A DNA stretch of 64,000 nucleotides. It comes from Candidatus Zipacnadia bacterium. GTDB taxonomy: Bacteria > Armatimonadota > Zipacnadia > Zipacnadales > UBA5352. Under the pieces are notes generated by a model. That model worked only from the letters and a program-made list of their open reading frames with translations, had not been told where the DNA came from and made no database searches. Made by a program: the position numbers and the translations under genes. The stretch lies in NCBI GenBank assembly GCA_029820295.1, contig JALGVA010000002.1, positions 6,069 through 70,068 of the forward strand, in the 5' to 3' direction. The stretch's first letter is position 1; every line of letters begins with the position of its first letter. Shown in pieces: positions 1 to 64,000 of the stretch.

Positions 1-3000
1 GCCCTGCCCGAGGAGCAGACCGTCGTGCGCGTGTGCTTCGACGATGAACGGCTCTACCTGGGCGTCGAGGCCATGGAGGGGGCGCTCGAGCCCGCCCTCA
101 ACATGCTCGAGACGGTGCGCGCCGAGCAAACCATGCGCGACTCCAACGTCTTCAGCGACGATTGCGTCGAGATCTTCCTCGAGACCCCCGAGGGTGAGTA
201 CTACCATCTGGCGGTCAACTCCATCGGCACCCTCTACGACGCGCGCGACCAGGGAGATCCGTGGGACGGCGACTGCGTCGTCGCCGCGCGCCGCGGCACG
301 CACAGCTACGCCGTCGAGCTGTCGGTGAGCTTCGCGAGTCTGGGCGCGGCGCCGGCCGGTGAGTGGCGCGCCAACTTCTGCCGCGAGCGCACCGCGGTGA
401 CTGAGCAGTCCACGTGGTCGGGCCTGCAGGGCGCCTTCCATCAACCCACGGCCTTCGGCGAGCTGCGCTTCGCCGAGGCCGGCCCGGCGATCACCCGCGC
501 GGGTATCGGCATCGGGCCTGACCGGCTGCTGCTGCGCGCCGTGGTGGGCGGGGCCGCCGATGACGCCACCGAGCTGCGCGGCGTGCTCGCGTCGGGCGAC
601 CAGACCACCGCCGCCTCCGCGCAGGGCCCCGGCGAGCACACGCTGGAGCTGACCTTCCCGCAGGCCGTGCAGGAGACCGGACGGGTCGAAGCCAGCTTCG
701 AGCTGGCCCAGGGGGACGCGATCGTGCAGCGCTCGCCGACCATCCCGATGACCCTCGCCACGGGCGTCGCCCGCCTGAGCATTGAGGCGGCCGACGCGCA
801 AGTTGAGGTCTTCGTCGGCGGCGACCCGGTGGCGCTCACCGACGGCACCGCCGACCTGTCACTCGAGCCGGGCCTGAACGTCATCGCCATCCGCGCCGCA
901 GCCGACGGTGACGCCCCCGCGCTGCGCCCGGAGATCAGCTCGGGCGGGCGCGCGCTCCCCGTTGCGTGGCTCCAGCGCGCCGACGCGCCCGCCGACGGCT
1001 GGTTGACCGCGATCGAGCCTGAGGGCTGGGAGACGGTCGCCGGCGATGCCGTGGCGTGGCCCGCCGATGCGCGTGAGCAGTTCCTGGCCTGCGGCATCTA
1101 CGTCGGCCAGCGCGGCCCGCAGATCTTCCCCAAGCTGACGACCTTCTATGCGCCGCGCGGCAGCAGCCAGCTCTTGCGCTTCTATGTGCACATCGCGCCG
1201 GAGGTGCCCGCCGACGGCTACCGTATGATTGTCGAGGCGCCGGCGGCCCTGCCCTACCGCTCCCTCGAGCCCATCAGCGGCATGCCACCGGCCGTCGACT
1301 CGGCCCCGGGGGTGGCCGCCGAGGGGACGCCGATGACGCGCCACACCCTGACCTACGACACCATGCCCGGCTCGGGGATGGAACTGTCGATCCGCTGGGG
1401 CGATGCCCACGAGGCCAGCCTGGGCTACCAGCCCGCCCTGACCGCCGGCGGCACGCACGGCTGGCGGCGCCTCTCCCGCACCGTCGTCGCGCCCGAGGGC
1501 GCGGCGAACGCGCATCCGCTGATCATCAAATGGCAGAACCGGGGCATCACTGGCACCTTCTGGGTGGACAACGTGGTCTTCCGCGAAGCGGACAGTGACG
1601 AGAACCTGCTGAAGATGGGCACCTTCGACGAGCCGGGCTGGCCCGAGAACGCCGGCCGGCTGGCCCAGGAGGGCCCGGACGGCTCACGCTGCTGCAAGAT
1701 CGTGTCCACGCCCGCCAACGCCGACGGCCAGCAGGCGCTGTGGGTGGACCCCGAGGTCTCCGTGCCGGTGGTGCCGGGGCACGAATACGTGGTCGAGATG
1801 GACGTGCGGTGCGACCGGCTCGGCTCGCCCACCTCCCGGCCGCTGTGCGGTCTGCTGCTGGAGGCCCCGCAGGACCTGCCCGAGGGCGATCTGCCGCTGT
1901 TCACCTGGTTCCAGACGCTCGATGGCGTCATCACTGAGCTGCCGCACCCGTCCACGGTAACGGTGCTGCCGCCGCTCAAAGACGTGCGCCCCGAGCGTGC
2001 GCGTATCACCCCGTGCTACTACTCGTCGATCTTCAGCGACCCCGAGGTGGCGCGCGCCTACGCCGACAACTGCTGGGCCTCGGGCATCACCTGGACCTAC
2101 GGCAAGTTCGGCAACAACGTCGTCGAGCACCTCGCGCCGCGCGGCCACGAGGTCATCCTGAGCATCGGCTGGGGTGGCTGGAACCCGATCGGGGAGGAAA
2201 TGCATGAGTTCAGTAAGGCGCACCCCGAGTTCTGGGCCCGCAACTTCGAGGGCCAGGCCGACGAGAGCCACTTCTGCCCGACCTGGTTCCTCTCCGACGA
2301 TGCCGCGCCGGTGCGCGACATGTTCGAGCGCTGGCTGCTCGACGCGGTCAACTCCGCGCCCTACGCCGGCGCCGACTGGGACCTCGAGCAGCCGGTGGTC
2401 GATCCGCCCACCTTCTGCACCTGCGACCGCTGCCTGGCCGCCTTCCGCGAGTTCGCCGGCCTCGCCCCCCAGACCGAGCTGACCCCCGAACTGCTGCTGG
2501 GCGAGTATCGCGCGCGCTGGGTAGACTTCCGCTGCACCCAGAACGCGACCATGGCCGGGCTCATCAAGGTAATGTTGGAGAAGGCGGCGCGGCCGATCGA
2601 GTTCTCGATCTACTCGGGCTTCCAGTCGCTGCGCACCAAGGAGCACTACGGCGTGGACTGGGCCAAGCTCGCACCGCACATCGACATGGGCATCGCGGGC
2701 TACGGCGGCACGGCCGAGACCGTGGCGGCGACCGTCGAGGCCCTGGGCGACACGCCGCTGATGGGCGGCGAGATGTGGTACCTCTCGCACAACAACGACG
2801 CACGCCCGGCGCCGCGCATGGAGACCTGGCGCAACCGGCTGCTGCGCAAGTTCGTGGAGAGCGGCTGCGTCGGCGTGCTCATCTGGTGGCTGCCGCCCAT
2901 GGACGGCGGGGCGTTCTACGCGACCTCAGAGGCGGCGGCGCTCATCGCCGAATACGAGGACTGGCTGGTGCACGAGCGGCGCTGCGACGAGCGCGTGACC

Positions 3001-3171
3001 GTCGATGGGCTGGACGCGCGCGACTGGGCGGCCTTCGAGCGCGACGGCCGGGTGCTGGTGTTGCTGATGAGCTTCGAAGACGAGGCCATCGAGCTGACCG
3101 TGACTGTGGACGGCGAGGCGCGTCCGGTCACCGTGGAGCCCTACGGCACCGAAGTGCTGGTGGTCGAGTAG
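1..3171 (+). CDS. Large carbohydrate-active protein (CBM9/DOMON-like N-terminus, CBM4-like module, C-terminal GH-like TIM barrel); 5'-partial
   Basis: Frame is open from base 1. DDCVEIFL..YYHLAVNSIG..WRANFCR is a CBM9-like pattern; FWVDNVVF and NLLKMGTFD are CBM4-like; CTCDRC motif as in GH42-like barrels. Confidence 0.75.
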   Translation, partial: ALPEEQTVVRVCFDDERLYLGVEAMEGALEPALNMLETVRAEQTMRDSNVFSDDCVEIFLETPEGEYYHLAVNSIGTLYDARDQGDPWDGDCVVAARRGTHSYAVELSVSFASLGAAPAGEWRANFCRERTAVTEQSTWSGLQGAFHQPTAFGELRFAEAGPAITRAGIGIGPDRLLLRAVVGGAADDATELRGVLASGDQTTAASAQGPGEHTLELTFPQAVQETGRVEASFELAQGDAIVQRSPTIPMTLATGVARLSIEAADAQVEVFVGGDPVALTDGTADLSLEPGLNVIAIRAAADGDAPALRPEISSGGRALPVAWLQRADAPADGWLTAIEPEGWETVAGDAVAWPADAREQFLACGIYVGQRGPQIFPKLTTFYAPRGSSQLLRFYVHIAPEVPADGYRMIVEAPAALPYRSLEPISGMPPAVDSAPGVAAEGTPMTRHTLTYDTMPGSGMELSIRWGDAHEASLGYQPALTAGGTHGWRRLSRTVVAPEGAANAHPLIIKWQNRGITGTFWVDNVVFREADSDENLLKMGTFDEPGWPENAGRLAQEGPDGSRCCKIVSTPANADGQQALWVDPEVSVPVVPGHEYVVEMDVRCDRLGSPTSRPLCGLLLEAPQDLPEGDLPLFTWFQTLDGVITELPHPSTVTVLPPLKDVRPERARITPCYYSSIFSDPEVARAYADNCWASGITWTYGKFGNNVVEHLAPRGHEVILSIGWGGWNPIGEEMHEFSKAHPEFWARNFEGQADESHFCPTWFLSDDAAPVRDMFERWLLDAVNSAPYAGADWDLEQPVVDPPTFCTCDRCLAAFREFAGLAPQTELTPELLLGEYRARWVDFRCTQNATMAGLIKVMLEKAARPIEFSIYSGFQSLRTKEHYGVDWAKLAPHIDMGIAGYGGTAETVAATVEALGDTPLMGGEMWYLSHNNDARPAPRMETWRNRLLRKFVESGCVGVLIWWLPPMDGGAFYATSEAAALIAEYEDWLVHERRCDERVTVDGLDARDWAAFERDGRVLVLLMSFEDEAIELTVTVDGEARPVTVEPYGTEVLVVE

Positions 3172-3197
3172 CCGGGCGACGGCGAAGGCAACGGCCT

Positions 3198-3259
3198 GCG
3201 GGGGAGGGCTTCGTGGAAGAAGCCGCCCTCCCCCGCGCCCCCTCCCACGAAGAACTTCC
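3198..3259. repeat. REP-like palindromic element / possible bidirectional terminator
   Basis: Perfect 12-bp stem GCGGGGGAGGGC (3198-3209) / GCCCTCCCCCGC (3225-3236) between convergent genes; tail partly resembles 11611-11640. Confidence 0.55.
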
Positions 3260-3397
3260 GTCTGCGCGCCGAGACTTGAGAGATCGGCCGACGTCTCTTC
3301 ACGCGCGCGACGGCTCGCGCGCAACCGTGACGCCGAGGCGCGCCATCGGCGGTCCGCCGGTACGGGGCGACAGCGGCTGCGGCCAATTGCGCGGCGC

Positions 3398-4276
3398 TCA
3401 CTCGGGGAGCCGCAGGTCGCAGAGATAGACGGTCGCCGTCTCGTCCCGTCCGGCGATGAAGGCCAGCTTCGTGCCGTCGGGCGAGATGACGGGACTGCGC
3501 ACGCCGGTAATGCCGAGTTCCGGCCAGGTGATCTGTCGGCTGCTCAGGCGCATGAAGCCCACGCGCGCGTCCTCCTCGGTCCAGCCGGCGGCGAAGACGA
3601 TCCACTCCGCGCGCGGGCCCCACGCCGGGTCGGCGTGGCGCAGCACGTCGGTGAGCCGCGTCTCCACGACTTCCTCCCAGCGCCGCGCGGTCATCAGCCA
3701 GACCTGGTCGTTCTTGATGATGAGCATGCGCGCTCCGTCAGGGGAGTAGACGGGGCTCCGCTCGTCGCGGTAGGCGAGCCGCTGGGGCTTGGCCTGCCCG
3801 GGGCGCAGGAGGAAGATGCCGGTGCGGTTGTTGGCGGTGTAGGTGCAGGCGATAGTGCGGCCGTCGGCGGCGATCGACGGCTCGGTCAGGTCCTGGCCTT
3901 CATGCAGGCGCCGCGCCGCGGCGTCGCTGGCGAGGTCACGCAGCCAGATGCCCTCCTCGCCCGGCTCGGTGCCGATCCACACCAGCACGCTGCCGCGCAC
4001 ATCCGGCTGGCGGCCGAGGGCCAGCACCTCGGGCTCACCGCCGACCAGCGGCAGGCGCACAATCTCGCGGACGAAGGCGGTGGCGTTCAGGCGGCCCACT
4101 ATCAGCCCCGGGCCACCGGGAGCGTCGGCGCCGAGGAAGCGGCATGACTCGTAGCCACCGTCGTCCGCCAGCACCTGCGGCACGCCGACCTGCGGCTCGT
4201 CCGAGCCCCACGCCAGCGCGGCACCCAGCAGCATTGCGGCCGCGGTCATCGAGCGTCTGATCAAGGCAATGCCCAC
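3398..4276 (-). CDS. TolB-like beta-propeller (PD40 repeat) secreted protein
   Basis: Repeated PSIAADG, PVYSPDG, PAWGPRA and PVISPDG motifs; signal peptide. Start is GTG 4276 or ATG 4249. Confidence 0.8.
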   Translation of the reverse strand: MGIALIRRSMTAAAMLLGAALAWGSDEPQVGVPQVLADDGGYESCRFLGADAPGGPGLIVGRLNATAFVREIVRLPLVGGEPEVLALGRQPDVRGSVLVWIGTEPGEEGIWLRDLASDAAARRLHEGQDLTEPSIAADGRTIACTYTANNRTGIFLLRPGQAKPQRLAYRDERSPVYSPDGARMLIIKNDQVWLMTARRWEEVVETRLTDVLRHADPAWGPRAEWIVFAAGWTEEDARVGFMRLSSRQITWPELGITGVRSPVISPDGTKLAFIAGRDETATVYLCDLRLPE

Positions 4277-4683
4277 CTCCGCAGGGCGACAGTTCCCCGC
4301 ACACCGATGCCCGCCCTGCGCCGACGGTTCATGCGGGCAGGTGTGCCCGCCGGCGAGAAGGGGTAGGATTCCGTTGGCAGGGCGCAAGGGCGGGGGCGGG
4401 CAGGGGTGAACGGCGGGAAGAGCGGAGCGCGCGAGACCCCGCGACGTGCCCGAGAAAGTCGCCTGCCGCGGGAGGTGTGCGGTCGTCCGCGCCGAAAACT
4501 GCAGTAGATCGCCCTGCGCGCCGTCTGAGGGCACGCCTGAACGTGTGTGAGACGTGCGCAGGCTCAAGGACGGTGGGCGTCTCGCCGGCAGGGGATGCGT
4601 GCCGCGCGTGCGGTACGCCCGGTCGCCGGGATGATCATATTGTGCCAACGTGCCGAACTACCCTATGGTAAGGAGGAGGCAGC

Positions 4684-5367
4684 ATGACACGCCGTGGCTT
4701 CACGCTCATCGAGTTGCTGGTCGTGATCGCGATCATCGCCATCCTGGCGGCGATCCTCTTCCCGGTCTTTGCCCGCGCGCGTGAGAAGGCGCGCCAGGCG
4801 AGCTGCCAGAGCAATGAGAAGCAGCTCGCCCTCGGAACTCTGATGTACGCCCAGGACTACGACGAGAGGCTGCCCATGCGCTGGGTGCAGTTCGCTGACG
4901 GCTCGCGGTACTACATCCCGGAGATGATCTACCCGTACATCAAGAACACCCAGCTCTTCGAGTGCCCGAGCGTCTCCACCGACGTCTCCCTGCTCACGCT
5001 CGGCACGATCCCGCTGTCCTACGGCTGGCTGGGCGGCTCGCCCTCGCACCCCGGCGCCAGCGGCACCGCCCCGTGCAGCATCTGCGGCCGCGTGTGCTCG
5101 CAGAATTACCACATCTTCGACGGCTACCGCAGCGTCAAGATGGCGGTCATCGCGGCGCCGGCCAACAATATCATGATCCACGAGGGCTTCTCGGTACTCT
5201 GCCCCGACTACGACAACGGCAATCACACCTTCTGCGACCGCACCGCCATGGAGCAGTATCAGAACCACAACGGCACCAACAACTACGCGTTCGTGGACGG
5301 CCATGTGAAGGCGCTGCAGCAGGTCGATCCCGGCCAGATTACCCCCAGCTCCGACGACGACCGGTAG
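4684..5367 (+). CDS. Prepilin-type N-terminal cleavage/methylation protein, DUF1559 / H-X9-DG family
   Basis: [35 protein letters not shown]; C-terminal [15 protein letters not shown]; strong RBS AAGGAGGAGG. Confidence 0.95.
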
Positions 5368-5390
5368 CGCGCGCCGACGGCAGTCCGCAT

Positions 5391-5424
5391 CGGGCCCGCA
5401 GCCTTGGCCGCGGGCCCGTTCGTT
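5391..5424 (+). terminator. Intrinsic terminator-like hairpin
   Basis: CGGGCCCGC / GCGGGCCCG stem followed by TTCGTT, between convergent genes. Confidence 0.55.
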
Positions 5425-5449
5425 GTCGCGACCGTCCACCAGCACGCGG

Positions 5450-6691
5450 CTACCGGCAGATGACGCGCCGGCCGTCGTGGAGGGCGATGATGGAGGCGTC
5501 GGCGCCCAGGCGCTCCTGAGCCATCGCCAGCGCCCTCTGCAGGTCCGGCGCGGCGTCGGCGAAGGTGCGCTCGATGTCGCGCGCCAGCCGCGAGACCACG
5601 ATCAGTTGCGCCTGCTTCTCGTGCACCACCGACGAGAACAGGAAGCCGGTGGAGCACGGCGCCCAGTGCCACTCGGCCTCGCCCTCGGCGAGCCGCCGCC
5701 GCATCTCGGCGATGATCGCCTGCGGGTCTTCGCTCTCGAGCAGCCGCCGGAAGGGCTCCTCGCCGCCCCAGCCGTCCTCGCACTCGCCCAGCAGGATCAC
5801 CGCACCGCCCTCGCGCACGCACTCCAGCGCCGGCACCAGCGTCTTCTTCGCCTGCACCATGTCGATGTCGTACGGCCACCCCCCCGAGGTGCAGATGACG
5901 ATGTCGGCCTTCTCGCGCACGGCGTGCTCGTAGATCTCCTGCGAGCGCATCGCGCCCTGCCGGTGGGCGGCGATCATGTCCCCGCACACGATCGCGGCGT
6001 AGCTGTCATCGGGGTTGACCACGGCGTCGCAGATGAAGTCTACGCCCACAGCCAGTGCGGCCTCGGTCATGTCCTCGTGCACCGGGTTGCCGTCGAGCAC
6101 GCCCAGCTTGCGTCCTTCGGTCAGGATCAGGAAGTGGTTGTGGGTGATCGACTCATAGGAGGAGACGCCGGGCAGGATCATCTTGCGCCCGCCGGAGAAG
6201 CCGGCGATGTACGAGGGCTCGATGAAGCCGCACACCACGCGCTTGCTGAACTCGCGCACCAGCGGCGAGACCTCGATGGGCGTGCCGCGCGAGGTCTGTC
6301 CGAGCTGCCACTGGGGGCCGCGCGAGTCGGGCTGGAGCACGTCGCTGGTGCCGATGAACTCGTCCAGCTCGGCGGCGGTCATGGGCCGGTGGTTGCCCAG
6401 GCCGATGACGATCTGCGTGCTGGCTCCGAGGGACTCGATGCGCTCGATGAGCGGCCAGAGCATGGGCGAAGGATTGGGGCGGGTGAAATCCACGGTCATC
6501 ACGGCCACGTGGTCGCCCGGGGCGATGACCTGCTCGAGCGGCGGGCCGGCGGGGCCGGCGAGGGCGGCGTCGAGCGCGGCGGGGATGTCCTCGATGCCCT
6601 CGACGCTGGGCAGGCGGATCTCCTCGATCACGCGCTCGCCCGCGACCTCGGCGACCTGCTCACCGTGTCCGTACGCGAAGCGCAGCTCCAT
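5450..6691 (-). CDS. LarA-family (nickel-pincer-dependent lactate racemase domain) protein, divergent active site
   Basis: DFTRP, GLGNHR, AGFSGGRKMILPG, NH and QAKK motifs; RBS GGAGG before ATG 6691. Confidence 0.88.
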   Translation of the reverse strand: MELRFAYGHGEQVAEVAGERVIEEIRLPSVEGIEDIPAALDAALAGPAGPPLEQVIAPGDHVAVMTVDFTRPNPSPMLWPLIERIESLGASTQIVIGLGNHRPMTAAELDEFIGTSDVLQPDSRGPQWQLGQTSRGTPIEVSPLVREFSKRVVCGFIEPSYIAGFSGGRKMILPGVSSYESITHNHFLILTEGRKLGVLDGNPVHEDMTEAALAVGVDFICDAVVNPDDSYAAIVCGDMIAAHRQGAMRSQEIYEHAVREKADIVICTSGGWPYDIDMVQAKKTLVPALECVREGGAVILLGECEDGWGGEEPFRRLLESEDPQAIIAEMRRRLAEGEAEWHWAPCSTGFLFSSVVHEKQAQLIVVSRLARDIERTFADAAPDLQRALAMAQERLGADASIIALHDGRRVICR

Positions 6692-6777
6692 GGTCGTCGC
6701 CTCCGTGACGTGCGTCGGCGGGCGGTCTGACGGCGCCGGCGGGCGACCCGTCCGCACGATGGTGGTGGGGCTACCCG

Positions 6778-7374
6778 CTACCCGACCCTCTCGGCCAGCG
6801 CCTCAACGCTGATCAGCGGCATGCCGTGGTGGCGCGCGAACTCGCGTACCTCGTCGCCGCTGGCCATCTGCCCGACCTCGTTCATCAGCTCGGCGATGGC
6901 GACCACGGGCCGGATGCCCGCGAGGCGCGCCAACGCGATGGCGCCCTCAGTGTGCCCGCGCCGCCGGGTCAGGCCGCCGGGCATGGCGGCCAGGGGGAAG
7001 ACGTGCCCGGGCCGCGAGAAGTCCTCGGGGCGCGAGTCCGGGTCGGCGAGCATGCGCAGCGTGATGGCGCGGTCGAAGGCCGAGGCGCCGGTGGTGGTGC
7101 CGCGCACCGCATCTACCGGTTCGGCGAAGCGCGGCGCGTTGGCCACGCTGTAGCGCGCCGGCAGCAGCGGGATGTCAAGGCGCTGCAGAATATCCTCAGC
7201 CACCGCGACGGTGATCAGCCCGCGCACGTGCGTGGCCAGGAAGTTGACCCGCTCGCCGGTGGCGTGCTCGGCGGCGAGCAGGATGTCCGCCTCATTCTCG
7301 CGCGCGGGGTGGTCCTCGAGCGCGACAAAGCCCCCGGATGCGAGGGCCTGCACGGCCTCTTCAATGCCGGACAT
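6778..7374 (-). CDS. ribB: 3,4-dihydroxy-2-butanone-4-phosphate synthase family protein (stand-alone, divergent)
   Basis: RENEAD, TTGASAFDR, RPGHVFPL and RRGHTE motifs. Confidence 0.88.
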   Translation of the reverse strand: MSGIEEAVQALASGGFVALEDHPARENEADILLAAEHATGERVNFLATHVRGLITVAVAEDILQRLDIPLLPARYSVANAPRFAEPVDAVRGTTTGASAFDRAITLRMLADPDSRPEDFSRPGHVFPLAAMPGGLTRRRGHTEGAIALARLAGIRPVVAIAELMNEVGQMASGDEVREFARHHGMPLISVEALAERVG

Positions 7375-7403
7375 TGCTTGGTCTCGATGCTCCAGTCGGG
7401 GGC

Positions 7404-8177
7404 CTACAGCTCCCGCAGATCGGCCTCCATGGTCTCCAGGTCGACGACGGCGTAGCGGCCGCCGCGCAGCGCGCCCGGGTTCACCACATGGCAGTCCCCG
7501 ATCCGCTCCTGCCCGGCGGCGTCATGGGCGTGTCCGCACACCGCCAGCACCGGCCGGAAGGTGTGGATGGCCTCGTTGACGACGTCGCAGCCCTTGTGCG
7601 CGCTGCCATCGCGGTCCACGACCTCACCGATGGGCGGGGTGTGCAGCACCATGATGCGCGGCCCCTGGACATACTCGAACAGGCGGAAGGAGTGCATGAC
7701 CTCCCACTGCGGATAACGCAGCATGAACAGCTCCTCGCGGTCCACGCGCGTGATCTCACCGCCCAGCCCGCTGATGACGAAGTCGCCGCAGCGCGCCAGC
7801 GAGCGGTGCACGACCTCGAGCGGTGAGTCGGCGCCCTCCTCGGCGAGACTGCAGGTGAGGTAGCGGCCCTCGGGGGCGTCCATGTTGCCCGGCACGCCCA
7901 GAATCGGGAAGGGTGACGGTCGCAGCGTCTGGTGAAACTCGGCGTAGAGCGCGTAGTCCTCGGCCCGCTCGGCCGCCACGGCCTCTCTGTTCATGTAGGG
8001 CGTCCGTCCCTCGCTGCGTGCGGTCATGAACTCAGTGGCGCGGGCCTTGCCGCGCACGATGTCGCCGCAGAACAGGCCGAAGTCGCAGCCGCAATCGGGC
8101 GCGACCCGCATCAGGTCACGCAACGGCTCGAACTCGCCATGCACGTCGCTGAACACCAGCGCCTTCATCGCTGTCAC
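7404..8177 (-). CDS. Calcineurin-like metallophosphoesterase (Icc-related)
   Basis: DVH, GD, PGNMD, HTPP, GHAH and NPG motifs. Start is GTG 8177 (overlapping the upstream TGA) or ATG 8168. Confidence 0.88.
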   Translation of the reverse strand: MTAMKALVFSDVHGEFEPLRDLMRVAPDCGCDFGLFCGDIVRGKARATEFMTARSEGRTPYMNREAVAAERAEDYALYAEFHQTLRPSPFPILGVPGNMDAPEGRYLTCSLAEEGADSPLEVVHRSLARCGDFVISGLGGEITRVDREELFMLRYPQWEVMHSFRLFEYVQGPRIMVLHTPPIGEVVDRDGSAHKGCDVVNEAIHTFRPVLAVCGHAHDAAGQERIGDCHVVNPGALRGGRYAVVDLETMEADLREL

Positions 8178-9163
8178 TCCCCGGGCAGGTCGGCCACAGC
8201 CCGCCGCCCGCTATGCCGCGGCACGGCAAGCTGCAGCCCGATCAGCGTCACCGCCATCCCGACCACCTGAACCATCGTCGGCGCCTCATGCAGCAGCAGA
8301 TAGGCGGCCACGGTCGCCACGATCGGCACGCAGTACTGGAACAGCACCGTCCGTGAGGAGCCGATGGTCGCCACCCCGCGGTACCATACCACGAAAGCAT
8401 AGACTCCGGCCAGCAGCGAGAAGTGCAGCAGGCACACCCAGGTGATCGCGGGCAGGCCCGGCCACTCGACCGCCATGGCCGCGCGCGCGCCGACCGGGAT
8501 GAGCACCACCGCGCCGATGGTGTGGACCCACGCGGTGACCTTCAGCGGCGAGTAGTGGCGCAGCAGCGGCCTGCTGAACACCGCGTAGCACGCCCACAGG
8601 ATGCCCGCAAGCACCATCAGTGCCAGCCCCGGCGCGTGGTACTCGACCTGCTGGGCCCCCTTGAGCCCGCCCATGATGACCGCCGCGATACCGAGGAAGC
8701 CGACGAGCGTGCCCGCCGCCTGGCGCGCCGACAGGCGCTCCCAGCCCAGCACATGGTTGATGATGGCCGCCCAGATGGGCGCGGTGGAGATCAGCAGCGC
8801 CGACTCGGCGGCGAGGGTGTAGAACACCCCGGCCGCGAAGCAGCCCTGGTAGACCACCACGGTCACGAAGGCGAAGCCGATCAGGTAGCGCCAGTGCTCG
8901 CGGCGGATGGTGATGTCGCGTTCGAGCGCCCACAGCGTCAGCAGCAGCGCGGCGACCATCAGCACGTAGCGCACCGAAAGCAGGCCGTAAACCCCGGCCA
9001 GCGGCCCGGCGACGGTGAAGCTCTGCTTGAGCACCTTCAGCGAAATGAAGTTAAAGCCCCAGTTCAGCGGCACCGTGGCCAGCAGCACATAGGTCCACGG
9101 TGACACCGCCGGCTGCGTCGGACGGGCCTCTGTCTGCTCCATGCCCGCTGAAGACACCGACAT
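8174..9163 (-). CDS. DMT/EamA family transporter
   Basis: About 10 hydrophobic segments, WGFNF..K start motif, two EamA repeats; start uncertain (9163 or 9142). Confidence 0.9.
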   Translation of the reverse strand: MSVSSAGMEQTEARPTQPAVSPWTYVLLATVPLNWGFNFISLKVLKQSFTVAGPLAGVYGLLSVRYVLMVAALLLTLWALERDITIRREHWRYLIGFAFVTVVVYQGCFAAGVFYTLAAESALLISTAPIWAAIINHVLGWERLSARQAAGTLVGFLGIAAVIMGGLKGAQQVEYHAPGLALMVLAGILWACYAVFSRPLLRHYSPLKVTAWVHTIGAVVLIPVGARAAMAVEWPGLPAITWVCLLHFSLLAGVYAFVVWYRGVATIGSSRTVLFQYCVPIVATVAAYLLLHEAPTMVQVVGMAVTLIGLQLAVPRHSGRRAVADLPGE

Positions 9164-9214
9164 CCGTCTCGCACCTTCGAGCCGCATCACCTGCCAAATC
9201 GCCTCGGAAGGGTG

Positions 9215-9243
9215 ATTATACGTGCGCGCGGGGAGGACGTCAA
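9215..9243 (-). promoter_or_regulatory. sigma70 promoter of the EamA-phosphoesterase-ribB-larA operon
   Basis: Minus strand reads TTGACG (9243-9238), 17-bp spacer, TATAAT (9220-9215); very unlikely by chance at this GC content. Confidence 0.85.
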
Positions 9244-9384
9244 TCGCGTCTCTTGGAGTGTGCGGCAGCCGCGATTCCCGAAGCCCGTCGCTCGTGCCAC
9301 CGTCGTGACGGCAGGCCCGGAGGCCGGCCGTGGCGAACCGACGTGGGGCCGTGCGCCGTCACGCCGCCGTCGGAGCCGAGGCCG

Positions 9385-9656
9385 GTGTGCCCCGCGATCG
9401 TCGCCCTCATCCTCGCCGCAGTGGCCGCGCAGTGCGCGCGCGCAGCGCAATCTGCTCGCCAATCCCTCGTTCGAGGAGGTTGCCGCAGACGACCCCGCCA
9501 TGCCCGCCGGCCGGCAGGCGCATGGTGGCGACACCGAACGGCTTGCCCGCCATCTCACCGACGACGCGCTCGAGGATGAGCGCCGCACGTTCACTCGCGG
9601 GCCCGGTGATCATCGCCGCCGGCGAGGACGGTGAGGTGGTCGGCCTGCTGCCGTAG
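9385..9656 (+). pseudogene. Remnant of a secreted CBM-containing protein (frameshifted, internally deleted)
   Basis: Signal peptide (AIVALILAAVAAQCA), NLLANPSFEE and a C-terminal VIIAAGEDGEVVGLLP* lie in three different frames. Confidence 0.5.
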
Positions 9657-10066
9657 GCTGAGAGCGCGTGCCGGAAACGGATGGTCGGCCATCCCCGTGC
9701 ACAGGATGGTCTGCCCCGCCGCATCTCCCACCGGCGCTGCACCCGCCGGGTTGTTCGAGCCTGCGTGTCCCTTCCACGTCGCTATCCTGCCGCACGCTGT
9801 TCCTCTGTAGCAGACATGGCGCGCGCAACCCACGCGCATGTCAGTTTCTGTCAAAGGTGACGTTTGCGCCAGGGATGAGATGTCCCCCTGAGCTGGTACC
9901 CGAGGTCGCTGCAGCGTGGCAGACCACTGCTGCTGAGCATGTCGCCGGTCCCGGAAAAGCGGGTCCGTTCCGGGGCGGCGCTGGGTCTACGGGCACATGC
10001 ATCCCGAGACCGTTCGGGGCATGCTTGTGGCAGACGTGAGCGTGCCAGGTCGCGAACCGGAGGTGC

Positions 10067-10402
10067 ATGATGCTGCGCGAGATCGTTGTGGGAGCGGTCG
10101 TGCTGGTGCTGATCGCGGGCTGCCAGCCCAAGGCCGGGGGCCTGGTGGGGAAGTGGCAGGCGCACGGGGGCGCAAACAGCATCGAGTTCAGCGACGACGG
10201 ACAAATCACCCAGCACAGGCCCGGGCACATGGTCATGACGTGGTACCGGATCGAGGGGGACCGGATGACTGTCGGCCACGTGGTGAGCGGGATGCCCGAC
10301 GAGACTGTGAAGTTCCAGGTGTCAGGCGACACGCTGACCATCGGCACCTGCCTCGCCCTGGGCACGATGGGTGCGACGACGTTCACACGCATGGAGGATT
10401 AG
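10067..10402 (+). CDS. Small lipoprotein (lipocalin/DUF5640-like)
   Basis: RBS GGAGGTG, lipobox IAGC, LVGKW motif. Confidence 0.75.
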   Translation: MMLREIVVGAVVLVLIAGCQPKAGGLVGKWQAHGGANSIEFSDDGQITQHRPGHMVMTWYRIEGDRMTVGHVVSGMPDETVKFQVSGDTLTIGTCLALGTMGATTFTRMED

Positions 10403-10469
10403 TGCTCACTCGCGCAAGTTCGGGTGCGAAGGCTCCGACAGGCGAGGGCGACTGTCGTACGGGTCTGGT
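10400..10469 (+). repeat. Dispersed repeat copy 1 (left end of MITE-like element)
   Basis: 61/70 ungapped identity to 17080-17149. Confidence 0.8.
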
Positions 10470-11064
10470 CTGTCCTCGATGTGGCGGTGGCCTGCGGGCC
10501 GAGATGGTCGGCAGGACGCAGGTGGACGGCTGTGATGCCTGCGGCGGGCTGTGGTTCGACGCCGATGAGGTGTTCCGCGTGGCGCGGGGTGGCCAGGAGG
10601 CAGTCGCCGGCGCCGAGGCGGTGGTCGAGCCGCCCCCGGCGGGCGCGGGCATGGAGCCGGCGGAGATGGTTTACCCGCGCTGCGACAGCCCACTGTTCGA
10701 CACCGCGGCCGATCCGTCGGACCTGCACCTTGAGGTCAACCCGCACGTGGACCACTGCTGCGAGTGCGGTGGCATCTGGCTGGAGCTGGCGGCGCTGTCG
10801 GTGCTTGTGGACGTGCCGCTGGAATGGCTGCGGGAGTGGCAGGCGCGGCTCGATGCCGCCGTCGCCGGGAACGCTATGAAGGCAGCGGGCGAGGCCCTGT
10901 GCCCGGTCTGCCAGGTCGCCCTGGATGAACGCAGCTACGCGCACGACGAGAGCATATGCATCGACCGCTGCACGGAGTGCGGGGGCACGTGGCTCGATCA
11001 CGGCGAACTGATCGCGGTCAAGCAGGTCTCCATCCGGCAGGACGTGTGGGGCAACCGACCCTGA
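10465..11064 (+). pseudogene. Triple zf-TFIIB (zinc-ribbon) protein, 5' end apparently lost
   Basis: Three repeats of CPxC...D.CxxCGG.W.D; second finger has C->Y; no start codon or RBS, and it abuts the repeat. Confidence 0.55.
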
Positions 11065-11110
11065 GGCACGCAGAGAGCGAGATCGTGACGATGCAGGCGA
11101 GGTGACATCG

Positions 11111-11482
11111 ATGAAGCGCGTGACGCCGGTACTGACTGCCCTGGCCGGCATGTTGACGCTCATCGGATGTGGCGGCGGCTAACTCTTCGAGGCGGTGAAG
11201 GCGAACGACACGGAGGTCGTGCGTGCGCTGCTGGCGGAGGGTGCGTCGGTCCACGTCAAGGGCCCGGACGGCTACCGCCCGCCGCACATGGCCCGTGAGC
11301 AGGGGGATGTCGAGATCGCCCGGCTGCTCCCGGGGCACGCTGCCGACATCGAGGCGCGCGAGGACCGAGGCCGCGTGCCCGTGCACATGGCCGCAGAGAA
11401 CGGCCACGTTCAGGTCGCACACCTCCTGCTGGGGCGCTGGCGGAAGCACTACAACGGAGGAGCCGATGGCTTCTCAGATTAG
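11111..11482 (+). pseudogene. Ankyrin-repeat lipoprotein pseudogene
   Basis: ATG 11111, lipobox LIGC, in-frame TAA at 11180-11182, then same-frame degenerate ankyrin repeats (LFEAVKANDTEVVRALL, PVHMAAENGH). Confidence 0.75.
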
Positions 11483-11686
11483 ACCGCACAGTTTGCCCGG
11501 CTACCGCCCCCCGCCGCGGAGGCGCGCCGGCCCTGGGCTCCGGGCTTCGCTCCGCTCAGCACTGCCGGGCACCACTGCCGTTCGCGTCGTGCCCCTGTCG
11601 GCTCAACGCGTCCCCCGAACTCCGCTCCCGGCGAACTTCCTCGCGCACGGAGATCCGCAAGTGCTCTGCCCGCCACAGCGACTGCA

Positions 11687-12817
11687 CTACCGCCCGGAGT
11701 GCAGCCTGACCGCCTCCTCCAGCTTCGCCATCAGCTTGTCATAGGGCTGGTTGAACTTTTCGATGCCCTCGTCCACGAGCCGGGCGGTGACCTGGTCGAT
11801 GTCGATGCCGACCTCGGGTAGCAGCTCCAGCACCTCGCGGGCGTGGTCGAGGCCGTCCTCGATGCGCAGCTTCGGGTCGCCGTGGTCGCGGTAGGCATCG
11901 AGCGTCTCCACGGGCAGGGTGTTCACGGTCTCGGGGCCCATCAGCGGCTCGACGTACTTGACGTCGCTGTACTCGGGGGTCTTGGTGCTGGTGCTCGCCC
12001 ACAGCAGCCGCTGCACGCGCGCCCCATGGTCGGCGAGGATGCGCCAGCGCGTGGCGCCGAAGGTCTCCAGGTACATCTGATAGGCCACCTTCGCCGAGGC
12101 GACGGCGACCTCCCCGCGCAGCTTCGCGGCGATCTCCGCCTCGCGCCCCTCGCCCTGCATCTTCACCTCGAGCATCGAGTCCACGAGCACGTCGATGCGG
12201 CTGAGGAAGAAGCTGGCGACCGACGCGATGCGGCACACCTCCTCACCGCGCGCGACCCGCTGCTCGATGCCGGCGATGTAGGCCTCCGCCACCTCGGCGT
12301 AGCGCGGCAGGCCGAAGAGCAGCGTGATGTTGACGTTGATGCCCTCGCTGATGAGCTGCTCGATGGCGGGCAGGCCCTCGACCGTGGCCGGGACCTTGAT
12401 GAGCAGGTTGGGCCGGTCGACTGCGGCCCACAGTCGGCGGGCCTCAGCCACCGTGCCGGTGGTGTCGCGTGCCAGGTGCGGGTTGACCTCGAGGCTCACG
12501 AAACCGTGCTGGCCATCGGTGCGGTCATAGAGGGGCCGGAGCAGGTCGGTGGCATTCTGCACGTCCTCGACGGTCAGGGTCTCGTAGACCTCCTCCGCCG
12601 ACTTGCCGGCCCGCGCCATCTCAGCGATCGCCTCGTCGTAGTCCTCGGTCTGGCCGATGGCCTTCTCAAAGATCGACGGGTTCGAGGTGACCCCGCGCAC
12701 GCCGTCCTCTTCGATCATCCGCTGCAGGTCCCCGGACACGATCAGCCCGCGCCCGAGGAAGTCCAGCCAGATGCTCTGCCCGAAGTCCTGCGCCTTAACC
12801 AGCGGATTGTCAGTCAT
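11687..12817 (-). CDS. tal: Transaldolase
   Basis: GQSIWLD, GVTSNPSIF, VSLEVNP, IKVPAT, SVASFFLSRID and RLLWASTSTK motifs. Confidence 0.95.
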   Translation of the reverse strand: MTDNPLVKAQDFGQSIWLDFLGRGLIVSGDLQRMIEEDGVRGVTSNPSIFEKAIGQTEDYDEAIAEMARAGKSAEEVYETLTVEDVQNATDLLRPLYDRTDGQHGFVSLEVNPHLARDTTGTVAEARRLWAAVDRPNLLIKVPATVEGLPAIEQLISEGINVNITLLFGLPRYAEVAEAYIAGIEQRVARGEEVCRIASVASFFLSRIDVLVDSMLEVKMQGEGREAEIAAKLRGEVAVASAKVAYQMYLETFGATRWRILADHGARVQRLLWASTSTKTPEYSDVKYVEPLMGPETVNTLPVETLDAYRDHGDPKLRIEDGLDHAREVLELLPEVGIDIDQVTARLVDEGIEKFNQPYDKLMAKLEEAVRLHSGR

Positions 12818-13164
12818 CGCGTTCGCTCCCCGTCTCCAGTGTTCTGATCTTCGCCAGACGTCGCTCCCAGCGCGGCAGCGCCTTCTACTGCGCCGACAGG
12901 AAGGTGCGCACCAGGTCGAGGGCGAGCTGGTTACCCCCCAGCCACCCAGCCAGATCACGTTGATGTTGTCGTCCTCGACTCCCTGGTGGGCCGAGTACAT
13001 GTCGCTGACCAGCGCCGCCCGCACGCCGGCGACCTTGTTGGCCGCCACGCACGCCCCCACCCCGCGGCCGCAGAGCACGATGTCGCGATCGATCTCGCCC
13101 GCCGCGAGATGAGCCACTGCTTGAGCGCGAAGCCGCCGTGGTCCGACGCAAGGCCGATGCGCAT
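12810..13164 (-). pseudogene. rpiB: Ribose-5-phosphate isomerase B pseudogene
   Basis: MRIGLASDHGG start; the DYP segment is deleted with a frameshift; CGRGVGACVAANK..GVRAA; second frameshift and in-frame TAG at 12885-12887. Confidence 0.85.
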
Positions 13165-13206
13165 GGGGCCTCTCCTGCCCTCGGTTGACCACCCGCCAAT
13201 ATGCGC

Positions 13207-15066
13207 TCAGATGACCGCGCGCACCTTCTCCGCGATGGCGTCGGCGGAGATCTCCTCGTAGTCCAGCAGGTCCGCGGGCAGGCCGCTCATCGGGCGCTTG
13301 CGCACCGCCAGGATGTGCACGGCGACCGGATCGGCAGCCAGCGCCGCCGCGACCGCCTCGCCCAGGCCGCCCGCCGGGTAGTGGTCCTCGACGGTGATGA
13401 TCGGCCCGGCCTGCTCTCCGGCCTGCCGCAATGTGTCAACGTCCAGCGGCTGGATGCTGAAGGCGTCGATGACCCGAATCGCCACGCCCTCAGCCGCGAG
13501 GGCATCGTGCGCCCTGAGCGCCTCATGTACGGTCACGCCCGCGCCCACGACGGTCGCGACGTCATCGTCGCTCTGCCGCAGCACCGCGCAGCCGCCGATG
13601 GCGATGTCATCGTCCGGGTCGTAGATGATCGGCGTCTTCATCCGGGTGGTGCGGATGTAGACCATGCCCTCGTGCCGCGCGGCGGCCTCGACCAGCTTCT
13701 CGGTGGAGATCGCGTCGCAGGGATAGAGCACCGCGCAGTCGGGGATGGCGCGGAACATCGCCATGTCCTCCAGGCCCATCTGCGACGGCCCGTCCTGGCC
13801 GATGGAGACGCCCGCGTGCGAGCCCACGACCTTCAGGTTCGCGTCGGAGTACTGGCTCATGCGGAACTGGTCGTGCGCGCGGCTCAGGAAGGCCGAGAAG
13901 CTCGACGCGAAGGGGATGCGCCCGCGCCGCGCCAGCCCCAGCGCGACCCCGGCCATATTCTGCTCGGCGATGTACATCTCGAAGAAGTGATACGGGTGCT
14001 CCTCCTTGAAGCGCTCGGCACGCGTGGAGTTGCCGACCTCGCCGTCCACGCTCACGATCATCGGGAAGGCGTCGAAGATGCGGTTGAGCGCGTTGCCGTA
14101 GGCGGTGCGCGTGGCCACGGCGTCCTCGGTGTACGCGATCTCGCCCACCGGCCTTACCGACGGCGGGGCGGGGCGCAGGTCCTCGGGCATGAGCACCCGG
14201 CCACGCACCGAGGTGTTCACCTCGCCGAGGTCGGCCAGCGCCTCGGGAAGCTGCTCCTCGCTGACCGCCACGCCGTGCCAGCCGTTCTCGTCCTCGAGGA
14301 AGGTGACGCCCTTGCCCTTGATGGTCCTGGCGATGATCATGGTCGGCCGCTCGGTATCCTGCGCCGCCTGTACATAGGCGTCGATGATCTCCGGGAAGGA
14401 GTGGCCATCGATGACGATGGTGTCCCAGCCGAAGGCCGCGATGCGTTCCTCGTAGGCGCCCAGGTCGTGGCCGTACATGGTCTCGCCGCGCTGGCCGAGG
14501 CGGTTCACGTCGATGATGCCGACCAGGTGGTCGAGGCGGTAGTGGGCGGCGAGCTGGATGGCCTCCCACTGTGAGCCCTCGGCCATCTCGCTGTCGCCGA
14601 GCAGCACGTAGGTGCGGAAGGGCAGCTCGTCGAGGTACTTGCCGGCGATCGCCATGCCGACGCCGATCGCCAGGCCCTGTCCGAGCGAGCCGGTGGCGGC
14701 GTCGCAGTAGCGGAAGCGCGGCGTCGGGTGCCCCTCGAGTTCGCTGCCGAACTCGCGATAGGTCATCAACTCATCCTCGGTCAGGCGATCCGCCAGCAGC
14801 CACAGCGAGTAGAACAGGGGCGTGGCGTGGCCCTTGGAGAAGATGAGGCGATCGTTGTTCGGGTGGTCGGGGTCGTCCAGATCGTAGCGGAAGATGCCAC
14901 CGAACAGCAGCCCCACCATGAGATCGGTGGCCGACATGGCCGACGTCGGGTGGCCCGAGCGGGCCTTCGTGGTCATCTTCAGCGCGTAGTAGCGCGCCAG
15001 CCGCGCCATCGCCTCGAGCTGCTCCCGGTCGGCGCCGTGACTGCTGTCCTCCATCGAGCTGGTCAT
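13207..15066 (-). CDS. tkt: Transketolase (single-chain, about 620 aa)
   Basis: SGHPTS, FSKGHA, TGSLGQG, TPP motif GDSE..EG, IAEQNM and GQDGPSQM. Confidence 0.95.
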   Translation of the reverse strand: MTSSMEDSSHGADREQLEAMARLARYYALKMTTKARSGHPTSAMSATDLMVGLLFGGIFRYDLDDPDHPNNDRLIFSKGHATPLFYSLWLLADRLTEDELMTYREFGSELEGHPTPRFRYCDAATGSLGQGLAIGVGMAIAGKYLDELPFRTYVLLGDSEMAEGSQWEAIQLAAHYRLDHLVGIIDVNRLGQRGETMYGHDLGAYEERIAAFGWDTIVIDGHSFPEIIDAYVQAAQDTERPTMIIARTIKGKGVTFLEDENGWHGVAVSEEQLPEALADLGEVNTSVRGRVLMPEDLRPAPPSVRPVGEIAYTEDAVATRTAYGNALNRIFDAFPMIVSVDGEVGNSTRAERFKEEHPYHFFEMYIAEQNMAGVALGLARRGRIPFASSFSAFLSRAHDQFRMSQYSDANLKVVGSHAGVSIGQDGPSQMGLEDMAMFRAIPDCAVLYPCDAISTEKLVEAAARHEGMVYIRTTRMKTPIIYDPDDDIAIGGCAVLRQSDDDVATVVGAGVTVHEALRAHDALAAEGVAIRVIDAFSIQPLDVDTLRQAGEQAGPIITVEDHYPAGGLGEAVAAALAADPVAVHILAVRKRPMSGLPADLLDYEEISADAIAEKVRAVI

Positions 15067-15330
15067 GGGCCTCTCTCCTTCGCGACCGCAGTGGCGCAGC
15101 GCACGCACACGCAGCTTCGCCATCAGTCTACCAGACGCCCCGGTTCCAGTGGAATGGGGACGGACCCCAGATTGCGCCCCGCGAAGCACTGAACCGGCGG
15201 CGCCTGTGTGTGCCTTCGGGCGAGCCGGCATGATTCCTGCAGAGCGGGGAGGGAATGACAGGCGACCGGATGAAGCACACAGTCAGTGCCTGGCCCCGAT
15301 CCAGGAGATTGTGAACCGACTGCCGGTGCG

Positions 15331-17082
15331 ATGCTGCGTCAGATTGCGAAGGCGACGGCGCTGATCCTGCTCGCCGCGGTCCTGTTCGCGGCGGGCTGGT
15401 TCGTGGGCGCCGGCGGTTGGCCCCGGGAGGGCGCGCCCTGGTTGGGACTGCAGCGGTTCGGCTGGCTGACCGGCTGGCTCGACCGCAGCGAAGACCGGGC
15501 GGACACGGCGTCATTCGCGCCGGCTCGCGTTGCGTCGCCCGGTGAGGCCAGTCTGCTGTTCGTCGGCGACCTGCTGCCTCTGCAGGATCGAGACTACCTG
15601 ACACACGCGACGGCACTGATTGCCTCGGCGGACCTGGCGGTCGGCAACCTCGAGTGCCCGCTCTCCACGCACGGCCGCCGGGCTGCACTGAAGCTCGACG
15701 AGCGTGGGCGCGTGCTGCGCAATGAGTACCTGTTCCGCGCGCCGCCGTCGCAGGCACAGCGCCTGGCCGACGCCGGCTTCGACGCGCTGACGCTGGCGAA
15801 CAACCACACCATGGACTTCGGCGGCGAGGCGCTCCTGGAGACGCTCGCGCAGCTCGACGCCGCCGGCATCGCGCACACCGGCGCCGGACCGGACCGGGCG
15901 GCGGCGCGCGAGCCCATCGTCCGCGAGGTCGCCGGTCAGACGGTCGCGCTGCTGGCCTACGTAAGCGCGGGGACGCTTCCCGGCACCGACGGCTTCGCGG
16001 CCACCGACGAGTTGGCCGGGACGGTCTTCGTCGGCGGCAGCCCCGAAGGAGAGCCCACAGCGACCACGCGGGAGATGCTGCGCAACGACCTGCGCGCCGC
16101 CGGCAAGCGCGCGGACTTTGTGGTCGTCGCCTTCCACTGGGGCACCGAGGGCACCGACGCGCCGGATCCGCTACCGCGCCGGCTCGCCCGCCTGTGCATC
16201 GATGCCGGGGCGGACCTGGTCGTGGGGCACCATCCGCACAAGCTGCAGGGCATCGAGATCTACCAGGGGCGGCCCATCGCCTACAGCCTGGGGAACTTCG
16301 CCTTCCCCACCCCCTGGGAATCCAACCACTTCAGCGCGGCGCTGGAAGTCCGCATCGAGGGGGGGCAGTGGCGGGAGCTGATCGTGCACCCGGTGCGGCT
16401 GCGCTTCCGGGCGGGCGATCCGGCGCCGGCCCAGGGCGCCGATCTGGACGAGATCGTCCGCCGCGTCACGACGCTCTCCGAGCAGCTCGGCACCGCGTGC
16501 GTGTACGAAGAATCCGGCACCGACGCGCGCGTCATCATCGGCAACCCGTCACCCGCCCGGGCGCGGACCGCTCTGCTCAAGGCGGAAGAGCAGCGCTTCT
16601 TCGCCCGGCCGCACTCCGAGCTGGAGGGCATGAGCACGGTGCACTTCCTTGCGTGGGACCTGCAGGGAGGCGGCGAGAAGGTCTCGATGGAGCGCACCGT
16701 GGTGGTGCGGACCACGCTGGCGCCCGAGGTGCTGGAGATCTTCCGGGAGATCTACCTGTCACCCGAGCGCTTCCCGATCCACGAGGTGATCGGCTACGAC
16801 TACCGCACGGTGGCCGGGGGCGGCGGGCGGCTGTCGAACCACGCGCTGGGGCGGGCCATCGACATCAATCGGGCGGAGAACCCGATGATCCAGGATGGCG
16901 AGAAGATCGTGCACCCCGACGAGCCGCCCTACGTCCCGGGTGAGTGGCGGCCCGGCGAGGACCCCTATTCGATCACTCCGGACGGATCGGTGGTCGCGGC
17001 CTTCAAGCGCCGGGGCTGGCACTGGGGCGGCGACTGGACAAGCTGCAAGGACTACCAGCACTTCGACAAGCCGGGCGGCTAA
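15331..17082 (+). CDS. CapA/PgsA-family metallophosphoesterase fused to a C-terminal M15 metallopeptidase
   Basis: FVGD, GNLE, LANNH, FHWGTE, GHHPH and YSLGNF (CapA); SNHALGRAIDIN, WGGDW and DYQHFD (M15); N-terminal membrane anchor. Confidence 0.88.
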   Translation: MLRQIAKATALILLAAVLFAAGWFVGAGGWPREGAPWLGLQRFGWLTGWLDRSEDRADTASFAPARVASPGEASLLFVGDLLPLQDRDYLTHATALIASADLAVGNLECPLSTHGRRAALKLDERGRVLRNEYLFRAPPSQAQRLADAGFDALTLANNHTMDFGGEALLETLAQLDAAGIAHTGAGPDRAAAREPIVREVAGQTVALLAYVSAGTLPGTDGFAATDELAGTVFVGGSPEGEPTATTREMLRNDLRAAGKRADFVVVAFHWGTEGTDAPDPLPRRLARLCIDAGADLVVGHHPHKLQGIEIYQGRPIAYSLGNFAFPTPWESNHFSAALEVRIEGGQWRELIVHPVRLRFRAGDPAPAQGADLDEIVRRVTTLSEQLGTACVYEESGTDARVIIGNPSPARARTALLKAEEQRFFARPHSELEGMSTVHFLAWDLQGGGEKVSMERTVVVRTTLAPEVLEIFREIYLSPERFPIHEVIGYDYRTVAGGGGRLSNHALGRAIDINRAENPMIQDGEKIVHPDEPPYVPGEWRPGEDPYSITPDGSVVAAFKRRGWHWGGDWTSCKDYQHFDKPGG

Positions 17083-17252
17083 TACTCACTCGCGCAAGTT
17101 CCGGTGCGAACGCTCGGGCAGGCGAGGGCGCCGGTCGCACGGGTCTGGTATGCGAGAAGGGGACGAAAGCCCGTGACGTAGTGCAGACGCCCCCGCCTGC
17201 ACACGCCGTCGGCACCGACCGTGAATACGTGCATTTCCGCAAGCAAGCACCA
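17080..17252 (+). mobile_element. Putative MITE (173 bp), dispersed repeat copy 2
   Basis: First 70 bp match 10400-10469; degenerate terminal inverted repeats (12/21 identity); GCGGC on both flanks. Confidence 0.5.
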
Positions 17253-17326
17253 GCGGCAGGCCCGCCGGTGAAAGGCGGGCTGGACGGCCTCCGTGGTCGT
17301 CGCGACGCAGGAAGGTGGGCGAGACG

Positions 17327-20173
17327 ATGGGACGGGTCGTCATGTGCATCCTGCTGGCGGTGGCGTTGCCGGCAGGCCTCACGCAGGCGCAGGAGGCGCA
17401 ACGGCTGCAGGTCGGGCCGTGGGTGGCCGAGATACGGGCGATGGATCTCGGGACGCTGTCGTGGCAGGGAGAGCCGCTCGTGAAGCTCGCGGGCGTGCGC
17501 GGCTACCTGCCCGCCTGGGAGGGGACGCGCTTCGTGCCCGACGCCGCCGAGATCAGCGTCGAGGACGGCGTTGCCACCTGGCGCCAGGCCGAGCCGGGTA
17601 ACCAGGAGACCACGACGCGGCTGGAGCTGACCGCCGAGCGCGCGCGCTTCAGCCTGAAGACAACCATCGAGGCGGCCGGCCCCACGGAGTTCTGGGCACA
17701 GATCGTCCCTGAGGCGGTCGCCGCCGGCGGGCAGTTCTTCGTGTGGACCGACGGTGACGTGCTGCACACGCTCCCGCTCGACGAGCCCTTCGAGCGGATC
17801 ACCTCGCTGACCGAGCTGCGCTTCGAGCGGCCCGACCGCACGGTCGTCATCCACTGCGACGGCTTCGAGCTGCAGGACCGGCGCTCATCGGGTGGCGGCC
17901 TGTTCCTGGTGGATGTGATCGGCTCGAGCGGCGACGCGCCGACCGAGGCAGCGCGCTTCATGGAGATCGAGGTGCTGCCCGCGCCCGACGACGAGATCGC
18001 GGCGCGCACGCAACTGCTGGCGCAGATGGCAGTCGAGACCTCGCCGGTGGCGCTGGACAACCCCGGCTTCGAGGACGAGGAGCCGCTAAGCGCGTGGAGC
18101 AGCACCCCTCTGGCGTCGGCGGACGCGGAGGTTGCACACTCCGGCGAGCGATCCGCGCGTCTGGACATCGCGGGCGAGGTCGAGCAGCGCGGGCATGTGT
18201 ACCTGACGCAGATGGTGCCCGTGCAGGAGCGCCATCTCTACCGCGCATCGGCGTGGATCCGCGGGCAGGACGTGACCGCCGCCACCCAGGGCGGCATGAG
18301 CCCGGTGGGCGCGACCATCATCGTCGAGTTCGCCGATCGGGAGGGCTCGTGGTTCGCCGGCGGCAGCTACGGGCCGTCGAACTATGAGAGCTTCGACTGG
18401 CGGCGGGTGAGCACCGATGCGGTCAAGGCGCCCGAGGGCGCGGGCTACGCCATCATCTTCCTGGCTCTGCGGGGCGTGGGCACGGCGTGGTTCGACGACG
18501 TGGAGCTGGAGGAGGTGCGGCGCAACGTGGTGCTGCTCGGGCCCATGCCCGGAGCCGCGGTGCACGACAACACGCCGGAGCTGAGCTGGCACTTCGAGCG
18601 CGAGACCTGGGCGCAGGTGGAGCTGGCCCCCAGCCCGGACTTCCCGGAGGGCGAGACCCGCGTGTTGCCGCAGGGGGCCTCGCCGCCGGTGACCATCGGC
18701 GAGCCGGTGGAGCCAGGGACCTGGTACTGGCGTGTGCGCGTGCCCGAGTACGACGTGGTCTCGGCCACCTGGTCGTTCGAGCAGACGGCGTCGCTCGACG
18801 AGGACACGACCGCGCCCGAGATCGCCCGCGACCACGACTGGCTGCCGACGCCGACAGCGCCGCTGCGCATCAGCTACGCGGACAACGTCGGCGTGGCGCG
18901 CGTGCGGCTGGTGGTCGATGGCCGCGACGTGTCGGAGCAGGTCGAGGCCGGAGAGCGCCAGGCCACCTGGACGCCCGACCAGCCGTGGACGGATGGCCTG
19001 CACGTGGCCGAAGTCACCGTTGAGGACGCGGCGGGCAACAGCGCCGACGAGACGCTGTTCTTCACGCGCAGCGATCCGGTGCCGCGCATCGTCTGGCGGC
19101 AGATCGGCGGGCTCACCATCGGCGGCGAGCCGCACTTCCTGCTGGGGATGTACGGGGTGAACGAGGAGGACATGGCGGAGATCGCGGCCGCGGGCTTCGA
19201 CTTCGTGCACTCCTACCGCTGGGACGGCCCGGGTGACACGCAGTCGGCGCTGGCCTACCTCGACGAGGCGCAGCGCCACGGTCTACGCGTGTTCATGGGC
19301 CTGTCGCGCGCGCGGCTGATGGCCTTCGACGAGCGCTTCGTGGCCGAGCGCGTCGCGGCACTGATGGGCCACCCGGCGCTGCTCGCGTGGTATCTCTACG
19401 ACGAACCCGACCTGGATCATCAGTACGTCTCGCCCATGTGGCTGGAGCGCTACTACCGGCTGATCCGCGCGCTGGATCCCTTCCATCCGGTGGTGGTGAC
19501 CTGCGCACATGACGGCGCGGTGCCGCTCTATCGCGACGCGCTGGACGTGCACTGGACGCAGGTCTACGGCAGCACGGCCTTCGTGGCCTCGCGGCTGGAC
19601 CGTCATCGGGAGATGCTGCGCCCGGGCACACCGCTGTCGGCGATCCTGCACTGCTACGACCGCGCGCAGACCGGTGAGCTGCGCGGCGACCTGCCGCCCG
19701 ATCCGGCGCGCTTCCAGCCCGACGGCCGCACCATGCGCGCGAATGCCTTCATGGCGCTGGCGCACAACAGCAGTTGCCTGGAGTGGTGGTGGTGGGGCTA
19801 CGGCGGCGGCGACCGCTACTTCACCGTGGCGAACGCGCCCGCGGCGTGGGCGTCGCTGCGGCAGACGGTCGCGGACATCCACGCGCTCGAGCCGGCGCTG
19901 ACCTCCGAGGGAGAGATCATCACGTCGGTCATCACGCCCGCCGAGGGCGTCGAGGTGCACCTGTGGGAGAAGCGCCTGGCCGATCGCGTGGTGACCATCG
20001 CGGTGAATCGCGACGAACAGGCCTGCCGGGCGCAGTGGACGCTGCGCTGGCCGCCCGCGAACGGGACTGCGCAGGTGCGGTTCGAGGAGCGAAGCGTGGA
20101 GTTGGCCGGCGGCGAGATCGCCGACGACTTCGGGCCGCTCGCGGTGCACGTCTACGAGTGGCCGCTGCGCTGA
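17327..20173 (+). CDS. Secreted multidomain protein (CBM4-like, Ig-like, GH-A-like barrel)
   Basis: Signal peptide, LDNPGFE and AWFDDVEL (CBM), DAAGN (Ig), HPALLAWYLYDEP (GH-like). Confidence 0.8.
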   Translation: MGRVVMCILLAVALPAGLTQAQEAQRLQVGPWVAEIRAMDLGTLSWQGEPLVKLAGVRGYLPAWEGTRFVPDAAEISVEDGVATWRQAEPGNQETTTRLELTAERARFSLKTTIEAAGPTEFWAQIVPEAVAAGGQFFVWTDGDVLHTLPLDEPFERITSLTELRFERPDRTVVIHCDGFELQDRRSSGGGLFLVDVIGSSGDAPTEAARFMEIEVLPAPDDEIAARTQLLAQMAVETSPVALDNPGFEDEEPLSAWSSTPLASADAEVAHSGERSARLDIAGEVEQRGHVYLTQMVPVQERHLYRASAWIRGQDVTAATQGGMSPVGATIIVEFADREGSWFAGGSYGPSNYESFDWRRVSTDAVKAPEGAGYAIIFLALRGVGTAWFDDVELEEVRRNVVLLGPMPGAAVHDNTPELSWHFERETWAQVELAPSPDFPEGETRVLPQGASPPVTIGEPVEPGTWYWRVRVPEYDVVSATWSFEQTASLDEDTTAPEIARDHDWLPTPTAPLRISYADNVGVARVRLVVDGRDVSEQVEAGERQATWTPDQPWTDGLHVAEVTVEDAAGNSADETLFFTRSDPVPRIVWRQIGGLTIGGEPHFLLGMYGVNEEDMAEIAAAGFDFVHSYRWDGPGDTQSALAYLDEAQRHGLRVFMGLSRARLMAFDERFVAERVAALMGHPALLAWYLYDEPDLDHQYVSPMWLERYYRLIRALDPFHPVVVTCAHDGAVPLYRDALDVHWTQVYGSTAFVASRLDRHREMLRPGTPLSAILHCYDRAQTGELRGDLPPDPARFQPDGRTMRANAFMALAHNSSCLEWWWWGYGGGDRYFTVANAPAAWASLRQTVADIHALEPALTSEGEIITSVITPAEGVEVHLWEKRLADRVVTIAVNRDEQACRAQWTLRWPPANGTAQVRFEERSVELAGGEIADDFGPLAVHVYEWPLR

Positions 20174-20300
20174 GCGCCGGGCGGAGCCTGAGCGCCCGGG
20201 GGCCGCTTGCGCCGCCCTGGGGCCTCGTGTATGCAGTACCCGTCAGCCGGTCGGGACGGCCGGCAATCCGGCAGCAGACGCCAGAAAGCGGGGCATCGAC

Positions 20301-21272
20301 ATGACCGTGCGCGAGTTGTACGAGTTCGCGATCGATCGGGGCATGGACCTCGATCCGCGAGGCCGCGAGGAGCTTGAGCGGCAGATGCGAGACGTGCGCG
20401 CCGAGTACGAGGGTCTCGATGAAGGGGCGCGGCGCCGGTTCGACGCCGAGCGCCTGACCAACCCCTTCGGCGACACGCGCATCGCCTGCGGTGACGACGG
20501 CGCGACCGTCGAGCGGCTGATCTGCGGCATCAATATCGACGGCGCCGAGGTGCTGCTCGCCGACCGCCTGCGGGACCACGGGCGGCCGGTGGACCTGGTG
20601 CTGGCCCACCACGCCTCGGCGATCGGCGGCGGCATCGGTTCGCGGCTGGAGACCATCTGGCCGCAGGTGCGGATGCTCACCGACTTCGGCGTCCCGGCGC
20701 ACCTGGCGCACAAGCTGGTGCGGCCGTCCTCGGAGGGCGACCAGCGCAGCTACAACCTGAAGATCACCCAGGTGTCCGAGGCGCTGGGCATGCCGCTGAT
20801 GACCATCCACAGCCCGGCGGACGCCTACCTCTTCCAGGAGGGCAGGCGGGTGCTGGAGGAGGACCGACCGGAGACGGTGGGCGACCTGGTGGACATCTGC
20901 GACGCGTGGCCTGAGGTGAGCTGGCTCATCGAGCGAGGCAAGGGCACCGAGGTCGCCGTCGGGGACCAGCGCGATCCGCTGGGCAAGGTCTACCATGCCT
21001 TCTACGGCGGTTGGAACCCGACGCCGCAGGTGTTCGAGGCGCTGTGTGACGCCGGCTGCGGGACGCTGTGGGTGCTGGCGACGTCAGAGGAGCTGAACCG
21101 CGTGGCGCGCGAGCGCAATGTCAGCGTGGTGGTGGTCCCGCACTACCCGGCCGACAACCTCGGCCTCAATATGCTCCTGGACGACGCCATGGATCGCTTC
21201 GGCGACTTCGACGTGGTGGACACCAGCGACTTCCATCGCCACGACCGGCGCGCCGGGGGCGAGCAGTCGTAG
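20301..21272 (+). CDS. NIF3-like (NGG1p interacting factor) metal-binding protein
   Basis: GMDLDPRG, LTNPFGDTRI, GINIDGAE, AHH, HSPAD and HYPADNLGLN motifs. Confidence 0.8.
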   Translation: MTVRELYEFAIDRGMDLDPRGREELERQMRDVRAEYEGLDEGARRRFDAERLTNPFGDTRIACGDDGATVERLICGINIDGAEVLLADRLRDHGRPVDLVLAHHASAIGGGIGSRLETIWPQVRMLTDFGVPAHLAHKLVRPSSEGDQRSYNLKITQVSEALGMPLMTIHSPADAYLFQEGRRVLEEDRPETVGDLVDICDAWPEVSWLIERGKGTEVAVGDQRDPLGKVYHAFYGGWNPTPQVFEALCDAGCGTLWVLATSEELNRVARERNVSVVVVPHYPADNLGLNMLLDDAMDRFGDFDVVDTSDFHRHDRRAGGEQS

Positions 21273-21303
21273 TAAGTGCGCCCGGGCGAGCGGCCGCGGG
21301 AGG

Positions 21304-21705
21304 TCACAGGTCGGCCGGGAGCATCTCCGCCACGCCGACCGGAGCGCCGCCGCGCGCCGCGGAGGCGTAGCCGGCGAGCGAGACCGCCGGCGAGCCCACG
21401 CCCTCGTCGTAGGCAATACTGGCCGCGCAGTCCCCCCTCACCGCGCGGTTGAACTCGCGCAGCACGTGGGACGACCAGCCATCCTCAGCGGCCATCTCGC
21501 CGGAGGCGCCGAGGTCTTCCCAGCGCGCGTCGGGGACGGGCCCGGGGATGGTGGCGCGCAGGCCATCGGCGACCACGACCAGCCCGTTGGTCCAGGTCGC
21601 CTGGGGGATCATGCAGCAACTGAGAGCGCCACGCGCGCCACGGCCTCGACCTCGATCTCCCCATGCGCGAAGGGTGGCACGCACACCACGGCGGCGTCGG
21701 GGCGG
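21304..21705 (-). pseudogene. Gfo/Idh/MocA oxidoreductase remnant
   Basis: PDAAVVCVPPFAHGEIEVEA fragment joined out of frame to a C-terminal EFNRAVRG..AVSLAGYASAARG fragment. Confidence 0.6.
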
Positions 21706-21709
21706 CGCG

Positions 21710-23014
21710 CTACTCGGCTCGCCCATGCGCGGCGTCGTCCTGGCGCGGCGTGACCTCGAAGATGTACAGGTCGGTCTTCGCGGTGCCGAAGTTGCTCTTG
21801 AAGATGATGCGGTCGCCCTGGCGGTTGATGCAGAAGTCCGGCTGCGTGGCCTTGGGCATCACGCCCTCGATGTCGTGACTGCGATGTTGCACCAGCCGCC
21901 GAATCTGCTGCGAACCGTCCACGGGGATCTCGAGGATCTCGCCGTAGTAGGGAAACCAGGTCTCCAGGGGGTCGAACCCGCGGTCGCTTAGCGCCATGTA
22001 GATGTACTGCGGCGTGGCGAGCGTGTTGCAGGTGCTGTACATCTGGTGGCACCACTTGGGCATGGTCAGCAGCGTGCTGACGTGGCCGTCGGAGAGCCGG
22101 ATGGCGATGATGTCACCCGGCCGGACGCCCGCCGGGCCGGTGAACTGCTCGGCCTGGAAGCCCGCCGCGCACACCATGATCTCCGCGCCCTCGGCGTCGT
22201 AGGCGAATTCGAGGTGCGAGCACCAGGGCGCGAGCTGGCGCTGGAAGTTCCACTCGCGGTCGTAGAGTTCGGTGCCCTGGTAGCGGTCGAAGCCGTTGGC
22301 GCGCCACAGTACCACCACGTAGTCGCCGGAGGAGGTGACGGTGGCGTAGTCGATGGCCTTGAAGTCAACGGGGAACGGTGACACCAGGCCCCTGGCGCGC
22401 TCGACGAGGTCGTAGACGAACATCTCGCTGCCGTCGCCGTCGAGCAGCCAGTAGCGGCAGTCGTCGGAGACGTCGCCCTCGCCGCCGGCGGGGCCGATCG
22501 CCGCGTACTCCTCAAAGCGCTGGATCACCTCGGAGCTGAGGTCGTCGGCGTCCACCAGCCGCAGCTCGTTGCCCGCGTACTGATAGAACTTGCGCGGGTC
22601 GGCCGACCAGCGGATCTTCCAGGGGCGGAACTCGTCGCCCTCAAGCTGCCGGACGACGGCGCCGGTGCGGCCGTCGAAGATGCAGCCCTTACCCCACTCG
22701 TCGGCGCCGAAGAACAGGCTGCCGTCGGCGTTGAAGTAGGAGATCTCGGAGTTGGTGACCTCGGCCATGGTGCGGCGGTCCTCGCGGGCAACGGTCATGC
22801 GCGTCACCACCGTGCCGAAGACCGGGTCGCTGAAGCTGCCGCCCACCTCGGCCGGGGGCTCGAAGCTGCCGAACTCAGGCGGGATGATGCACGCGGTCGA
22901 GTGCACGGGGTCCTCGGGGAGCGCGACTGTCCCGTTCGCCGTGATTCGCGCCACTCCCACGGCCACGAGACCGATCATGACCAGGGCGACGACAACCGCA
23001 AGACGCCCCATCAT
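21710..23014 (-). CDS. Secreted beta-propeller hypothetical protein
   Basis: Signal peptide; FSDPVFGTVVTRMT, FNADGS and GDRIIFKSNF, as in oligogalacturonate-lyase-like propellers; RBS GGAGG. Confidence 0.75.
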   Translation of the reverse strand: MMGRLAVVVALVMIGLVAVGVARITANGTVALPEDPVHSTACIIPPEFGSFEPPAEVGGSFSDPVFGTVVTRMTVAREDRRTMAEVTNSEISYFNADGSLFFGADEWGKGCIFDGRTGAVVRQLEGDEFRPWKIRWSADPRKFYQYAGNELRLVDADDLSSEVIQRFEEYAAIGPAGGEGDVSDDCRYWLLDGDGSEMFVYDLVERARGLVSPFPVDFKAIDYATVTSSGDYVVVLWRANGFDRYQGTELYDREWNFQRQLAPWCSHLEFAYDAEGAEIMVCAAGFQAEQFTGPAGVRPGDIIAIRLSDGHVSTLLTMPKWCHQMYSTCNTLATPQYIYMALSDRGFDPLETWFPYYGEILEIPVDGSQQIRRLVQHRSHDIEGVMPKATQPDFCINRQGDRIIFKSNFGTAKTDLYIFEVTPRQDDAAHGRAE

Positions 23015-23164
23015 CGCTCTCTCCTCCCGTGCCACGAGTGCGCCGCAGGACGCGCCATGACCTTCCCGCGCCGCAGACCACGATGCCCGGTCGCCCGGCG
23101 TGATCCTGCCGCCACCTGCGGGCAGGCCATCGGAGCGCGCACGGCGAACCGGAGCTGCGGGACC

Positions 23165-24283
23165 ATGGAGTACCGCACGCTCGGACGAACCGGCCTTGAG
23201 GTCAGCGCCATCAGCCTGGGCACCGAGTACCTGCTCGATGTGCCGCCCGTGCAGGCCGTCGACGTCGTGCGCCGGGCGATCGAGGCGGGCGTCAACTACT
23301 TCGACCTGTTCTACGCGCAGCCCGCCTTCCGCGACACGATGGCCCAGGCCTTCGAGGGACTGCGCGATCGCGTGGTGCTCACGGCGCATCTGGGCGCAGG
23401 GGAGCGCGACGGCCAGTACGAGCGCATCCGTGACCCCGAGCGCTGTGCGGCGTACATCGAGGACAACCTGCGGCGCTACCGCATCGACTGCATCGACGTG
23501 CTCTTCCTGCACAACTGCGACGAGCCCGATGACTGCGACGCGATCTTCGCGCCCGGAGGCCTGGCGGAGATGGCCGAGGGCTTCCGCAGCGAGGGCAAGG
23601 CGCGCTTCGTCGGCTTCAGCACGCATACGATCGCCACGGCCCGGCGCGCGATCGCGACCGACCGTGTGGACGTGCTCATGTTCCCGATCAACCTGACCGG
23701 CCACGCCACACCGGGCCGGCGGGAGCTGTTCGAGGCCTGCCTGGACCGCGGCATCGGCCTGGTGGGGATGAAGCCGTATGCGGGCGGCAAGCTCCTGCAG
23801 CCGCAGCCCGAGCTGAGCCTCACCCGGGTGGCCACGGGCGGGCCGTCGCTGGAGATGGACCAGCAGGCCGTGACGCCCGTGCAGTGCCTCGCCTACGCGC
23901 TCGCGCAGCCCGGTGTGAGCGCCGTGGTCCCGGGCTGCAGCGACCTGTCGCAACTCGAGGACGCCCTGTCGTGGCTGAGCGCCGACGATGCCGAGCGTGA
24001 CTTCTCAGCGGCGCTCGCCGGCTTCGGCCGCTTTCGCTCCGGGGAGTGCGTCTACTGCAACCACTGCCTGCCCTGCCCCGCGGGGATCGACATCGGCGCG
24101 GTCATGCGCCTGCTCGACCGCGCGCGCGTGGGGGTCACGGCTGCTCTGCGCGATGAGCACGCCGCGCTCCCGGCCAACGCCTTCCACTGCCGGCAGTGCG
24201 GCGCGTGCACGCCCCGCTGCCCGTTCGGCGTGGACCCGGGGGAGCTGATGGCGCAGGCGGCAGAGCTCTTCGCGGTGCCCTGA
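23165..24283 (+). CDS. Aldo/keto reductase with C-terminal 4Fe-4S dicluster
   Basis: MEYRTLGRTGLEVSAISLG, GVNYFD, MKPYAGG, CVYCNHCLPCP and CRQCGACTPRCP. Confidence 0.92.
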   Translation: MEYRTLGRTGLEVSAISLGTEYLLDVPPVQAVDVVRRAIEAGVNYFDLFYAQPAFRDTMAQAFEGLRDRVVLTAHLGAGERDGQYERIRDPERCAAYIEDNLRRYRIDCIDVLFLHNCDEPDDCDAIFAPGGLAEMAEGFRSEGKARFVGFSTHTIATARRAIATDRVDVLMFPINLTGHATPGRRELFEACLDRGIGLVGMKPYAGGKLLQPQPELSLTRVATGGPSLEMDQQAVTPVQCLAYALAQPGVSAVVPGCSDLSQLEDALSWLSADDAERDFSAALAGFGRFRSGECVYCNHCLPCPAGIDIGAVMRLLDRARVGVTAALRDEHAALPANAFHCRQCGACTPRCPFGVDPGELMAQAAELFAVP

Positions 24284-24310
24284 GCCGCCCGCACCGGCGT
24301 GCGCCAACCA

Positions 24311-24613
24311 TCAGTCCTCCTGTCGCTCGATGCTGAAGGTCACCGTCCCTCCGCCTGTGAACTCACATGGATCGAGGCACTGCACGTACGCCCTGCCGTC
24401 GCGCCGGTCCTTATGCGCGAGCCCCATCTGTTCGGGCTTGACGCCCTTGGCGAGAGCGATGTGGTAGGGGATGATCGACGCGAACGAGTGCATGCAGCCG
24501 GCGGTGGTCTCACTCAGGTTCAGACGGAAGCCGCTGTCGAGAACGATGACGTCGCCCACCTCGTAGGCCGGGCAGTGGCCCTTGATGTCCTCAACGCGAA
24601 TGACGAGTCTCAT
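24311..24613 (-). CDS. TIGR04076-family protein
   Basis: IKGHCPAYEVGD, CMHS, VQCLDP and GGGTVTF; RBS GGAGG. Confidence 0.8.
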   Translation of the reverse strand: MRLVIRVEDIKGHCPAYEVGDVIVLDSGFRLNLSETTAGCMHSFASIIPYHIALAKGVKPEQMGLAHKDRRDGRAYVQCLDPCEFTGGGTVTFSIERQED

Positions 24614-24797
24614 GCCGACACCTCCTCGCTGCGCTACCCTCCACTCCTGTCCGCCGCGGAGTTTGGCCGTCCGGGCCACCCGCACCTCTTCTGCGCACGC
24701 GGCGCGGGTGCCGGGCAGGAATGCGGTGCCATCCCGGCGCACATGCCTTCGGAGGTGTACCACGATGTCCGCCGACACGAACACGAGGGCGAGAGCG

Positions 24798-27700
24798 ATG
24801 AGGAACCTGGTGCTGCTGACGGTGCTCGGGCTGCTGCTGACAGTGGCGACCGCGGGTCACTGCGCGGTCTCCGATGAGGGGCTCGTCGCGCACTGGAGCT
24901 TCGACGAAGGCTCCGGTGACAGCGCGCGCGACCTCACCGGCCATGGCCATGACGCCACGATCAGCGGGCCGCAGTGGGTGCGTTCACCGCGCGGCTACGC
25001 GCTGCGCTTCGATGGCGTGGATGACGTCGTCACCTACGCGAACGTGGACTCCATGAACCTGCAGGGCGACCTGACGCTCATGGTCTGGGTGAAGACCCGC
25101 GCTTCGGAGGCGCCCGACACCAACCGGCTTATCTTCGGTGATTCCGGGGCCGGGGTGCAGCGCAACCTGAACCTGCGCATCAGCGGCTACCGGGTCATCA
25201 TGTTCGAGTGGGCGGACGGCACGCGCAACGCCATCCTGTCCGCGGACGCCGACCTGCTCGATGGCTCGTGGAAGCACCTGGCGGTGGTCGCCGACTCAGG
25301 CGCGGGCCGGATCACCATGTTCCTGGACGGAGAGCCGGTCGCGCAGATGCGCATGCCACTGCCCATCAGCAGGGCCCCGACGCCGGGCCGCTTGTCCGGG
25401 CAATGGGCAGGCGGCTGCCTCAAGGGCGACCTCGATGACGTACGGCTGTATCATCGCGCGCTGAGCGCCGATGAGGTGCGCGAGGCCTTCGAGAGTGAGG
25501 CGACGCTGCAGATCGGCCGCGCGCGCACGGTGATGGGCACGGCGGACGGCGAGCGGGCGGCGGTGACCACCGCCACGCTGCGCAACCTGGCCGATGAGGC
25601 GCTGACGGTGCGCCTGCGGGGGCCGCGTGGTGAGGAAGAGCTGACGCTGCGGCCGGGGGGCGAGGTGGAGCTGCCCGTGGCGAGCGCCGCCCTGGAGCCG
25701 CTTTTCGGGTCGCGCAGCGATCTCTACCTCGTGAACCGCAGTGCCGAGCCGGCGCACCTAACCGTGACCGTCAGCCATGATGGCTTCGAGGACGTGCAGG
25801 AGTCGGACGTTGCCCCCGGGGTCTACCTGGAGCCGATTCGCCTGAGCGTCGAGGACCCCTGGCGGCGGGAGATGGCGCCGGAGAAGACCGACAGCATCAG
25901 CATGCGCGTCGAGCTGCAGGTGGCCCGGGAGCTGCGCGAAGCCGGCAGGCTCGAGGTGGGCCTCACCTCGCGCGCGAGCGGCGAGGTGGTCGCGCGGCAG
26001 ACAGTGGAGGGCCCTGAGGCGCAGGTTGAGTTGACCTTCGACGCGGCCGACCTGCCGTGGGGGGCCTACGACGTGCGCGCCGCGCTGCTGGATGGCGCCG
26101 GACGAGAGACCGTCGCGACCGACGGGCCGGCGACGGTGCTGCCGGGCGGCAAGCAACGCATCGAGGTGCTCAACAACCTGTGCAGCGAGCTGGTCAACGC
26201 CGCGCAGCGGGGCCTGCTGGATGCCCGGCAGATCGAGTTCATGAACCCGCGCGACGGCTGGTGCTTCTTCCGCCTCGAGGGACGCGCCACGCTGCGGCTG
26301 GACGATGAGCAGCGGACGATCCTGCGCCGGCGCGCCGACGAGCCGGCGGAGGCCATGCGCCTGCTGCCCGCGGGCAGGCACAGGCTGCGGGTCTCCGGGG
26401 AGCCGACGCAGATCATCGTGCGCGCCATCCCGGCGCTGGTGCACAACGTCTACCCGACTGCGCCGATGATCCGGCCCTTTGGCCCGCACACCTGGGAGCG
26501 CATGAGCGCCTGGACGCTGCCCAACTGCAACATGATCGAGAGCCACCAGGCCGACCTGCCCGAGGCGGCGGAGTGGGTCGGAATGGGCCGGAGCTGGATC
26601 ATGAACCGGACTGCGCCCGGCCGCGCCGGCGGGGAGCCACCCACGGCCGAGGAGATGCTGGCCTACTGGCGCAGCACGCCGGGCTGGGGAACCGAGCGCA
26701 TCTCGGGGATGCAGGTGGATGAGTACGGGCCGAGCTTCGGCGACCAGAAGCTGATCGCGACCGCGCGCTCGGCGGCGATGCTCGCCGAGGACCCGGAGTT
26801 CGCCGGGCGGCTGTGGATCCCGTTCGTGGTGCGCATGTACGGGACCGACGTGGCCGAGCTGTTCATGAGAACCACGCTGGCCGCCGGATGGCCGTTCTCG
26901 ATCGAGCGCTACATCGGCGAGCTGCCCACCGAGGCGGCGGACCGCGAGCAGATCGAGGCGCTGCTGGTGGGCGACGCGGAGGAGTGGGAGGCGGCGCTGC
27001 CGGGCAGCGTCCGCCGGGCGATCATGACGCTCATGTACGCCTACCTGCCCTACTGCACGACCAACCGGTGTCCGACGGCCGACTTCCACGTGCACCTGCA
27101 GATGCAGATGCAGGTGCTGGCCACCGACCCGGCGTGGTTCGGGCTGTGGGGCGTGCAGCCCTATCGCGCCAACTACGTCGATGAGGAGACACTCAACTGC
27201 ATGGGCGCGCTGCTGCGCCACTACTGCATCGAGGGCGCCACCAAGCCGCTGCTCGATGACCCCTACGAGCTGGCGCATGTCCGGAACCCCGACTTCGCGC
27301 GGGGGACCGAGGGCTGGGAGGTGCGACCTGCGGCGGACGGGAGCATCAGCACCGGCGAATTCGCGGGCTACGGCACGCTGCAGGGGCGCTATCCGTGGGC
27401 GAGCATCGGCGAGAGCTTCCTGCTCATGACACGCAGCGCCAACGGGCCCAATATCGTCGGCCAGGAGATCACCGGACTGCAGCCGGGGCGGCTCTACTCA
27501 CTCAAACTCATCACCGCGGACCACCAGGACCTGCTGGCTGGCGAGTCGCGGGACGCGCCGAGTGCGGTGACCATGCGGGTCGAGGGCGCGGATGTGCAGG
27601 AGGGCGACTTCTCCTACCCGTTCACCAGCGCGCGCGGACCCCAGCCGTTCACCCGCGAGCACCCCTTCCACATGGTTTACCACTACCTGCAGTTCCGCGC

Positions 27701-27821
27701 CACCGGCCCCACCGCCCGGCTGACGCTGACCGACTGGCAGAGCGACACCGAGCCGGGCGGACCCATCGGCCAGGAGACCATGTTCAGCTTCGTCGAGGTC
27801 CAGCCGGTGTTCGAAGGGTGA
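24798..27821 (+). CDS. Secreted LamG-like jellyroll domain protein with GH-like and CBM-like regions
   Basis: GLVAHWSFDEGSG, ALRFDG, WKHLAVV and GDLDDVRLYHRALS; alternative start 24765. Confidence 0.8.
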   Translation: MRNLVLLTVLGLLLTVATAGHCAVSDEGLVAHWSFDEGSGDSARDLTGHGHDATISGPQWVRSPRGYALRFDGVDDVVTYANVDSMNLQGDLTLMVWVKTRASEAPDTNRLIFGDSGAGVQRNLNLRISGYRVIMFEWADGTRNAILSADADLLDGSWKHLAVVADSGAGRITMFLDGEPVAQMRMPLPISRAPTPGRLSGQWAGGCLKGDLDDVRLYHRALSADEVREAFESEATLQIGRARTVMGTADGERAAVTTATLRNLADEALTVRLRGPRGEEELTLRPGGEVELPVASAALEPLFGSRSDLYLVNRSAEPAHLTVTVSHDGFEDVQESDVAPGVYLEPIRLSVEDPWRREMAPEKTDSISMRVELQVARELREAGRLEVGLTSRASGEVVARQTVEGPEAQVELTFDAADLPWGAYDVRAALLDGAGRETVATDGPATVLPGGKQRIEVLNNLCSELVNAAQRGLLDARQIEFMNPRDGWCFFRLEGRATLRLDDEQRTILRRRADEPAEAMRLLPAGRHRLRVSGEPTQIIVRAIPALVHNVYPTAPMIRPFGPHTWERMSAWTLPNCNMIESHQADLPEAAEWVGMGRSWIMNRTAPGRAGGEPPTAEEMLAYWRSTPGWGTERISGMQVDEYGPSFGDQKLIATARSAAMLAEDPEFAGRLWIPFVVRMYGTDVAELFMRTTLAAGWPFSIERYIGELPTEAADREQIEALLVGDAEEWEAALPGSVRRAIMTLMYAYLPYCTTNRCPTADFHVHLQMQMQVLATDPAWFGLWGVQPYRANYVDEETLNCMGALLRHYCIEGATKPLLDDPYELAHVRNPDFARGTEGWEVRPAADGSISTGEFAGYGTLQGRYPWASIGESFLLMTRSANGPNIVGQEITGLQPGRLYSLKLITADHQDLLAGESRDAPSAVTMRVEGADVQEGDFSYPFTSARGPQPFTREHPFHMVYHYLQFRATGPTARLTLTDWQSDTEPGGPIGQETMFSFVEVQPVFEG

Positions 27822-27904
27822 CGTAGGGCGGCGTGCGGGCGGTCGGCGCCGGTCGATGACGAGCCGGGGCTGCTACGCGCCGGGCCATGGCGGGGCCGCC
27901 CGGT

Positions 27905-28396
27905 CTACCGGAGGAAGCTCAGCGCCGAGCGTGGGTCGCCGGCTGAGTACGTCCGGTACTCGATGCCTGCGTCCGCCAGCGCTTCGGCGCTGATGTCGTA
28001 GCAGGGGTAGTCCAGGAGGTCGGTCGCGACGAGGACGCGCGGCGGGGTCTGCTGGCGGGCGGCGACCGTGTCGATGACCTGCCTGATGTTCCTGGTCTGC
28101 CACTCGTCGTCGGTGGCTGCGGGCAGATCCTCCAGCCGCCGCTCGGCCTCCTGATGATGCCAGCCATGCACGACGGAGGCGAAGACGATCAGGTCCACGT
28201 CGCCGACCTCGAACTGCTCGAACACCCGCGGCACGTCGGTGCAGGTCACAGCGGTGTAGACCGCGTAGCCCGCCGGGGACAGGGCCGAGGCGTGGCCGAG
28301 GTTGAGCAGCCTGTAGTCCGAGACCACGAGGATGCACCCCTGCGCCTCTCCCTGCGGTAGATGCTCCTCCACCGGTTGGGCACGCTCACTTACCAT
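27905..28396 (-). CDS. Hypothetical protein, receiver-domain-like fold
   Basis: ILVVSD..AGYAVYTA..DVDLIVF pattern; RBS GGAGG before ATG 28396. Confidence 0.6.
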   Translation of the reverse strand: MVSERAQPVEEHLPQGEAQGCILVVSDYRLLNLGHASALSPAGYAVYTAVTCTDVPRVFEQFEVGDVDLIVFASVVHGWHHQEAERRLEDLPAATDDEWQTRNIRQVIDTVAARQQTPPRVLVATDLLDYPCYDISAEALADAGIEYRTYSAGDPRSALSFLR

Positions 28397-28840
28397 GGCC
28401 GCGCCTCCGCCATGATCTGCGCCGCTCGCGTGACGGCACAGGACGGTGGCCTGTCGCCGTCCGCGGGACTCTTCGGCCTGGACTATCAGTTCACCGGCAG
28501 CCCGGCTCCCACCTGCCACGCCGCGCCGTCCAACGCCCACTTCGCGCCGACGTGGACGCAGCACCAGGCCCGGGCCAGCGCCGCCTGCGGTCAGCGATGG
28601 CCTGCGGCCCTGTGGGAGTTCGGGCCCGCCATCACCTGAGCGCGCCGAGTCACTGCTCGTCCTGGACGTACCCGACTTCCACGTCTTCGAGGACCACGGC
28701 TTCCTCGGCCGCGAGCAGTTCCGCATCCACGCGCGCGTCCACCGGCGATAGGCGCCCTCGACCGTGCCCCAGCCGGCGGCATCAGCGGGCGGCGCAAGAG
28801 GCACGTCGATGACGCGCTCGTGAACCGCGGGGAGGGTCGC

Positions 28841-30391
28841 CTACAGGTCCACGCGCCGGCGCTCGCGGAACTGCTCCTCGCTGGCGACCTCGGCCGCCTG
28901 CCCGAGCCGCGAGGCCGGCACCGCACGCGTCTGCGCCCACTTGCGCAGCGCCTCAATACGCTCGGGCATGGTCGCCGACAGCGGCAGCGTCGCCTCGGCC
29001 TGGGCGATCAGGTCCTCGTCGCGCACCTCGCGACAATCGTCCAGAAAGGCGACTTCCAGCGCCGACTTCACCACCTCCTCGATGTCCGCGCCGGTGAAGC
29101 CCTCGGTGGCGCGCGCCACCTGCGCCAGCGCGAAGCCCTCCGGGTCGCGCCTGCGCTTGGCCAGGTGCACCGCCAGGATCTCCACGCGTTCGGCCTCGCC
29201 GGGCAGGTCCACGAAGAAGATCTCGTCGAAGCGGCCTTTGCGCAGGAACTCGGGTGGCAGGCGCTCGATGTCGTTCGCGGTCGCCATCACGAACACCGGC
29301 TCGGTCTTCTCCTGCATCCACGTCAGGAAGTGGCCGAAGACGCGCTGCGTCGTGCCCGAGTCCGACGACGCCCCGGAGACGCCCGCGAAGCCCTTCTCGA
29401 TCTCGTCCATCCACAAGATGCACGGCGCCACCGCCTCGGCGGTCGAGATCGCACGGCGCATGTTCTGCTCGGACTCGCCCACGTAGGAGCCGAAGACGCG
29501 GCCGACATCGAAGCGCAGCAGCGGCATGCGCCACGCCGAGGAGGCGGCCTTGGCGGTGAGCGACTTGCCGCAGCCGGGGATGCCGATGAGCAGCAGGCCC
29601 TTGGGCATGTCCAGTCCGAAGTCCTCGGCCTCGCGCGCGAAGCACGCGCGCTTGCGCATCAGCCACTGCTTGAGTACGTCCAGCCCGCCGACGTCATCCA
29701 TCCTCTCGCGCGCCGGATAGAACTCGAGCATGCCGGACTTGCGGATGATCTGCCGCTTCTCCTGGATGACCTTCTCGATGTCGCCCGGATCGAGCTTGCC
29801 GTCCTCGACGATGACCCGGTAGAGCGCGTTCTCGATCTCGGTCTGCGTGAGCCCCAGCAGGGCCCGCTCCAGCTCCTCGCGCTCCTCGTCATCGACCTCG
29901 ACCGCGACGCGGTCGCCCAGCGACGACAGCATCCCCGCCAGCGTCTCGGCCACGTCCGCGGGGCCCGGCAGCGGGAACTCGACCACCGTGGTCTCCTTCT
30001 CGATCTCGTCGGGGATGTGCAGCACCGGCGAGACGATCAGCAGCGCCGACTCGGTGGCGGTGATCAGGTGCTGGGCGGTCTCGCGCAGTTGCCGCACCAC
30101 CGTGGGGTCGGAGAAGTACGGGTGGAAGTCCAGCAGCACGAACAACGTGGGCTCGTCGGGCTCCGCGCAGGCGCTGAGCGCGGCCTGCGGCGACTCGCCA
30201 CCGCTGCGCGAGCCGCGCGTGCCGGGCTGGTGCATCCCGCGGGCGGCGCTCCACATGGTGACCGACTTGCCCAGCTCCCGCCCCACACGCTGCAGGCAGT
30301 CGATCACGCGCCCCTCCTCGTGTGAGACGATGTAGATCAGCGGATAGCGCGAGCGCAGATAGAGCTTGAGTTCCTCCTCGACTTCGCTCAT
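28841..30391 (-). CDS. AAA+ ATPase, Ycf46 family
   Basis: RSRYPLIYIVSHEE, DVGGLDVLKQWL, Walker A GIPGCGKS, Walker B WMDEIEK, PPEFLRKGRFDEIFFVDLP. Confidence 0.93.
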   Translation of the reverse strand: MSEVEEELKLYLRSRYPLIYIVSHEEGRVIDCLQRVGRELGKSVTMWSAARGMHQPGTRGSRSGGESPQAALSACAEPDEPTLFVLLDFHPYFSDPTVVRQLRETAQHLITATESALLIVSPVLHIPDEIEKETTVVEFPLPGPADVAETLAGMLSSLGDRVAVEVDDEEREELERALLGLTQTEIENALYRVIVEDGKLDPGDIEKVIQEKRQIIRKSGMLEFYPARERMDDVGGLDVLKQWLMRKRACFAREAEDFGLDMPKGLLLIGIPGCGKSLTAKAASSAWRMPLLRFDVGRVFGSYVGESEQNMRRAISTAEAVAPCILWMDEIEKGFAGVSGASSDSGTTQRVFGHFLTWMQEKTEPVFVMATANDIERLPPEFLRKGRFDEIFFVDLPGEAERVEILAVHLAKRRRDPEGFALAQVARATEGFTGADIEEVVKSALEVAFLDDCREVRDEDLIAQAEATLPLSATMPERIEALRKWAQTRAVPASRLGQAAEVASEEQFRERRRVDL

Positions 30392-30479
30392 CTTCGGTCC
30401 TCCCCGGCGCCTCTGTACCCCGGTCGCCGCTCACGTCCACGGGTCACTCGCTGCTTCCCGCACTCCACCGGCATTCCCT

Positions 30480-30571
30480 CCGTCGGGCCTGTGCGCTACC
30501 CACATCTCACGTGGGCATCCGATCAGTCCCAGACCGCCCCCCGCCGGTCTGCGGGCTGCGTTCCCCGACGG
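30480..30571 (-). ncRNA. Candidate structured cis-regulatory RNA (three-way junction) in the AAA ATPase leader
   Basis: Closing stem CCGTCGGG / CCCGACGG enclosing two hairpins; no known family recognised. Confidence 0.3.
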
Positions 30572-30736
30572 CCCGTGCGCACGGCCACCCGGCGATTGCG
30601 CTCCCGTTGACGAAGGCGTTCCCAGGCACCAGTTGCGCGGGCAGGATAGGGCGCGCGCCCGGGCGAAACCTCGCGCCGCGGGAGTGCACGGCGTATCGGT
30701 CCGGTGTCGTAGCGCCGTCCAGTGGTCCGCGAAAGG

Positions 30737-32032
30737 ATGAGTTGTGTGGAGAGACTGCGCATCGCGTGCATCGGCGCCGGGTCGGCCATCGGCGCACGCT
30801 CCAGTGGCTTCTTCGAGGTCATCAACCAGCTCCATGACATGTTCGACCAGTTCGCGATCATGGACATCAACGAGGAGCACGCACGCGCCGCGGCCGCGGC
30901 CTACGATATCCCGGAGGTCTACACGGACCTTGATGACCTCTTCACCCGCGGCAAGCCCGACGCCATCGTGCGCCTCACGCCCACCGACTCGGCCTTCGCG
31001 GTGTGCATGGCCGCGGCCGAGGCCGGCTGCCACGTCCTCAGCGAGATCCCGATCGCCTTCAGCCTGGCCCGGGCCGACGCGATCATGGGCAGGTGCGCCG
31101 AACAGGGCGTCAGGTTCGAGGTCGCCGAGAACGTGTGGACCTGGCCGCGCGAGCGCCTCAAGCAGATGATCGTGCAGCAGGGGCTGATCGGCGACATCAC
31201 GCACTGCCGGCTCAAGTACCCGTGCGGGGCCTACCACGGCTTCTCGGCAATCCGCAAGCTCGTGGGCGCGGAGGCCGAACGCGTGCTGGGCTGGGACGGC
31301 GCGGTGCCGGTGGTCAACATGCTCAGCTACGGCGGCGAGCCGATGGCGGAGACCATGTGGGACGGTGGGCTCATCAAGTTCCCGGGGCACGTGCACTGCA
31401 TCTTCGAGATGCCGCCCAAGCGCCCGGTGTGGCGCCACGCCTGGGACGTCGAGGGCACCCGGGGCTTCATCGGCGCGGTGGCGGGAGTGGTCGATAGCGC
31501 CAAGGGCCACCGCCACGGCGAGGCGTTGGTGCTCGATGACCCGGAGACGCTGCAGCAGCTCACCGACGACTTCGAGGCCGGCGCCGACAGCCGCGAGCGG
31601 CACTTCCCCATCGAGTGGACTTACGGTGAGCGCGGCGGCCGGCGAGTCCTCGAGTGCGTGCGCGTGAATACCGACCCGCCGGTGGTGTGGGAGAATCCGT
31701 ACGCGAAGTACGGCATCTGCGAGGACGACGCGGTCTCCAAGGCCAGCTACCTTGAGAGCCTCTACCGCGCGGTGGTGGAGGGCAAGCCGCTGATCTACGG
31801 CGGGGAGAATGCGCGCCGTGACATGGAGCTGTGGATCGCCATCCGCGAGAGCGCATGGCGGGGCAACGTCTGGGTGGATCTTCCCCTGACGGAGACGACC
31901 GGCGTCGAGCAGGCGATGCACGAGGAGTTCGAGCGCCGCTACGGTTGCGACCCGCTGGGCGATGTTGACAAGCAGCTCCGGGTGGTCTACGACCGCACGC
32001 CGGTGATGTGGACCGTGGCGGGCTGGCTGTGA
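30737..32032 (+). CDS. Gfo/Idh/MocA family oxidoreductase
   Basis: RIACIGAG Rossmann motif, HVLSEIPIA, VAEN and YHG. Confidence 0.88.
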   Translation: MSCVERLRIACIGAGSAIGARSSGFFEVINQLHDMFDQFAIMDINEEHARAAAAAYDIPEVYTDLDDLFTRGKPDAIVRLTPTDSAFAVCMAAAEAGCHVLSEIPIAFSLARADAIMGRCAEQGVRFEVAENVWTWPRERLKQMIVQQGLIGDITHCRLKYPCGAYHGFSAIRKLVGAEAERVLGWDGAVPVVNMLSYGGEPMAETMWDGGLIKFPGHVHCIFEMPPKRPVWRHAWDVEGTRGFIGAVAGVVDSAKGHRHGEALVLDDPETLQQLTDDFEAGADSRERHFPIEWTYGERGGRRVLECVRVNTDPPVVWENPYAKYGICEDDAVSKASYLESLYRAVVEGKPLIYGGENARRDMELWIAIRESAWRGNVWVDLPLTETTGVEQAMHEEFERRYGCDPLGDVDKQLRVVYDRTPVMWTVAGWL

Positions 32033-32110
32033 GGGCGGGGACCGGGGCGAGGCGCAGCCACCGGTCGCAGTGAACCCTCTGCGTCGAGCACCGCCGGGAG
32101 GTGCGCGAGC

Positions 32111-33526
32111 ATGGTTGGTTCGGGGCCGAACACGCCGGTGATCTCAGTGCCCGCGGGCGATGAGGCCTTCAATGCGAGCATCTACGAACCGGGCGAGTCG
32201 CCCGCGCGCGATGAGCCGCTGCTCCTGGGCGCGGGGCCACATCTGTTCGTGGACGACTACCTGATCGAGGCCGGTACCGGCCTTACCCGTCGGGTCAACC
32301 GCCCCGAGCGCGATCCGGACATCCCCAACCCGATCATCACCGGCCCCGAGGACCGGAACTTCCAGCCCTACATCTCCGTCCTACGCGACCCCGAGAGCGG
32401 GCGCTTCCGCACATGGTTCGGCACCTGGACCGACGCGCAGGACACCGCGGTCGCACACGTGGGGTACATGGAGTCCGAGGACGGCGTGCACTGGATCCGC
32501 CCGGTGCGCATCCTGGACGACCCGGCGCCGATCCAGTTCGGCAACAGCGTCATCGACGATGGCCCGAACTGCCCGGATCCGTCGCGGCGCTACACGCTCG
32601 CGTGGTGGAAGGATGGCGGGCTGAAGCTCGCGACCTCCCCCGACGGCCTCACCTGGACGCCGCTGGCGCCCTACCCGGTGCTGCGCCACAACCACGACAT
32701 CAACAACATCTTCCGGGACACGCTGCGCGACCGCTACGTCGCCACCATCTCGGTCTACACCACCGGGCCGACCTGGTCGGGCCAGCGCCGCGTGACCATG
32801 CAGTCGGTGAGCGATGACCTGCTGCACTGGGAGCGGCCCTGGTACGTGCTCACCCCGATCGATGGCGAGGATGAGGGCCAGACACAGTTCTACGCCATGG
32901 ATGGGCACCTGATCCGCGGCGGCCTGTGGGTGGCGCCGGTCAAGGTGCTGCGCGATGATCTACGGGCGAGCGGCACGCCCGAGGGCTCCTGCGGCATCGG
33001 TTACACCGCGCTGGCGTGGACGCGCGACGGCGTACACTGGGTGCGTGACCGCGCGCCGTTCTTCGAGCCCGATCCGCGCCCGGGGGCGTGGGACCACGCG
33101 CACGCCTGGATGGACCGGCAGGTCGTGGTGGGCGACGAGGTGTTCATCTACTATTGCGGCTACCGCAACGGGCATAAGGTGAACCGCTTCGAGGAGCGCC
33201 AGATCGGCCTGGTGCGCATGGCGCGTGACCGCTATGTCTCGCGAGACGCCGGCGACCTGCCGGGCGTGCTGCGCACCCCGCCCGTGGTCCTCGACGCCGC
33301 GCAGCTCACGGTCAACGCCGAGGTCGCGGGCGAGCTGCGCGTGCGCATACTCGGCGAGCACGGCCGGCCGCTGCCGGGCTTCGACTTCGATGATTGCCGG
33401 CCGATACGCGGCGACTCGCCGGGCCACGAGGTGCGCTGGGTGAACGGCGCCGCTCTCCCCATGGGAGCGCCCGTGCATCTCGAGTTCCGCGTGCAGGACG
33501 GCCGGCTCTACGGCTTCGGCCTGTAG
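32111..33526 (+). CDS. Five-bladed beta-propeller glycoside hydrolase-like protein (GH32/43 clan-like)
   Basis: LFVDDYLI, ESEDGVHW, SPDGLTW, SDDLLHW and TRDGVHW Asp-box-like repeats, IYYCG; start uncertain. Confidence 0.75.
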   Translation: MVGSGPNTPVISVPAGDEAFNASIYEPGESPARDEPLLLGAGPHLFVDDYLIEAGTGLTRRVNRPERDPDIPNPIITGPEDRNFQPYISVLRDPESGRFRTWFGTWTDAQDTAVAHVGYMESEDGVHWIRPVRILDDPAPIQFGNSVIDDGPNCPDPSRRYTLAWWKDGGLKLATSPDGLTWTPLAPYPVLRHNHDINNIFRDTLRDRYVATISVYTTGPTWSGQRRVTMQSVSDDLLHWERPWYVLTPIDGEDEGQTQFYAMDGHLIRGGLWVAPVKVLRDDLRASGTPEGSCGIGYTALAWTRDGVHWVRDRAPFFEPDPRPGAWDHAHAWMDRQVVVGDEVFIYYCGYRNGHKVNRFEERQIGLVRMARDRYVSRDAGDLPGVLRTPPVVLDAAQLTVNAEVAGELRVRILGEHGRPLPGFDFDDCRPIRGDSPGHEVRWVNGAALPMGAPVHLEFRVQDGRLYGFGL

Positions 33527-33571
33527 CCCGGCGAGGAGCCGTCGCGGCCCGGACTGCGCCGTGCGCCGGGA

Positions 33572-33601
33572 TTGTCGCGGCGCGTCAGAATCTGGTATAG
33601 T
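33572..33601 (+). promoter_or_regulatory. sigma70-like promoter of the response regulator
   Basis: TTGTCG, 18-bp spacer, TATAGT with an extended -10 TG. Confidence 0.6.
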
Positions 33602-33640
33602 GTCGGCAGGAGAGGCGTGGAGGAGCTGTGCGAGGGAGAT

Positions 33641-34042
33641 ATGGTCATGCCGAAGCGCATTCTGGCGGTTGACGACTCCGAAGCCTTGCGTAACCTCCTC
33701 ATGGCGCTGCTCAGTCGGTCGGGCTATGACGTGGCGCTGGCCGCCGATGGCCGCGACGCCCTGAAGAAGCTCACATCGTTCGACCCCGACCTGATTCTGC
33801 TCGATATCCAGATGCCACGCCTCGACGGCTGGGAATTCCTCGAGCTTGCGCACAAGCACCACGACCTCGACGACGTGCCGGTCATCATCTTCACCGGCAA
33901 ACCTGAGCCTGAGGACCACGAGCGCGAGCTGGCGCGCCGGTACGCGGCCTACGTGACCAAGAAGGTCCGCGGCGAGGAGCTGCTGGGCCTCATCGAGCGC
34001 GTCCTGGCGGGCGAGCTGCCCGAGCAAGCTCCCGAGGCGTGA
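33641..34042 (+). CDS. Single-domain response regulator (CheY-like)
   Basis: RILAVDD, DLILLDIQMPRLDG, PVIIFT and YVTK. Confidence 0.92.
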   Translation: MVMPKRILAVDDSEALRNLLMALLSRSGYDVALAADGRDALKKLTSFDPDLILLDIQMPRLDGWEFLELAHKHHDLDDVPVIIFTGKPEPEDHERELARRYAAYVTKKVRGEELLGLIERVLAGELPEQAPEA

Positions 34043-34108
34043 GGCGCCCCCTTCCAGGCTCCTGCCCGGGAGCGGGATGCCACCATTGTGGTGACGGGAG
34101 GCCCCGAC

Positions 34109-37100
34109 ATGCATCGTGCCCCGCGAACCGGCCGTCATGTGACTCTTGCCCTCATCGCCATCGTGTTGTGCTCCACCGCAGCAACCGCGCTCGGCGCTCC
34201 CGCGGTGGCGTTCGTGTCCCGGCAGTTCATCTACCTCGAGGACTACGATGCGCTCCCCGACCTGCGCGACGCCGGCTTCGAAGTCGGCGCGCTGGACTGG
34301 AAGGACGTCTCCCCCGAGACGCTGCAGCCCTTCAACGTGGTGGTGCTCACCGACATCCCCGGCGCCAACGAGGTGGGCGAGCTGGCCCCGCACGTGGCGG
34401 CGGCGGCCCAGCACATCCGCGCGTGGGCGCAGGCCGGCGGCGGGGTGCTTGCGTGCATGGGTGCGGGCGGCTGGGACGCCGGCCGCGTGGCCGCCAACGT
34501 GGTACTCGAGCCGTGGGACGTGGAACTGCTGGACGAGCAGGTGACCGACCCGGTCAACTTCTACCAGCAGACGCGCGGCATCCGCTGGTGGTACTCCTGG
34601 ACGACCAACCTGGCGCCGTCGCCCGTCACCGAGGGCGTGCAGACCATCTTCTACCCGTCCCGCTCATGGCGCGCCGATCTGCAGAAGACCCTCTACGCGC
34701 CACGCTTCGGGCCTGAGTGGCAGGTCCTGGTGCGCGGCGAGCGCAGCGCCCGCAGCGTGAGCAACGGCCGGGAGCCCGGCGAGCCGCCCGCCACATACGC
34801 GTCTGAGCCGCCTATCGCGGGTGTGCGCGAGGTGGGCGCAGGCCGCGCCGCGGTGATGGCGCTGTGGCCCAACTGGACCTTCTGGGGTGCGCGCCGGGAG
34901 TGCATGGACAGTATCGTGTGGGAGGCCGGCGCCGGTGGTGTGCCCAGCCACACCGGCCGCTTCCTGCTGCAGCTCCTGGCGTGGCTCGCCGAGCCGTCGA
35001 TGGCGAGCGGGATCTTCGGCGGCTACGTGACGCCCGAGGAGCCGACGCCCCGCCCCGAGCTGTACCCGCCCAGGCCGATGGACTGGGCCACGGCCGAGTT
35101 CCCGGACGCGCCGACCTGGCGACACGCGCGTGTGCTGGCGGGGGCGCGCACCAGTCACACCGTGGGCTCGGGCACGGTGGCGCAGTACTGCGCGGCCGCA
35201 CAGCGGGCGGGCTACCAGGCGATCCTGTTCGCCGAACCGCTGGACCAGCTCACCCCCGAGGCCTGGGACGCGCTCCGGCAGGAGTGCACGGCGGCCACGA
35301 CCAACGACTTCCTGGCGCTACCGGGCATCGACTTCGAGACGCTGCAGGGCGATCAGTACGTGGCCTTCGGCGAGTTCAACTTCCCCCAACCGCCCGGGCT
35401 GGCCGCCGACGGCAAGCACGTTGATGACACCTACAACCTGTGGGGCGGACAGATGTACCACGGCTTCCTGGCCCTGACCCGTCTGCACCTGCACCCCGAG
35501 CGCGATCCGCAGATCCTCAAGAACATGACCGCATGTGCGGTGCAGACCTGGCAGGGCGGCGAGCTGATCGACGACTCGCTCGATCACTACCTGGCGCTCG
35601 ACGCCCAGTTCCACAACCTGGCGCCACTGTCGCTGCACCTCATCGACTCGCCGGAGGAGGTGGCGGGCGCCGCGGAGCAGGGCTTGCAGAACGTATGGCT
35701 CGCCGATGACTCCGCGGACCTTAAGGAGCAGATCTCACCCCAGCGCCAGGCGGGCGTGCTCTACTGGATGAACCCGCACCGCGCCTACCTCACCAGCGGC
35801 CTGACCCTCGAGCAGTGGACCGGCCTGAACATCATGTATTGGGGCCCGCCGGCCGAGGGCTCAGACCGCTGGAAGATCCGCTTCAGCGTCGCCTCGCCCG
35901 CCGGGGTGCAGCAGGTGCAGGTGCTCGACCGCGCCAAGCCGTACCTGCGCTTCGCCGGCGACGGCCAGCGCTGCGCCCATGAATTCCCGGGCTTGCACGA
36001 CAACCAACACGTCTTCCACCTGCTCGCCACCGACGCCGAGGGCAACCGGCTGCTGTCGCCGGGCATCCGCATCCGCTTCTCCGACACCTGGGTCAATCAG
36101 TGCGGCGATCACCAGAACACCATCTCGGCTTGCCTGCAGCAACGGGCCGACGGGCGCGGGCTCTACGCCTACGGCACCACGCTGCCGGTCTACGCCGGCT
36201 GGCGGCCGTCGTGGAGCGCGCCCTGCCCGGTTGATACGGAGGAGCGCTATCCGCCGCAGTGGGACGGGGCGCAGACCGGGGCGTCGGGGAGCGCGGCGGC
36301 GGAGGCGTTCGTGGAGGGCGGAACCCGTGAGGGCGGCGAGAACTCGGCGGCCACCAACCTCTACGAGCTGGCCGGCCCCGAACTGCAGATCCTCCAGCAG
36401 ATCGTGCGCGCGAAGTACCCGGAAGGAACGCCACGGCGCCGTGACTGCGCGCCGACCTACCGCACCATCCCCACTGAGTTCATCGACTACGTGGTGCGGC
36501 GCATGACCCCGACTGCGCGCTTCGAGCACCCGGGCATCAGCTTCAACGAAGTCACGGTGACCGCGCGCCGCGACTTCACCTTCGACCCGGCGGTTGGCCT
36601 GCCGCTGCTGGGCTACCGGGTCAGCGACTACGCCAACCGGCCCGATGGCGTCGGCGACCACATCTTCATCACCACGGCCGACGGGCGCACGATCAACCGC
36701 GTCGGCCCGCGCGATGCCGAGCCCTGGATCTGCACCTTCGACATGACGCTCGGCAACTACGTCTCGGCCTACCCGAATCCGTTCGGCGCGGTAGCCATCT
36801 TCCCGCTGAGCGATGTGCGCGCGCACGTGACGCTCACCGGCGACCTGTTCGGCACCGTCTTCGGCCTGCCGCTCGCCGGTGAGACCGTGTCACAGGGCAC
36901 GACGTGGACCTTCCGCTTTCTGGCCGCATCGGCCGCCACCAGCCTCGAGCAGGGTAACCAGGTGTTTGACGACATCCGTTGCACGCTGGGCATCGGCTGC
37001 GAGCCCGCCTGGACCGTCACCGCCACGCGCGGCCGCGTCGATGACACCACCGGCCGCCTGCTGGCCACCGCCGAGGACCGCACCTTCGTCGCAGGCCTGC

Positions 37101-37474
37101 CGCAGACGGAGATGCCCACCGACCTGTTCATCGAGGTGCGGGGCATGACCGACGGCTGGACCGCCGCGCGGCAGATCAATGGCGGCGAGTTGAAGGCCAT
37201 CACCTGCCAGGACGGCGCCGCGTACACCAACGTGGACCTGAACCCGGGCAACGTGGACCTGGTCATCGGCCATCCGGTGACCTGCAGCGACGAGCGCGTA
37301 CGCGTGGTTGCCTGGTGGGTCGAGGGGGGCCTGGAGGTCACGGCGCACAGCCCGAGCGACGAGGACATCGCCTGCACGCTGGCCGTCAACACGGCGTTCG
37401 CAGGCCTGCCCGAGCGCGAGGAGCAGGTGACCATCCCCGCCGGCAGCAGCGTGCAGCTCTCCTGGCGCGGGTAG
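34109..37474 (+). CDS. Large secreted hypothetical protein (GATase1-like N-terminus, PHP-like domain, beta-rich C-terminus)
   Basis: Signal peptide, ORF over 1100 aa with good codon bias, PHP-like GSGTVAQYCAAAQRAGYQAILFAE. Confidence 0.75.
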   Translation: MHRAPRTGRHVTLALIAIVLCSTAATALGAPAVAFVSRQFIYLEDYDALPDLRDAGFEVGALDWKDVSPETLQPFNVVVLTDIPGANEVGELAPHVAAAAQHIRAWAQAGGGVLACMGAGGWDAGRVAANVVLEPWDVELLDEQVTDPVNFYQQTRGIRWWYSWTTNLAPSPVTEGVQTIFYPSRSWRADLQKTLYAPRFGPEWQVLVRGERSARSVSNGREPGEPPATYASEPPIAGVREVGAGRAAVMALWPNWTFWGARRECMDSIVWEAGAGGVPSHTGRFLLQLLAWLAEPSMASGIFGGYVTPEEPTPRPELYPPRPMDWATAEFPDAPTWRHARVLAGARTSHTVGSGTVAQYCAAAQRAGYQAILFAEPLDQLTPEAWDALRQECTAATTNDFLALPGIDFETLQGDQYVAFGEFNFPQPPGLAADGKHVDDTYNLWGGQMYHGFLALTRLHLHPERDPQILKNMTACAVQTWQGGELIDDSLDHYLALDAQFHNLAPLSLHLIDSPEEVAGAAEQGLQNVWLADDSADLKEQISPQRQAGVLYWMNPHRAYLTSGLTLEQWTGLNIMYWGPPAEGSDRWKIRFSVASPAGVQQVQVLDRAKPYLRFAGDGQRCAHEFPGLHDNQHVFHLLATDAEGNRLLSPGIRIRFSDTWVNQCGDHQNTISACLQQRADGRGLYAYGTTLPVYAGWRPSWSAPCPVDTEERYPPQWDGAQTGASGSAAAEAFVEGGTREGGENSAATNLYELAGPELQILQQIVRAKYPEGTPRRRDCAPTYRTIPTEFIDYVVRRMTPTARFEHPGISFNEVTVTARRDFTFDPAVGLPLLGYRVSDYANRPDGVGDHIFITTADGRTINRVGPRDAEPWICTFDMTLGNYVSAYPNPFGAVAIFPLSDVRAHVTLTGDLFGTVFGLPLAGETVSQGTTWTFRFLAASAATSLEQGNQVFDDIRCTLGIGCEPAWTVTATRGRVDDTTGRLLATAEDRTFVAGLPQTEMPTDLFIEVRGMTDGWTAARQINGGELKAITCQDGAAYTNVDLNPGNVDLVIGHPVTCSDERVRVVAWWVEGGLEVTAHSPSDEDIACTLAVNTAFAGLPEREEQVTIPAGSSVQLSWRG

Positions 37475-37691
37475 CCCTGCCGCCGGCAGGCGCGGTGGCC
37501 GGGCAACAGCACGCTCATCGCCGCAACGGTCTGCACGGCGAAGAGCGCGGCGAGGAAGATGACGATCACCGAATGCAGCTTGCGCATGACCTGGCCTCCG
37601 TACACAGGTCCTTCAGGCGGACGCCATCGGCCATCGACGCGCCCCTCACCTGCTTGTGACGCCTGACACGCGGCTTTGCTCACTATATCGG

Positions 37692-38660
37692 TCAGTATTG
37701 TTCCACGGCTACGGTCGCGCCCTCCCCGGCGGCCACTGTGGCGAGCACCGCCAGCCGATTCGCCCGCAGCGACGCCGCCCGGCCGACCAGCTCACCGCCC
37801 TCCAGCCAGTCGCGCACCACGGAGACCGGCTCCGGCAGCTCCTCGACCGCCGCGCCCGCCGCCGCCGCATCGGTCACGGTCAGCGTCCCCGCGGCCATCG
37901 CCAGGTCGGCGAAGCCGCCCGTCCCGGCGACGGTCACGCGGTAGTCCGAGGCGCAGGTGTCCGGCAGCATACGCTGGCCCTCGCACAGCGCGGCGCTGCC
38001 GTCATCGAGCCGGCAGTACACCGCCGCGTGGTCCCGCAGGTGCGCGTCGGCGGGATCGCCCAGGTTGCCCATGTTCGCCGACAGCTCGACGATGCGGCGC
38101 CCGGTGATCCACTCGACCTGGTCGAGCGCGTGCACCAGCAGATCGACGAACAGCCCGCCCGAGCGGCGCACATCCAGGAACCACGGCGGCCGCTGCTCGC
38201 GCTTGAGCCGCACCGCCATGCGCACGTGGGTGAACGCGGGCGCGCCGATGCGCCCACCCCGCACCACTTCGCGCAGGCCCGCCCACAGCGGCCGGCCGCG
38301 CAACGTCAGCAGCATCAGCAGACGCCGCTCGGGGTGCTCAGTCAGCGCCGCCTCGACCGCCTGTTGCTCCTGGACGGTCATCGCCAGCGGTTTGTCCACG
38401 ATCACGTCCTTGCCCGCGCTCAAGGCCGCGAGGACCACCTCAGCCCTGCGGTCGTTCTCGTTGGCAACCGAGACGATGTCCACGTCATCCCGCGCGACCA
38501 GCCCGCGCCAGTCGGTGCCCACCGGACAGCCGAAGGTCTCCTCGGCCCAGGCGACCTGATCCTCACGCACCGCGCAGCCGGCGATCTCCAGCAACTCCCC
38601 GGCGAGCCCGGTCACCTCGGCGATGTGCGTCTCGCCGCCGACAATCACGATCCTCTTCAT
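37692..38660 (-). CDS. Gfo/Idh/MocA family oxidoreductase
   Basis: GKDVIVDKPLA and SGGLFVDLLVHALD; RBS GGAGG before ATG 38660. Confidence 0.88.
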   Translation of the reverse strand: MKRIVIVGGETHIAEVTGLAGELLEIAGCAVREDQVAWAEETFGCPVGTDWRGLVARDDVDIVSVANENDRRAEVVLAALSAGKDVIVDKPLAMTVQEQQAVEAALTEHPERRLLMLLTLRGRPLWAGLREVVRGGRIGAPAFTHVRMAVRLKREQRPPWFLDVRRSGGLFVDLLVHALDQVEWITGRRIVELSANMGNLGDPADAHLRDHAAVYCRLDDGSAALCEGQRMLPDTCASDYRVTVAGTGGFADLAMAAGTLTVTDAAAAGAAVEELPEPVSVVRDWLEGGELVGRAASLRANRLAVLATVAAGEGATVAVEQY

Positions 38661-38671
38661 AGCGTCCCTCC

Positions 38672-38940
38672 GCACGGCGTGGCGTGACGCAGTCCCGGTC
38701 ACTTCCGCCGCCGCGTATGCGTCGCGCCACACCTCACTGCCCTCGGCGGCGTTCAGACACAGCGTGACCTCTTCGCCGCCCTGCCGCGCGAACACGCAGA
38801 GCATGTCGCCCACCAGGGCCGGGGTGGCATCTCCTGCACCCATGGTGCCGGTCCACCCCTGCGCCAACGCATCGGGTCAGGCGGGTGTGGATCCGGAATG
38901 TGAGTATGAGCGACGGGCGACGCGGCGAGGACGACAACGA
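38672..38940 (-). pseudogene. PQQ-like (BamB-type) beta-propeller gene remnant
   Basis: GAGDATPALVGDMLCVFARQGGEEVTLCLNAAEGSEVW; truncated, with a broken N-terminus. Confidence 0.6.
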
Positions 38941-38960
38941 CCTCCTCCTCCGTCTCGATC

Positions 38961-39281
38961 CTATGCATTACCCACAAGTCGGGACGGCTGCGGCGAGGCC
39001 GCGGGATGGACAGGCAATGCGCCGCTTTGCAGTGCGGGGGAGTGACACCTGCGCGGCTGTGTTGCGCAGGCGTCAGGTTCCATGCAAGAGCCCCATGGCT
39101 TCTGTTGGGAGTTCGCTGCGCGAAGTCCATCCCGGCCCGCGCACGACGGCAGCGCCAACGGCACACGACGCAACCGCCGGGCTGGCATGGAAGCTGAGGC
39201 GCTGGAGCGCCTCACCCTCCGTACGACAACGACGTACGGCCCAGACGTACCGAGCGTGTACGACATGTGCGTGATGCATAG
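38961..39281. mobile_element. MITE of IS4 family (IS50/Tn5-like ends), 321 bp
   Basis: 19-bp inverted repeats CTATGCATTACCCACAAGT and CTATGCATCACGCACATGT (16/19 identity); perfect 9-bp direct repeat GTCTCGATC at 38952-38960 and 39282-39290. Confidence 0.88.
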
Positions 39282-39482
39282 GTCTCGATCCCGCGCGACC
39301 GCAGACGACCCGGTCGCAGGCAGGAGGGGGCTTGCGCTACGTCGCGTATACTGCCACTCCGGCGCAGGTCGATCAGGCAACGCCGGTCCCCACGCATGTC
39401 TGTGTGCGCTATCACCATGCGTGATTGTGGGTCACTTGCGCCTTGCGGTGAACGCCGTGCCACGGTGCCACGGGCGACCGGA

Positions 39483-40727
39483 TCAGCCCCCGGCGCCCTC
39501 GATGGCCATGTTCCAGAACGGGCGGTCCAGCACGAAGTCCTCGCTCTCATAGAGGATAGCCTGCAGTGCGAGGCCCCCGAGCTTCCAGCTCCCGGTGAAG
39601 GTCAGGTCAGCCCGGCCCTCGTGGAAGCGCAGGTGTGCCGTACGGAACCAGTGCTCGCCGCGCTCGATGGTCACGTCCTCGAAGAGCGGGCCGTCCGGGC
39701 CGATCACCGAGAATGGCCCGGTGTCCTCCTCGGCATCGTGGACGTTCAGCGTCAGCAGGTAGTGCCCGGAGCGCTGGCGCAGCTCGAGGACACCCTCGGC
39801 CTCGCCGTCCGTTGCGGTTGCGAAGTCGCGGTAGAGCAGCCCGCCCGCCTCCCGCTCGACGATGCGCACGCGCTCAGGATCGCGCCAGCGGCATGATTCG
39901 TTGCCCGCATAGGGTTCGTAGTCGCCGTCCGCGTCGCTCTCCGAGAAGTTGACTGCGAGGGTAACCGGGAAGCCCTTCGTGTAGGCGACGTCGGCGGTGC
40001 TGTGCAGGGACTCGTAGGCCGCGACGCCGGGGCGAATGATGATCTTGCCGGTGAAGATGCCGCCCATCCGGCCGCCGGCGCACAGCATCAGGAAGTGGAA
40101 GCGCTCGCCGTCGTGGTAGGGGTTGGCGCTGTAGTTGTGACCGTAGTTGCTCTCCCCCACCCAGGGGCCGCCGGGATTGAAGTCCAGCGAGCATTCCGCC
40201 CCCGGCCGCTGCAGGAGCATGTAGCGCACGCTGCGCACCAGGTAGTCCGCGGCCGCGGTGTCCGCGAGGCTGAAGGTGCCGGTCTCCGTGTGCAGCGGCC
40301 CGCGCGGGGCGCCGGTCCACGCCTCGTAGTCCACGCCGTCGAGGAACTCGGCGGGCGTCAGCAGGTCGTACTGCAGATGCGTACCGCCCGTGTCGCCGAA
40401 GACGCGCATCTCGAAGGTGATGTGCACCGCTTCGGGCGTGACCATGACCTCGCGGCGCAGCGTGTTGCGGCCCTGCGCCGCCAGTACGGTGATGATGTTG
40501 CCCTCGCGGAGCACGCGGCCCGCGGCGGGATCGACCAGCACCGGCTCCCCCGGCCGCATGCCGCGGAAGGAGACGCAGCGATCTCCGCCGATGAGCGTCT
40601 GTCCGTTGATGCGCACCAGCAGGTCGGGGGCGACCTCGACCGAGAACGGCCCGGCATCAATCGTCTCAGCGACGGCTGCGCCGGCGGTCAGGGCGAGCGC
40701 GAGCAGCGCGATGACTCGAACGTTCAT
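39483..40727 (-). CDS. Secreted hypothetical protein
   Basis: Signal peptide MNVRVIALLALALTAGAAVA; ATGA coupling with the upstream gene. Confidence 0.75.
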   Translation of the reverse strand: MNVRVIALLALALTAGAAVAETIDAGPFSVEVAPDLLVRINGQTLIGGDRCVSFRGMRPGEPVLVDPAAGRVLREGNIITVLAAQGRNTLRREVMVTPEAVHITFEMRVFGDTGGTHLQYDLLTPAEFLDGVDYEAWTGAPRGPLHTETGTFSLADTAAADYLVRSVRYMLLQRPGAECSLDFNPGGPWVGESNYGHNYSANPYHDGERFHFLMLCAGGRMGGIFTGKIIIRPGVAAYESLHSTADVAYTKGFPVTLAVNFSESDADGDYEPYAGNESCRWRDPERVRIVEREAGGLLYRDFATATDGEAEGVLELRQRSGHYLLTLNVHDAEEDTGPFSVIGPDGPLFEDVTIERGEHWFRTAHLRFHEGRADLTFTGSWKLGGLALQAILYESEDFVLDRPFWNMAIEGAGG

Positions 40728-43513
40728 TGCGCACCTCCTGCGCCGCTGAGCTGCAGCCGGGCCAGGCCATACATCGCCATACTGCCGCCCGGGATCGTGA
40801 GCGTGGCGTCAGGACCGTCGCGCGCCACTGTGCACTGAACCGGCTCGGGCGCGTCGGGCGAGTAGAAGGTCGCCCCATCGACGGCCATCCCGCGCAGCCG
40901 CAGCGTGATCGGCTGATCGATGGTCGGGAACTCGATCTGACGGCGACGCACGACCTCGTCGGCCCCGAGCGGGCGATGATCCGCCACGTTCAGGAAGTGG
41001 ATCGCCAGCTCCGTCCCGTCGCTCGTAATCCACGTGGTGTACACCAGCTTGTCGGGGGCATCGACCACGCTTACGCTCTCGTCGTCGCCGAGGAGTTCGC
41101 GCAGCCACGCGGCCATGAACGGCGCGCTGTCGGGATTGCGCCGGAAGATGTCGGTGCCGCCCTCGTGCAGGCCCATCTCAAGGTTGCTGACTCCGAAGAA
41201 GGTCGCGACGTAGTAGACCGTGCCCGCGCCGTAGCTGGTCTCGACGATGCCCGGATACTCCACGCCGTCCTTGCGGAAGGTCGCGATGATGCGCGAGCGC
41301 TCAGGATCGATGACCTCGACCTCGAGGAGGCGCGCGCCGTGCTTGTAGAGCATGCGCTCGCGGTCGTAGGTGAAGGTCGGCCAGCCGGGCTTGATCACCT
41401 CGAAGGGCGCGTGGTGGAAGTCGATGAAGCGCAGGTTCATCATCTCGCCGAGGGCGAAGTCCTCGAGCGGACGCCGCTGCTCGTCGAGCAGCCCGGTCTC
41501 GGCGGTGACGATCAGCGTCCCGCCGCCGCGCACGTACTCCTCGATGGCCCGGCGGTTGGGCTCGTCGATCAGGGTCATGCGCGGCAGGATGACCAGCTTG
41601 TAGGGCGCCAGCAGCTCGGGCGTGACCGCGATCTCATGGAGCTGCCGGTACTGGATATTCGCCTCGACCATGGCCTCGCCCCAGCCGAGCGTCTCCATGC
41701 CGTGGTAGTAGCCGGTCCACAGCGACGCCGACTTGGACTTCTCCGAGAAGATCATGGCAACGTCGGCGAAGGTCTCGTAGTCGAACTTGCGCGTCTTGTG
41801 CGGCCACGTGATGAGGTCGCGCACCGAGCCGGCCATGCTCGCCACGTGCCACTGTGCGTCATTGCAGGCCTGGGACATCGCCCAGCAGAAGCGGCCGGCG
41901 CTGCCCGTCAGCGGATACCAGAGCATCCACGGCGCGCAGTCGAAGGCGTCGGTGATCGAGTGGTAGAGCCGGCGATCGGCGATGCAGTAGCGGTAGTTCT
42001 GGAAGGGCACGCGGCTGACGCCCTCCTTGCCGATGGCGTAGCTGCAGAACACCGTCGGCCACAGGCCGCCGCCGGGACTGGCCGAGTAGTAGGTGGTGGT
42101 GTAGCTACTCAGGAACGCCGCCGGGTTCTCCTGGTGGATCGCGGCCAGGAAGTCGCGCTTGAAGCGCTGCACCGAGATCGACTGCCACAGGCGCCAGAGC
42201 TGCCAGAGCGGATCGGCGTCGTTGTTGAGCACCGGCGAGTCGGGCTCGCGCGGCAGCTCGAAGCCGGTCTGCTCGGTGAACAGGCGGCGGCAGTGCTCGC
42301 AGCCGCAGTGGTAGCGCGAATGGAAGTAGACCTCGTCGATCTGGTAGGCGTCGATGCCCGCCTCCCGCTGCACGCGCCGCGCCCAGGAGAAGAAGTGGTC
42401 GCGAAACTCCGGGTTGTTGATGCAGTAGATGCGCGACGGCGTGCCGTAGCGGATGTCGCGCTGGGTCCAGTCGAGGTGATTGCCTTCGAGCAGGAACGGG
42501 TAGCCGCCGGAGTAGAAGATTGGCACGTCGTAGTGGTCGATGACGCGCATCCCGGCCTCGTGCGCGGCCCGGCAGATGAGCGTCATGTAGGGCAGGATGC
42601 GCGTCTCCCACAGCGGCACGTAGGTGTAGCGCATGTGCAGGCCGCTGACCATAATGGCGCTGTAGCCCTGCTCGGCCAGCCGCTGCACGATGCGGCGAGC
42701 ATCGTCGATGGTCTCGATCTCGCCCATGGTGTCGGCGGCCGAGTAGTTGTTGGGGATCAGGTCCATCTCGTAGACCCACTCACGGCCGGTCGAGGCTTCG
42801 CGCACCAGCGCGCTGCGGCCGAAGTACTGCTCGTTGAGCCGGTGCCAGGTCGCCTCGATGGCCTGCCGACGCGCGCGATCGGCCTCCGAGCCGCGCCGCT
42901 GCGGGTCCACATGCACCGTGACCGCATCGCAGTGGAGCACGGCGTCACTCGACTCGTTCTTGATGTGCAGGTAGTTGAAGGAGTCGGGGTAGACCATGTC
43001 GGTGATCTCGACCACGATCCACGCCGGGTCGTCGAGGCCGACAGGAGCATAGTCCTCCGAGGCCAGCCAGGCGTCGATGGAGGGCGCCCAGGGCACCGTC
43101 CAGCGGGCCGAGCCCCAGGATTCGATCAGGCCCAGGCGGCCCTCCTGCCAGGCGGGCGTGGTGCGCTCGCCGCCCGGGCCGAAGGCGATCTCCCGCGGGC
43201 GATTGAGCAGCCGGGGCCGGTCCGCCAGCAGCGGCTCCATGATCTCGCCGTTGACATCCACCGCGAGCGCCCCCTGGTTGTAGCCGCCTGGGCGCTCCGA
43301 CTCGGCGAAGGCGCAGATCGCCACCACGACGCGCCGGCCGTCGGCGTCCGCCGCCAGGCGGAAGCCCACGCGCTGGTCGGTCATGGGCCGCAGGCGGAGG
43401 TCCTCCGCCTGCCCGATCTGCGGCCACGCACGGAAGTCCTCGGCCGGCTGCGCCTGCGCCGGGATCGACACGGCCAGTGCTGTTACTGCCAGGATCGCGT
43501 ATGCGTGCCGCAC
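40724..43513 (-). CDS. Secreted GH-like protein with beta-galactosidase trimerisation-like domain
   Basis: Signal peptide, CINNPEFR, IDAYQIDE, CGCEHC, YKLVILP..YVRGGGTLIVT; RBS GGAGG before GTG. Confidence 0.8.
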   Translation of the reverse strand: MRHAYAILAVTALAVSIPAQAQPAEDFRAWPQIGQAEDLRLRPMTDQRVGFRLAADADGRRVVVAICAFAESERPGGYNQGALAVDVNGEIMEPLLADRPRLLNRPREIAFGPGGERTTPAWQEGRLGLIESWGSARWTVPWAPSIDAWLASEDYAPVGLDDPAWIVVEITDMVYPDSFNYLHIKNESSDAVLHCDAVTVHVDPQRRGSEADRARRQAIEATWHRLNEQYFGRSALVREASTGREWVYEMDLIPNNYSAADTMGEIETIDDARRIVQRLAEQGYSAIMVSGLHMRYTYVPLWETRILPYMTLICRAAHEAGMRVIDHYDVPIFYSGGYPFLLEGNHLDWTQRDIRYGTPSRIYCINNPEFRDHFFSWARRVQREAGIDAYQIDEVYFHSRYHCGCEHCRRLFTEQTGFELPREPDSPVLNNDADPLWQLWRLWQSISVQRFKRDFLAAIHQENPAAFLSSYTTTYYSASPGGGLWPTVFCSYAIGKEGVSRVPFQNYRYCIADRRLYHSITDAFDCAPWMLWYPLTGSAGRFCWAMSQACNDAQWHVASMAGSVRDLITWPHKTRKFDYETFADVAMIFSEKSKSASLWTGYYHGMETLGWGEAMVEANIQYRQLHEIAVTPELLAPYKLVILPRMTLIDEPNRRAIEEYVRGGGTLIVTAETGLLDEQRRPLEDFALGEMMNLRFIDFHHAPFEVIKPGWPTFTYDRERMLYKHGARLLEVEVIDPERSRIIATFRKDGVEYPGIVETSYGAGTVYYVATFFGVSNLEMGLHEGGTDIFRRNPDSAPFMAAWLRELLGDDESVSVVDAPDKLVYTTWITSDGTELAIHFLNVADHRPLGADEVVRRRQIEFPTIDQPITLRLRGMAVDGATFYSPDAPEPVQCTVARDGPDATLTIPGGSMAMYGLARLQLSGAGGAQ

Positions 43514-43532
43514 GGTGACCTCCTGTCAAGCC

Positions 43533-44534
43533 CTACTCGTTCTCGAACCAGCCTTCAGGGATGTGCAACGTCCAGACCTCGCTGCTCAGCTTGTCGGCAT
43601 AGCCGCCGTAGACCCAGATCCTGTCCTGCCAGACCACCGCCGAGAGTTCATGGCGGGCGGTCCAGATCACGTCGGATTTCAGTTCGGTCCAGTTCACACC
43701 ATCCTGCGTGTACCACACATCGCCGAAGTTACCGGTCTCCCGGCACCAGCCACCCAGCACCCACAGGCGGTCGCGATAGACCACGGTCGAGAACCACATG
43801 CGCGGCGCCCACGGGGCCGAGTCAGTGACCCGCGTCCAGCTCACGCCGTCCTCGGAGCACCAGACGTCATTGAGCGGGATGGTCTCGGGGTGCCAGCGCC
43901 CCCCGCCCATGAGCCAGATCTTCCCGTCGAAGACCACGGCCTGGGCGTGCGTACGCTTCTGCCACGCGGCGTGCTCGGTCTCGAGGCGCCACTGCCGGCC
44001 GTCGGCGGTGGACCAGACATCGTTCTTGAGGGTGTCGTCGTTGTCCTGGTAGAAGTTCTCGGTGCCGCCCATCACCCAGATGCGGTTCTTGAAGACCACG
44101 AACGAGGGCGATACCCGCGGGCACCAGCCGGGATCATCGGTCTCCAGCGTCCACTCCGCGCCGTTGGTGGACGACCAGACCCTGTTGCTGTTCTCGGCGC
44201 CGGGGAGCCTGCGCCCGCCCATAAACCACATGCGGCCGTCGAACACCGTCGCCACCGACAGGTCGCTGTGCTCCCAGGGCGCGACCTCGACCACCTGCGT
44301 CCAGTTGACTCCGTCTGCCGACTTCCACACATCGCGCGGGTTGGGAGCGTCCGCCGCAAACCAGCCGCCGAGGATCCACAGATGGTCATCGTACACGAAC
44401 TCGCCCTGCGAGTCGCGCGGCCGCCAGCCCGCGTCCTCGGTCACGCGCACCCAGTCCGGCCCCTGCCTCACCTCAGCCATGGCACAGCTCCCTCCGATCA
44501 CGGTCAGACCCACGGCAACCAGCAGTCGATGCAT
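43533..44534 (-). CDS. Kelch-repeat (galactose oxidase-like) beta-propeller protein
   Basis: Six repeats of VFDG.IW.MGG...NDVW.S.DG..W; signal peptide. Confidence 0.88.
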   Translation of the reverse strand: MHRLLVAVGLTVIGGSCAMAEVRQGPDWVRVTEDAGWRPRDSQGEFVYDDHLWILGGWFAADAPNPRDVWKSADGVNWTQVVEVAPWEHSDLSVATVFDGRMWFMGGRRLPGAENSNRVWSSTNGAEWTLETDDPGWCPRVSPSFVVFKNRIWVMGGTENFYQDNDDTLKNDVWSTADGRQWRLETEHAAWQKRTHAQAVVFDGKIWLMGGGRWHPETIPLNDVWCSEDGVSWTRVTDSAPWAPRMWFSTVVYRDRLWVLGGWCRETGNFGDVWYTQDGVNWTELKSDVIWTARHELSAVVWQDRIWVYGGYADKLSSEVWTLHIPEGWFENE

Positions 44535-44571
44535 TGCCCGACCCCCTTGTCGATGGCACTGTCGCCGCGCG

Positions 44572-47010
44572 CTACAGATCGGCCAGGTCCGTCAGCGCGT
44601 CGAGAATCTCCATGCGCACCCGGTCCTGCACGGCCCGGTCCTTGGGCGCGTCCCAGCGGTAGTCGGGCTCGCGGTCCATGGCCATGACGCGATCCATGGC
44701 GGTGGCAAGCAGCTCCCGCGCCGCAGCCAGGCGCTCGTCGGGCACGCCGTCGGCCTCCAGCTCCTCGATGCGCGCGCGCAGCATGGTCAGGTACTCGAAG
44801 TCCTCGATGCCCTCGCGGATGGCCTCCATGTACTTCGCCCCGGTGACTGAAGTGTCATCGAGGTAGAATGGAGTGTAGGGCCCGTTGCCCTCGGCGGGAT
44901 ACTCGTTCCAGACCGAGACCCTCCCGGTGTCGGTAAACGACCAGAAGCATGAACCCTCGCCGCCCATGCCGAAGACGTGCCACTCCTGGAGCAGGTAGTA
45001 GCTGAACGGGTCGAAGCTGCGCGCGGGCCCGTCGGCGCTGTAGAGCCACAGCGACTTGCCCTGCCGGCGCATCTGCTCGAGAAGGTCGGTGTACCACTCG
45101 CCCCGGGTCAGCACGTGCTTGCGGTAGGGGCAGATGACGTCGAGCGTCTCGAGCATCTCCACCAGCTCATCGTCGAGGCCCTGGGGCTGCGGGTCCTCCC
45201 AGGTGACGATGCCGGGCGCGGCCGCCTCCATGGCCCGCGCCCAGGCGGTGATGATGCGGTACTGTTCGGCGCTGTGGGGCTCATCGACCAGCAGCACGCC
45301 GAACTGCTCGGGGCGCTTGCCCAGCTCGACCATGTGGTCGGCCCAGAAGCGCGCCCAGCCGCCCACCCTGGCGGCAAACTGCGGCGTGTTCATCTGCGCG
45401 CCGTCGAAGCTATCGCCCACCACCGCGAAGATAAGGTACATCCGGCAGTCGGGCCAGCGCTCGATCCACTCGTCGAAGCTCGCGGTGTCCGGCGCCTCGA
45501 TCACGTTCCCCGCATCGTCAAAGTGGCCGGACCTGGTCCACGGCCCGCTCGCCCAGGGCGCGTTGACGTAGTGCTCCTGCAGGTAGGCCTCCAGCGCCTC
45601 GTAGTTGTCGAGGGTGAGGCCGTAGCCGCGCTTGTTGTTGGTGTCGCTCCAACCGCCGACGAGCAGCGTCGTGCGGTCGGGGAAGCGCAGCGGGTAGATA
45701 CGCAGGTTCAGCGGTACCCGCGCCGAGAAGCCCGCCGCCGAGGACAACTCGACTGCGCCCTCGTGCAGGCCGGGCTCGATCTCCGGGCGGTTGATGGCGA
45801 GCCAGACCTGTCGGGTCATCCCCCGCGGCACGTCGATGACCCAGGCGTCGCCGCTGCGCTCGGCCTCGGGCAGCGCGGCCGCCACCGAGGTGAACCAGCG
45901 CGTGCCCACGTGCTCCACCTGATGGACCGAGATCCACTCGGGATTGCCGCCGCCGGGCAGGCCGGTGATGCGCAGGCGCAGGCGCCGGTCGCGATCGGAC
46001 GCGTTCGTGATGTTGAGCACATCCGCGCGGTACTCGTTGCTCATCATCGCGACCGCGAGCGCCGCCGGCTCATCCGTCACCGGCTCCTCGCATGGCGTCA
46101 GCGGCTCCCAGCGGTGCTTGTGCCACAGGCGCAGCTCCGGCTGCCCCTGCGCGCGCCACACCTCCGCCTGCAGCCGGAAGATCGCCTCCTCGAGAGGCGT
46201 CATGGGCAGGATCGCGACGAAGCCCTCCATGTCGATGGGCGCCATCTGGGCGATCGCGGTCTCAAGATCATCGGCGCGCGCCTCGAAGTCGGTGCGCCGG
46301 TCGGCGGGCAGCTCGGCGATGTCCTCGCGCACCGCGGCCAGGTCGCGCCGGAACTGCGTGGCGATCAGACCGGTGATGCGCACGTCGTCAAGGTAGGTCT
46401 GCACGTCGGTCAGGGGCTCGCCCTCGTACGCCCGGGCCAGCCACGCGTCATCGCCGCGGAAGACCTCGATCTCGTCGCAGACCGTGTAGGGACCCGCCGG
46501 CTCGATGGCCAGCATGAGGTAGCGACCGTGCGTCTGCATCGCGCCGGTGAAGATGGGCAGCACCGCGTACTCGCCGTACCGGGGCAGGGCGCGCTCGGCC
46601 AGGTGCATGGCGATGAGGTCGCCGACCGCATGCCACGATTCGCCGTCGAGGCTCACGTAGAGGAGGATGCGGGCGGGCCAGTGCACATCGGCCACGCCTG
46701 CGGCGGTGTTGAACGAGACGCCCCGGATGGGCAGATCCTGGCCCAGGTTGATAGTGATGTACTTCATGCTCATGCCCGTCCAGCCGACGGTGCTGAGCTG
46801 CGTCCAGAAGTAGCCCTCACTGTACTCGCCATCGGTGAGCTGGCTCGCATCGCCGTCGTCCGCGGTGTCGCGGTAGCGTGGCGGCGGCTGCATCGTGTAG
46901 GGCCTGCCCAGGGCGATGTTGTCGCCCGGGTCGGGCAGCGCCGGGTCGGCCTCGGCGATGGCGGCCAGGCAGATGCACGCGATGGCGAACTCAATCGGCA
47001 GGGAGCGCAT
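44572..47010 (-). CDS. Secreted discoidin (F5/8) plus GH123/DUF4091-like protein
   Basis: NIALGRPY, QLTDGE, VSLDGESW, LVDEP and EAIREGIEDFEYL. Confidence 0.8.
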   Translation of the reverse strand: MRSLPIEFAIACICLAAIAEADPALPDPGDNIALGRPYTMQPPPRYRDTADDGDASQLTDGEYSEGYFWTQLSTVGWTGMSMKYITINLGQDLPIRGVSFNTAAGVADVHWPARILLYVSLDGESWHAVGDLIAMHLAERALPRYGEYAVLPIFTGAMQTHGRYLMLAIEPAGPYTVCDEIEVFRGDDAWLARAYEGEPLTDVQTYLDDVRITGLIATQFRRDLAAVREDIAELPADRRTDFEARADDLETAIAQMAPIDMEGFVAILPMTPLEEAIFRLQAEVWRAQGQPELRLWHKHRWEPLTPCEEPVTDEPAALAVAMMSNEYRADVLNITNASDRDRRLRLRITGLPGGGNPEWISVHQVEHVGTRWFTSVAAALPEAERSGDAWVIDVPRGMTRQVWLAINRPEIEPGLHEGAVELSSAAGFSARVPLNLRIYPLRFPDRTTLLVGGWSDTNNKRGYGLTLDNYEALEAYLQEHYVNAPWASGPWTRSGHFDDAGNVIEAPDTASFDEWIERWPDCRMYLIFAVVGDSFDGAQMNTPQFAARVGGWARFWADHMVELGKRPEQFGVLLVDEPHSAEQYRIITAWARAMEAAAPGIVTWEDPQPQGLDDELVEMLETLDVICPYRKHVLTRGEWYTDLLEQMRRQGKSLWLYSADGPARSFDPFSYYLLQEWHVFGMGGEGSCFWSFTDTGRVSVWNEYPAEGNGPYTPFYLDDTSVTGAKYMEAIREGIEDFEYLTMLRARIEELEADGVPDERLAAARELLATAMDRVMAMDREPDYRWDAPKDRAVQDRVRMEILDALTDLADL

Positions 47011-47186
47011 GGCGTGTCCTCCTCACGGCCACGTCGGCCGCGCGGACAGATTGTCCGCACGCAGGCAGATTCCCTCCCGCGCCGCGCCGGAGGACATCGC
47101 GCCCGCGCCGACGAAGCAGTCGGCGCAGGCGAACTGCTCGGCAGCATGTCGCACCATCCCGAACGTACACACTCCGGAGGTCTGAC

Positions 47187-48467
47187 ATGAGTGAGCTGGC
47201 CCTGCTGGGAGGACAGCCGGCCGTCACCAGCCCGCCGCGCGAGCGGTGGGTGCAGGTGAATGACGAAGTCAAGAGCGCCGTCATGGGTCTGCTCGATCAG
47301 GGCATCATCACCATCTCCGGCCCGACCGGCGTGATCGGCGAGTTCGAGGCGGAGTTCGCGGCCATGACCGGCAGCCGTTACGCGCTGGCGATGAACAGCG
47401 GCACGGCCACGCTGCACAGCGCCTACTTCGCGGTGGGCGTGGGCCCCGGTGACGAGGTGCTGGTGCCCAGCTATACCTGGCACGCCAGTGCCACGCCGGT
47501 CATCCACTGCGGCGCGACGCCGGTGTTCTGCGACATCCGCCCCGAGTCGCTGACCATCGATCCCGACGATGTCGAGCGACGCATCACCGAGCGCACGAAG
47601 GCGCTGTGCGTGGTGCACGTGTTCGGCAATGTCTGCGACATGGACCGGCTGTGCGAGATCGCGGAGCGGCACGACATCGCGCTCATCGAGGACGCCAGCC
47701 ACGCCCACGGGGCGCTGTGGCGGGGCCGGCCGGTGGGCAGCTTCGGCCGCGTCGGCTGCTTCAGCCTGCAGGGCAGCAAGGCGGTCAGCGGCGGGGAGGC
47801 GGGCGTCGCGGTCACCGACGACCCGGTGCTGCTGGACCGCATGATCCTGCTGGGGCACTTCGGCCGCCCGCGCGTCGGGGCGGTGGAGGTGGTGAACGAG
47901 ATCGGCGACATGAGCCTGGGCATCAAGTACCGCGCGCACCCGTGGGCCATCGCCATGGCCCTCGTTGGCCTGCGGCGGCTGCCGGAGCTGAACAGGCTGC
48001 GCACCGCCAACTACGATTTCCTCAACGACGAGCTGCGCGACTGCCCCGGCCTGGAGGTCATCGACGCGCTGCCGGGGGCCACGCGCGGGGCGTACCTGGA
48101 GTACAAGTTCAAGCTCTCCGCCGACGCCGTGCGGGTGGCGAACCGCGAGCGTATCGTGGAGGCGATGGCGGCCGAGGGGGCGCCGGTGACCGCCGACCGC
48201 TACTCGGACCTCAACTTCACCTACGGGCTGCTGCACGCCGCGCCGCTGTTCACCAGCGTGAACCGCCGGGAGCTGGGCGGCTGCTTCTACGACCCGGCAC
48301 GGACCGAGACCCCGCCGCGGCCGTCCCTGCCGGTCGCGGAGTCGCTCAACCGGCGCCTGATCTCGCTGCCTGGCTTCACCGACGTGGAGCGCGAGTCCCT
48401 GGCCGAGGTCGCGGCGGCGATGCGCAAGGTCATGACGCACCTCGACGAGCTGGCCCGGGAGGCGTAG
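47187..48467 (+). CDS. DegT/DnrJ/EryC1/StrS PLP-dependent sugar aminotransferase
   Basis: NSGTATLH, GPGDEVLVPSYTW, IEDASHAHGA and FSLQGSKAVSGGEAG; RBS GGAGG. Confidence 0.93.
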   Translation: MSELALLGGQPAVTSPPRERWVQVNDEVKSAVMGLLDQGIITISGPTGVIGEFEAEFAAMTGSRYALAMNSGTATLHSAYFAVGVGPGDEVLVPSYTWHASATPVIHCGATPVFCDIRPESLTIDPDDVERRITERTKALCVVHVFGNVCDMDRLCEIAERHDIALIEDASHAHGALWRGRPVGSFGRVGCFSLQGSKAVSGGEAGVAVTDDPVLLDRMILLGHFGRPRVGAVEVVNEIGDMSLGIKYRAHPWAIAMALVGLRRLPELNRLRTANYDFLNDELRDCPGLEVIDALPGATRGAYLEYKFKLSADAVRVANRERIVEAMAAEGAPVTADRYSDLNFTYGLLHAAPLFTSVNRRELGGCFYDPARTETPPRPSLPVAESLNRRLISLPGFTDVERESLAEVAAAMRKVMTHLDELAREA

Positions 48468-48487
48468 ACGAAGCAGAGGTGACCGTG

Positions 48488-51400
48488 ATGGTCGCGCTGG
48501 TCAGTGTGCTGATCGTGCTGGTGTGCACCTCGGTGGCGGGGGCGGCGCCGTCGATGACCGACGAGATCGCGCCCGGCATCTACATGGCCCATGATGATAC
48601 CGGCCGGGCCTGGGGCGGCTGGACCATGGGCGTCACGCACATGAACGAGCCGACCTACCAGGCCAGGAAGGTCCTCGACCTGAGCGACCTGCCTGAGGAC
48701 GTGTGGGCGCAGGTGCGCGAGGTGCGGCTGTCCGCGTTCATGATGGTGTACGACTACTCGCCGCATGCCAACCCGCCGGTCAATGGCCTCAACGAGCAGT
48801 TCGAGGTCGTGGTCAACGGGACGGTGCACACCTACCCGACCAGCGGCGGGATGCCTCAGTACCGCGACGGGGCTCTCAACATCCCCGACTGGTACGACTT
48901 CGCGCTCCCGAAGGACGAGTTCGTGCGCGGCCCCAACGAGATCATCTTCCGCAAGGCGCCCAGTGAGGGCAACGATGACTACCTCTACATCGGCATCGAC
49001 GCCATCGCGCCGCGCGGCAACAGCTCGGTGACCTTTGACGGGGAGACCTGGACGCAGGAGAAGCTGACCGTGCCCGGCGGCAACGGCGAGTACATGGTGC
49101 GCCTCTACCTGATCACCGCCGACACGAGCTTCACCGCAACCTGGAACGCGGTGACCGGCGAGCTGAGCGACCCCGCCGGGCTGATCCTCTACGCCGGGGG
49201 GCACGGCGCCGAGGACGGGGCGCTGGCGGCGGGTCAGAACGCGCGCGTCGAGTGGCGGCCGGGAGCGCTGGACCGGCTCGAGCCCGCCACCGTCACGGTC
49301 GAGGCCGAGGGCCCGCTGCAGCTCGCGTGGCTCGACGAGGATGGCGCGCCCGGTGAGGCAGTGGCCGGGCCGACCACCGAGCTGCCCGCGAACCGCACCG
49401 ACAGCGTCTCGGGCGTCGTGGTGACGGCCGGCGAGGGCGGGGCGCGGCTGAGCCGCATCACGGTCGAGGGCGCACTGAGCTACCACCCGCAGCCCGAGCC
49501 GATCGACATGGCGCCCGTCGTCGCGACTCCTCCTCCACCCGCGCCTCGGCGCCCGCCCACCTGCGCGATGACCGACCGTGCCGCCACGCTCAGCAACGGC
49601 ACCATCCGCGCGCGCTTCGAGTTCGGCGAGCGCGTGCGCCTGGCCTCGCTCTACCACCGGCTGGCGGGCGTGGAGATGGCCCGCGTGCCAGAGGAGATCG
49701 CGCTGTTCGTGGTCGAGATCGGCGATCAGCGATACGCGGGCAGCAGCAACTTCACGCTCGCGAGGGTCGAGGCGGTCGAGGGCGGCTTCACCGCGACGCT
49801 CGAGCTGGCTGATCCCGGCCTGCGCGCGGAGCTGACCGCGACCATCGACGAGGAGGGTCTGCGACTGGGGCTCGACGTCGTCAACGGCGGCGATGAGCCG
49901 GTCGACTTCAAGCTGGCCTTCCCGCATCTGTCGGGGCTCGCGGTGTCGGCCGATCCGGCTGATGACTACTACTACTTCCCCTACGGCGGCGGCATCATCG
50001 CCGACCGGCCGGCGATCCTTCGAGCGGGCTATGGCGATCACCAGGCCCTCTACCAGCTCATCGACCTGTACTCGCCCGCGGCCGGCTGCGGGCTGTCCCT
50101 GCGCATCGATGACGATGAGGGCTGGCACAAGAACATGGCCCTGCGCAAGCACCTGCCGGGCCGGGCCGAGTCGGCGCCACACCAGCTCATCGCGCGGGTG
50201 CGCCCGGAGTACCAGTGGACCGAGGTGTCTCTGGCGCCCGTCGATGGCACGGGCATGGCCGCCGAGTACCTGCGCCGCACGCGCGCGCCGGGGGCCTCGT
50301 TCGCACCCGAGCCCGCGGTGCTGGCGGCCCACCCGGGCGACTGGCACGTCGCCATGCAGCGCTATGCCGACTGGGCGCACCGTGTCTGGCAGTGGCGGCC
50401 CTACCCGTCCCGCCTTCATGATGTGCGCAACATGATGCCCGCCGGCTGGGGGCAGGGGGTCCTGTTCCGCGACGGCGCCTATCGCACCGATTTCGTCACG
50501 CCGCGCACCGATTCGCTGGAGCTGATGAGCTGGTGGGAGTGGTCGGAGCTGGGACCCTTCGGCACACCCATGGACCGGCTCAGCGACGTCATGACCGAGG
50601 CGCAGATCGAGCGCTGGAAGCCGTACTTCGTCGAGGACCCGGTCACCGGCGAGATGATGTGGAACAACCAGCCGGGCGACTACCGCGGCTACAACGAGCG
50701 CTTCGGCGGCCTGCCCGCCTTCCGGCAGGCGATCCAGACCTATCGCGACATGGGCGTCAAGCTGGTCACGCTCTACACCGACCCCTTCCGGCTCGACCAG
50801 AACTGCGAGACCGGCCGGGAGCACGGTGAGGAGTGGGGCGTGGTGGGCGTGGATGGCGAGAAGCTGAAGAACTACCTGGTCTGGAACCCCTGTCATGATC
50901 TGCCGGCGGTGCGCGAGTGGATCGCGCGCGAGCTGGCGCGAGTGATGCGCGAGACCGGCGCCGATGGCATCCGGCTGGACGAGTACGGCCACGCCGGTTG
51001 GGCCTGCTACGATGAGACGCACCGGCACACCTACGCGGAGTTCGGTATCACGCAGTGGCAGAAGGCCGTTGCCGAAGCCACGCGCATGATCCACGAGGCC
51101 ATGGACCAGGTGCGGCCGGACCTGGTCCTCACGACCGAGCACCCCGGCTACGACTATCTGATGCAGTACCTCGAGGGCTGCATCACCTACGACCTGACCG
51201 TGCTGTCCTCGCCCATGCGGCCGCTGGAGTGCAACACCCAACGCTTCTACTTCCCGGAGTGCAAGCCCTACGAACTCGACCATCGCAGCGCCGATGTGCG
51301 CGATGTGAAGAAGTTCTGGAACGCGGTCGAGTCGTTCGAGCGCTACTGGCCGCCGAACTTCCGTGCCATCCTGAACGAGAACCAGGAAATGTACTGGCTG

Positions 51401-51916
51401 GGCGAGGCCTGGCCGCTGCTGGTCACTCCCGGCAACGCGCAGTATGTCTACGTCAACCGCTTCTCGGGCGACGGCAAGACGTTCTACCACCTCTACAACG
51501 CCACCGGCCATACCTTCGAAGGCGAGGCGCTGGCGGTCGAGCTGGCGGCGGGTGAGCACCTCTTCGACATGCTCGCATGCACCGAGGTCGAGCCCATCGC
51601 GCGCGCGGACGGGCTTGCGGGAGTGCGCCTCTACCTGGCGCGCGACGATGTGGGCTGCGTCGCGCAGCTCACGCGGCGGCTGACCGTGACGCATGCCCGC
51701 GATGCGCTGCAGGTGCAGGTCGAACTGCCCGAGGGCGAGTGCGCCCTGGTGGTCGCCAACACCGACGGTGAGGTGCAGGCGTCGCAGGCCGCGCAGGAGG
51801 GGGCGAACACCATCGACCTGTCGGGCCTGCCGGAGGACGCGCGGCCGGCGTGCGTGAAGCTGCTGCGCGACGGCCAGCTCGTGGACATCGCCGCGCTGCC
51901 GGGCCAGGGAGGCTGA
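48488..51916 (+). CDS. Large secreted GH-like protein (DUF6259-like barrel)
   Basis: Signal peptide, HPGDWH, FGGLPAFRQAI, GADGIRLDEYG and LTTEHP. Confidence 0.75.
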   Translation: MVALVSVLIVLVCTSVAGAAPSMTDEIAPGIYMAHDDTGRAWGGWTMGVTHMNEPTYQARKVLDLSDLPEDVWAQVREVRLSAFMMVYDYSPHANPPVNGLNEQFEVVVNGTVHTYPTSGGMPQYRDGALNIPDWYDFALPKDEFVRGPNEIIFRKAPSEGNDDYLYIGIDAIAPRGNSSVTFDGETWTQEKLTVPGGNGEYMVRLYLITADTSFTATWNAVTGELSDPAGLILYAGGHGAEDGALAAGQNARVEWRPGALDRLEPATVTVEAEGPLQLAWLDEDGAPGEAVAGPTTELPANRTDSVSGVVVTAGEGGARLSRITVEGALSYHPQPEPIDMAPVVATPPPPAPRRPPTCAMTDRAATLSNGTIRARFEFGERVRLASLYHRLAGVEMARVPEEIALFVVEIGDQRYAGSSNFTLARVEAVEGGFTATLELADPGLRAELTATIDEEGLRLGLDVVNGGDEPVDFKLAFPHLSGLAVSADPADDYYYFPYGGGIIADRPAILRAGYGDHQALYQLIDLYSPAAGCGLSLRIDDDEGWHKNMALRKHLPGRAESAPHQLIARVRPEYQWTEVSLAPVDGTGMAAEYLRRTRAPGASFAPEPAVLAAHPGDWHVAMQRYADWAHRVWQWRPYPSRLHDVRNMMPAGWGQGVLFRDGAYRTDFVTPRTDSLELMSWWEWSELGPFGTPMDRLSDVMTEAQIERWKPYFVEDPVTGEMMWNNQPGDYRGYNERFGGLPAFRQAIQTYRDMGVKLVTLYTDPFRLDQNCETGREHGEEWGVVGVDGEKLKNYLVWNPCHDLPAVREWIARELARVMRETGADGIRLDEYGHAGWACYDETHRHTYAEFGITQWQKAVAEATRMIHEAMDQVRPDLVLTTEHPGYDYLMQYLEGCITYDLTVLSSPMRPLECNTQRFYFPECKPYELDHRSADVRDVKKFWNAVESFERYWPPNFRAILNENQEMYWLGEAWPLLVTPGNAQYVYVNRFSGDGKTFYHLYNATGHTFEGEALAVELAAGEHLFDMLACTEVEPIARADGLAGVRLYLARDDVGCVAQLTRRLTVTHARDALQVQVELPEGECALVVANTDGEVQASQAAQEGANTIDLSGLPEDARPACVKLLRDGQLVDIAALPGQGG

Positions 51917-51920
51917 GACG

Positions 51921-54900
51921 ATGCGCAGGGCCGTGCCGAGCACCCTCATCACGTGCTCGCTGCTAATCTCCTGGACGTGCGGCGCCGCGGAGATCGACAT
52001 CTCGGCGGCGCCGCAGCCCACCGCAGACACCACCTTCCTGCTCGATTTCGAGCAGCCCGACCTGGCCCCGGTGGTGGCCGCCGGGGAGGGGGGGCCGCCT
52101 GCCGGGCAGGTCGAGGTCGCCGAGGGACACCGGGGCGTCGGCGCCGACTTCACCGGGTCGCGAGCGCTGGAGTACCCCGCGCGCGGCAACATCGACCTCA
52201 ACCAGGGGACGCTTGAGCTGTGGATCAACACCCATTGGGGCTCGCGCGGCCGCACGCGGTCGCACTACCTGGTCTCCCACCCGCTCGACTGGGGTATCCC
52301 CGGCCACATGCGCCTGTGGTACTGGGCCCCCAGCGAGACCTGGGGCGTGCTGCGCTTCGACTACCACGCGGTCAGCTCGGCCGGCGACGGCTACATCTTC
52401 GCGGCGTGGCCCGGCGATGGCTGGCACCACATCGCCGCCCGCTGGCATAGCCGTGATGGCATCGCGCTCTACATCGATGGCGTGAAGGTGGCGGAGAAGC
52501 GCGGGACCTGGGAGCCACTGCCGCCCGCCGGGGGCCTGCTGACCTTCAGCAACGCGGACAACCCGGCCGACGCCGTCATCGACGATGTGCGCATCCGCAG
52601 CACGCCCTCGTACGCGCCAGACGAGCCGGCGCTGGTGCTGGACGTGGGTGACGCCGCGATGCTTCAGGCCGACGCGGGCGCGGTCCCGGTGCGTGTGATG
52701 AACCGGCGTGAGGAGCCCGCGACGGGCGCCCTGACGGTCGCCGTGCGCGACTACTTCGGCGAGCGCGTGGCCGAGACTGTCCAGCGGCTCGAGCTTCCCG
52801 GCTTCTCCGAGCGCGTGCTCGACGTCGAGTTCCCGGTCACGCGCCCGAGCCGCTACTTCGTGGCGCAGGTATCGCTGCGCGACGGCGCCGGGGAGGCGAT
52901 CGTCGAGCGCGAGGACATCGTGACGGTCAGCGCGCTCAGCGGGCCGCGCAAGGCCATCTGCCTCGACGGCGAGTGGGAGCAGGCCGACGGCGTGTGGGGC
53001 GAGTTCACTCCGCCCGCGGACGGGTGGTCGCCGGTCGTCCTGCCGCGCAAGGAGCCCAGCTTCCCGACGCACCTGCGCTGGTACCGGCGGAGCTTCGAGG
53101 TGCCCGCAGAGATGGGCGAGCGCGTGCGGCTGGTGCCGCGGCATGTCAAGCAGCGGGCGCGCTGGTGGGTGAACGGCATCGAGGTCGGCGACAGCGAGTA
53201 CGCCTACGTGCCCTACAGCTTCGATATCACCGACGCGATCCGCCCGGGCGAGCGCAACGAGATCCTGGTGGCGGTGATGGACTGGGTCGAGTGCGCCCGT
53301 CCCGACCTGCAGGCGCATCTGGCGACCACGCACCCGGGCGACCGCGGTGGCGTCGAGGGCTGGCCCTTTATCAAGCCGTGCGGCGGCGAGGTGCTGCCGG
53401 CGGGCATCATCGAGAGCGTCTGGGTTTACGGCCACGGCGGCGTGTGGGCCTCGGACGTGGCGGTGGTAACCTCGACCCGCAACAGGACCATGACCGTGCG
53501 CGGGGTCGTGCACAATGACTCCGGCCGGCAGCGGCAGTGCACCGTCGGTAACGTCGTGTTCGACGGAGCGGAGCAGCCGCTGGCGTTACCCGAGTGGGCC
53601 GGCAATCTTCCGGGGGGACAGAGCCGGCGGTTCGAGGTCACGGCACAGTGGGATCAGCCCCGCCTGTGGTGGCCGGACGATCCGCACCTGTACCGTCTGC
53701 AGACGGATGTGCAGGTCGGTGACGCGCTTGAGGACTCAGTCAGCACGCGCTTCGGCTTCCGCGAGTTCCGGCCCGAGGGCGACGTGTTCATGCTCAACGA
53801 GGTGCCCATGCACCTGTTCGCGGCGGCGTCATGGCCGAACACGGTGCCCATGGGCTGGCCGGGCCGGGTCAGCGACCGGTGGGACGCCACGCGCGTGCTC
53901 TTCGAGTCGCTGCGCGAGGCCGGCCACGATATCTTCCGCGCCCACACCGAGCCGTGGAGCGACCTGCTGGCCGACCTGTGCGACGAGACCGGCATGATGC
54001 TGGTGACCGAGGGCGTGATGAGCTCGATCCCCGGCAAGTACAACTGGAGCCACCCGGACCTCATGCCCAACATGGAGGCGTTCTACCGCCTGTGGCCGCG
54101 CCGGGAGATGAACCATCCCGCACTGGTGATCCGCAGCATCGAGAACGAGGTCGGTTACCTGCTGCAGGAGCGCATCATGGGCGACCAGGAGACCATCGCG
54201 CGCGTGCGCGACGGCTTCGTCGAGTGCGGCCGCATCGTGCACGAGGCCGACCCGTCCCGGCCCATCATGTACGAGGGCAGCGGCCCCGTGTTCTACGACG
54301 TGGCCGACATCTACAACAACCACTATCCGGGCGACGAGTACCGCTGGGCCTGGTACCCCAACGCCTCCTGGTGGCCGGGCCGGCAGATGGACATCTACTT
54401 CACCAGGGACTGGATGTGGGACCGGCGCAAGCCGCTCTACATGGGCGAGTGGGGCTGGTTCCCCGGCGGGCAGGACCAGTTCGCGGCCTACATGGGCCCG
54501 GCGGTCTACCGCCCGGGCGTGACGCTGGGCCTCGCCAAGTCGGTGCTGTGGGAGATGGGCATCGCGGGCATGCGCTACTACGGCGTCTCGGCCAACTGCC
54601 CCTGGAACGCGCTCGAGGGCACGCGCTTCGAGCGCTTCACCACCGACCGCCCTCGGCACCGCGTCGTGCGTGAGGGCTTCGCCAAGCTGAAGGTCGCCAT
54701 CCGCGAGCGCGGCAGCGTCTACTTCGTGGGCGACGACGTCACGCGGACGGTGTCGGCGTACAATGACACGCTGCAGGTTCAGGACTTCTCGGTGCGCTGG
54801 CGCCTGCTGGTCGATGGCGCTGTGACCGACGCGGGCGAGTGGTCGGCGACCGTGCCGCCCGCAGGGACGACCCGCCGGGTCATCGTCGCCGACGTGCCGC

Positions 54901-56843
54901 GCGATCTCGACGGCGTCCACGAAGGCAGCTTCGAGGCGACGTTGCACGTCGCGGGCGAGCAGGTGTCCTCCGCCGACAGCCCCTTCCGCGTGTTCCCGCA
55001 CATCACGCGCCGGCACGATCTAAGTGTGCTGGCCGCCGGCCTGCGCGCGACCACCATGCGCGGGCTGCAGCGTCTGGGCGTCGCCGTGCGCGAGCTGGGA
55101 GAGCTGAGTGCACTCCAGGACGGCGCGATGTCGCTCATCATCGGGCCGCATGCGGGCCTCACCGCGGAGGACGCGCCCGCGCTGCGGAGCTTCGTCGAGC
55201 GCGGCGGGCAGCTCGTGGTCCTCCAGCAGATGAGCCGGCCGGCGTGGCTGCCGCTCGACGCGGAGCTTGCGGCCGATGAGCCGATGACCCGATGCTTCGC
55301 GTCCTGGCGCGACAGCCCGCTGCTGGACGGGCTGGAGGAGCGCGACCTGTCGTTCTGGCCGGACGACCACGTGGTGGCCGAGGGCGGCTGGCGGCGGCCC
55401 GAACAGGTGCGCTACCGGGCGGTCATGGAGGGCGGGGTGGGGCTGGGCCTGTCGCCGCTGGCCGAGGCGCGCGTTGGCGCCGGGCGCGTCTGGCTGGTGC
55501 ACCTGCCGCTGTGGGCCAGTACGCCGGTCAACCCGGTCACCGAGCGGGTGGGGCACAACCTGCTGGACGAACTGGGGCGCTTCGAGCCACGTCCGCCGGG
55601 CACGGTGGCGCTGCTCGACGAGCCACATGGCGACGTGGAGGCGCTGCTGGCCGACGTGGGCGCGCACCCGACGTCTCTGACCGGACGGCTGTCCGACGCC
55701 GACCTGTCCGGACACGCGTGCGTGGTCGTCGAGGCCGCGCCGGAGAGCATGGCCGAAGCGGTCGCGAACACGGAGCGACTGCGGGGCTTCGTCGCCGCCG
55801 GGGGCACCGTGTGGCTGCACGGCGTCCGGCCCGAGAGCGCCGACGCGGTGGCCGAGCTGTGCGGACGCAGTGTGCGGCTGGAGGGGCTGTTCGAGCTGCC
55901 GTTGACGCTGCTGCCGCATCCGCTGACCGCGGGCATGACCGAGGCGCAACTGCACTGGTCGGTGGACCCCGCCAACTTCCGCCCGGTCAGGGCCGACATG
56001 GTGGACTGGATGGTTGACGTCGCGGGCGGGCGCGCTGTCACTGAGCCCGCGGCGCTGGTGGAGGCGCCGCACGGCAGCGGGCGCTTCCTGATCGATCAGC
56101 TCCACTGGGAGACCGAGTTCCGCAATCGCACTCGAGCGCGCGAGTTCGTCGCCGGGTTGTGCGCCAACCTGGGCGTCGAGCTGTCCCCGGTCGAGCCGCC
56201 GGAGCCCGCAGTCACCTTCGTGGCGCACTTCGACGGCAGCGCGGTCGCCGACTACGCCGCCGGCAGGGCCACGCCGGAGCCGATCGAGGACATCGCCTTC
56301 GTCGAGGGCAAGTTCGGCCGGGCGGTGGACTTCACCGGAACCGAGGACCTGCGCTACCAGCAGCGGCTGAACCTGGATATCAACAGCGGCACCATCGAAC
56401 TGTGGTTCAACGGCAGCGCGGCGGACGACCAGATCCTCTTCCGCACCACGCCGGGCCAGTTCAACGACGCCGACTTCGTCGCGTTGTGGACCTGGCAGGG
56501 CCTGCTGCGCCTCGACCACCACTCGCTGCCGGGCGGCCTGGGCAGCGGCTACATGGTGCACAAGTTGGAGCTGTCCCCGGGCTGGCACCACATCGCCGCC
56601 ACCTGGGACCACAGCAGCGGCGCCGCGCTCTACGTAGACGGCCAGATGGTCGCCCGCAAGGAGGGCGGCTGGGAGCCCACGGAGGCCCGCTTCCGCCACT
56701 TCACGCTCAGCGCGCCGCATCGCCCCGTGACCGGGGCGATCGACGAGCTGCGCATCCTGACCTACGCGCTGACCCCCGAGCAGATCGCCGCCGACGCGGC
56801 CGCGACTGAGCCCTTCCCGGCCCCACACGACGGAGGCCCCTGA
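51921..56843 (+). CDS. GH2-like glycoside hydrolase flanked by two LamG-like domains
   Basis: ICLDGEW, PRLWWPDDPHLY, RFGFREF, acid/base SIENE, nucleophile MGEW; WHHIAA.W in both LamG domains. Confidence 0.88.
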   Translation: MRRAVPSTLITCSLLISWTCGAAEIDISAAPQPTADTTFLLDFEQPDLAPVVAAGEGGPPAGQVEVAEGHRGVGADFTGSRALEYPARGNIDLNQGTLELWINTHWGSRGRTRSHYLVSHPLDWGIPGHMRLWYWAPSETWGVLRFDYHAVSSAGDGYIFAAWPGDGWHHIAARWHSRDGIALYIDGVKVAEKRGTWEPLPPAGGLLTFSNADNPADAVIDDVRIRSTPSYAPDEPALVLDVGDAAMLQADAGAVPVRVMNRREEPATGALTVAVRDYFGERVAETVQRLELPGFSERVLDVEFPVTRPSRYFVAQVSLRDGAGEAIVEREDIVTVSALSGPRKAICLDGEWEQADGVWGEFTPPADGWSPVVLPRKEPSFPTHLRWYRRSFEVPAEMGERVRLVPRHVKQRARWWVNGIEVGDSEYAYVPYSFDITDAIRPGERNEILVAVMDWVECARPDLQAHLATTHPGDRGGVEGWPFIKPCGGEVLPAGIIESVWVYGHGGVWASDVAVVTSTRNRTMTVRGVVHNDSGRQRQCTVGNVVFDGAEQPLALPEWAGNLPGGQSRRFEVTAQWDQPRLWWPDDPHLYRLQTDVQVGDALEDSVSTRFGFREFRPEGDVFMLNEVPMHLFAAASWPNTVPMGWPGRVSDRWDATRVLFESLREAGHDIFRAHTEPWSDLLADLCDETGMMLVTEGVMSSIPGKYNWSHPDLMPNMEAFYRLWPRREMNHPALVIRSIENEVGYLLQERIMGDQETIARVRDGFVECGRIVHEADPSRPIMYEGSGPVFYDVADIYNNHYPGDEYRWAWYPNASWWPGRQMDIYFTRDWMWDRRKPLYMGEWGWFPGGQDQFAAYMGPAVYRPGVTLGLAKSVLWEMGIAGMRYYGVSANCPWNALEGTRFERFTTDRPRHRVVREGFAKLKVAIRERGSVYFVGDDVTRTVSAYNDTLQVQDFSVRWRLLVDGAVTDAGEWSATVPPAGTTRRVIVADVPRDLDGVHEGSFEATLHVAGEQVSSADSPFRVFPHITRRHDLSVLAAGLRATTMRGLQRLGVAVRELGELSALQDGAMSLIIGPHAGLTAEDAPALRSFVERGGQLVVLQQMSRPAWLPLDAELAADEPMTRCFASWRDSPLLDGLEERDLSFWPDDHVVAEGGWRRPEQVRYRAVMEGGVGLGLSPLAEARVGAGRVWLVHLPLWASTPVNPVTERVGHNLLDELGRFEPRPPGTVALLDEPHGDVEALLADVGAHPTSLTGRLSDADLSGHACVVVEAAPESMAEAVANTERLRGFVAAGGTVWLHGVRPESADAVAELCGRSVRLEGLFELPLTLLPHPLTAGMTEAQLHWSVDPANFRPVRADMVDWMVDVAGGRAVTEPAALVEAPHGSGRFLIDQLHWETEFRNRTRAREFVAGLCANLGVELSPVEPPEPAVTFVAHFDGSAVADYAAGRATPEPIEDIAFVEGKFGRAVDFTGTEDLRYQQRLNLDINSGTIELWFNGSAADDQILFRTTPGQFNDADFVALWTWQGLLRLDHHSLPGGLGSGYMVHKLELSPGWHHIAATWDHSSGAALYVDGQMVARKEGGWEPTEARFRHFTLSAPHRPVTGAIDELRILTYALTPEQIAADAAATEPFPAPHDGGP

Positions 56844-57060
56844 GCGCGCAGAGCGCCGTGACCGGTTTCATCCGCCGCGGAACCGTTCCCGCCGCAGAGG
56901 CGTCCAAGTGCCCGCAGAGGAATGCGCAGGCGGCGCGCACAGAGGAGCCTCGGTCGGCCCGCGCGAAGCCACCGGCTGAACCTCAGGAGCGTCGGCCCCA
57001 CCCGGTGGCGTGACCGCAGGGGCGCGCCGCGTTGATCTCACACGCCGGGATGTGACACCC

Positions 57061-59124
57061 ATGGTCGGACGCAATCGGCGATTCTCGCCGGATGGCTGCC
57101 GCGCACTGCGCGCACTGATCACCACCTGTCTGCTGCTGGCCGGCGCGGTCGCCGCGTGCGCGGCGCCCGCAGGCATGGTGTCGATGCGCGATTGCCGGTC
57201 GCCGCGCTGGTTCGGCAACGGCGCCAGTGTCGTGTTCGTATCCGACCACTACGGGCAGACCGACCTGTTCGTGTGCGACGGACAGGGGATGAACGTGCGC
57301 CGACTGACCGACGACGCCGCCGAGGAGGCGGCGCCGGCGTGGTCGCCCGACGGCACGCGCATCGCCTTCGAGAAGGTGGTGGACGGCAACCGGGAGATCT
57401 GCGTCATCAACGTCGATGGCACCGACCTGCGCATGCCCGCGCCCGACCCGGCCGAGGACCGCGGTCCGGCCTGGGCGCCGGATGGCAGCCTGATCGCATT
57501 CTGGTCCGAGCGCGGCGGGGACGTGTGCGTCTGGTCGGTGCGGCCCGACGGCGCCGATCTGCGCCGGCGCATCGACTCGCGCGGCGATGACGTGGACCCG
57601 GCGTGGTCGAATGATGGCGAGCGCATGTGCTGGGCCTCCACCCGCGATGAGGCGGAGGGCCGCTGGCGCATCTTCACCGGCCCGACGTGGCGCCTGCGCA
57701 GCGCCGACCTGCACGGCTACTTCCCGCTGGGTTCGCGCGCTCCCGCGTGGTCACCCGACGACACGCGCATCGTGGTGGTCTGCGACGGCGACCTCCAGCT
57801 CGTGGGGCTTGAGGACCGCAGTGTGCTGCGCCTCACCGCCGACCCGGCGGAGGACGCCTGCCCCGCATGGCTGCCCGGCGGCGACCGCGTCGGCTTCCAC
57901 TCCATGCGCGGCGGCACCGCCCAGCTCTACACAATGGCGACCGACGGCACCGAGCCCGAGCGCTTCGACGCGTGGGTGCCCGGTGAACCCGAGCCCGTGG
58001 TCGCCGCCGAGCCGGTGGCGGACGAGGATCTGCTGTTGATCCCGCGCGCGCCCGGCGGCGCCAGCTCGCCCGGGCCACTGCTGGTCGCGCGCCCGCAGTC
58101 CGGCCAGGGCACGCAGGCGAGTGGCGGCGCGCCCAGGCCCGGCGAGACCGCCACGGGGGCGCTCAGCGGCCCGCCGGTCGATCCGCGCGCGCGGCGGGCG
58201 ATCATCGATCTGCTGGGCATGTTGCAGGAGGGCAGGCAGCCGGACGCGACCTGGTACATGGAGAACCTGGACCTGCTGATCGGGGCCGCCACCGGGCCTC
58301 CGGGGACGATGCAGGACGTCGTCGGGATGTTCAGCGGCGGCGAGACCGGCATCGGCGATCCGGACGCGACCGACGCGCTGGCCGGCGTTATCGGTCAGAT
58401 GGTGGGCGGCACCGTCGGGGGCGTCAACGTCGCCGCGCTGGTGGCCGAGCCGGGCGTGCGCCGCGGCCTGACCAGCGTCTTCGGCATGCTGGGCGGACTC
58501 TTCCGCTCGGTATTCGGCTCCGGCGGCGAGCGCCGGCACGAAGTCCGGGCGCGCGTGCCCTACGAGGAGCAGCGCTCGCGGCTGGTGCCGCTGACCCTGT
58601 CGGATATCTGGAAGACCGGCGCGGCCAAGTGGGGCCCGTGGGTATTCGTCAGCGGGAAGAACCTCAACACCGCGCAGATGGATCGGGAGGCCAACCGGAC
58701 CGTGGGGCGCGAAGCGCGCGATGACTGGAACGGGCGCATCCTCACCATCCGGCACGGTGAGCGCGACCTCAACATCACCTTCGACCCGAACACCCAGGTG
58801 GTGCGCGTGGGCGCGGGCGATGGGGAGATGTACCTCGCCGAGGGCCGCCAGGTCGATGCCACTGCGGCGCGCCGCCGCGCGCTGCGACTTCCGGAGGCGG
58901 TGGACAACCTGCTCGACTACCCGCCCACGCAGCGCCTGGCGCCCTGCCACGTGTGGGTCGGCACCTGGCGCATCGAGGTCACGCAGTACTCGATCGTCGC
59001 CGACAACTTCGCGTCCACGTCAGGCGGCACCGCAGTGCTGTCCGACAACGGGCAACTGCTGTGGCGCCATCCCGACGGCAGCGGCCTGCTGTGGCGGGCG
59101 GAGGACTATCCGCCACTGGGCTGA
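57061..59124 (+). CDS. TolB-like PD40 propeller fused to an unknown C-terminal region
   Basis: Multiple PAWSPDG repeats, Pro-rich linker, Gly-rich hydrophobic segment. Confidence 0.8.
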   Translation: MVGRNRRFSPDGCRALRALITTCLLLAGAVAACAAPAGMVSMRDCRSPRWFGNGASVVFVSDHYGQTDLFVCDGQGMNVRRLTDDAAEEAAPAWSPDGTRIAFEKVVDGNREICVINVDGTDLRMPAPDPAEDRGPAWAPDGSLIAFWSERGGDVCVWSVRPDGADLRRRIDSRGDDVDPAWSNDGERMCWASTRDEAEGRWRIFTGPTWRLRSADLHGYFPLGSRAPAWSPDDTRIVVVCDGDLQLVGLEDRSVLRLTADPAEDACPAWLPGGDRVGFHSMRGGTAQLYTMATDGTEPERFDAWVPGEPEPVVAAEPVADEDLLLIPRAPGGASSPGPLLVARPQSGQGTQASGGAPRPGETATGALSGPPVDPRARRAIIDLLGMLQEGRQPDATWYMENLDLLIGAATGPPGTMQDVVGMFSGGETGIGDPDATDALAGVIGQMVGGTVGGVNVAALVAEPGVRRGLTSVFGMLGGLFRSVFGSGGERRHEVRARVPYEEQRSRLVPLTLSDIWKTGAAKWGPWVFVSGKNLNTAQMDREANRTVGREARDDWNGRILTIRHGERDLNITFDPNTQVVRVGAGDGEMYLAEGRQVDATAARRRALRLPEAVDNLLDYPPTQRLAPCHVWVGTWRIEVTQYSIVADNFASTSGGTAVLSDNGQLLWRHPDGSGLLWRAEDYPPLG

Positions 59125-59134
59125 TCCGCGCGGC

Positions 59135-62100
59135 TCAGTCGGCCACGGCCATCTCCCAGCGCGTGGTCCAGCTCCGGCCGCTGGCCAGCGTCTGCCGGCG
59201 GTACATCCACTCGAGCGTGTAGCGGCCCTGATCGGTCCCGTCCCACCAGCGGTAGAGCTGCAGCAGCTCCGGCCCGGCGGTGACCGTCACGCGCGGGCCA
59301 TCGGGCGGGCCGAGCGTGAACGACGGCTCGGCCAGCGTGGCATTGGCGGGCCGGCTTCGCATCCCGCCCTCCTCCTCGGCCACACCGGCCATGGCTGCCC
59401 ACACCTCGCGCGCCTGATCGGGCCCGGCGTAGACCTGCTCGCCCTCCGGGGTCCTGATGGTCAGCGTCGGCGTCGGCCCGAGCTGCAGCGCGCCGTGCGA
59501 CCAGTAGCTGATCTCGTGCTCGTCGGGCGACTCGTTACGCACTGTGATCGTGACCTGCACCGACGTGCCGGTCTCGGGCACCGACCAGGTCTTCTCCAGC
59601 ACCAGGCCGCCCAGCGCCCAGTGCGACAGCCGCCGACGGAAGCTCACGGTGGCGCGCCCGGCCTTGATCTCACGCGCGACCAGCTCGTACTCGGCCTGAC
59701 CATCCTCGCTTGACCGCGCCTCCTCCGGCCACCAGAACCGATCCTGGGCGAAGCCCGCGCCGTCGAACCGACTCACCAGTTCCCGCCCGTCGCCATGCAC
59801 CTGCCACGACCACAGGTTCCCGGAGGGCGCAAGCCCCAGCTCCTGGTCGGCTGAGGAGATGCGCACCTCGGCGTAGCCGTCGCCGTCGAGGTCCGCCCAG
59901 TCGATGGTCAGCTCGCCCTCGCGGATGGTGGCTGCGCCGCCGCGCGCCTGCGCCTCGGCGCTGCGGGCCGCGAAGCGCGCGCGCACCTCGGCCTCGGCGA
60001 CGCTGCCCGCGAAGCCGTCCTCGGGGACCGCGCGGCTCAGCACCAACATGCCCGCGCTCAGCGCCGGCACCTCGAAGTGCAGCCCCTCTGCCAGTTCCTC
60101 GGCCGTCCACGTCTGCCCCTCACCGGGCGCGAGCGCCGCGCGCGTGACCGGATCGTACGCGTACCACGTGCCATCCGGCGCATCCGCCACGCCGACCAGC
60201 ACGGTGGCGGGCTTGTCCGGATGCATGTTGCACACCGCCGCCAGGGCCTCGCCGTTTCGCTCAAAGGCGAAGGCCATCGCGAAGCGATCCCACTGGGGCG
60301 AGGTAATGCGGATGGTCCCGGTGGCGGTCTGCACCTGCGTCTCGCTCTCGGGTAGAACCCGGACGGTCACCCCGTCCGGGTCACGCCGGCCGTCGAAGAC
60401 GAAGTCCTCAACCGTGGCGAGGTCACGCATGGCGCGCGTGATCTCCCACACGTACTCCATGTCCATGCCGCGCACCAGGTCCGGCCAGTGCGAAGCGCCG
60501 ATGGCGCCCAGGAAGGCGGGCGTGAGGAAGTCGAAGTACATGCTGCGCGGCGACTTGGCCGCCGACCAGCCGCCGTCGGCGACCATGCTGGTGCTGGTCA
60601 TCGGCCACAGCCGGGCGTCGGGCAGGTAGTCGCGCATCCCGCCGACGTTGCGCGCAAAGTCCATCGGGCTGGCGGTGTATATCATGGGCAGGTGGATCAG
60701 GCGCGGGATGTCGTTGTAGGCGTGGTAGTCCACGTGGCGGTCGGGTGGGATGCCGGAGCCCTGGCAGATGGCGATGTCAAGGTCGGGGTCGATGGCGTGC
60801 ACGTGCTGCGCCCACAGGCGCACGACCTCGCCGAGCTGCCAGGTGCGGAAGGCGAGGAAGCGTTCGCGCAGCTCGCCCTGCAGGCGCTCGGGCGTGAGCG
60901 TCGCGACGTCGAGGCCCTCGCGTGCTGCGAAGGCGGCCACGGTCTCCGGCTCATCCCACAGCGGGTTGCGCAGGGCGTTGGCGGGCTCCCAGTCCCAGAA
61001 CGCGCCGGTGATGATCGGGCTGAGGGTGCGGTAGTGGTCCGCCCAGGGCTCGAAGGCCGCGGTGCCCTGTGCGATGATGCGCGTCTCGGCGCCCGGCCCG
61101 GAGATGAGCTGCCTGTATCCGCCGGGGATGTTGGCCCACAGCTCGCCGCCGTCCTCGCGCAGGCGCTGCTGGAAGTACGCCCGCCAGCCCGTGGGCTCAG
61201 CGGACGCCAGGTGGTGGGTCACGCCCATGCCCCGCACCATCTCGTAGACGCGCGCCCGCAGCGGCTCGGGCACGTCGCCGAACAGGCCCCAGCAGAAGAA
61301 GCCCCGGTAGCGCGTCGGCCGCGGGCCGGCGGGCAGCGATGGCAGCACCTTGAGCGGCACGCGCCGCTCCTCCAGCGCCTGCCCGTCGACCTCCGCCTGC
61401 ACGTACACGGCGGCGCCCTCGGCCACACCGCCGGCATCCAGCCACAGCGTCAGCCCGCAGTGCGAGACGGTCCGGCGCAGCCCCGCCAGCAGCTCGTCCG
61501 ACAGGGCGATGCGGTAGCGGGTGAACGGCTCGTCGCCATGCGTCACCGGCTCGGACTCGCCCAGCAGGCCGAAGTCGCCCACACCCGCGGGCAGGTCGAG
61601 CAGTATCTCAGCCGTCTCAAAGCGGCTGCGGTCGCCCAGGAGCATGATGCGCACGAAGTTGGGCGCGCCCCGCACCAGCGGCCAGATGTCGCCGCGACCG
61701 TACTGCGCCGGGTAGAGGCGCATGGTCAGCGGTTCGGTCACCTCCCGCAGGGCCACGTCATCGAATGAGATCATCCCCAGGTCGAAGGCCCGGAGCAGTA
61801 TCACCACCGCCTCGATGCCGGGGCGCACGTTGATGTCCAGGTTAAAGGGCGTCCACTCCTTCTCGGCGCCAAGGGTCAGGTGGAGCGTATCGGCGACCGG
61901 CGCCCCGAAGTCCCAGGGCGCGGGCGTCTCGCCGTAGAGCTGCACCTGGATGCGCGCCTGTGCGGCCTCGGTCGCACGGTAGAAGCCGGTGAGCTTGAGC
62001 AGGCCCTCAGGGACCTCGACCGGCCCGGAGGCCAGCACACTGCGCACGGCCTCGTCGCCGACGTTCTCCACGCCGACCATGCCCGCCGCGCGCTCGCCCG

Positions 62101-62278
62101 AATGCCCCTCCGCCCACCGGAACTCGGCCCGCGAGGGCTTCGATGACCAGACCAGGAAGCGCCACCCCTCGAGGCGGTCGCCGCCGGCCTCGAAATCACC
62201 GTTGGGCAGCAGGTTGTCCTGGGCCACGGCGCCCGTCGCGGCCAGCAGCAGCGCGAGCATCCATCCGCAGGCTCTCAT
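59135..62278 (-). CDS. Secreted multidomain protein (CBM4-like, GH-like barrel, mutarotase-like C-terminus)
   Basis: Signal peptide, NLLPNGDFE, FDDVAL and FWDWEP; RBS GGAGG 5 nt before ATG 62278. Confidence 0.78.
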   Translation of the reverse strand: MRACGWMLALLLAATGAVAQDNLLPNGDFEAGGDRLEGWRFLVWSSKPSRAEFRWAEGHSGERAAGMVGVENVGDEAVRSVLASGPVEVPEGLLKLTGFYRATEAAQARIQVQLYGETPAPWDFGAPVADTLHLTLGAEKEWTPFNLDINVRPGIEAVVILLRAFDLGMISFDDVALREVTEPLTMRLYPAQYGRGDIWPLVRGAPNFVRIMLLGDRSRFETAEILLDLPAGVGDFGLLGESEPVTHGDEPFTRYRIALSDELLAGLRRTVSHCGLTLWLDAGGVAEGAAVYVQAEVDGQALEERRVPLKVLPSLPAGPRPTRYRGFFCWGLFGDVPEPLRARVYEMVRGMGVTHHLASAEPTGWRAYFQQRLREDGGELWANIPGGYRQLISGPGAETRIIAQGTAAFEPWADHYRTLSPIITGAFWDWEPANALRNPLWDEPETVAAFAAREGLDVATLTPERLQGELRERFLAFRTWQLGEVVRLWAQHVHAIDPDLDIAICQGSGIPPDRHVDYHAYNDIPRLIHLPMIYTASPMDFARNVGGMRDYLPDARLWPMTSTSMVADGGWSAAKSPRSMYFDFLTPAFLGAIGASHWPDLVRGMDMEYVWEITRAMRDLATVEDFVFDGRRDPDGVTVRVLPESETQVQTATGTIRITSPQWDRFAMAFAFERNGEALAAVCNMHPDKPATVLVGVADAPDGTWYAYDPVTRAALAPGEGQTWTAEELAEGLHFEVPALSAGMLVLSRAVPEDGFAGSVAEAEVRARFAARSAEAQARGGAATIREGELTIDWADLDGDGYAEVRISSADQELGLAPSGNLWSWQVHGDGRELVSRFDGAGFAQDRFWWPEEARSSEDGQAEYELVAREIKAGRATVSFRRRLSHWALGGLVLEKTWSVPETGTSVQVTITVRNESPDEHEISYWSHGALQLGPTPTLTIRTPEGEQVYAGPDQAREVWAAMAGVAEEEGGMRSRPANATLAEPSFTLGPPDGPRVTVTAGPELLQLYRWWDGTDQGRYTLEWMYRRQTLASGRSWTTRWEMAVAD

Positions 62279-62297
62279 CGGCGCCTCCATCGCGACT

Positions 62298-62570
62298 TCA
62301 TTCGGCGGCCGTGCCTCTGACCGGCCGCACCTCGACCGTGCATCCGTCGCCGCAGGTGACCTCAATGGTCGTGCGCCCCGGCTCAGTACCGACAACGCGC
62401 GCCTGTGCGGGGTCGTCCAGAGGCCACTCGCCGTGCAGCGTCAGGCACACGATACGTTCGGGGCTACGCTGGACCTCGTCCGTCCAACCCGGGTCCGGGT
62501 CGCGGATGCTGAGCACGCACGCGTCGCCGGCCGACCACTCCCAGGCCGGCGCCTGTCTGCCGATCTTGGA
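62298..62570 (-). pseudogene. C-terminal remnant resembling a PL8/chondroitinase ABC C-terminus
   Basis: LSIRDPD..LTLHGEW..TTIEVTCGDG..VEV pattern without a credible start. Confidence 0.4.
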
Positions 62571-62656
62571 GTGATCGGCGGAGAGTGCCGGCGGCGCCCC
62601 GCTGCGGCGGCATCATGCGCCCTGCGATCTCAGGCAGCGTGTGCGCCTCCTCCGGA

Positions 62657-64000
62657 TCACTGTGCCCGGCGCCACTGCTCCCGCAATCCGGCGAGGTAGC
62701 GCAGCAGCGTGTAGCCATCCAGCGCCCGGGCGGTCTCGGGCTCGGTGCGACGCAGGAAGTCCTCAGCGGCCTCGACCTCGGCGACCGCCTCGTCGATGCG
62801 GCCGGCCTCGCGATGCTCCTGCATGGCCGCGTAGCGCCCGAGCAACTGGTGGTAGTGCTGCAGCAGTCGCCACGAGCGAGCGTGCCGGCCACCGGCCGCC
62901 ACCGCGCAGTCATCCAGCGTCCCCGCGAAGGCGTCGAGGTGAGCCCGCAGGCGCCCGGCCTGTCCCGGCTCCACCTGCTGCCACCAGTCGGCCCCGTGGC
63001 GCGGCGCGCCCGCCGCCTCGACGACGCCATCGAGGAAGGCCATCGCCGTCTCGCCGTCGTCCCCGTAGGCCAGCCGGAAGTAGCGCTCGCGCTCGTCCGG
63101 CCCCGCCGTCTCCCCGCACAGCAATCGCGCGGTCGCCCAGTAGGGCCATCCGGTCGGGTAGAAGCTGCGTTGGGCGCCGCAGTTCATCAGCCCGCCCAGG
63201 TCCATGGCCACGTAGTCCTTGAGGTCCTGCGGCATGAGCGTGGCCAGGTCGATCGACAGCCGGTCGCCCATCCACGGCCACATGAAGTGGTAGTCGAAGC
63301 AGAACGAGTTGTCGCGGTCGCCCCAGCCCCAGATGCGCCACAGATCGACGAGCTGGCGGTTGTGCCGGGGCATGGCCATCTGGTTGCGTGCCGGGCGCTC
63401 AAGCTGCTCGCCCGAGTCGCACTCGGGATCGGCCATGCTGTGTGCGTAGCAGCGGCTGATGGGCGCGAACATGGAGATGAGGTTGTCGTGGTCACGGTTG
63501 ATGGCCACCTCTTCGGGCGGCCACAGCAGGTCGTGGTAGGCCAGCAGCACGATCTTCATGCCCGGCGCCATCTGCGCCAGCCGCGGCGACAGCTCGTTGG
63601 CCAGCACCGCGTACCAGTCGGCGGGAGAGTACTCGCTGCAGGCGGCGCACTCGCAGTGGTTGTTGGGCGCGTCCGAGAGCCAGAAGTGCAGGGCATCGAC
63701 CTCGCGGTGCCGGTCGGCCCACGCCAGCACCGCGTCCACCATGCGCCGCCGGGCCTCCGGGTTCGAGTAGCACAGCTCGGTGTTGATGGGGATGTCGCCC
63801 CACAGCCGCCGCTCGCCGTTGACCTGCGCGATGAGTTCCCGCTCGGCGTCGGCGATCTCGCCCTTGTACGTGACCCAGCCATCCGTGGGCAGCCCCAGCG
63901 CGGCGGCCGTCCAGCCGTGGCCCACCTGGTGCAGGAGCAGCCCGCGGCGCTTGACCTCGGCGACCACCTGCCGGTCGAGCGCCTCGCACTCATCCTCGGT
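62657..64000 (-). CDS. DUF4838-like protein, 5'-partial
   Basis: VKRRGL..GHGW, ELCYSNPE, HFWLSD..NNHCECAAC and LAYHDLLWPP; frame is open to the window end. Confidence 0.75.
   Translation of the reverse strand, partial: TEDECEALDRQVVAEVKRRGLLLHQVGHGWTAAALGLPTDGWVTYKGEIADAERELIAQVNGERRLWGDIPINTELCYSNPEARRRMVDAVLAWADRHREVDALHFWLSDAPNNHCECAACSEYSPADWYAVLANELSPRLAQMAPGMKIVLLAYHDLLWPPEEVAINRDHDNLISMFAPISRCYAHSMADPECDSGEQLERPARNQMAMPRHNRQLVDLWRIWGWGDRDNSFCFDYHFMWPWMGDRLSIDLATLMPQDLKDYVAMDLGGLMNCGAQRSFYPTGWPYWATARLLCGETAGPDERERYFRLAYGDDGETAMAFLDGVVEAAGAPRHGADWWQQVEPGQAGRLRAHLDAFAGTLDDCAVAAGGRHARSWRLLQHYHQLLGRYAAMQEHREAGRIDEAVAEVEAAEDFLRRTEPETARALDGYTLLRYLAGLREQWRRAQ

Follow-up and report, generated by a model that had tools for sequence, protein, structure and literature searches.

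I found that the four-gene block on the minus strand of the window, i.e., the whole 64,000-nucleotide stretch of Candidatus Zipacnadia DNA analysed here, is probably a riboflavin-supply operon with two added genes, in which RibB would be the working DHBP synthase. The original prediction was an undescribed pathway, and that reading is now much weaker than first proposed. The block encodes, in order, an EamA/DMT-family transporter (DMT), a Metallophos_3 protein (MPE), RibB, and a LarA homologue (LarAH) downstream of a single promoter:

9215..9243, minus strand: sigma-70-type promoter TTGACG-17 nt-TATAAT, 11 of 12 positions matching
8174..9190, minus strand: EamA/DMT-family transporter; a GTG at 9190 opens the ORF, an ATG at 9163 is the likelier start
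7404..8177, minus strand: MPE (Metallophos_3), PF14582 match
6778..7374, minus strand: RibB, PF00926 and TIGR00506 matches
5450..6691, minus strand: LarAH, Lar_N and LarA_C matches; the ORF spans 5450-6757, and the ATG at 6691 is the likelier start

With the revised starts, the spacing originally given for the co-oriented genes is exact: MPE overlaps the stop codon of DMT by 4 bp, and gaps of 29 and 86 bp follow. The promoter was confirmed and is the sole sigma-70-like site in positions 5200-9700, where shuffled sequences give an expectation of 0.3. No terminator-like site was found on the minus strand within the cluster. The leader is about 45 nt in the window when measured to the conserved ATG downstream of the promoter; an alignment of leaders suggests 9163 as the DMT start. 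TTGAC[GTA]-17/18-TATA[AC]T was found upstream of DMT in 17/17 related loci, matching at 11 or 12 of the 12 positions in 15 loci and at 10 in two.

Is this gene order conserved? A contig scan found all four genes contiguous in 13 of the 17 loci of the f1 type, and every complete example comes from this single family (f1). DMT-MPE is present in all 17 loci and RibB is next in 16, the remaining locus stopping at a contig end. The RibB-LarAH gap is mostly 20-160 bp. In the genus g4, it has grown to 320-530 bp or LarAH has been relocated, while two genomes (G012 and G013) retain DMT-MPE-RibB and have LarAH at a separate locus. Thus, the gene-neighbourhood check proposed earlier bears out a conserved co-oriented block, within one family. 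The four genes appear to form a real conserved operon and are likely to be co-transcribed.

The window's RibB matches DHBP_synthase (PF00926) with 7e-64 and 215.3 bits against a cut-off of 26.4. Its score with TIGR00506 (187.6 bits, cut-off 177.45) is by itself no sign of activity, since a degenerate RibBA N-terminal domain scores alike (185-188 bits). The residues are more informative. RibB retains R-E-N-E-x-D, GTTTGxSA, RPGH, GHTE, and the C-terminal Glu, and its R-E-N-E-A-D and RRGHTE align with RENEGD and RRGHTE of PDB 7uez, 1tks, and 3h07. The Glu of the C-E-[ILV] motif is present as AELM; mutagenesis work has given this residue a catalytic role. Glu39, Glu41, and His154 (Vibrio cholerae numbering) are all present, as is the Thr107-Thr108-Gly109 loop (GTTTGASA). 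In V. cholerae RibB, Mg is described as bound by Glu39 and His154 (PMC9305975); Glu39, Glu41, and His154 are described as catalytic, with mutation abolishing activity, and Thr108 as important (PMC5228156). The substitutions in RibB (DDED to EDHPA ahead of the RENE loop, Gly to Ala, and Cys to Thr or Ala) all fall outside the residues known as catalytic.

The genome has two PF00926 matches: the window's RibB and, on another contig (C147), a RibBA fusion encoded within a ribD-ribE-ribBA-ribH operon. The RibA half of the fusion scores 234.9 bits with TIGR00505 (cut-off 205.85). Aligned with Mycobacterium tuberculosis RibBA (PDB 4i14), the N-terminal half has DDEAETSTGD for DDEDRENEGD and AQIL for CEIV; it lacks the Mg-ligand Glu39, Glu41, and the C-terminal Glu. 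Across families f1-f7, none of 23 RibBA N-terminal domains has a Glu at position 39, 41, or the C-terminal position, while all three are present in 29/29 stand-alone RibBs. Outside the order, 10/10 sampled RibBAs were canonical. Two PF00926 matches occur in 18 of 19 sampled genomes of the order, and most genomes outside have a single match. From the lost Glu residues I infer that the RibB half of RibBA is inactive across the order. Since RPGH and GHTE are kept and an Asp or Glu stands one residue ahead of the lost Glu39 in 19/23 domains, some activity or a regulatory role could persist.

Since its catalytic residues are intact and the RibBA N-terminal domains of the order are degenerate, the window's RibB is most likely a housekeeping riboflavin enzyme and the cell's working DHBP synthase. 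It would convert ribulose 5-phosphate into DHBP and formate, supplying DHBP to lumazine synthase, and a stand-alone RibB would be needed since, throughout the order, the RibBA N-terminal half is devoid of the glutamates for metal binding and catalysis. A role for the window's RibB other than in riboflavin synthesis is hence not supported: this copy is catalytically intact, whereas the RibBA N-terminal domains of this genome and of 23 sampled relatives are not. As the only intact copy, the window's RibB is in effect the only RibB of the genome, an outcome that had been named as telling against a new pathway. The genome was also to be searched for a separate canonical ribBA operon and larBCE; ribBA, larB, larC, and larE all lie elsewhere, but the N-terminal half of RibBA is not canonical. 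As predicted, no other rib or lar gene is near the block, and there is none on the window's contig.

DMT matches Pfam EamA (7.9e-34, 117.3 bits) in two stretches, i.e., two EamA repeats. It reached no cut-off of the curated transporter models, and a protein atlas search with it returned generic DMT clusters only. DMT orthologues (46-55% identity) lie directly upstream of a stand-alone RibB on the same strand in 16/16 genomes of families f5 and f6 having one, and DMT adjoins RibB in 13 of 18 stand-alone-RibB loci outside f1 (tblastn). In the sister families f5 and f6, the DMT-RibB pair occurs without MPE or LarAH. The pairing thus appears to be older than the MPE and LarAH adjacency and ancestral to the order, so DMT most likely moves riboflavin, a related flavin, or a precursor. 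RibN and ImpX are presumably DMT-type proteins as well. Transporters clustered with rib genes are described as having turned out to be riboflavin transporters (PMC4418817). The conserved strong promoter would drive RibB together with this transporter. No FMN riboswitch (RF00050) was found in the window, 11 related loci, or the whole genome, and no Rfam family reached its gathering score in the window; thus, no riboswitch ties the operon to flavin.

MPE covers profile positions 6-257 of the 259 of PF14582 (6.8e-64, 216.1 bits) and has no signal peptide. Its structure matches, PDB 2yvt (5.8e-28) and 1uf3 (1.7e-17), were both deposited as hypothetical proteins, and no PF14582 member with an assigned function was found. 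D11, H13, D39, N98, H179, H216, and H218 do not vary among 20 homologues, and MPE has all the motifs of a dinuclear metal site (DxH, GD, GN, H, and GHxH). The family motif is GNMD, without the His found in the common GNH(D/E), a pattern more typical of diesterases. Of 401 Armatimonadota genomes, 12 gave a full-length match (>200 bits), and each of these belongs to family f1. Thus, this cytoplasmic protein appears to be an insertion between DMT and RibB specific to that family. Within 7 kb of 46 distant Metallophos_3 loci, RibB, LarA, or DMT was found in 0/46. Creatininase-family neighbours of such loci were considered as ArfB and rejected (32-33 bits, cut-off 180). For the ARAPDP phosphatase step of riboflavin synthesis, organisms are described as differing in the enzyme used, with no relationship among these enzymes (PMC12051542). 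Judging from gene position alone, my best guess is that MPE is such a riboflavin-pathway phosphatase, most plausibly dephosphorylating 5-amino-6-ribitylamino-uracil 5'-phosphate (ARAPDP).

LarAH (413 aa; Pfam Lar_N 1.9e-37 and LarA_C 1.4e-20) is the only Lar_N gene product of the genome. The genes for LarB (291.2 bits, cut-off 175), LarE (298.8, cut-off 150), and LarC (PF01969, 430 bits) are on other contigs, and LarAH is their sole LarA-family client. The best PDB match is 6d6z (1.6e-53), the malate racemase Mar2. LarAH falls below every curated LarA-subfamily cut-off: LarAH6 (NF052593), its best model, gives 293.3 bits against 500, lactate racemase (NF033504) 256.5 against 460, and malate racemase (NF052595) 243.4 against 462. 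VDFTRP, GNHR, GGRK, and NH align with PDB 2yjg and 6d6z and are invariant in orthologues. LarA is described as having the cofactor residues Asp72, Arg75, Lys184, and His200 and the catalytic His108 (PMC11770544); LarAH retains equivalents of all five, and also those of the carboxylate-binding Arg75, Gln295, and Lys298. At the site of LarA His174, it has Ser: EPSY aligns with EPHF (2yjg) and LELHY (6d6z). This Ser is invariant in 16/16 sequences of at least 75% identity, while the wider, uncharacterised clade varies at this site among S, T, N, Q, and H, and Ser/Thr variants are found elsewhere without RibB nearby. Beside the conserved Lys298, a Lys (VQAKK) takes the place of Val297, a position known as a specificity determinant (PMC7583248).

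These patterns mark LarAH as a genuine nickel-pincer enzyme that has just one catalytic His. The original prediction had placed active-site substitutions in both core enzymes; this holds for LarAH, with Ser at the His174 site, but not for RibB. Because the second catalytic His is missing and the scores are below the cut-offs, LarAH is probably no lactate racemase, in agreement with the original prediction. Its substrate would probably be a 2-hydroxy acid, of which it would use a single enantiomer. In most members of the family, LarAH lies downstream, and it is probably co-transcribed here. Its adjacency to the block is limited to f1, and its orthologues and His-type sisters are present in families without any full-length Metallophos_3. 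Since two genomes keep DMT-MPE-RibB without an adjacent LarAH, its link to RibB is loose, and LarAH is not an obligatory member of the module. On the other hand, three further lineages of the order also have LarA-family genes close to rib genes, arranged in different ways, which hints that LarAH may not be a mere passenger.

Could the four genes nevertheless constitute one self-contained pathway outside riboflavin synthesis, in which RibB or a variant of it would rearrange a sugar phosphate, MPE would dephosphorylate the product, LarAH would isomerise it by hydride transfer, and DMT would transport it? The contiguity of the genes in 13/17 loci behind a conserved promoter, the short RibB-LarAH gaps, the restriction of both MPE and LarAH adjacency to f1, and the role of LarAH as the sole client of LarB, LarC, and LarE are consistent with this. 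However, RibB is canonical and the only intact copy, so it is required for riboflavin; the DMT-RibB pair predates the adjacency of the other two genes; LarAH lies at another locus in G012 and G013; its Ser/Thr variants occur elsewhere away from RibB; and it keeps carboxylate-binding residues, while dephosphorylated DHBP has no carboxylate. Since RibB is intact, DMT-RibB is older, and LarAH is separable, the single four-step pathway first proposed is not the most economical reading, and I regard it as very unlikely. It is also quite unlikely that MPE and LarAH are a separate pair of enzymes for a phosphorylated or otherwise doubly anionic 2-hydroxy acid and landed as a unit in the strongly expressed DMT-RibB operon in the family ancestor, leaving DMT and RibB to serve riboflavin independently. 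The positions of both genes are specific to f1, and the Lys at the Val297 specificity site (PMC7583248) makes it plausible that the substrate bears another anionic group. Yet MPE stays with DMT and RibB rather than with LarAH where the block is split, LarAH relatives exist in families without full-length Metallophos_3, and no LarA gene lies within 7 kb of the 46 distant MPE loci.

The block might instead be no more than an inherited gene order, with MPE and LarAH as unrelated housekeeping genes sharing a transcript with DMT-RibB. All complete examples are from one family, the flanks are partly syntenic (the window, G001, and G006 share a downstream DUF1559 gene; G001, G002, and G004 share upstream URO-D and phosphorylase genes), and the RibB-LarAH spacing has loosened in g4. 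But in 17/17 loci MPE lies within an older operon of two genes, with a 4-bp overlap, the flanking genes change from genus to genus and the core is retained, and rib genes have LarA-family genes nearby in three other lineages of the order, arranged differently, so only a small chance is left to this explanation. A more far-reaching proposal, that Metallophos_3, for which two structures are solved and a function has yet to be assigned, is a dedicated ARAPDP phosphatase in this lineage, DMT is a new flavin transporter family, and LarA-family enzymes are tied metabolically to riboflavin genes in a way not recognised so far, judging from their recurrence at rib loci in four arrangements in this order, is doubtful. 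The riboflavin-supply operon with two added genes is the preferred reading.

Automatic annotation would label the fused RibBA as bifunctional and the stand-alone RibB as a spare, and the residue pattern says the opposite. This bears on the metabolic reconstruction of MAGs for a whole order of uncultured Armatimonadota. Three leads emerge: a candidate flavin transporter beside RibB across families; MPE as a candidate for the one riboflavin step without a universal enzyme, which, if true, would give PF14582 its first function; and a Ser/Thr-type single-histidine LarA clade, whose member here is the only LarA-family user of the LarB/LarC/LarE pathway in the genome.

Among known systems, LarAH resembles the single-His LarA_Sp and LarA_Bw (Desguin groups 14, 15, and 17), which are described as keeping His108, the cofactor-linking Lys, and the Ni-binding His and having lost the His174 base (PMC12611868). 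Those proteins have Asn at 174, Lys for Arg75, and about 500 aa according to the same source, while LarAH, a member of a separate clade, has Ser, Arg75, and about 413 aa. Assignment to the Asn-type LarAH14/15/16 subfamily was rejected on this Ser, the Arg, and the length, and NF052592 gave 44.6 bits against 740, over the N-terminal part only. Mar2 and LarAH6 are the closest PDB and NCBIfam matches, yet LarAH is far below the cut-off of the latter and lacks the second His. Like the ARAPDP phosphatases described in PMC12051542 (the HAD proteins YigB/YbjI, YcsE/YwtE/YitU, and AtPyrP2, and the histidine-family enzyme of Aquifex), the candidate MPE is a cytoplasmic phosphohydrolase; its calcineurin-like Metallophos_3 fold is unlike theirs, and the likeness is one of gene position only.

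The DMT-RibB pair recalls RfnT, RibN, ImpX, and RibXY, described as transporters whose genes are conserved beside a riboflavin gene in prototrophs (PMC4418817), although the candidate DMT lacks an FMN riboswitch, as does its whole genome. The closest parallel for RibB is RibBX of Shewanella and Aeromonas (ribBX in an operon plus a monocistronic ribA), described as a fusion whose RibB domain works and whose RibA domain is dead, with a separate ribA as backup (PMC10012899). The likeness is that one half of the fusion would be active and a separate single-domain gene would supply the other activity. Here, by contrast, it is the RibB half that appears degenerate and a stand-alone ribB that would compensate, a pattern specific to this Armatimonadota order and a mirror-image counterpart of RibBX.

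The four genes lie on the minus strand of the window, in the order of transcription:

8174-9190 (minus), ORF of an EamA-type transporter (DMT), from Pfam
7404-8177 (minus), Metallophos_3 phosphoesterase (MPE), from Pfam
6778-7374 (minus), stand-alone RibB, from Pfam
5450-6757 (minus), ORF of a LarA homologue (LarAH) with a likely start at 6691, from Pfam

With the likely start codons, the predicted spacing of the genes, a 4-bp overlap followed by gaps of 29 and 86 bp, is exact. The predicted promoter TTGACG-17-TATAAT at 9243-9215 was found to be the sole promoter-like site in 5200-9700 (0.3 expected from shuffles), and no terminator-like site was found on the minus strand inside the four-gene block. 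A promoter of this type lies 5′ of the DMT gene in all 17 related loci and is followed by a conserved ATG, the leader being about 45 nt in the window. Its conservation in DNA of 61-69% G+C speaks for a real promoter. The four-gene block is real and conserved in one family, and is probably a single transcript. In some cases a simple ORF caller gave the wrong strand or frame; where it disagreed with the genome search, the coordinates of the latter were used.

As for the surroundings, a prepilin-type N-methylation/DUF1559 protein is encoded at 4684-5367 (plus), converging on the end of the operon, and a DUF1559-type gene is likewise found downstream in two related genomes (G001 and G006). On the other side, two plus-strand ORFs (9997-11064 and 10067-10402) overlap in different frames, and each has a Pfam match, the two being to a TFIIB-type zinc ribbon (9.6e-24) and to DUF5640 (2.1e-06, slightly under the cut-off). 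About 2.5 kb upstream of the operon promoter on the same strand (11687-15231), there are genes of the pentose-phosphate pathway, the source of the RibB substrate: a transketolase gene (13207-15231), then an ORF with an RpiB-like start and a transaldolase remainder. The first 85 residues of this ORF match positions 47-107 of the 138-position RpiB profile, which suggests that an rpiB ahead of tal has been truncated or frameshifted.

Is the block a self-contained new pathway, as proposed in the original prediction? The window belongs to a 5.63-Mb MAG (98.6% complete, 331 contigs). A profile search of this genome revealed a second PF00926 (RibB) match in a 424-aa frame, which is the RibBA fusion of a RibD-RibE-RibBA-RibH operon on contig C147 (about 2607-6068; 2878-6453 in the corresponding locus, L001). 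The same kind of search found a single Lar_N gene, the LarAH of the window, while larB, larC, and larE lie on other contigs, each over its cut-off. Thus, the separate ribBA operon and the larBCE genes for which the original prediction had suggested looking are all present. A new pathway is not the best reading. The block is best read as the riboflavin DMT-RibB operon of the order with two family-specific additions.

The stand-alone RibB was predicted to be a divergent copy. When aligned with solved RibBs, it keeps R-E-N-E-x-D, GTTTGxSA, RPGH, RRGHTE, and the C-terminal Glu, and it passes the TIGR00506 cut-off. In V. cholerae RibB, whose numbering is used here, the catalytic Mg is described as held by Glu39 and His154 (PMC9305975); PMC5228156 names Glu39, Glu41, and His154 as catalytic residues and Thr108 as strictly conserved. 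By contrast, the N-domain of the RibBA has DDEAETSTGD where M. tuberculosis RibBA has DDEDRENEGD, AQIL where the latter has CEIV, and GLETGDTA where the TTG loop is expected. The RibA half is intact (TIGR00505 score of 234.9 against a cut-off of 205.85). I set 23 RibBA N-domains against 29 stand-alone RibBs, all from families f1-f7 of the order (f1 being that of the window). Glu39, Glu41, and the C-terminal Glu are all present in 29/29 stand-alone RibBs, while a Glu at any of these positions occurs in none of the 23 fused domains. It is therefore the RibBA N-domain that is degenerate, not the stand-alone RibB.

One fused and one stand-alone copy are found in nearly every genome of the order. 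Armatimonadota outside the order mostly have a single, higher-scoring RibBA. Ten RibBAs were sampled from outside the order, of which three belong to the same class, and all ten are canonical. In the simplest reading of these sequences, DHBP synthesis would have passed to the stand-alone ribB at the base of the order, and the fused RibB domain would have decayed afterwards. Nevertheless, the degenerate domain is still well conserved, its profile score equals that of the stand-alone RibB, and 19 of the 23 domains have an Asp or Glu one position ahead of the lost Glu39, so that a residual or regulatory function is possible. Since the RibB half of the window genome's RibBA is over the TIGR00506 cut-off despite the loss of Glu39, Glu41, and the C-terminal Glu, annotation pipelines will label this RibBA bifunctional.

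The phylum was searched with the DMT of the window, and the coordinates were set against the PF00926 matches. All 16 DMT orthologues in families f5 and f6 (46-55% identity) lie directly upstream of a stand-alone RibB on the same strand, and in six f4 genomes a DMT of 33-37% identity adjoins RibB convergently. The gene content 3′ of RibB varies by family (glycoside hydrolases, STAND NTPases, or polysaccharide export genes). Thus, the DMT-RibB pair is conserved but its surroundings are not. As RfnT and other transporters are reported to have been identified via clustering with rib genes (PMC4418817), the best guess by analogy is that the DMT substrate may be flavin-related. A protein atlas search with the DMT gave generic DMT clusters only. 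An FMN riboswitch reaching the gathering score was found neither in the window nor in 11 related loci, the genome's own ribBA locus among them, nor in the genome as a whole; therefore, its absence upstream of the operon is uninformative. A link to F420 via lactate and ARAPD was dropped, as a CofH match was not found in the genome.

A DMT fragment, 70-73% identical to the window DMT, was found at 1577-2371 of the 2372-bp contig C4 of the same genome. It has one in-frame TAG, runs off the contig end, and probably belongs to another, related population represented in the bin (contamination 4.1%). A copy of the block exists in another MAG (G008, contig C76; L014/L064), with LarAH, MPE, and DMT 100% identical and RibB 99% identical, and contig C177 of that MAG carries a second RibB-LarAH copy (LarAH 82% identical). 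This MAG may be a mixed bin (contamination 8%), which has to be borne in mind when independent genomes are counted.

Of 401 sampled Armatimonadota genomes, 12 have a full-length Metallophos_3 match (209-237 bits), and all 12 belong to f1; the remaining matches are partial (at most 52 bits). Taking one genome per species, the scan yielded 63 MPE loci. In the 17 loci at 59-100% identity, one of which is the 100% identical block in another MAG, the DMT gene is directly upstream in every case, RibB follows MPE in 16 (the remaining locus stops at a contig end), and LarAH follows in 13. The other 46 homologues, from other phyla and archaea, are partial or at most 42% identical over the full length, and none of DMT, RibB, and LarAH lies within 7 kb of them. 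Their neighbours vary, and 9 of the 21 annotated loci contain radical-SAM genes. Small activase-like radical-SAM genes are often the neighbours in Zixibacteria, Thermococci, Theionarchaea, and others (L081, L084, L085, L087, L088, L099, L100, L101, and L106). An MftE-like creatininase-family gene adjoins Metallophos_3 in three archaeal loci; these genes were considered as ArfB of archaeal riboflavin synthesis and rejected (32-33 bits against a cut-off of 180, nearer MftE).

MPE is an insertion specific to family f1. Its dinuclear metal site is complete, and no signal peptide was found in it. The closest solved relatives are structural-genomics entries without assigned function, the best PDB match being Aquifex aq_1956. 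Could aq_1956 be the riboflavin phosphatase of Aquifex? The study of that phosphatase identified a member of the histidine family, and its main text names neither aq_1956 nor metallophosphoesterases. Since MPE overlaps its upstream neighbour by 4 bp within an operon that carries a riboflavin enzyme, the most economical guess, from gene position alone, is a flavin-pathway phosphatase. The candidate step would be ARAPDP dephosphorylation, which is described as being carried out by unrelated enzymes in different organisms (PMC12051542).

LarAH keeps Asp72, Arg75, His108, Lys184, His200, Gln295, and Lys298 (LarA equivalents), and Ser replaces His174. This Ser is invariant in 16 sequences of at least 75% identity; at 52-62% identity, His is found in seven sequences and Gln in one, and at 38-42% identity all six have Thr. 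Among the 150 best cluster representatives from 1.8 billion proteins, 132 have His at 174, while 10 of the 13 closest to LarAH have Thr, Ser, or Asn. In a quick tree (a careful tree search is incomplete), LarAH falls inside a well-supported mixed S/T/N/Q/H clade separate from two-His LarAs. Since the f1 Ser group is sister to an f6/f3 His/Gln group with Thr-type outgroups, it is not claimed that Ser arose when LarAH joined RibB. The genome retains larB, larC, and larE, and LarAH is its sole LarA-family gene, so this protein very probably works as a nickel-pincer enzyme. Having a single base, it would be expected to act on one enantiomer or to return the hydride elsewhere, as Desguin et al. suggested (PMC7583248). 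The Val297 position is occupied by Lys, a hint that the substrate may carry a second anionic group.

Does LarAH belong to the module? In favour, it follows RibB in 13/17 loci, where most of the gaps measure 20-160 bp, and the window has one promoter and no internal terminator-like site. Against this, the gap is 320-530 bp in genus g4, and two genomes (G012 and G013) keep DMT-MPE-RibB with LarAH at a separate locus. The His-type sisters in other families have MazG-like, CBM9-like, and M28 peptidase neighbours without DMT or MPE. CBM9-like genes flank the His-type LarAH in f6, and a protein of 1048 aa that matches CBM9 weakly is encoded at 25-3171 (plus) of the window. A Ser-type copy (75% identical) in G057, a genome assigned to f5, lies on a contig of 2.7 kb and may be contamination.

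LarA-family genes were also found 2-7 kb from rib genes in three lineages beyond f1, in differing gene orders. In f5 genus g12 (L127, L128, L130, and L131), DMT-RibB is followed by a protein without a Pfam match, a ThiD-like kinase, and a two-His LarA paralogue; in f2 genus g15 (L132 and L133), the same paralogue lies upstream of ribD-ribE-ribBA-ribH; and in an f6 genome (G027, L053), a His-type LarAH lies two genes ahead of ribE-ribBA-ribH. These LarA genes represent two different orthogroups. Roughly 0.4 lineages would be expected by chance among about 27 genera, and since the count is post-hoc on related genomes, the proximity should be taken as a lead rather than a result. The LarA and riboflavin pathways are not known to be linked by any biochemistry.

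A literature search of limited coverage found no paper connecting LarA, RibB, and a metallophosphoesterase. What appears to be new is an order-wide degenerate RibB domain apparently backed up by a stand-alone RibB, a conserved DMT partner of RibB, a positional clue to Metallophos_3 function, and a Ser/Thr-type single-His LarA clade, although Dataset S2 of PMC7583248, which gives residues per LarAH, may already list such a group. LarAH does not reach the cut-off for any curated LarA subfamily and is not a member of the Asn-type subfamily of about 500 aa described in PMC12611868. The putative takeover by the stand-alone ribB in this order would be the mirror image of RibBX as described in PMC10012899.
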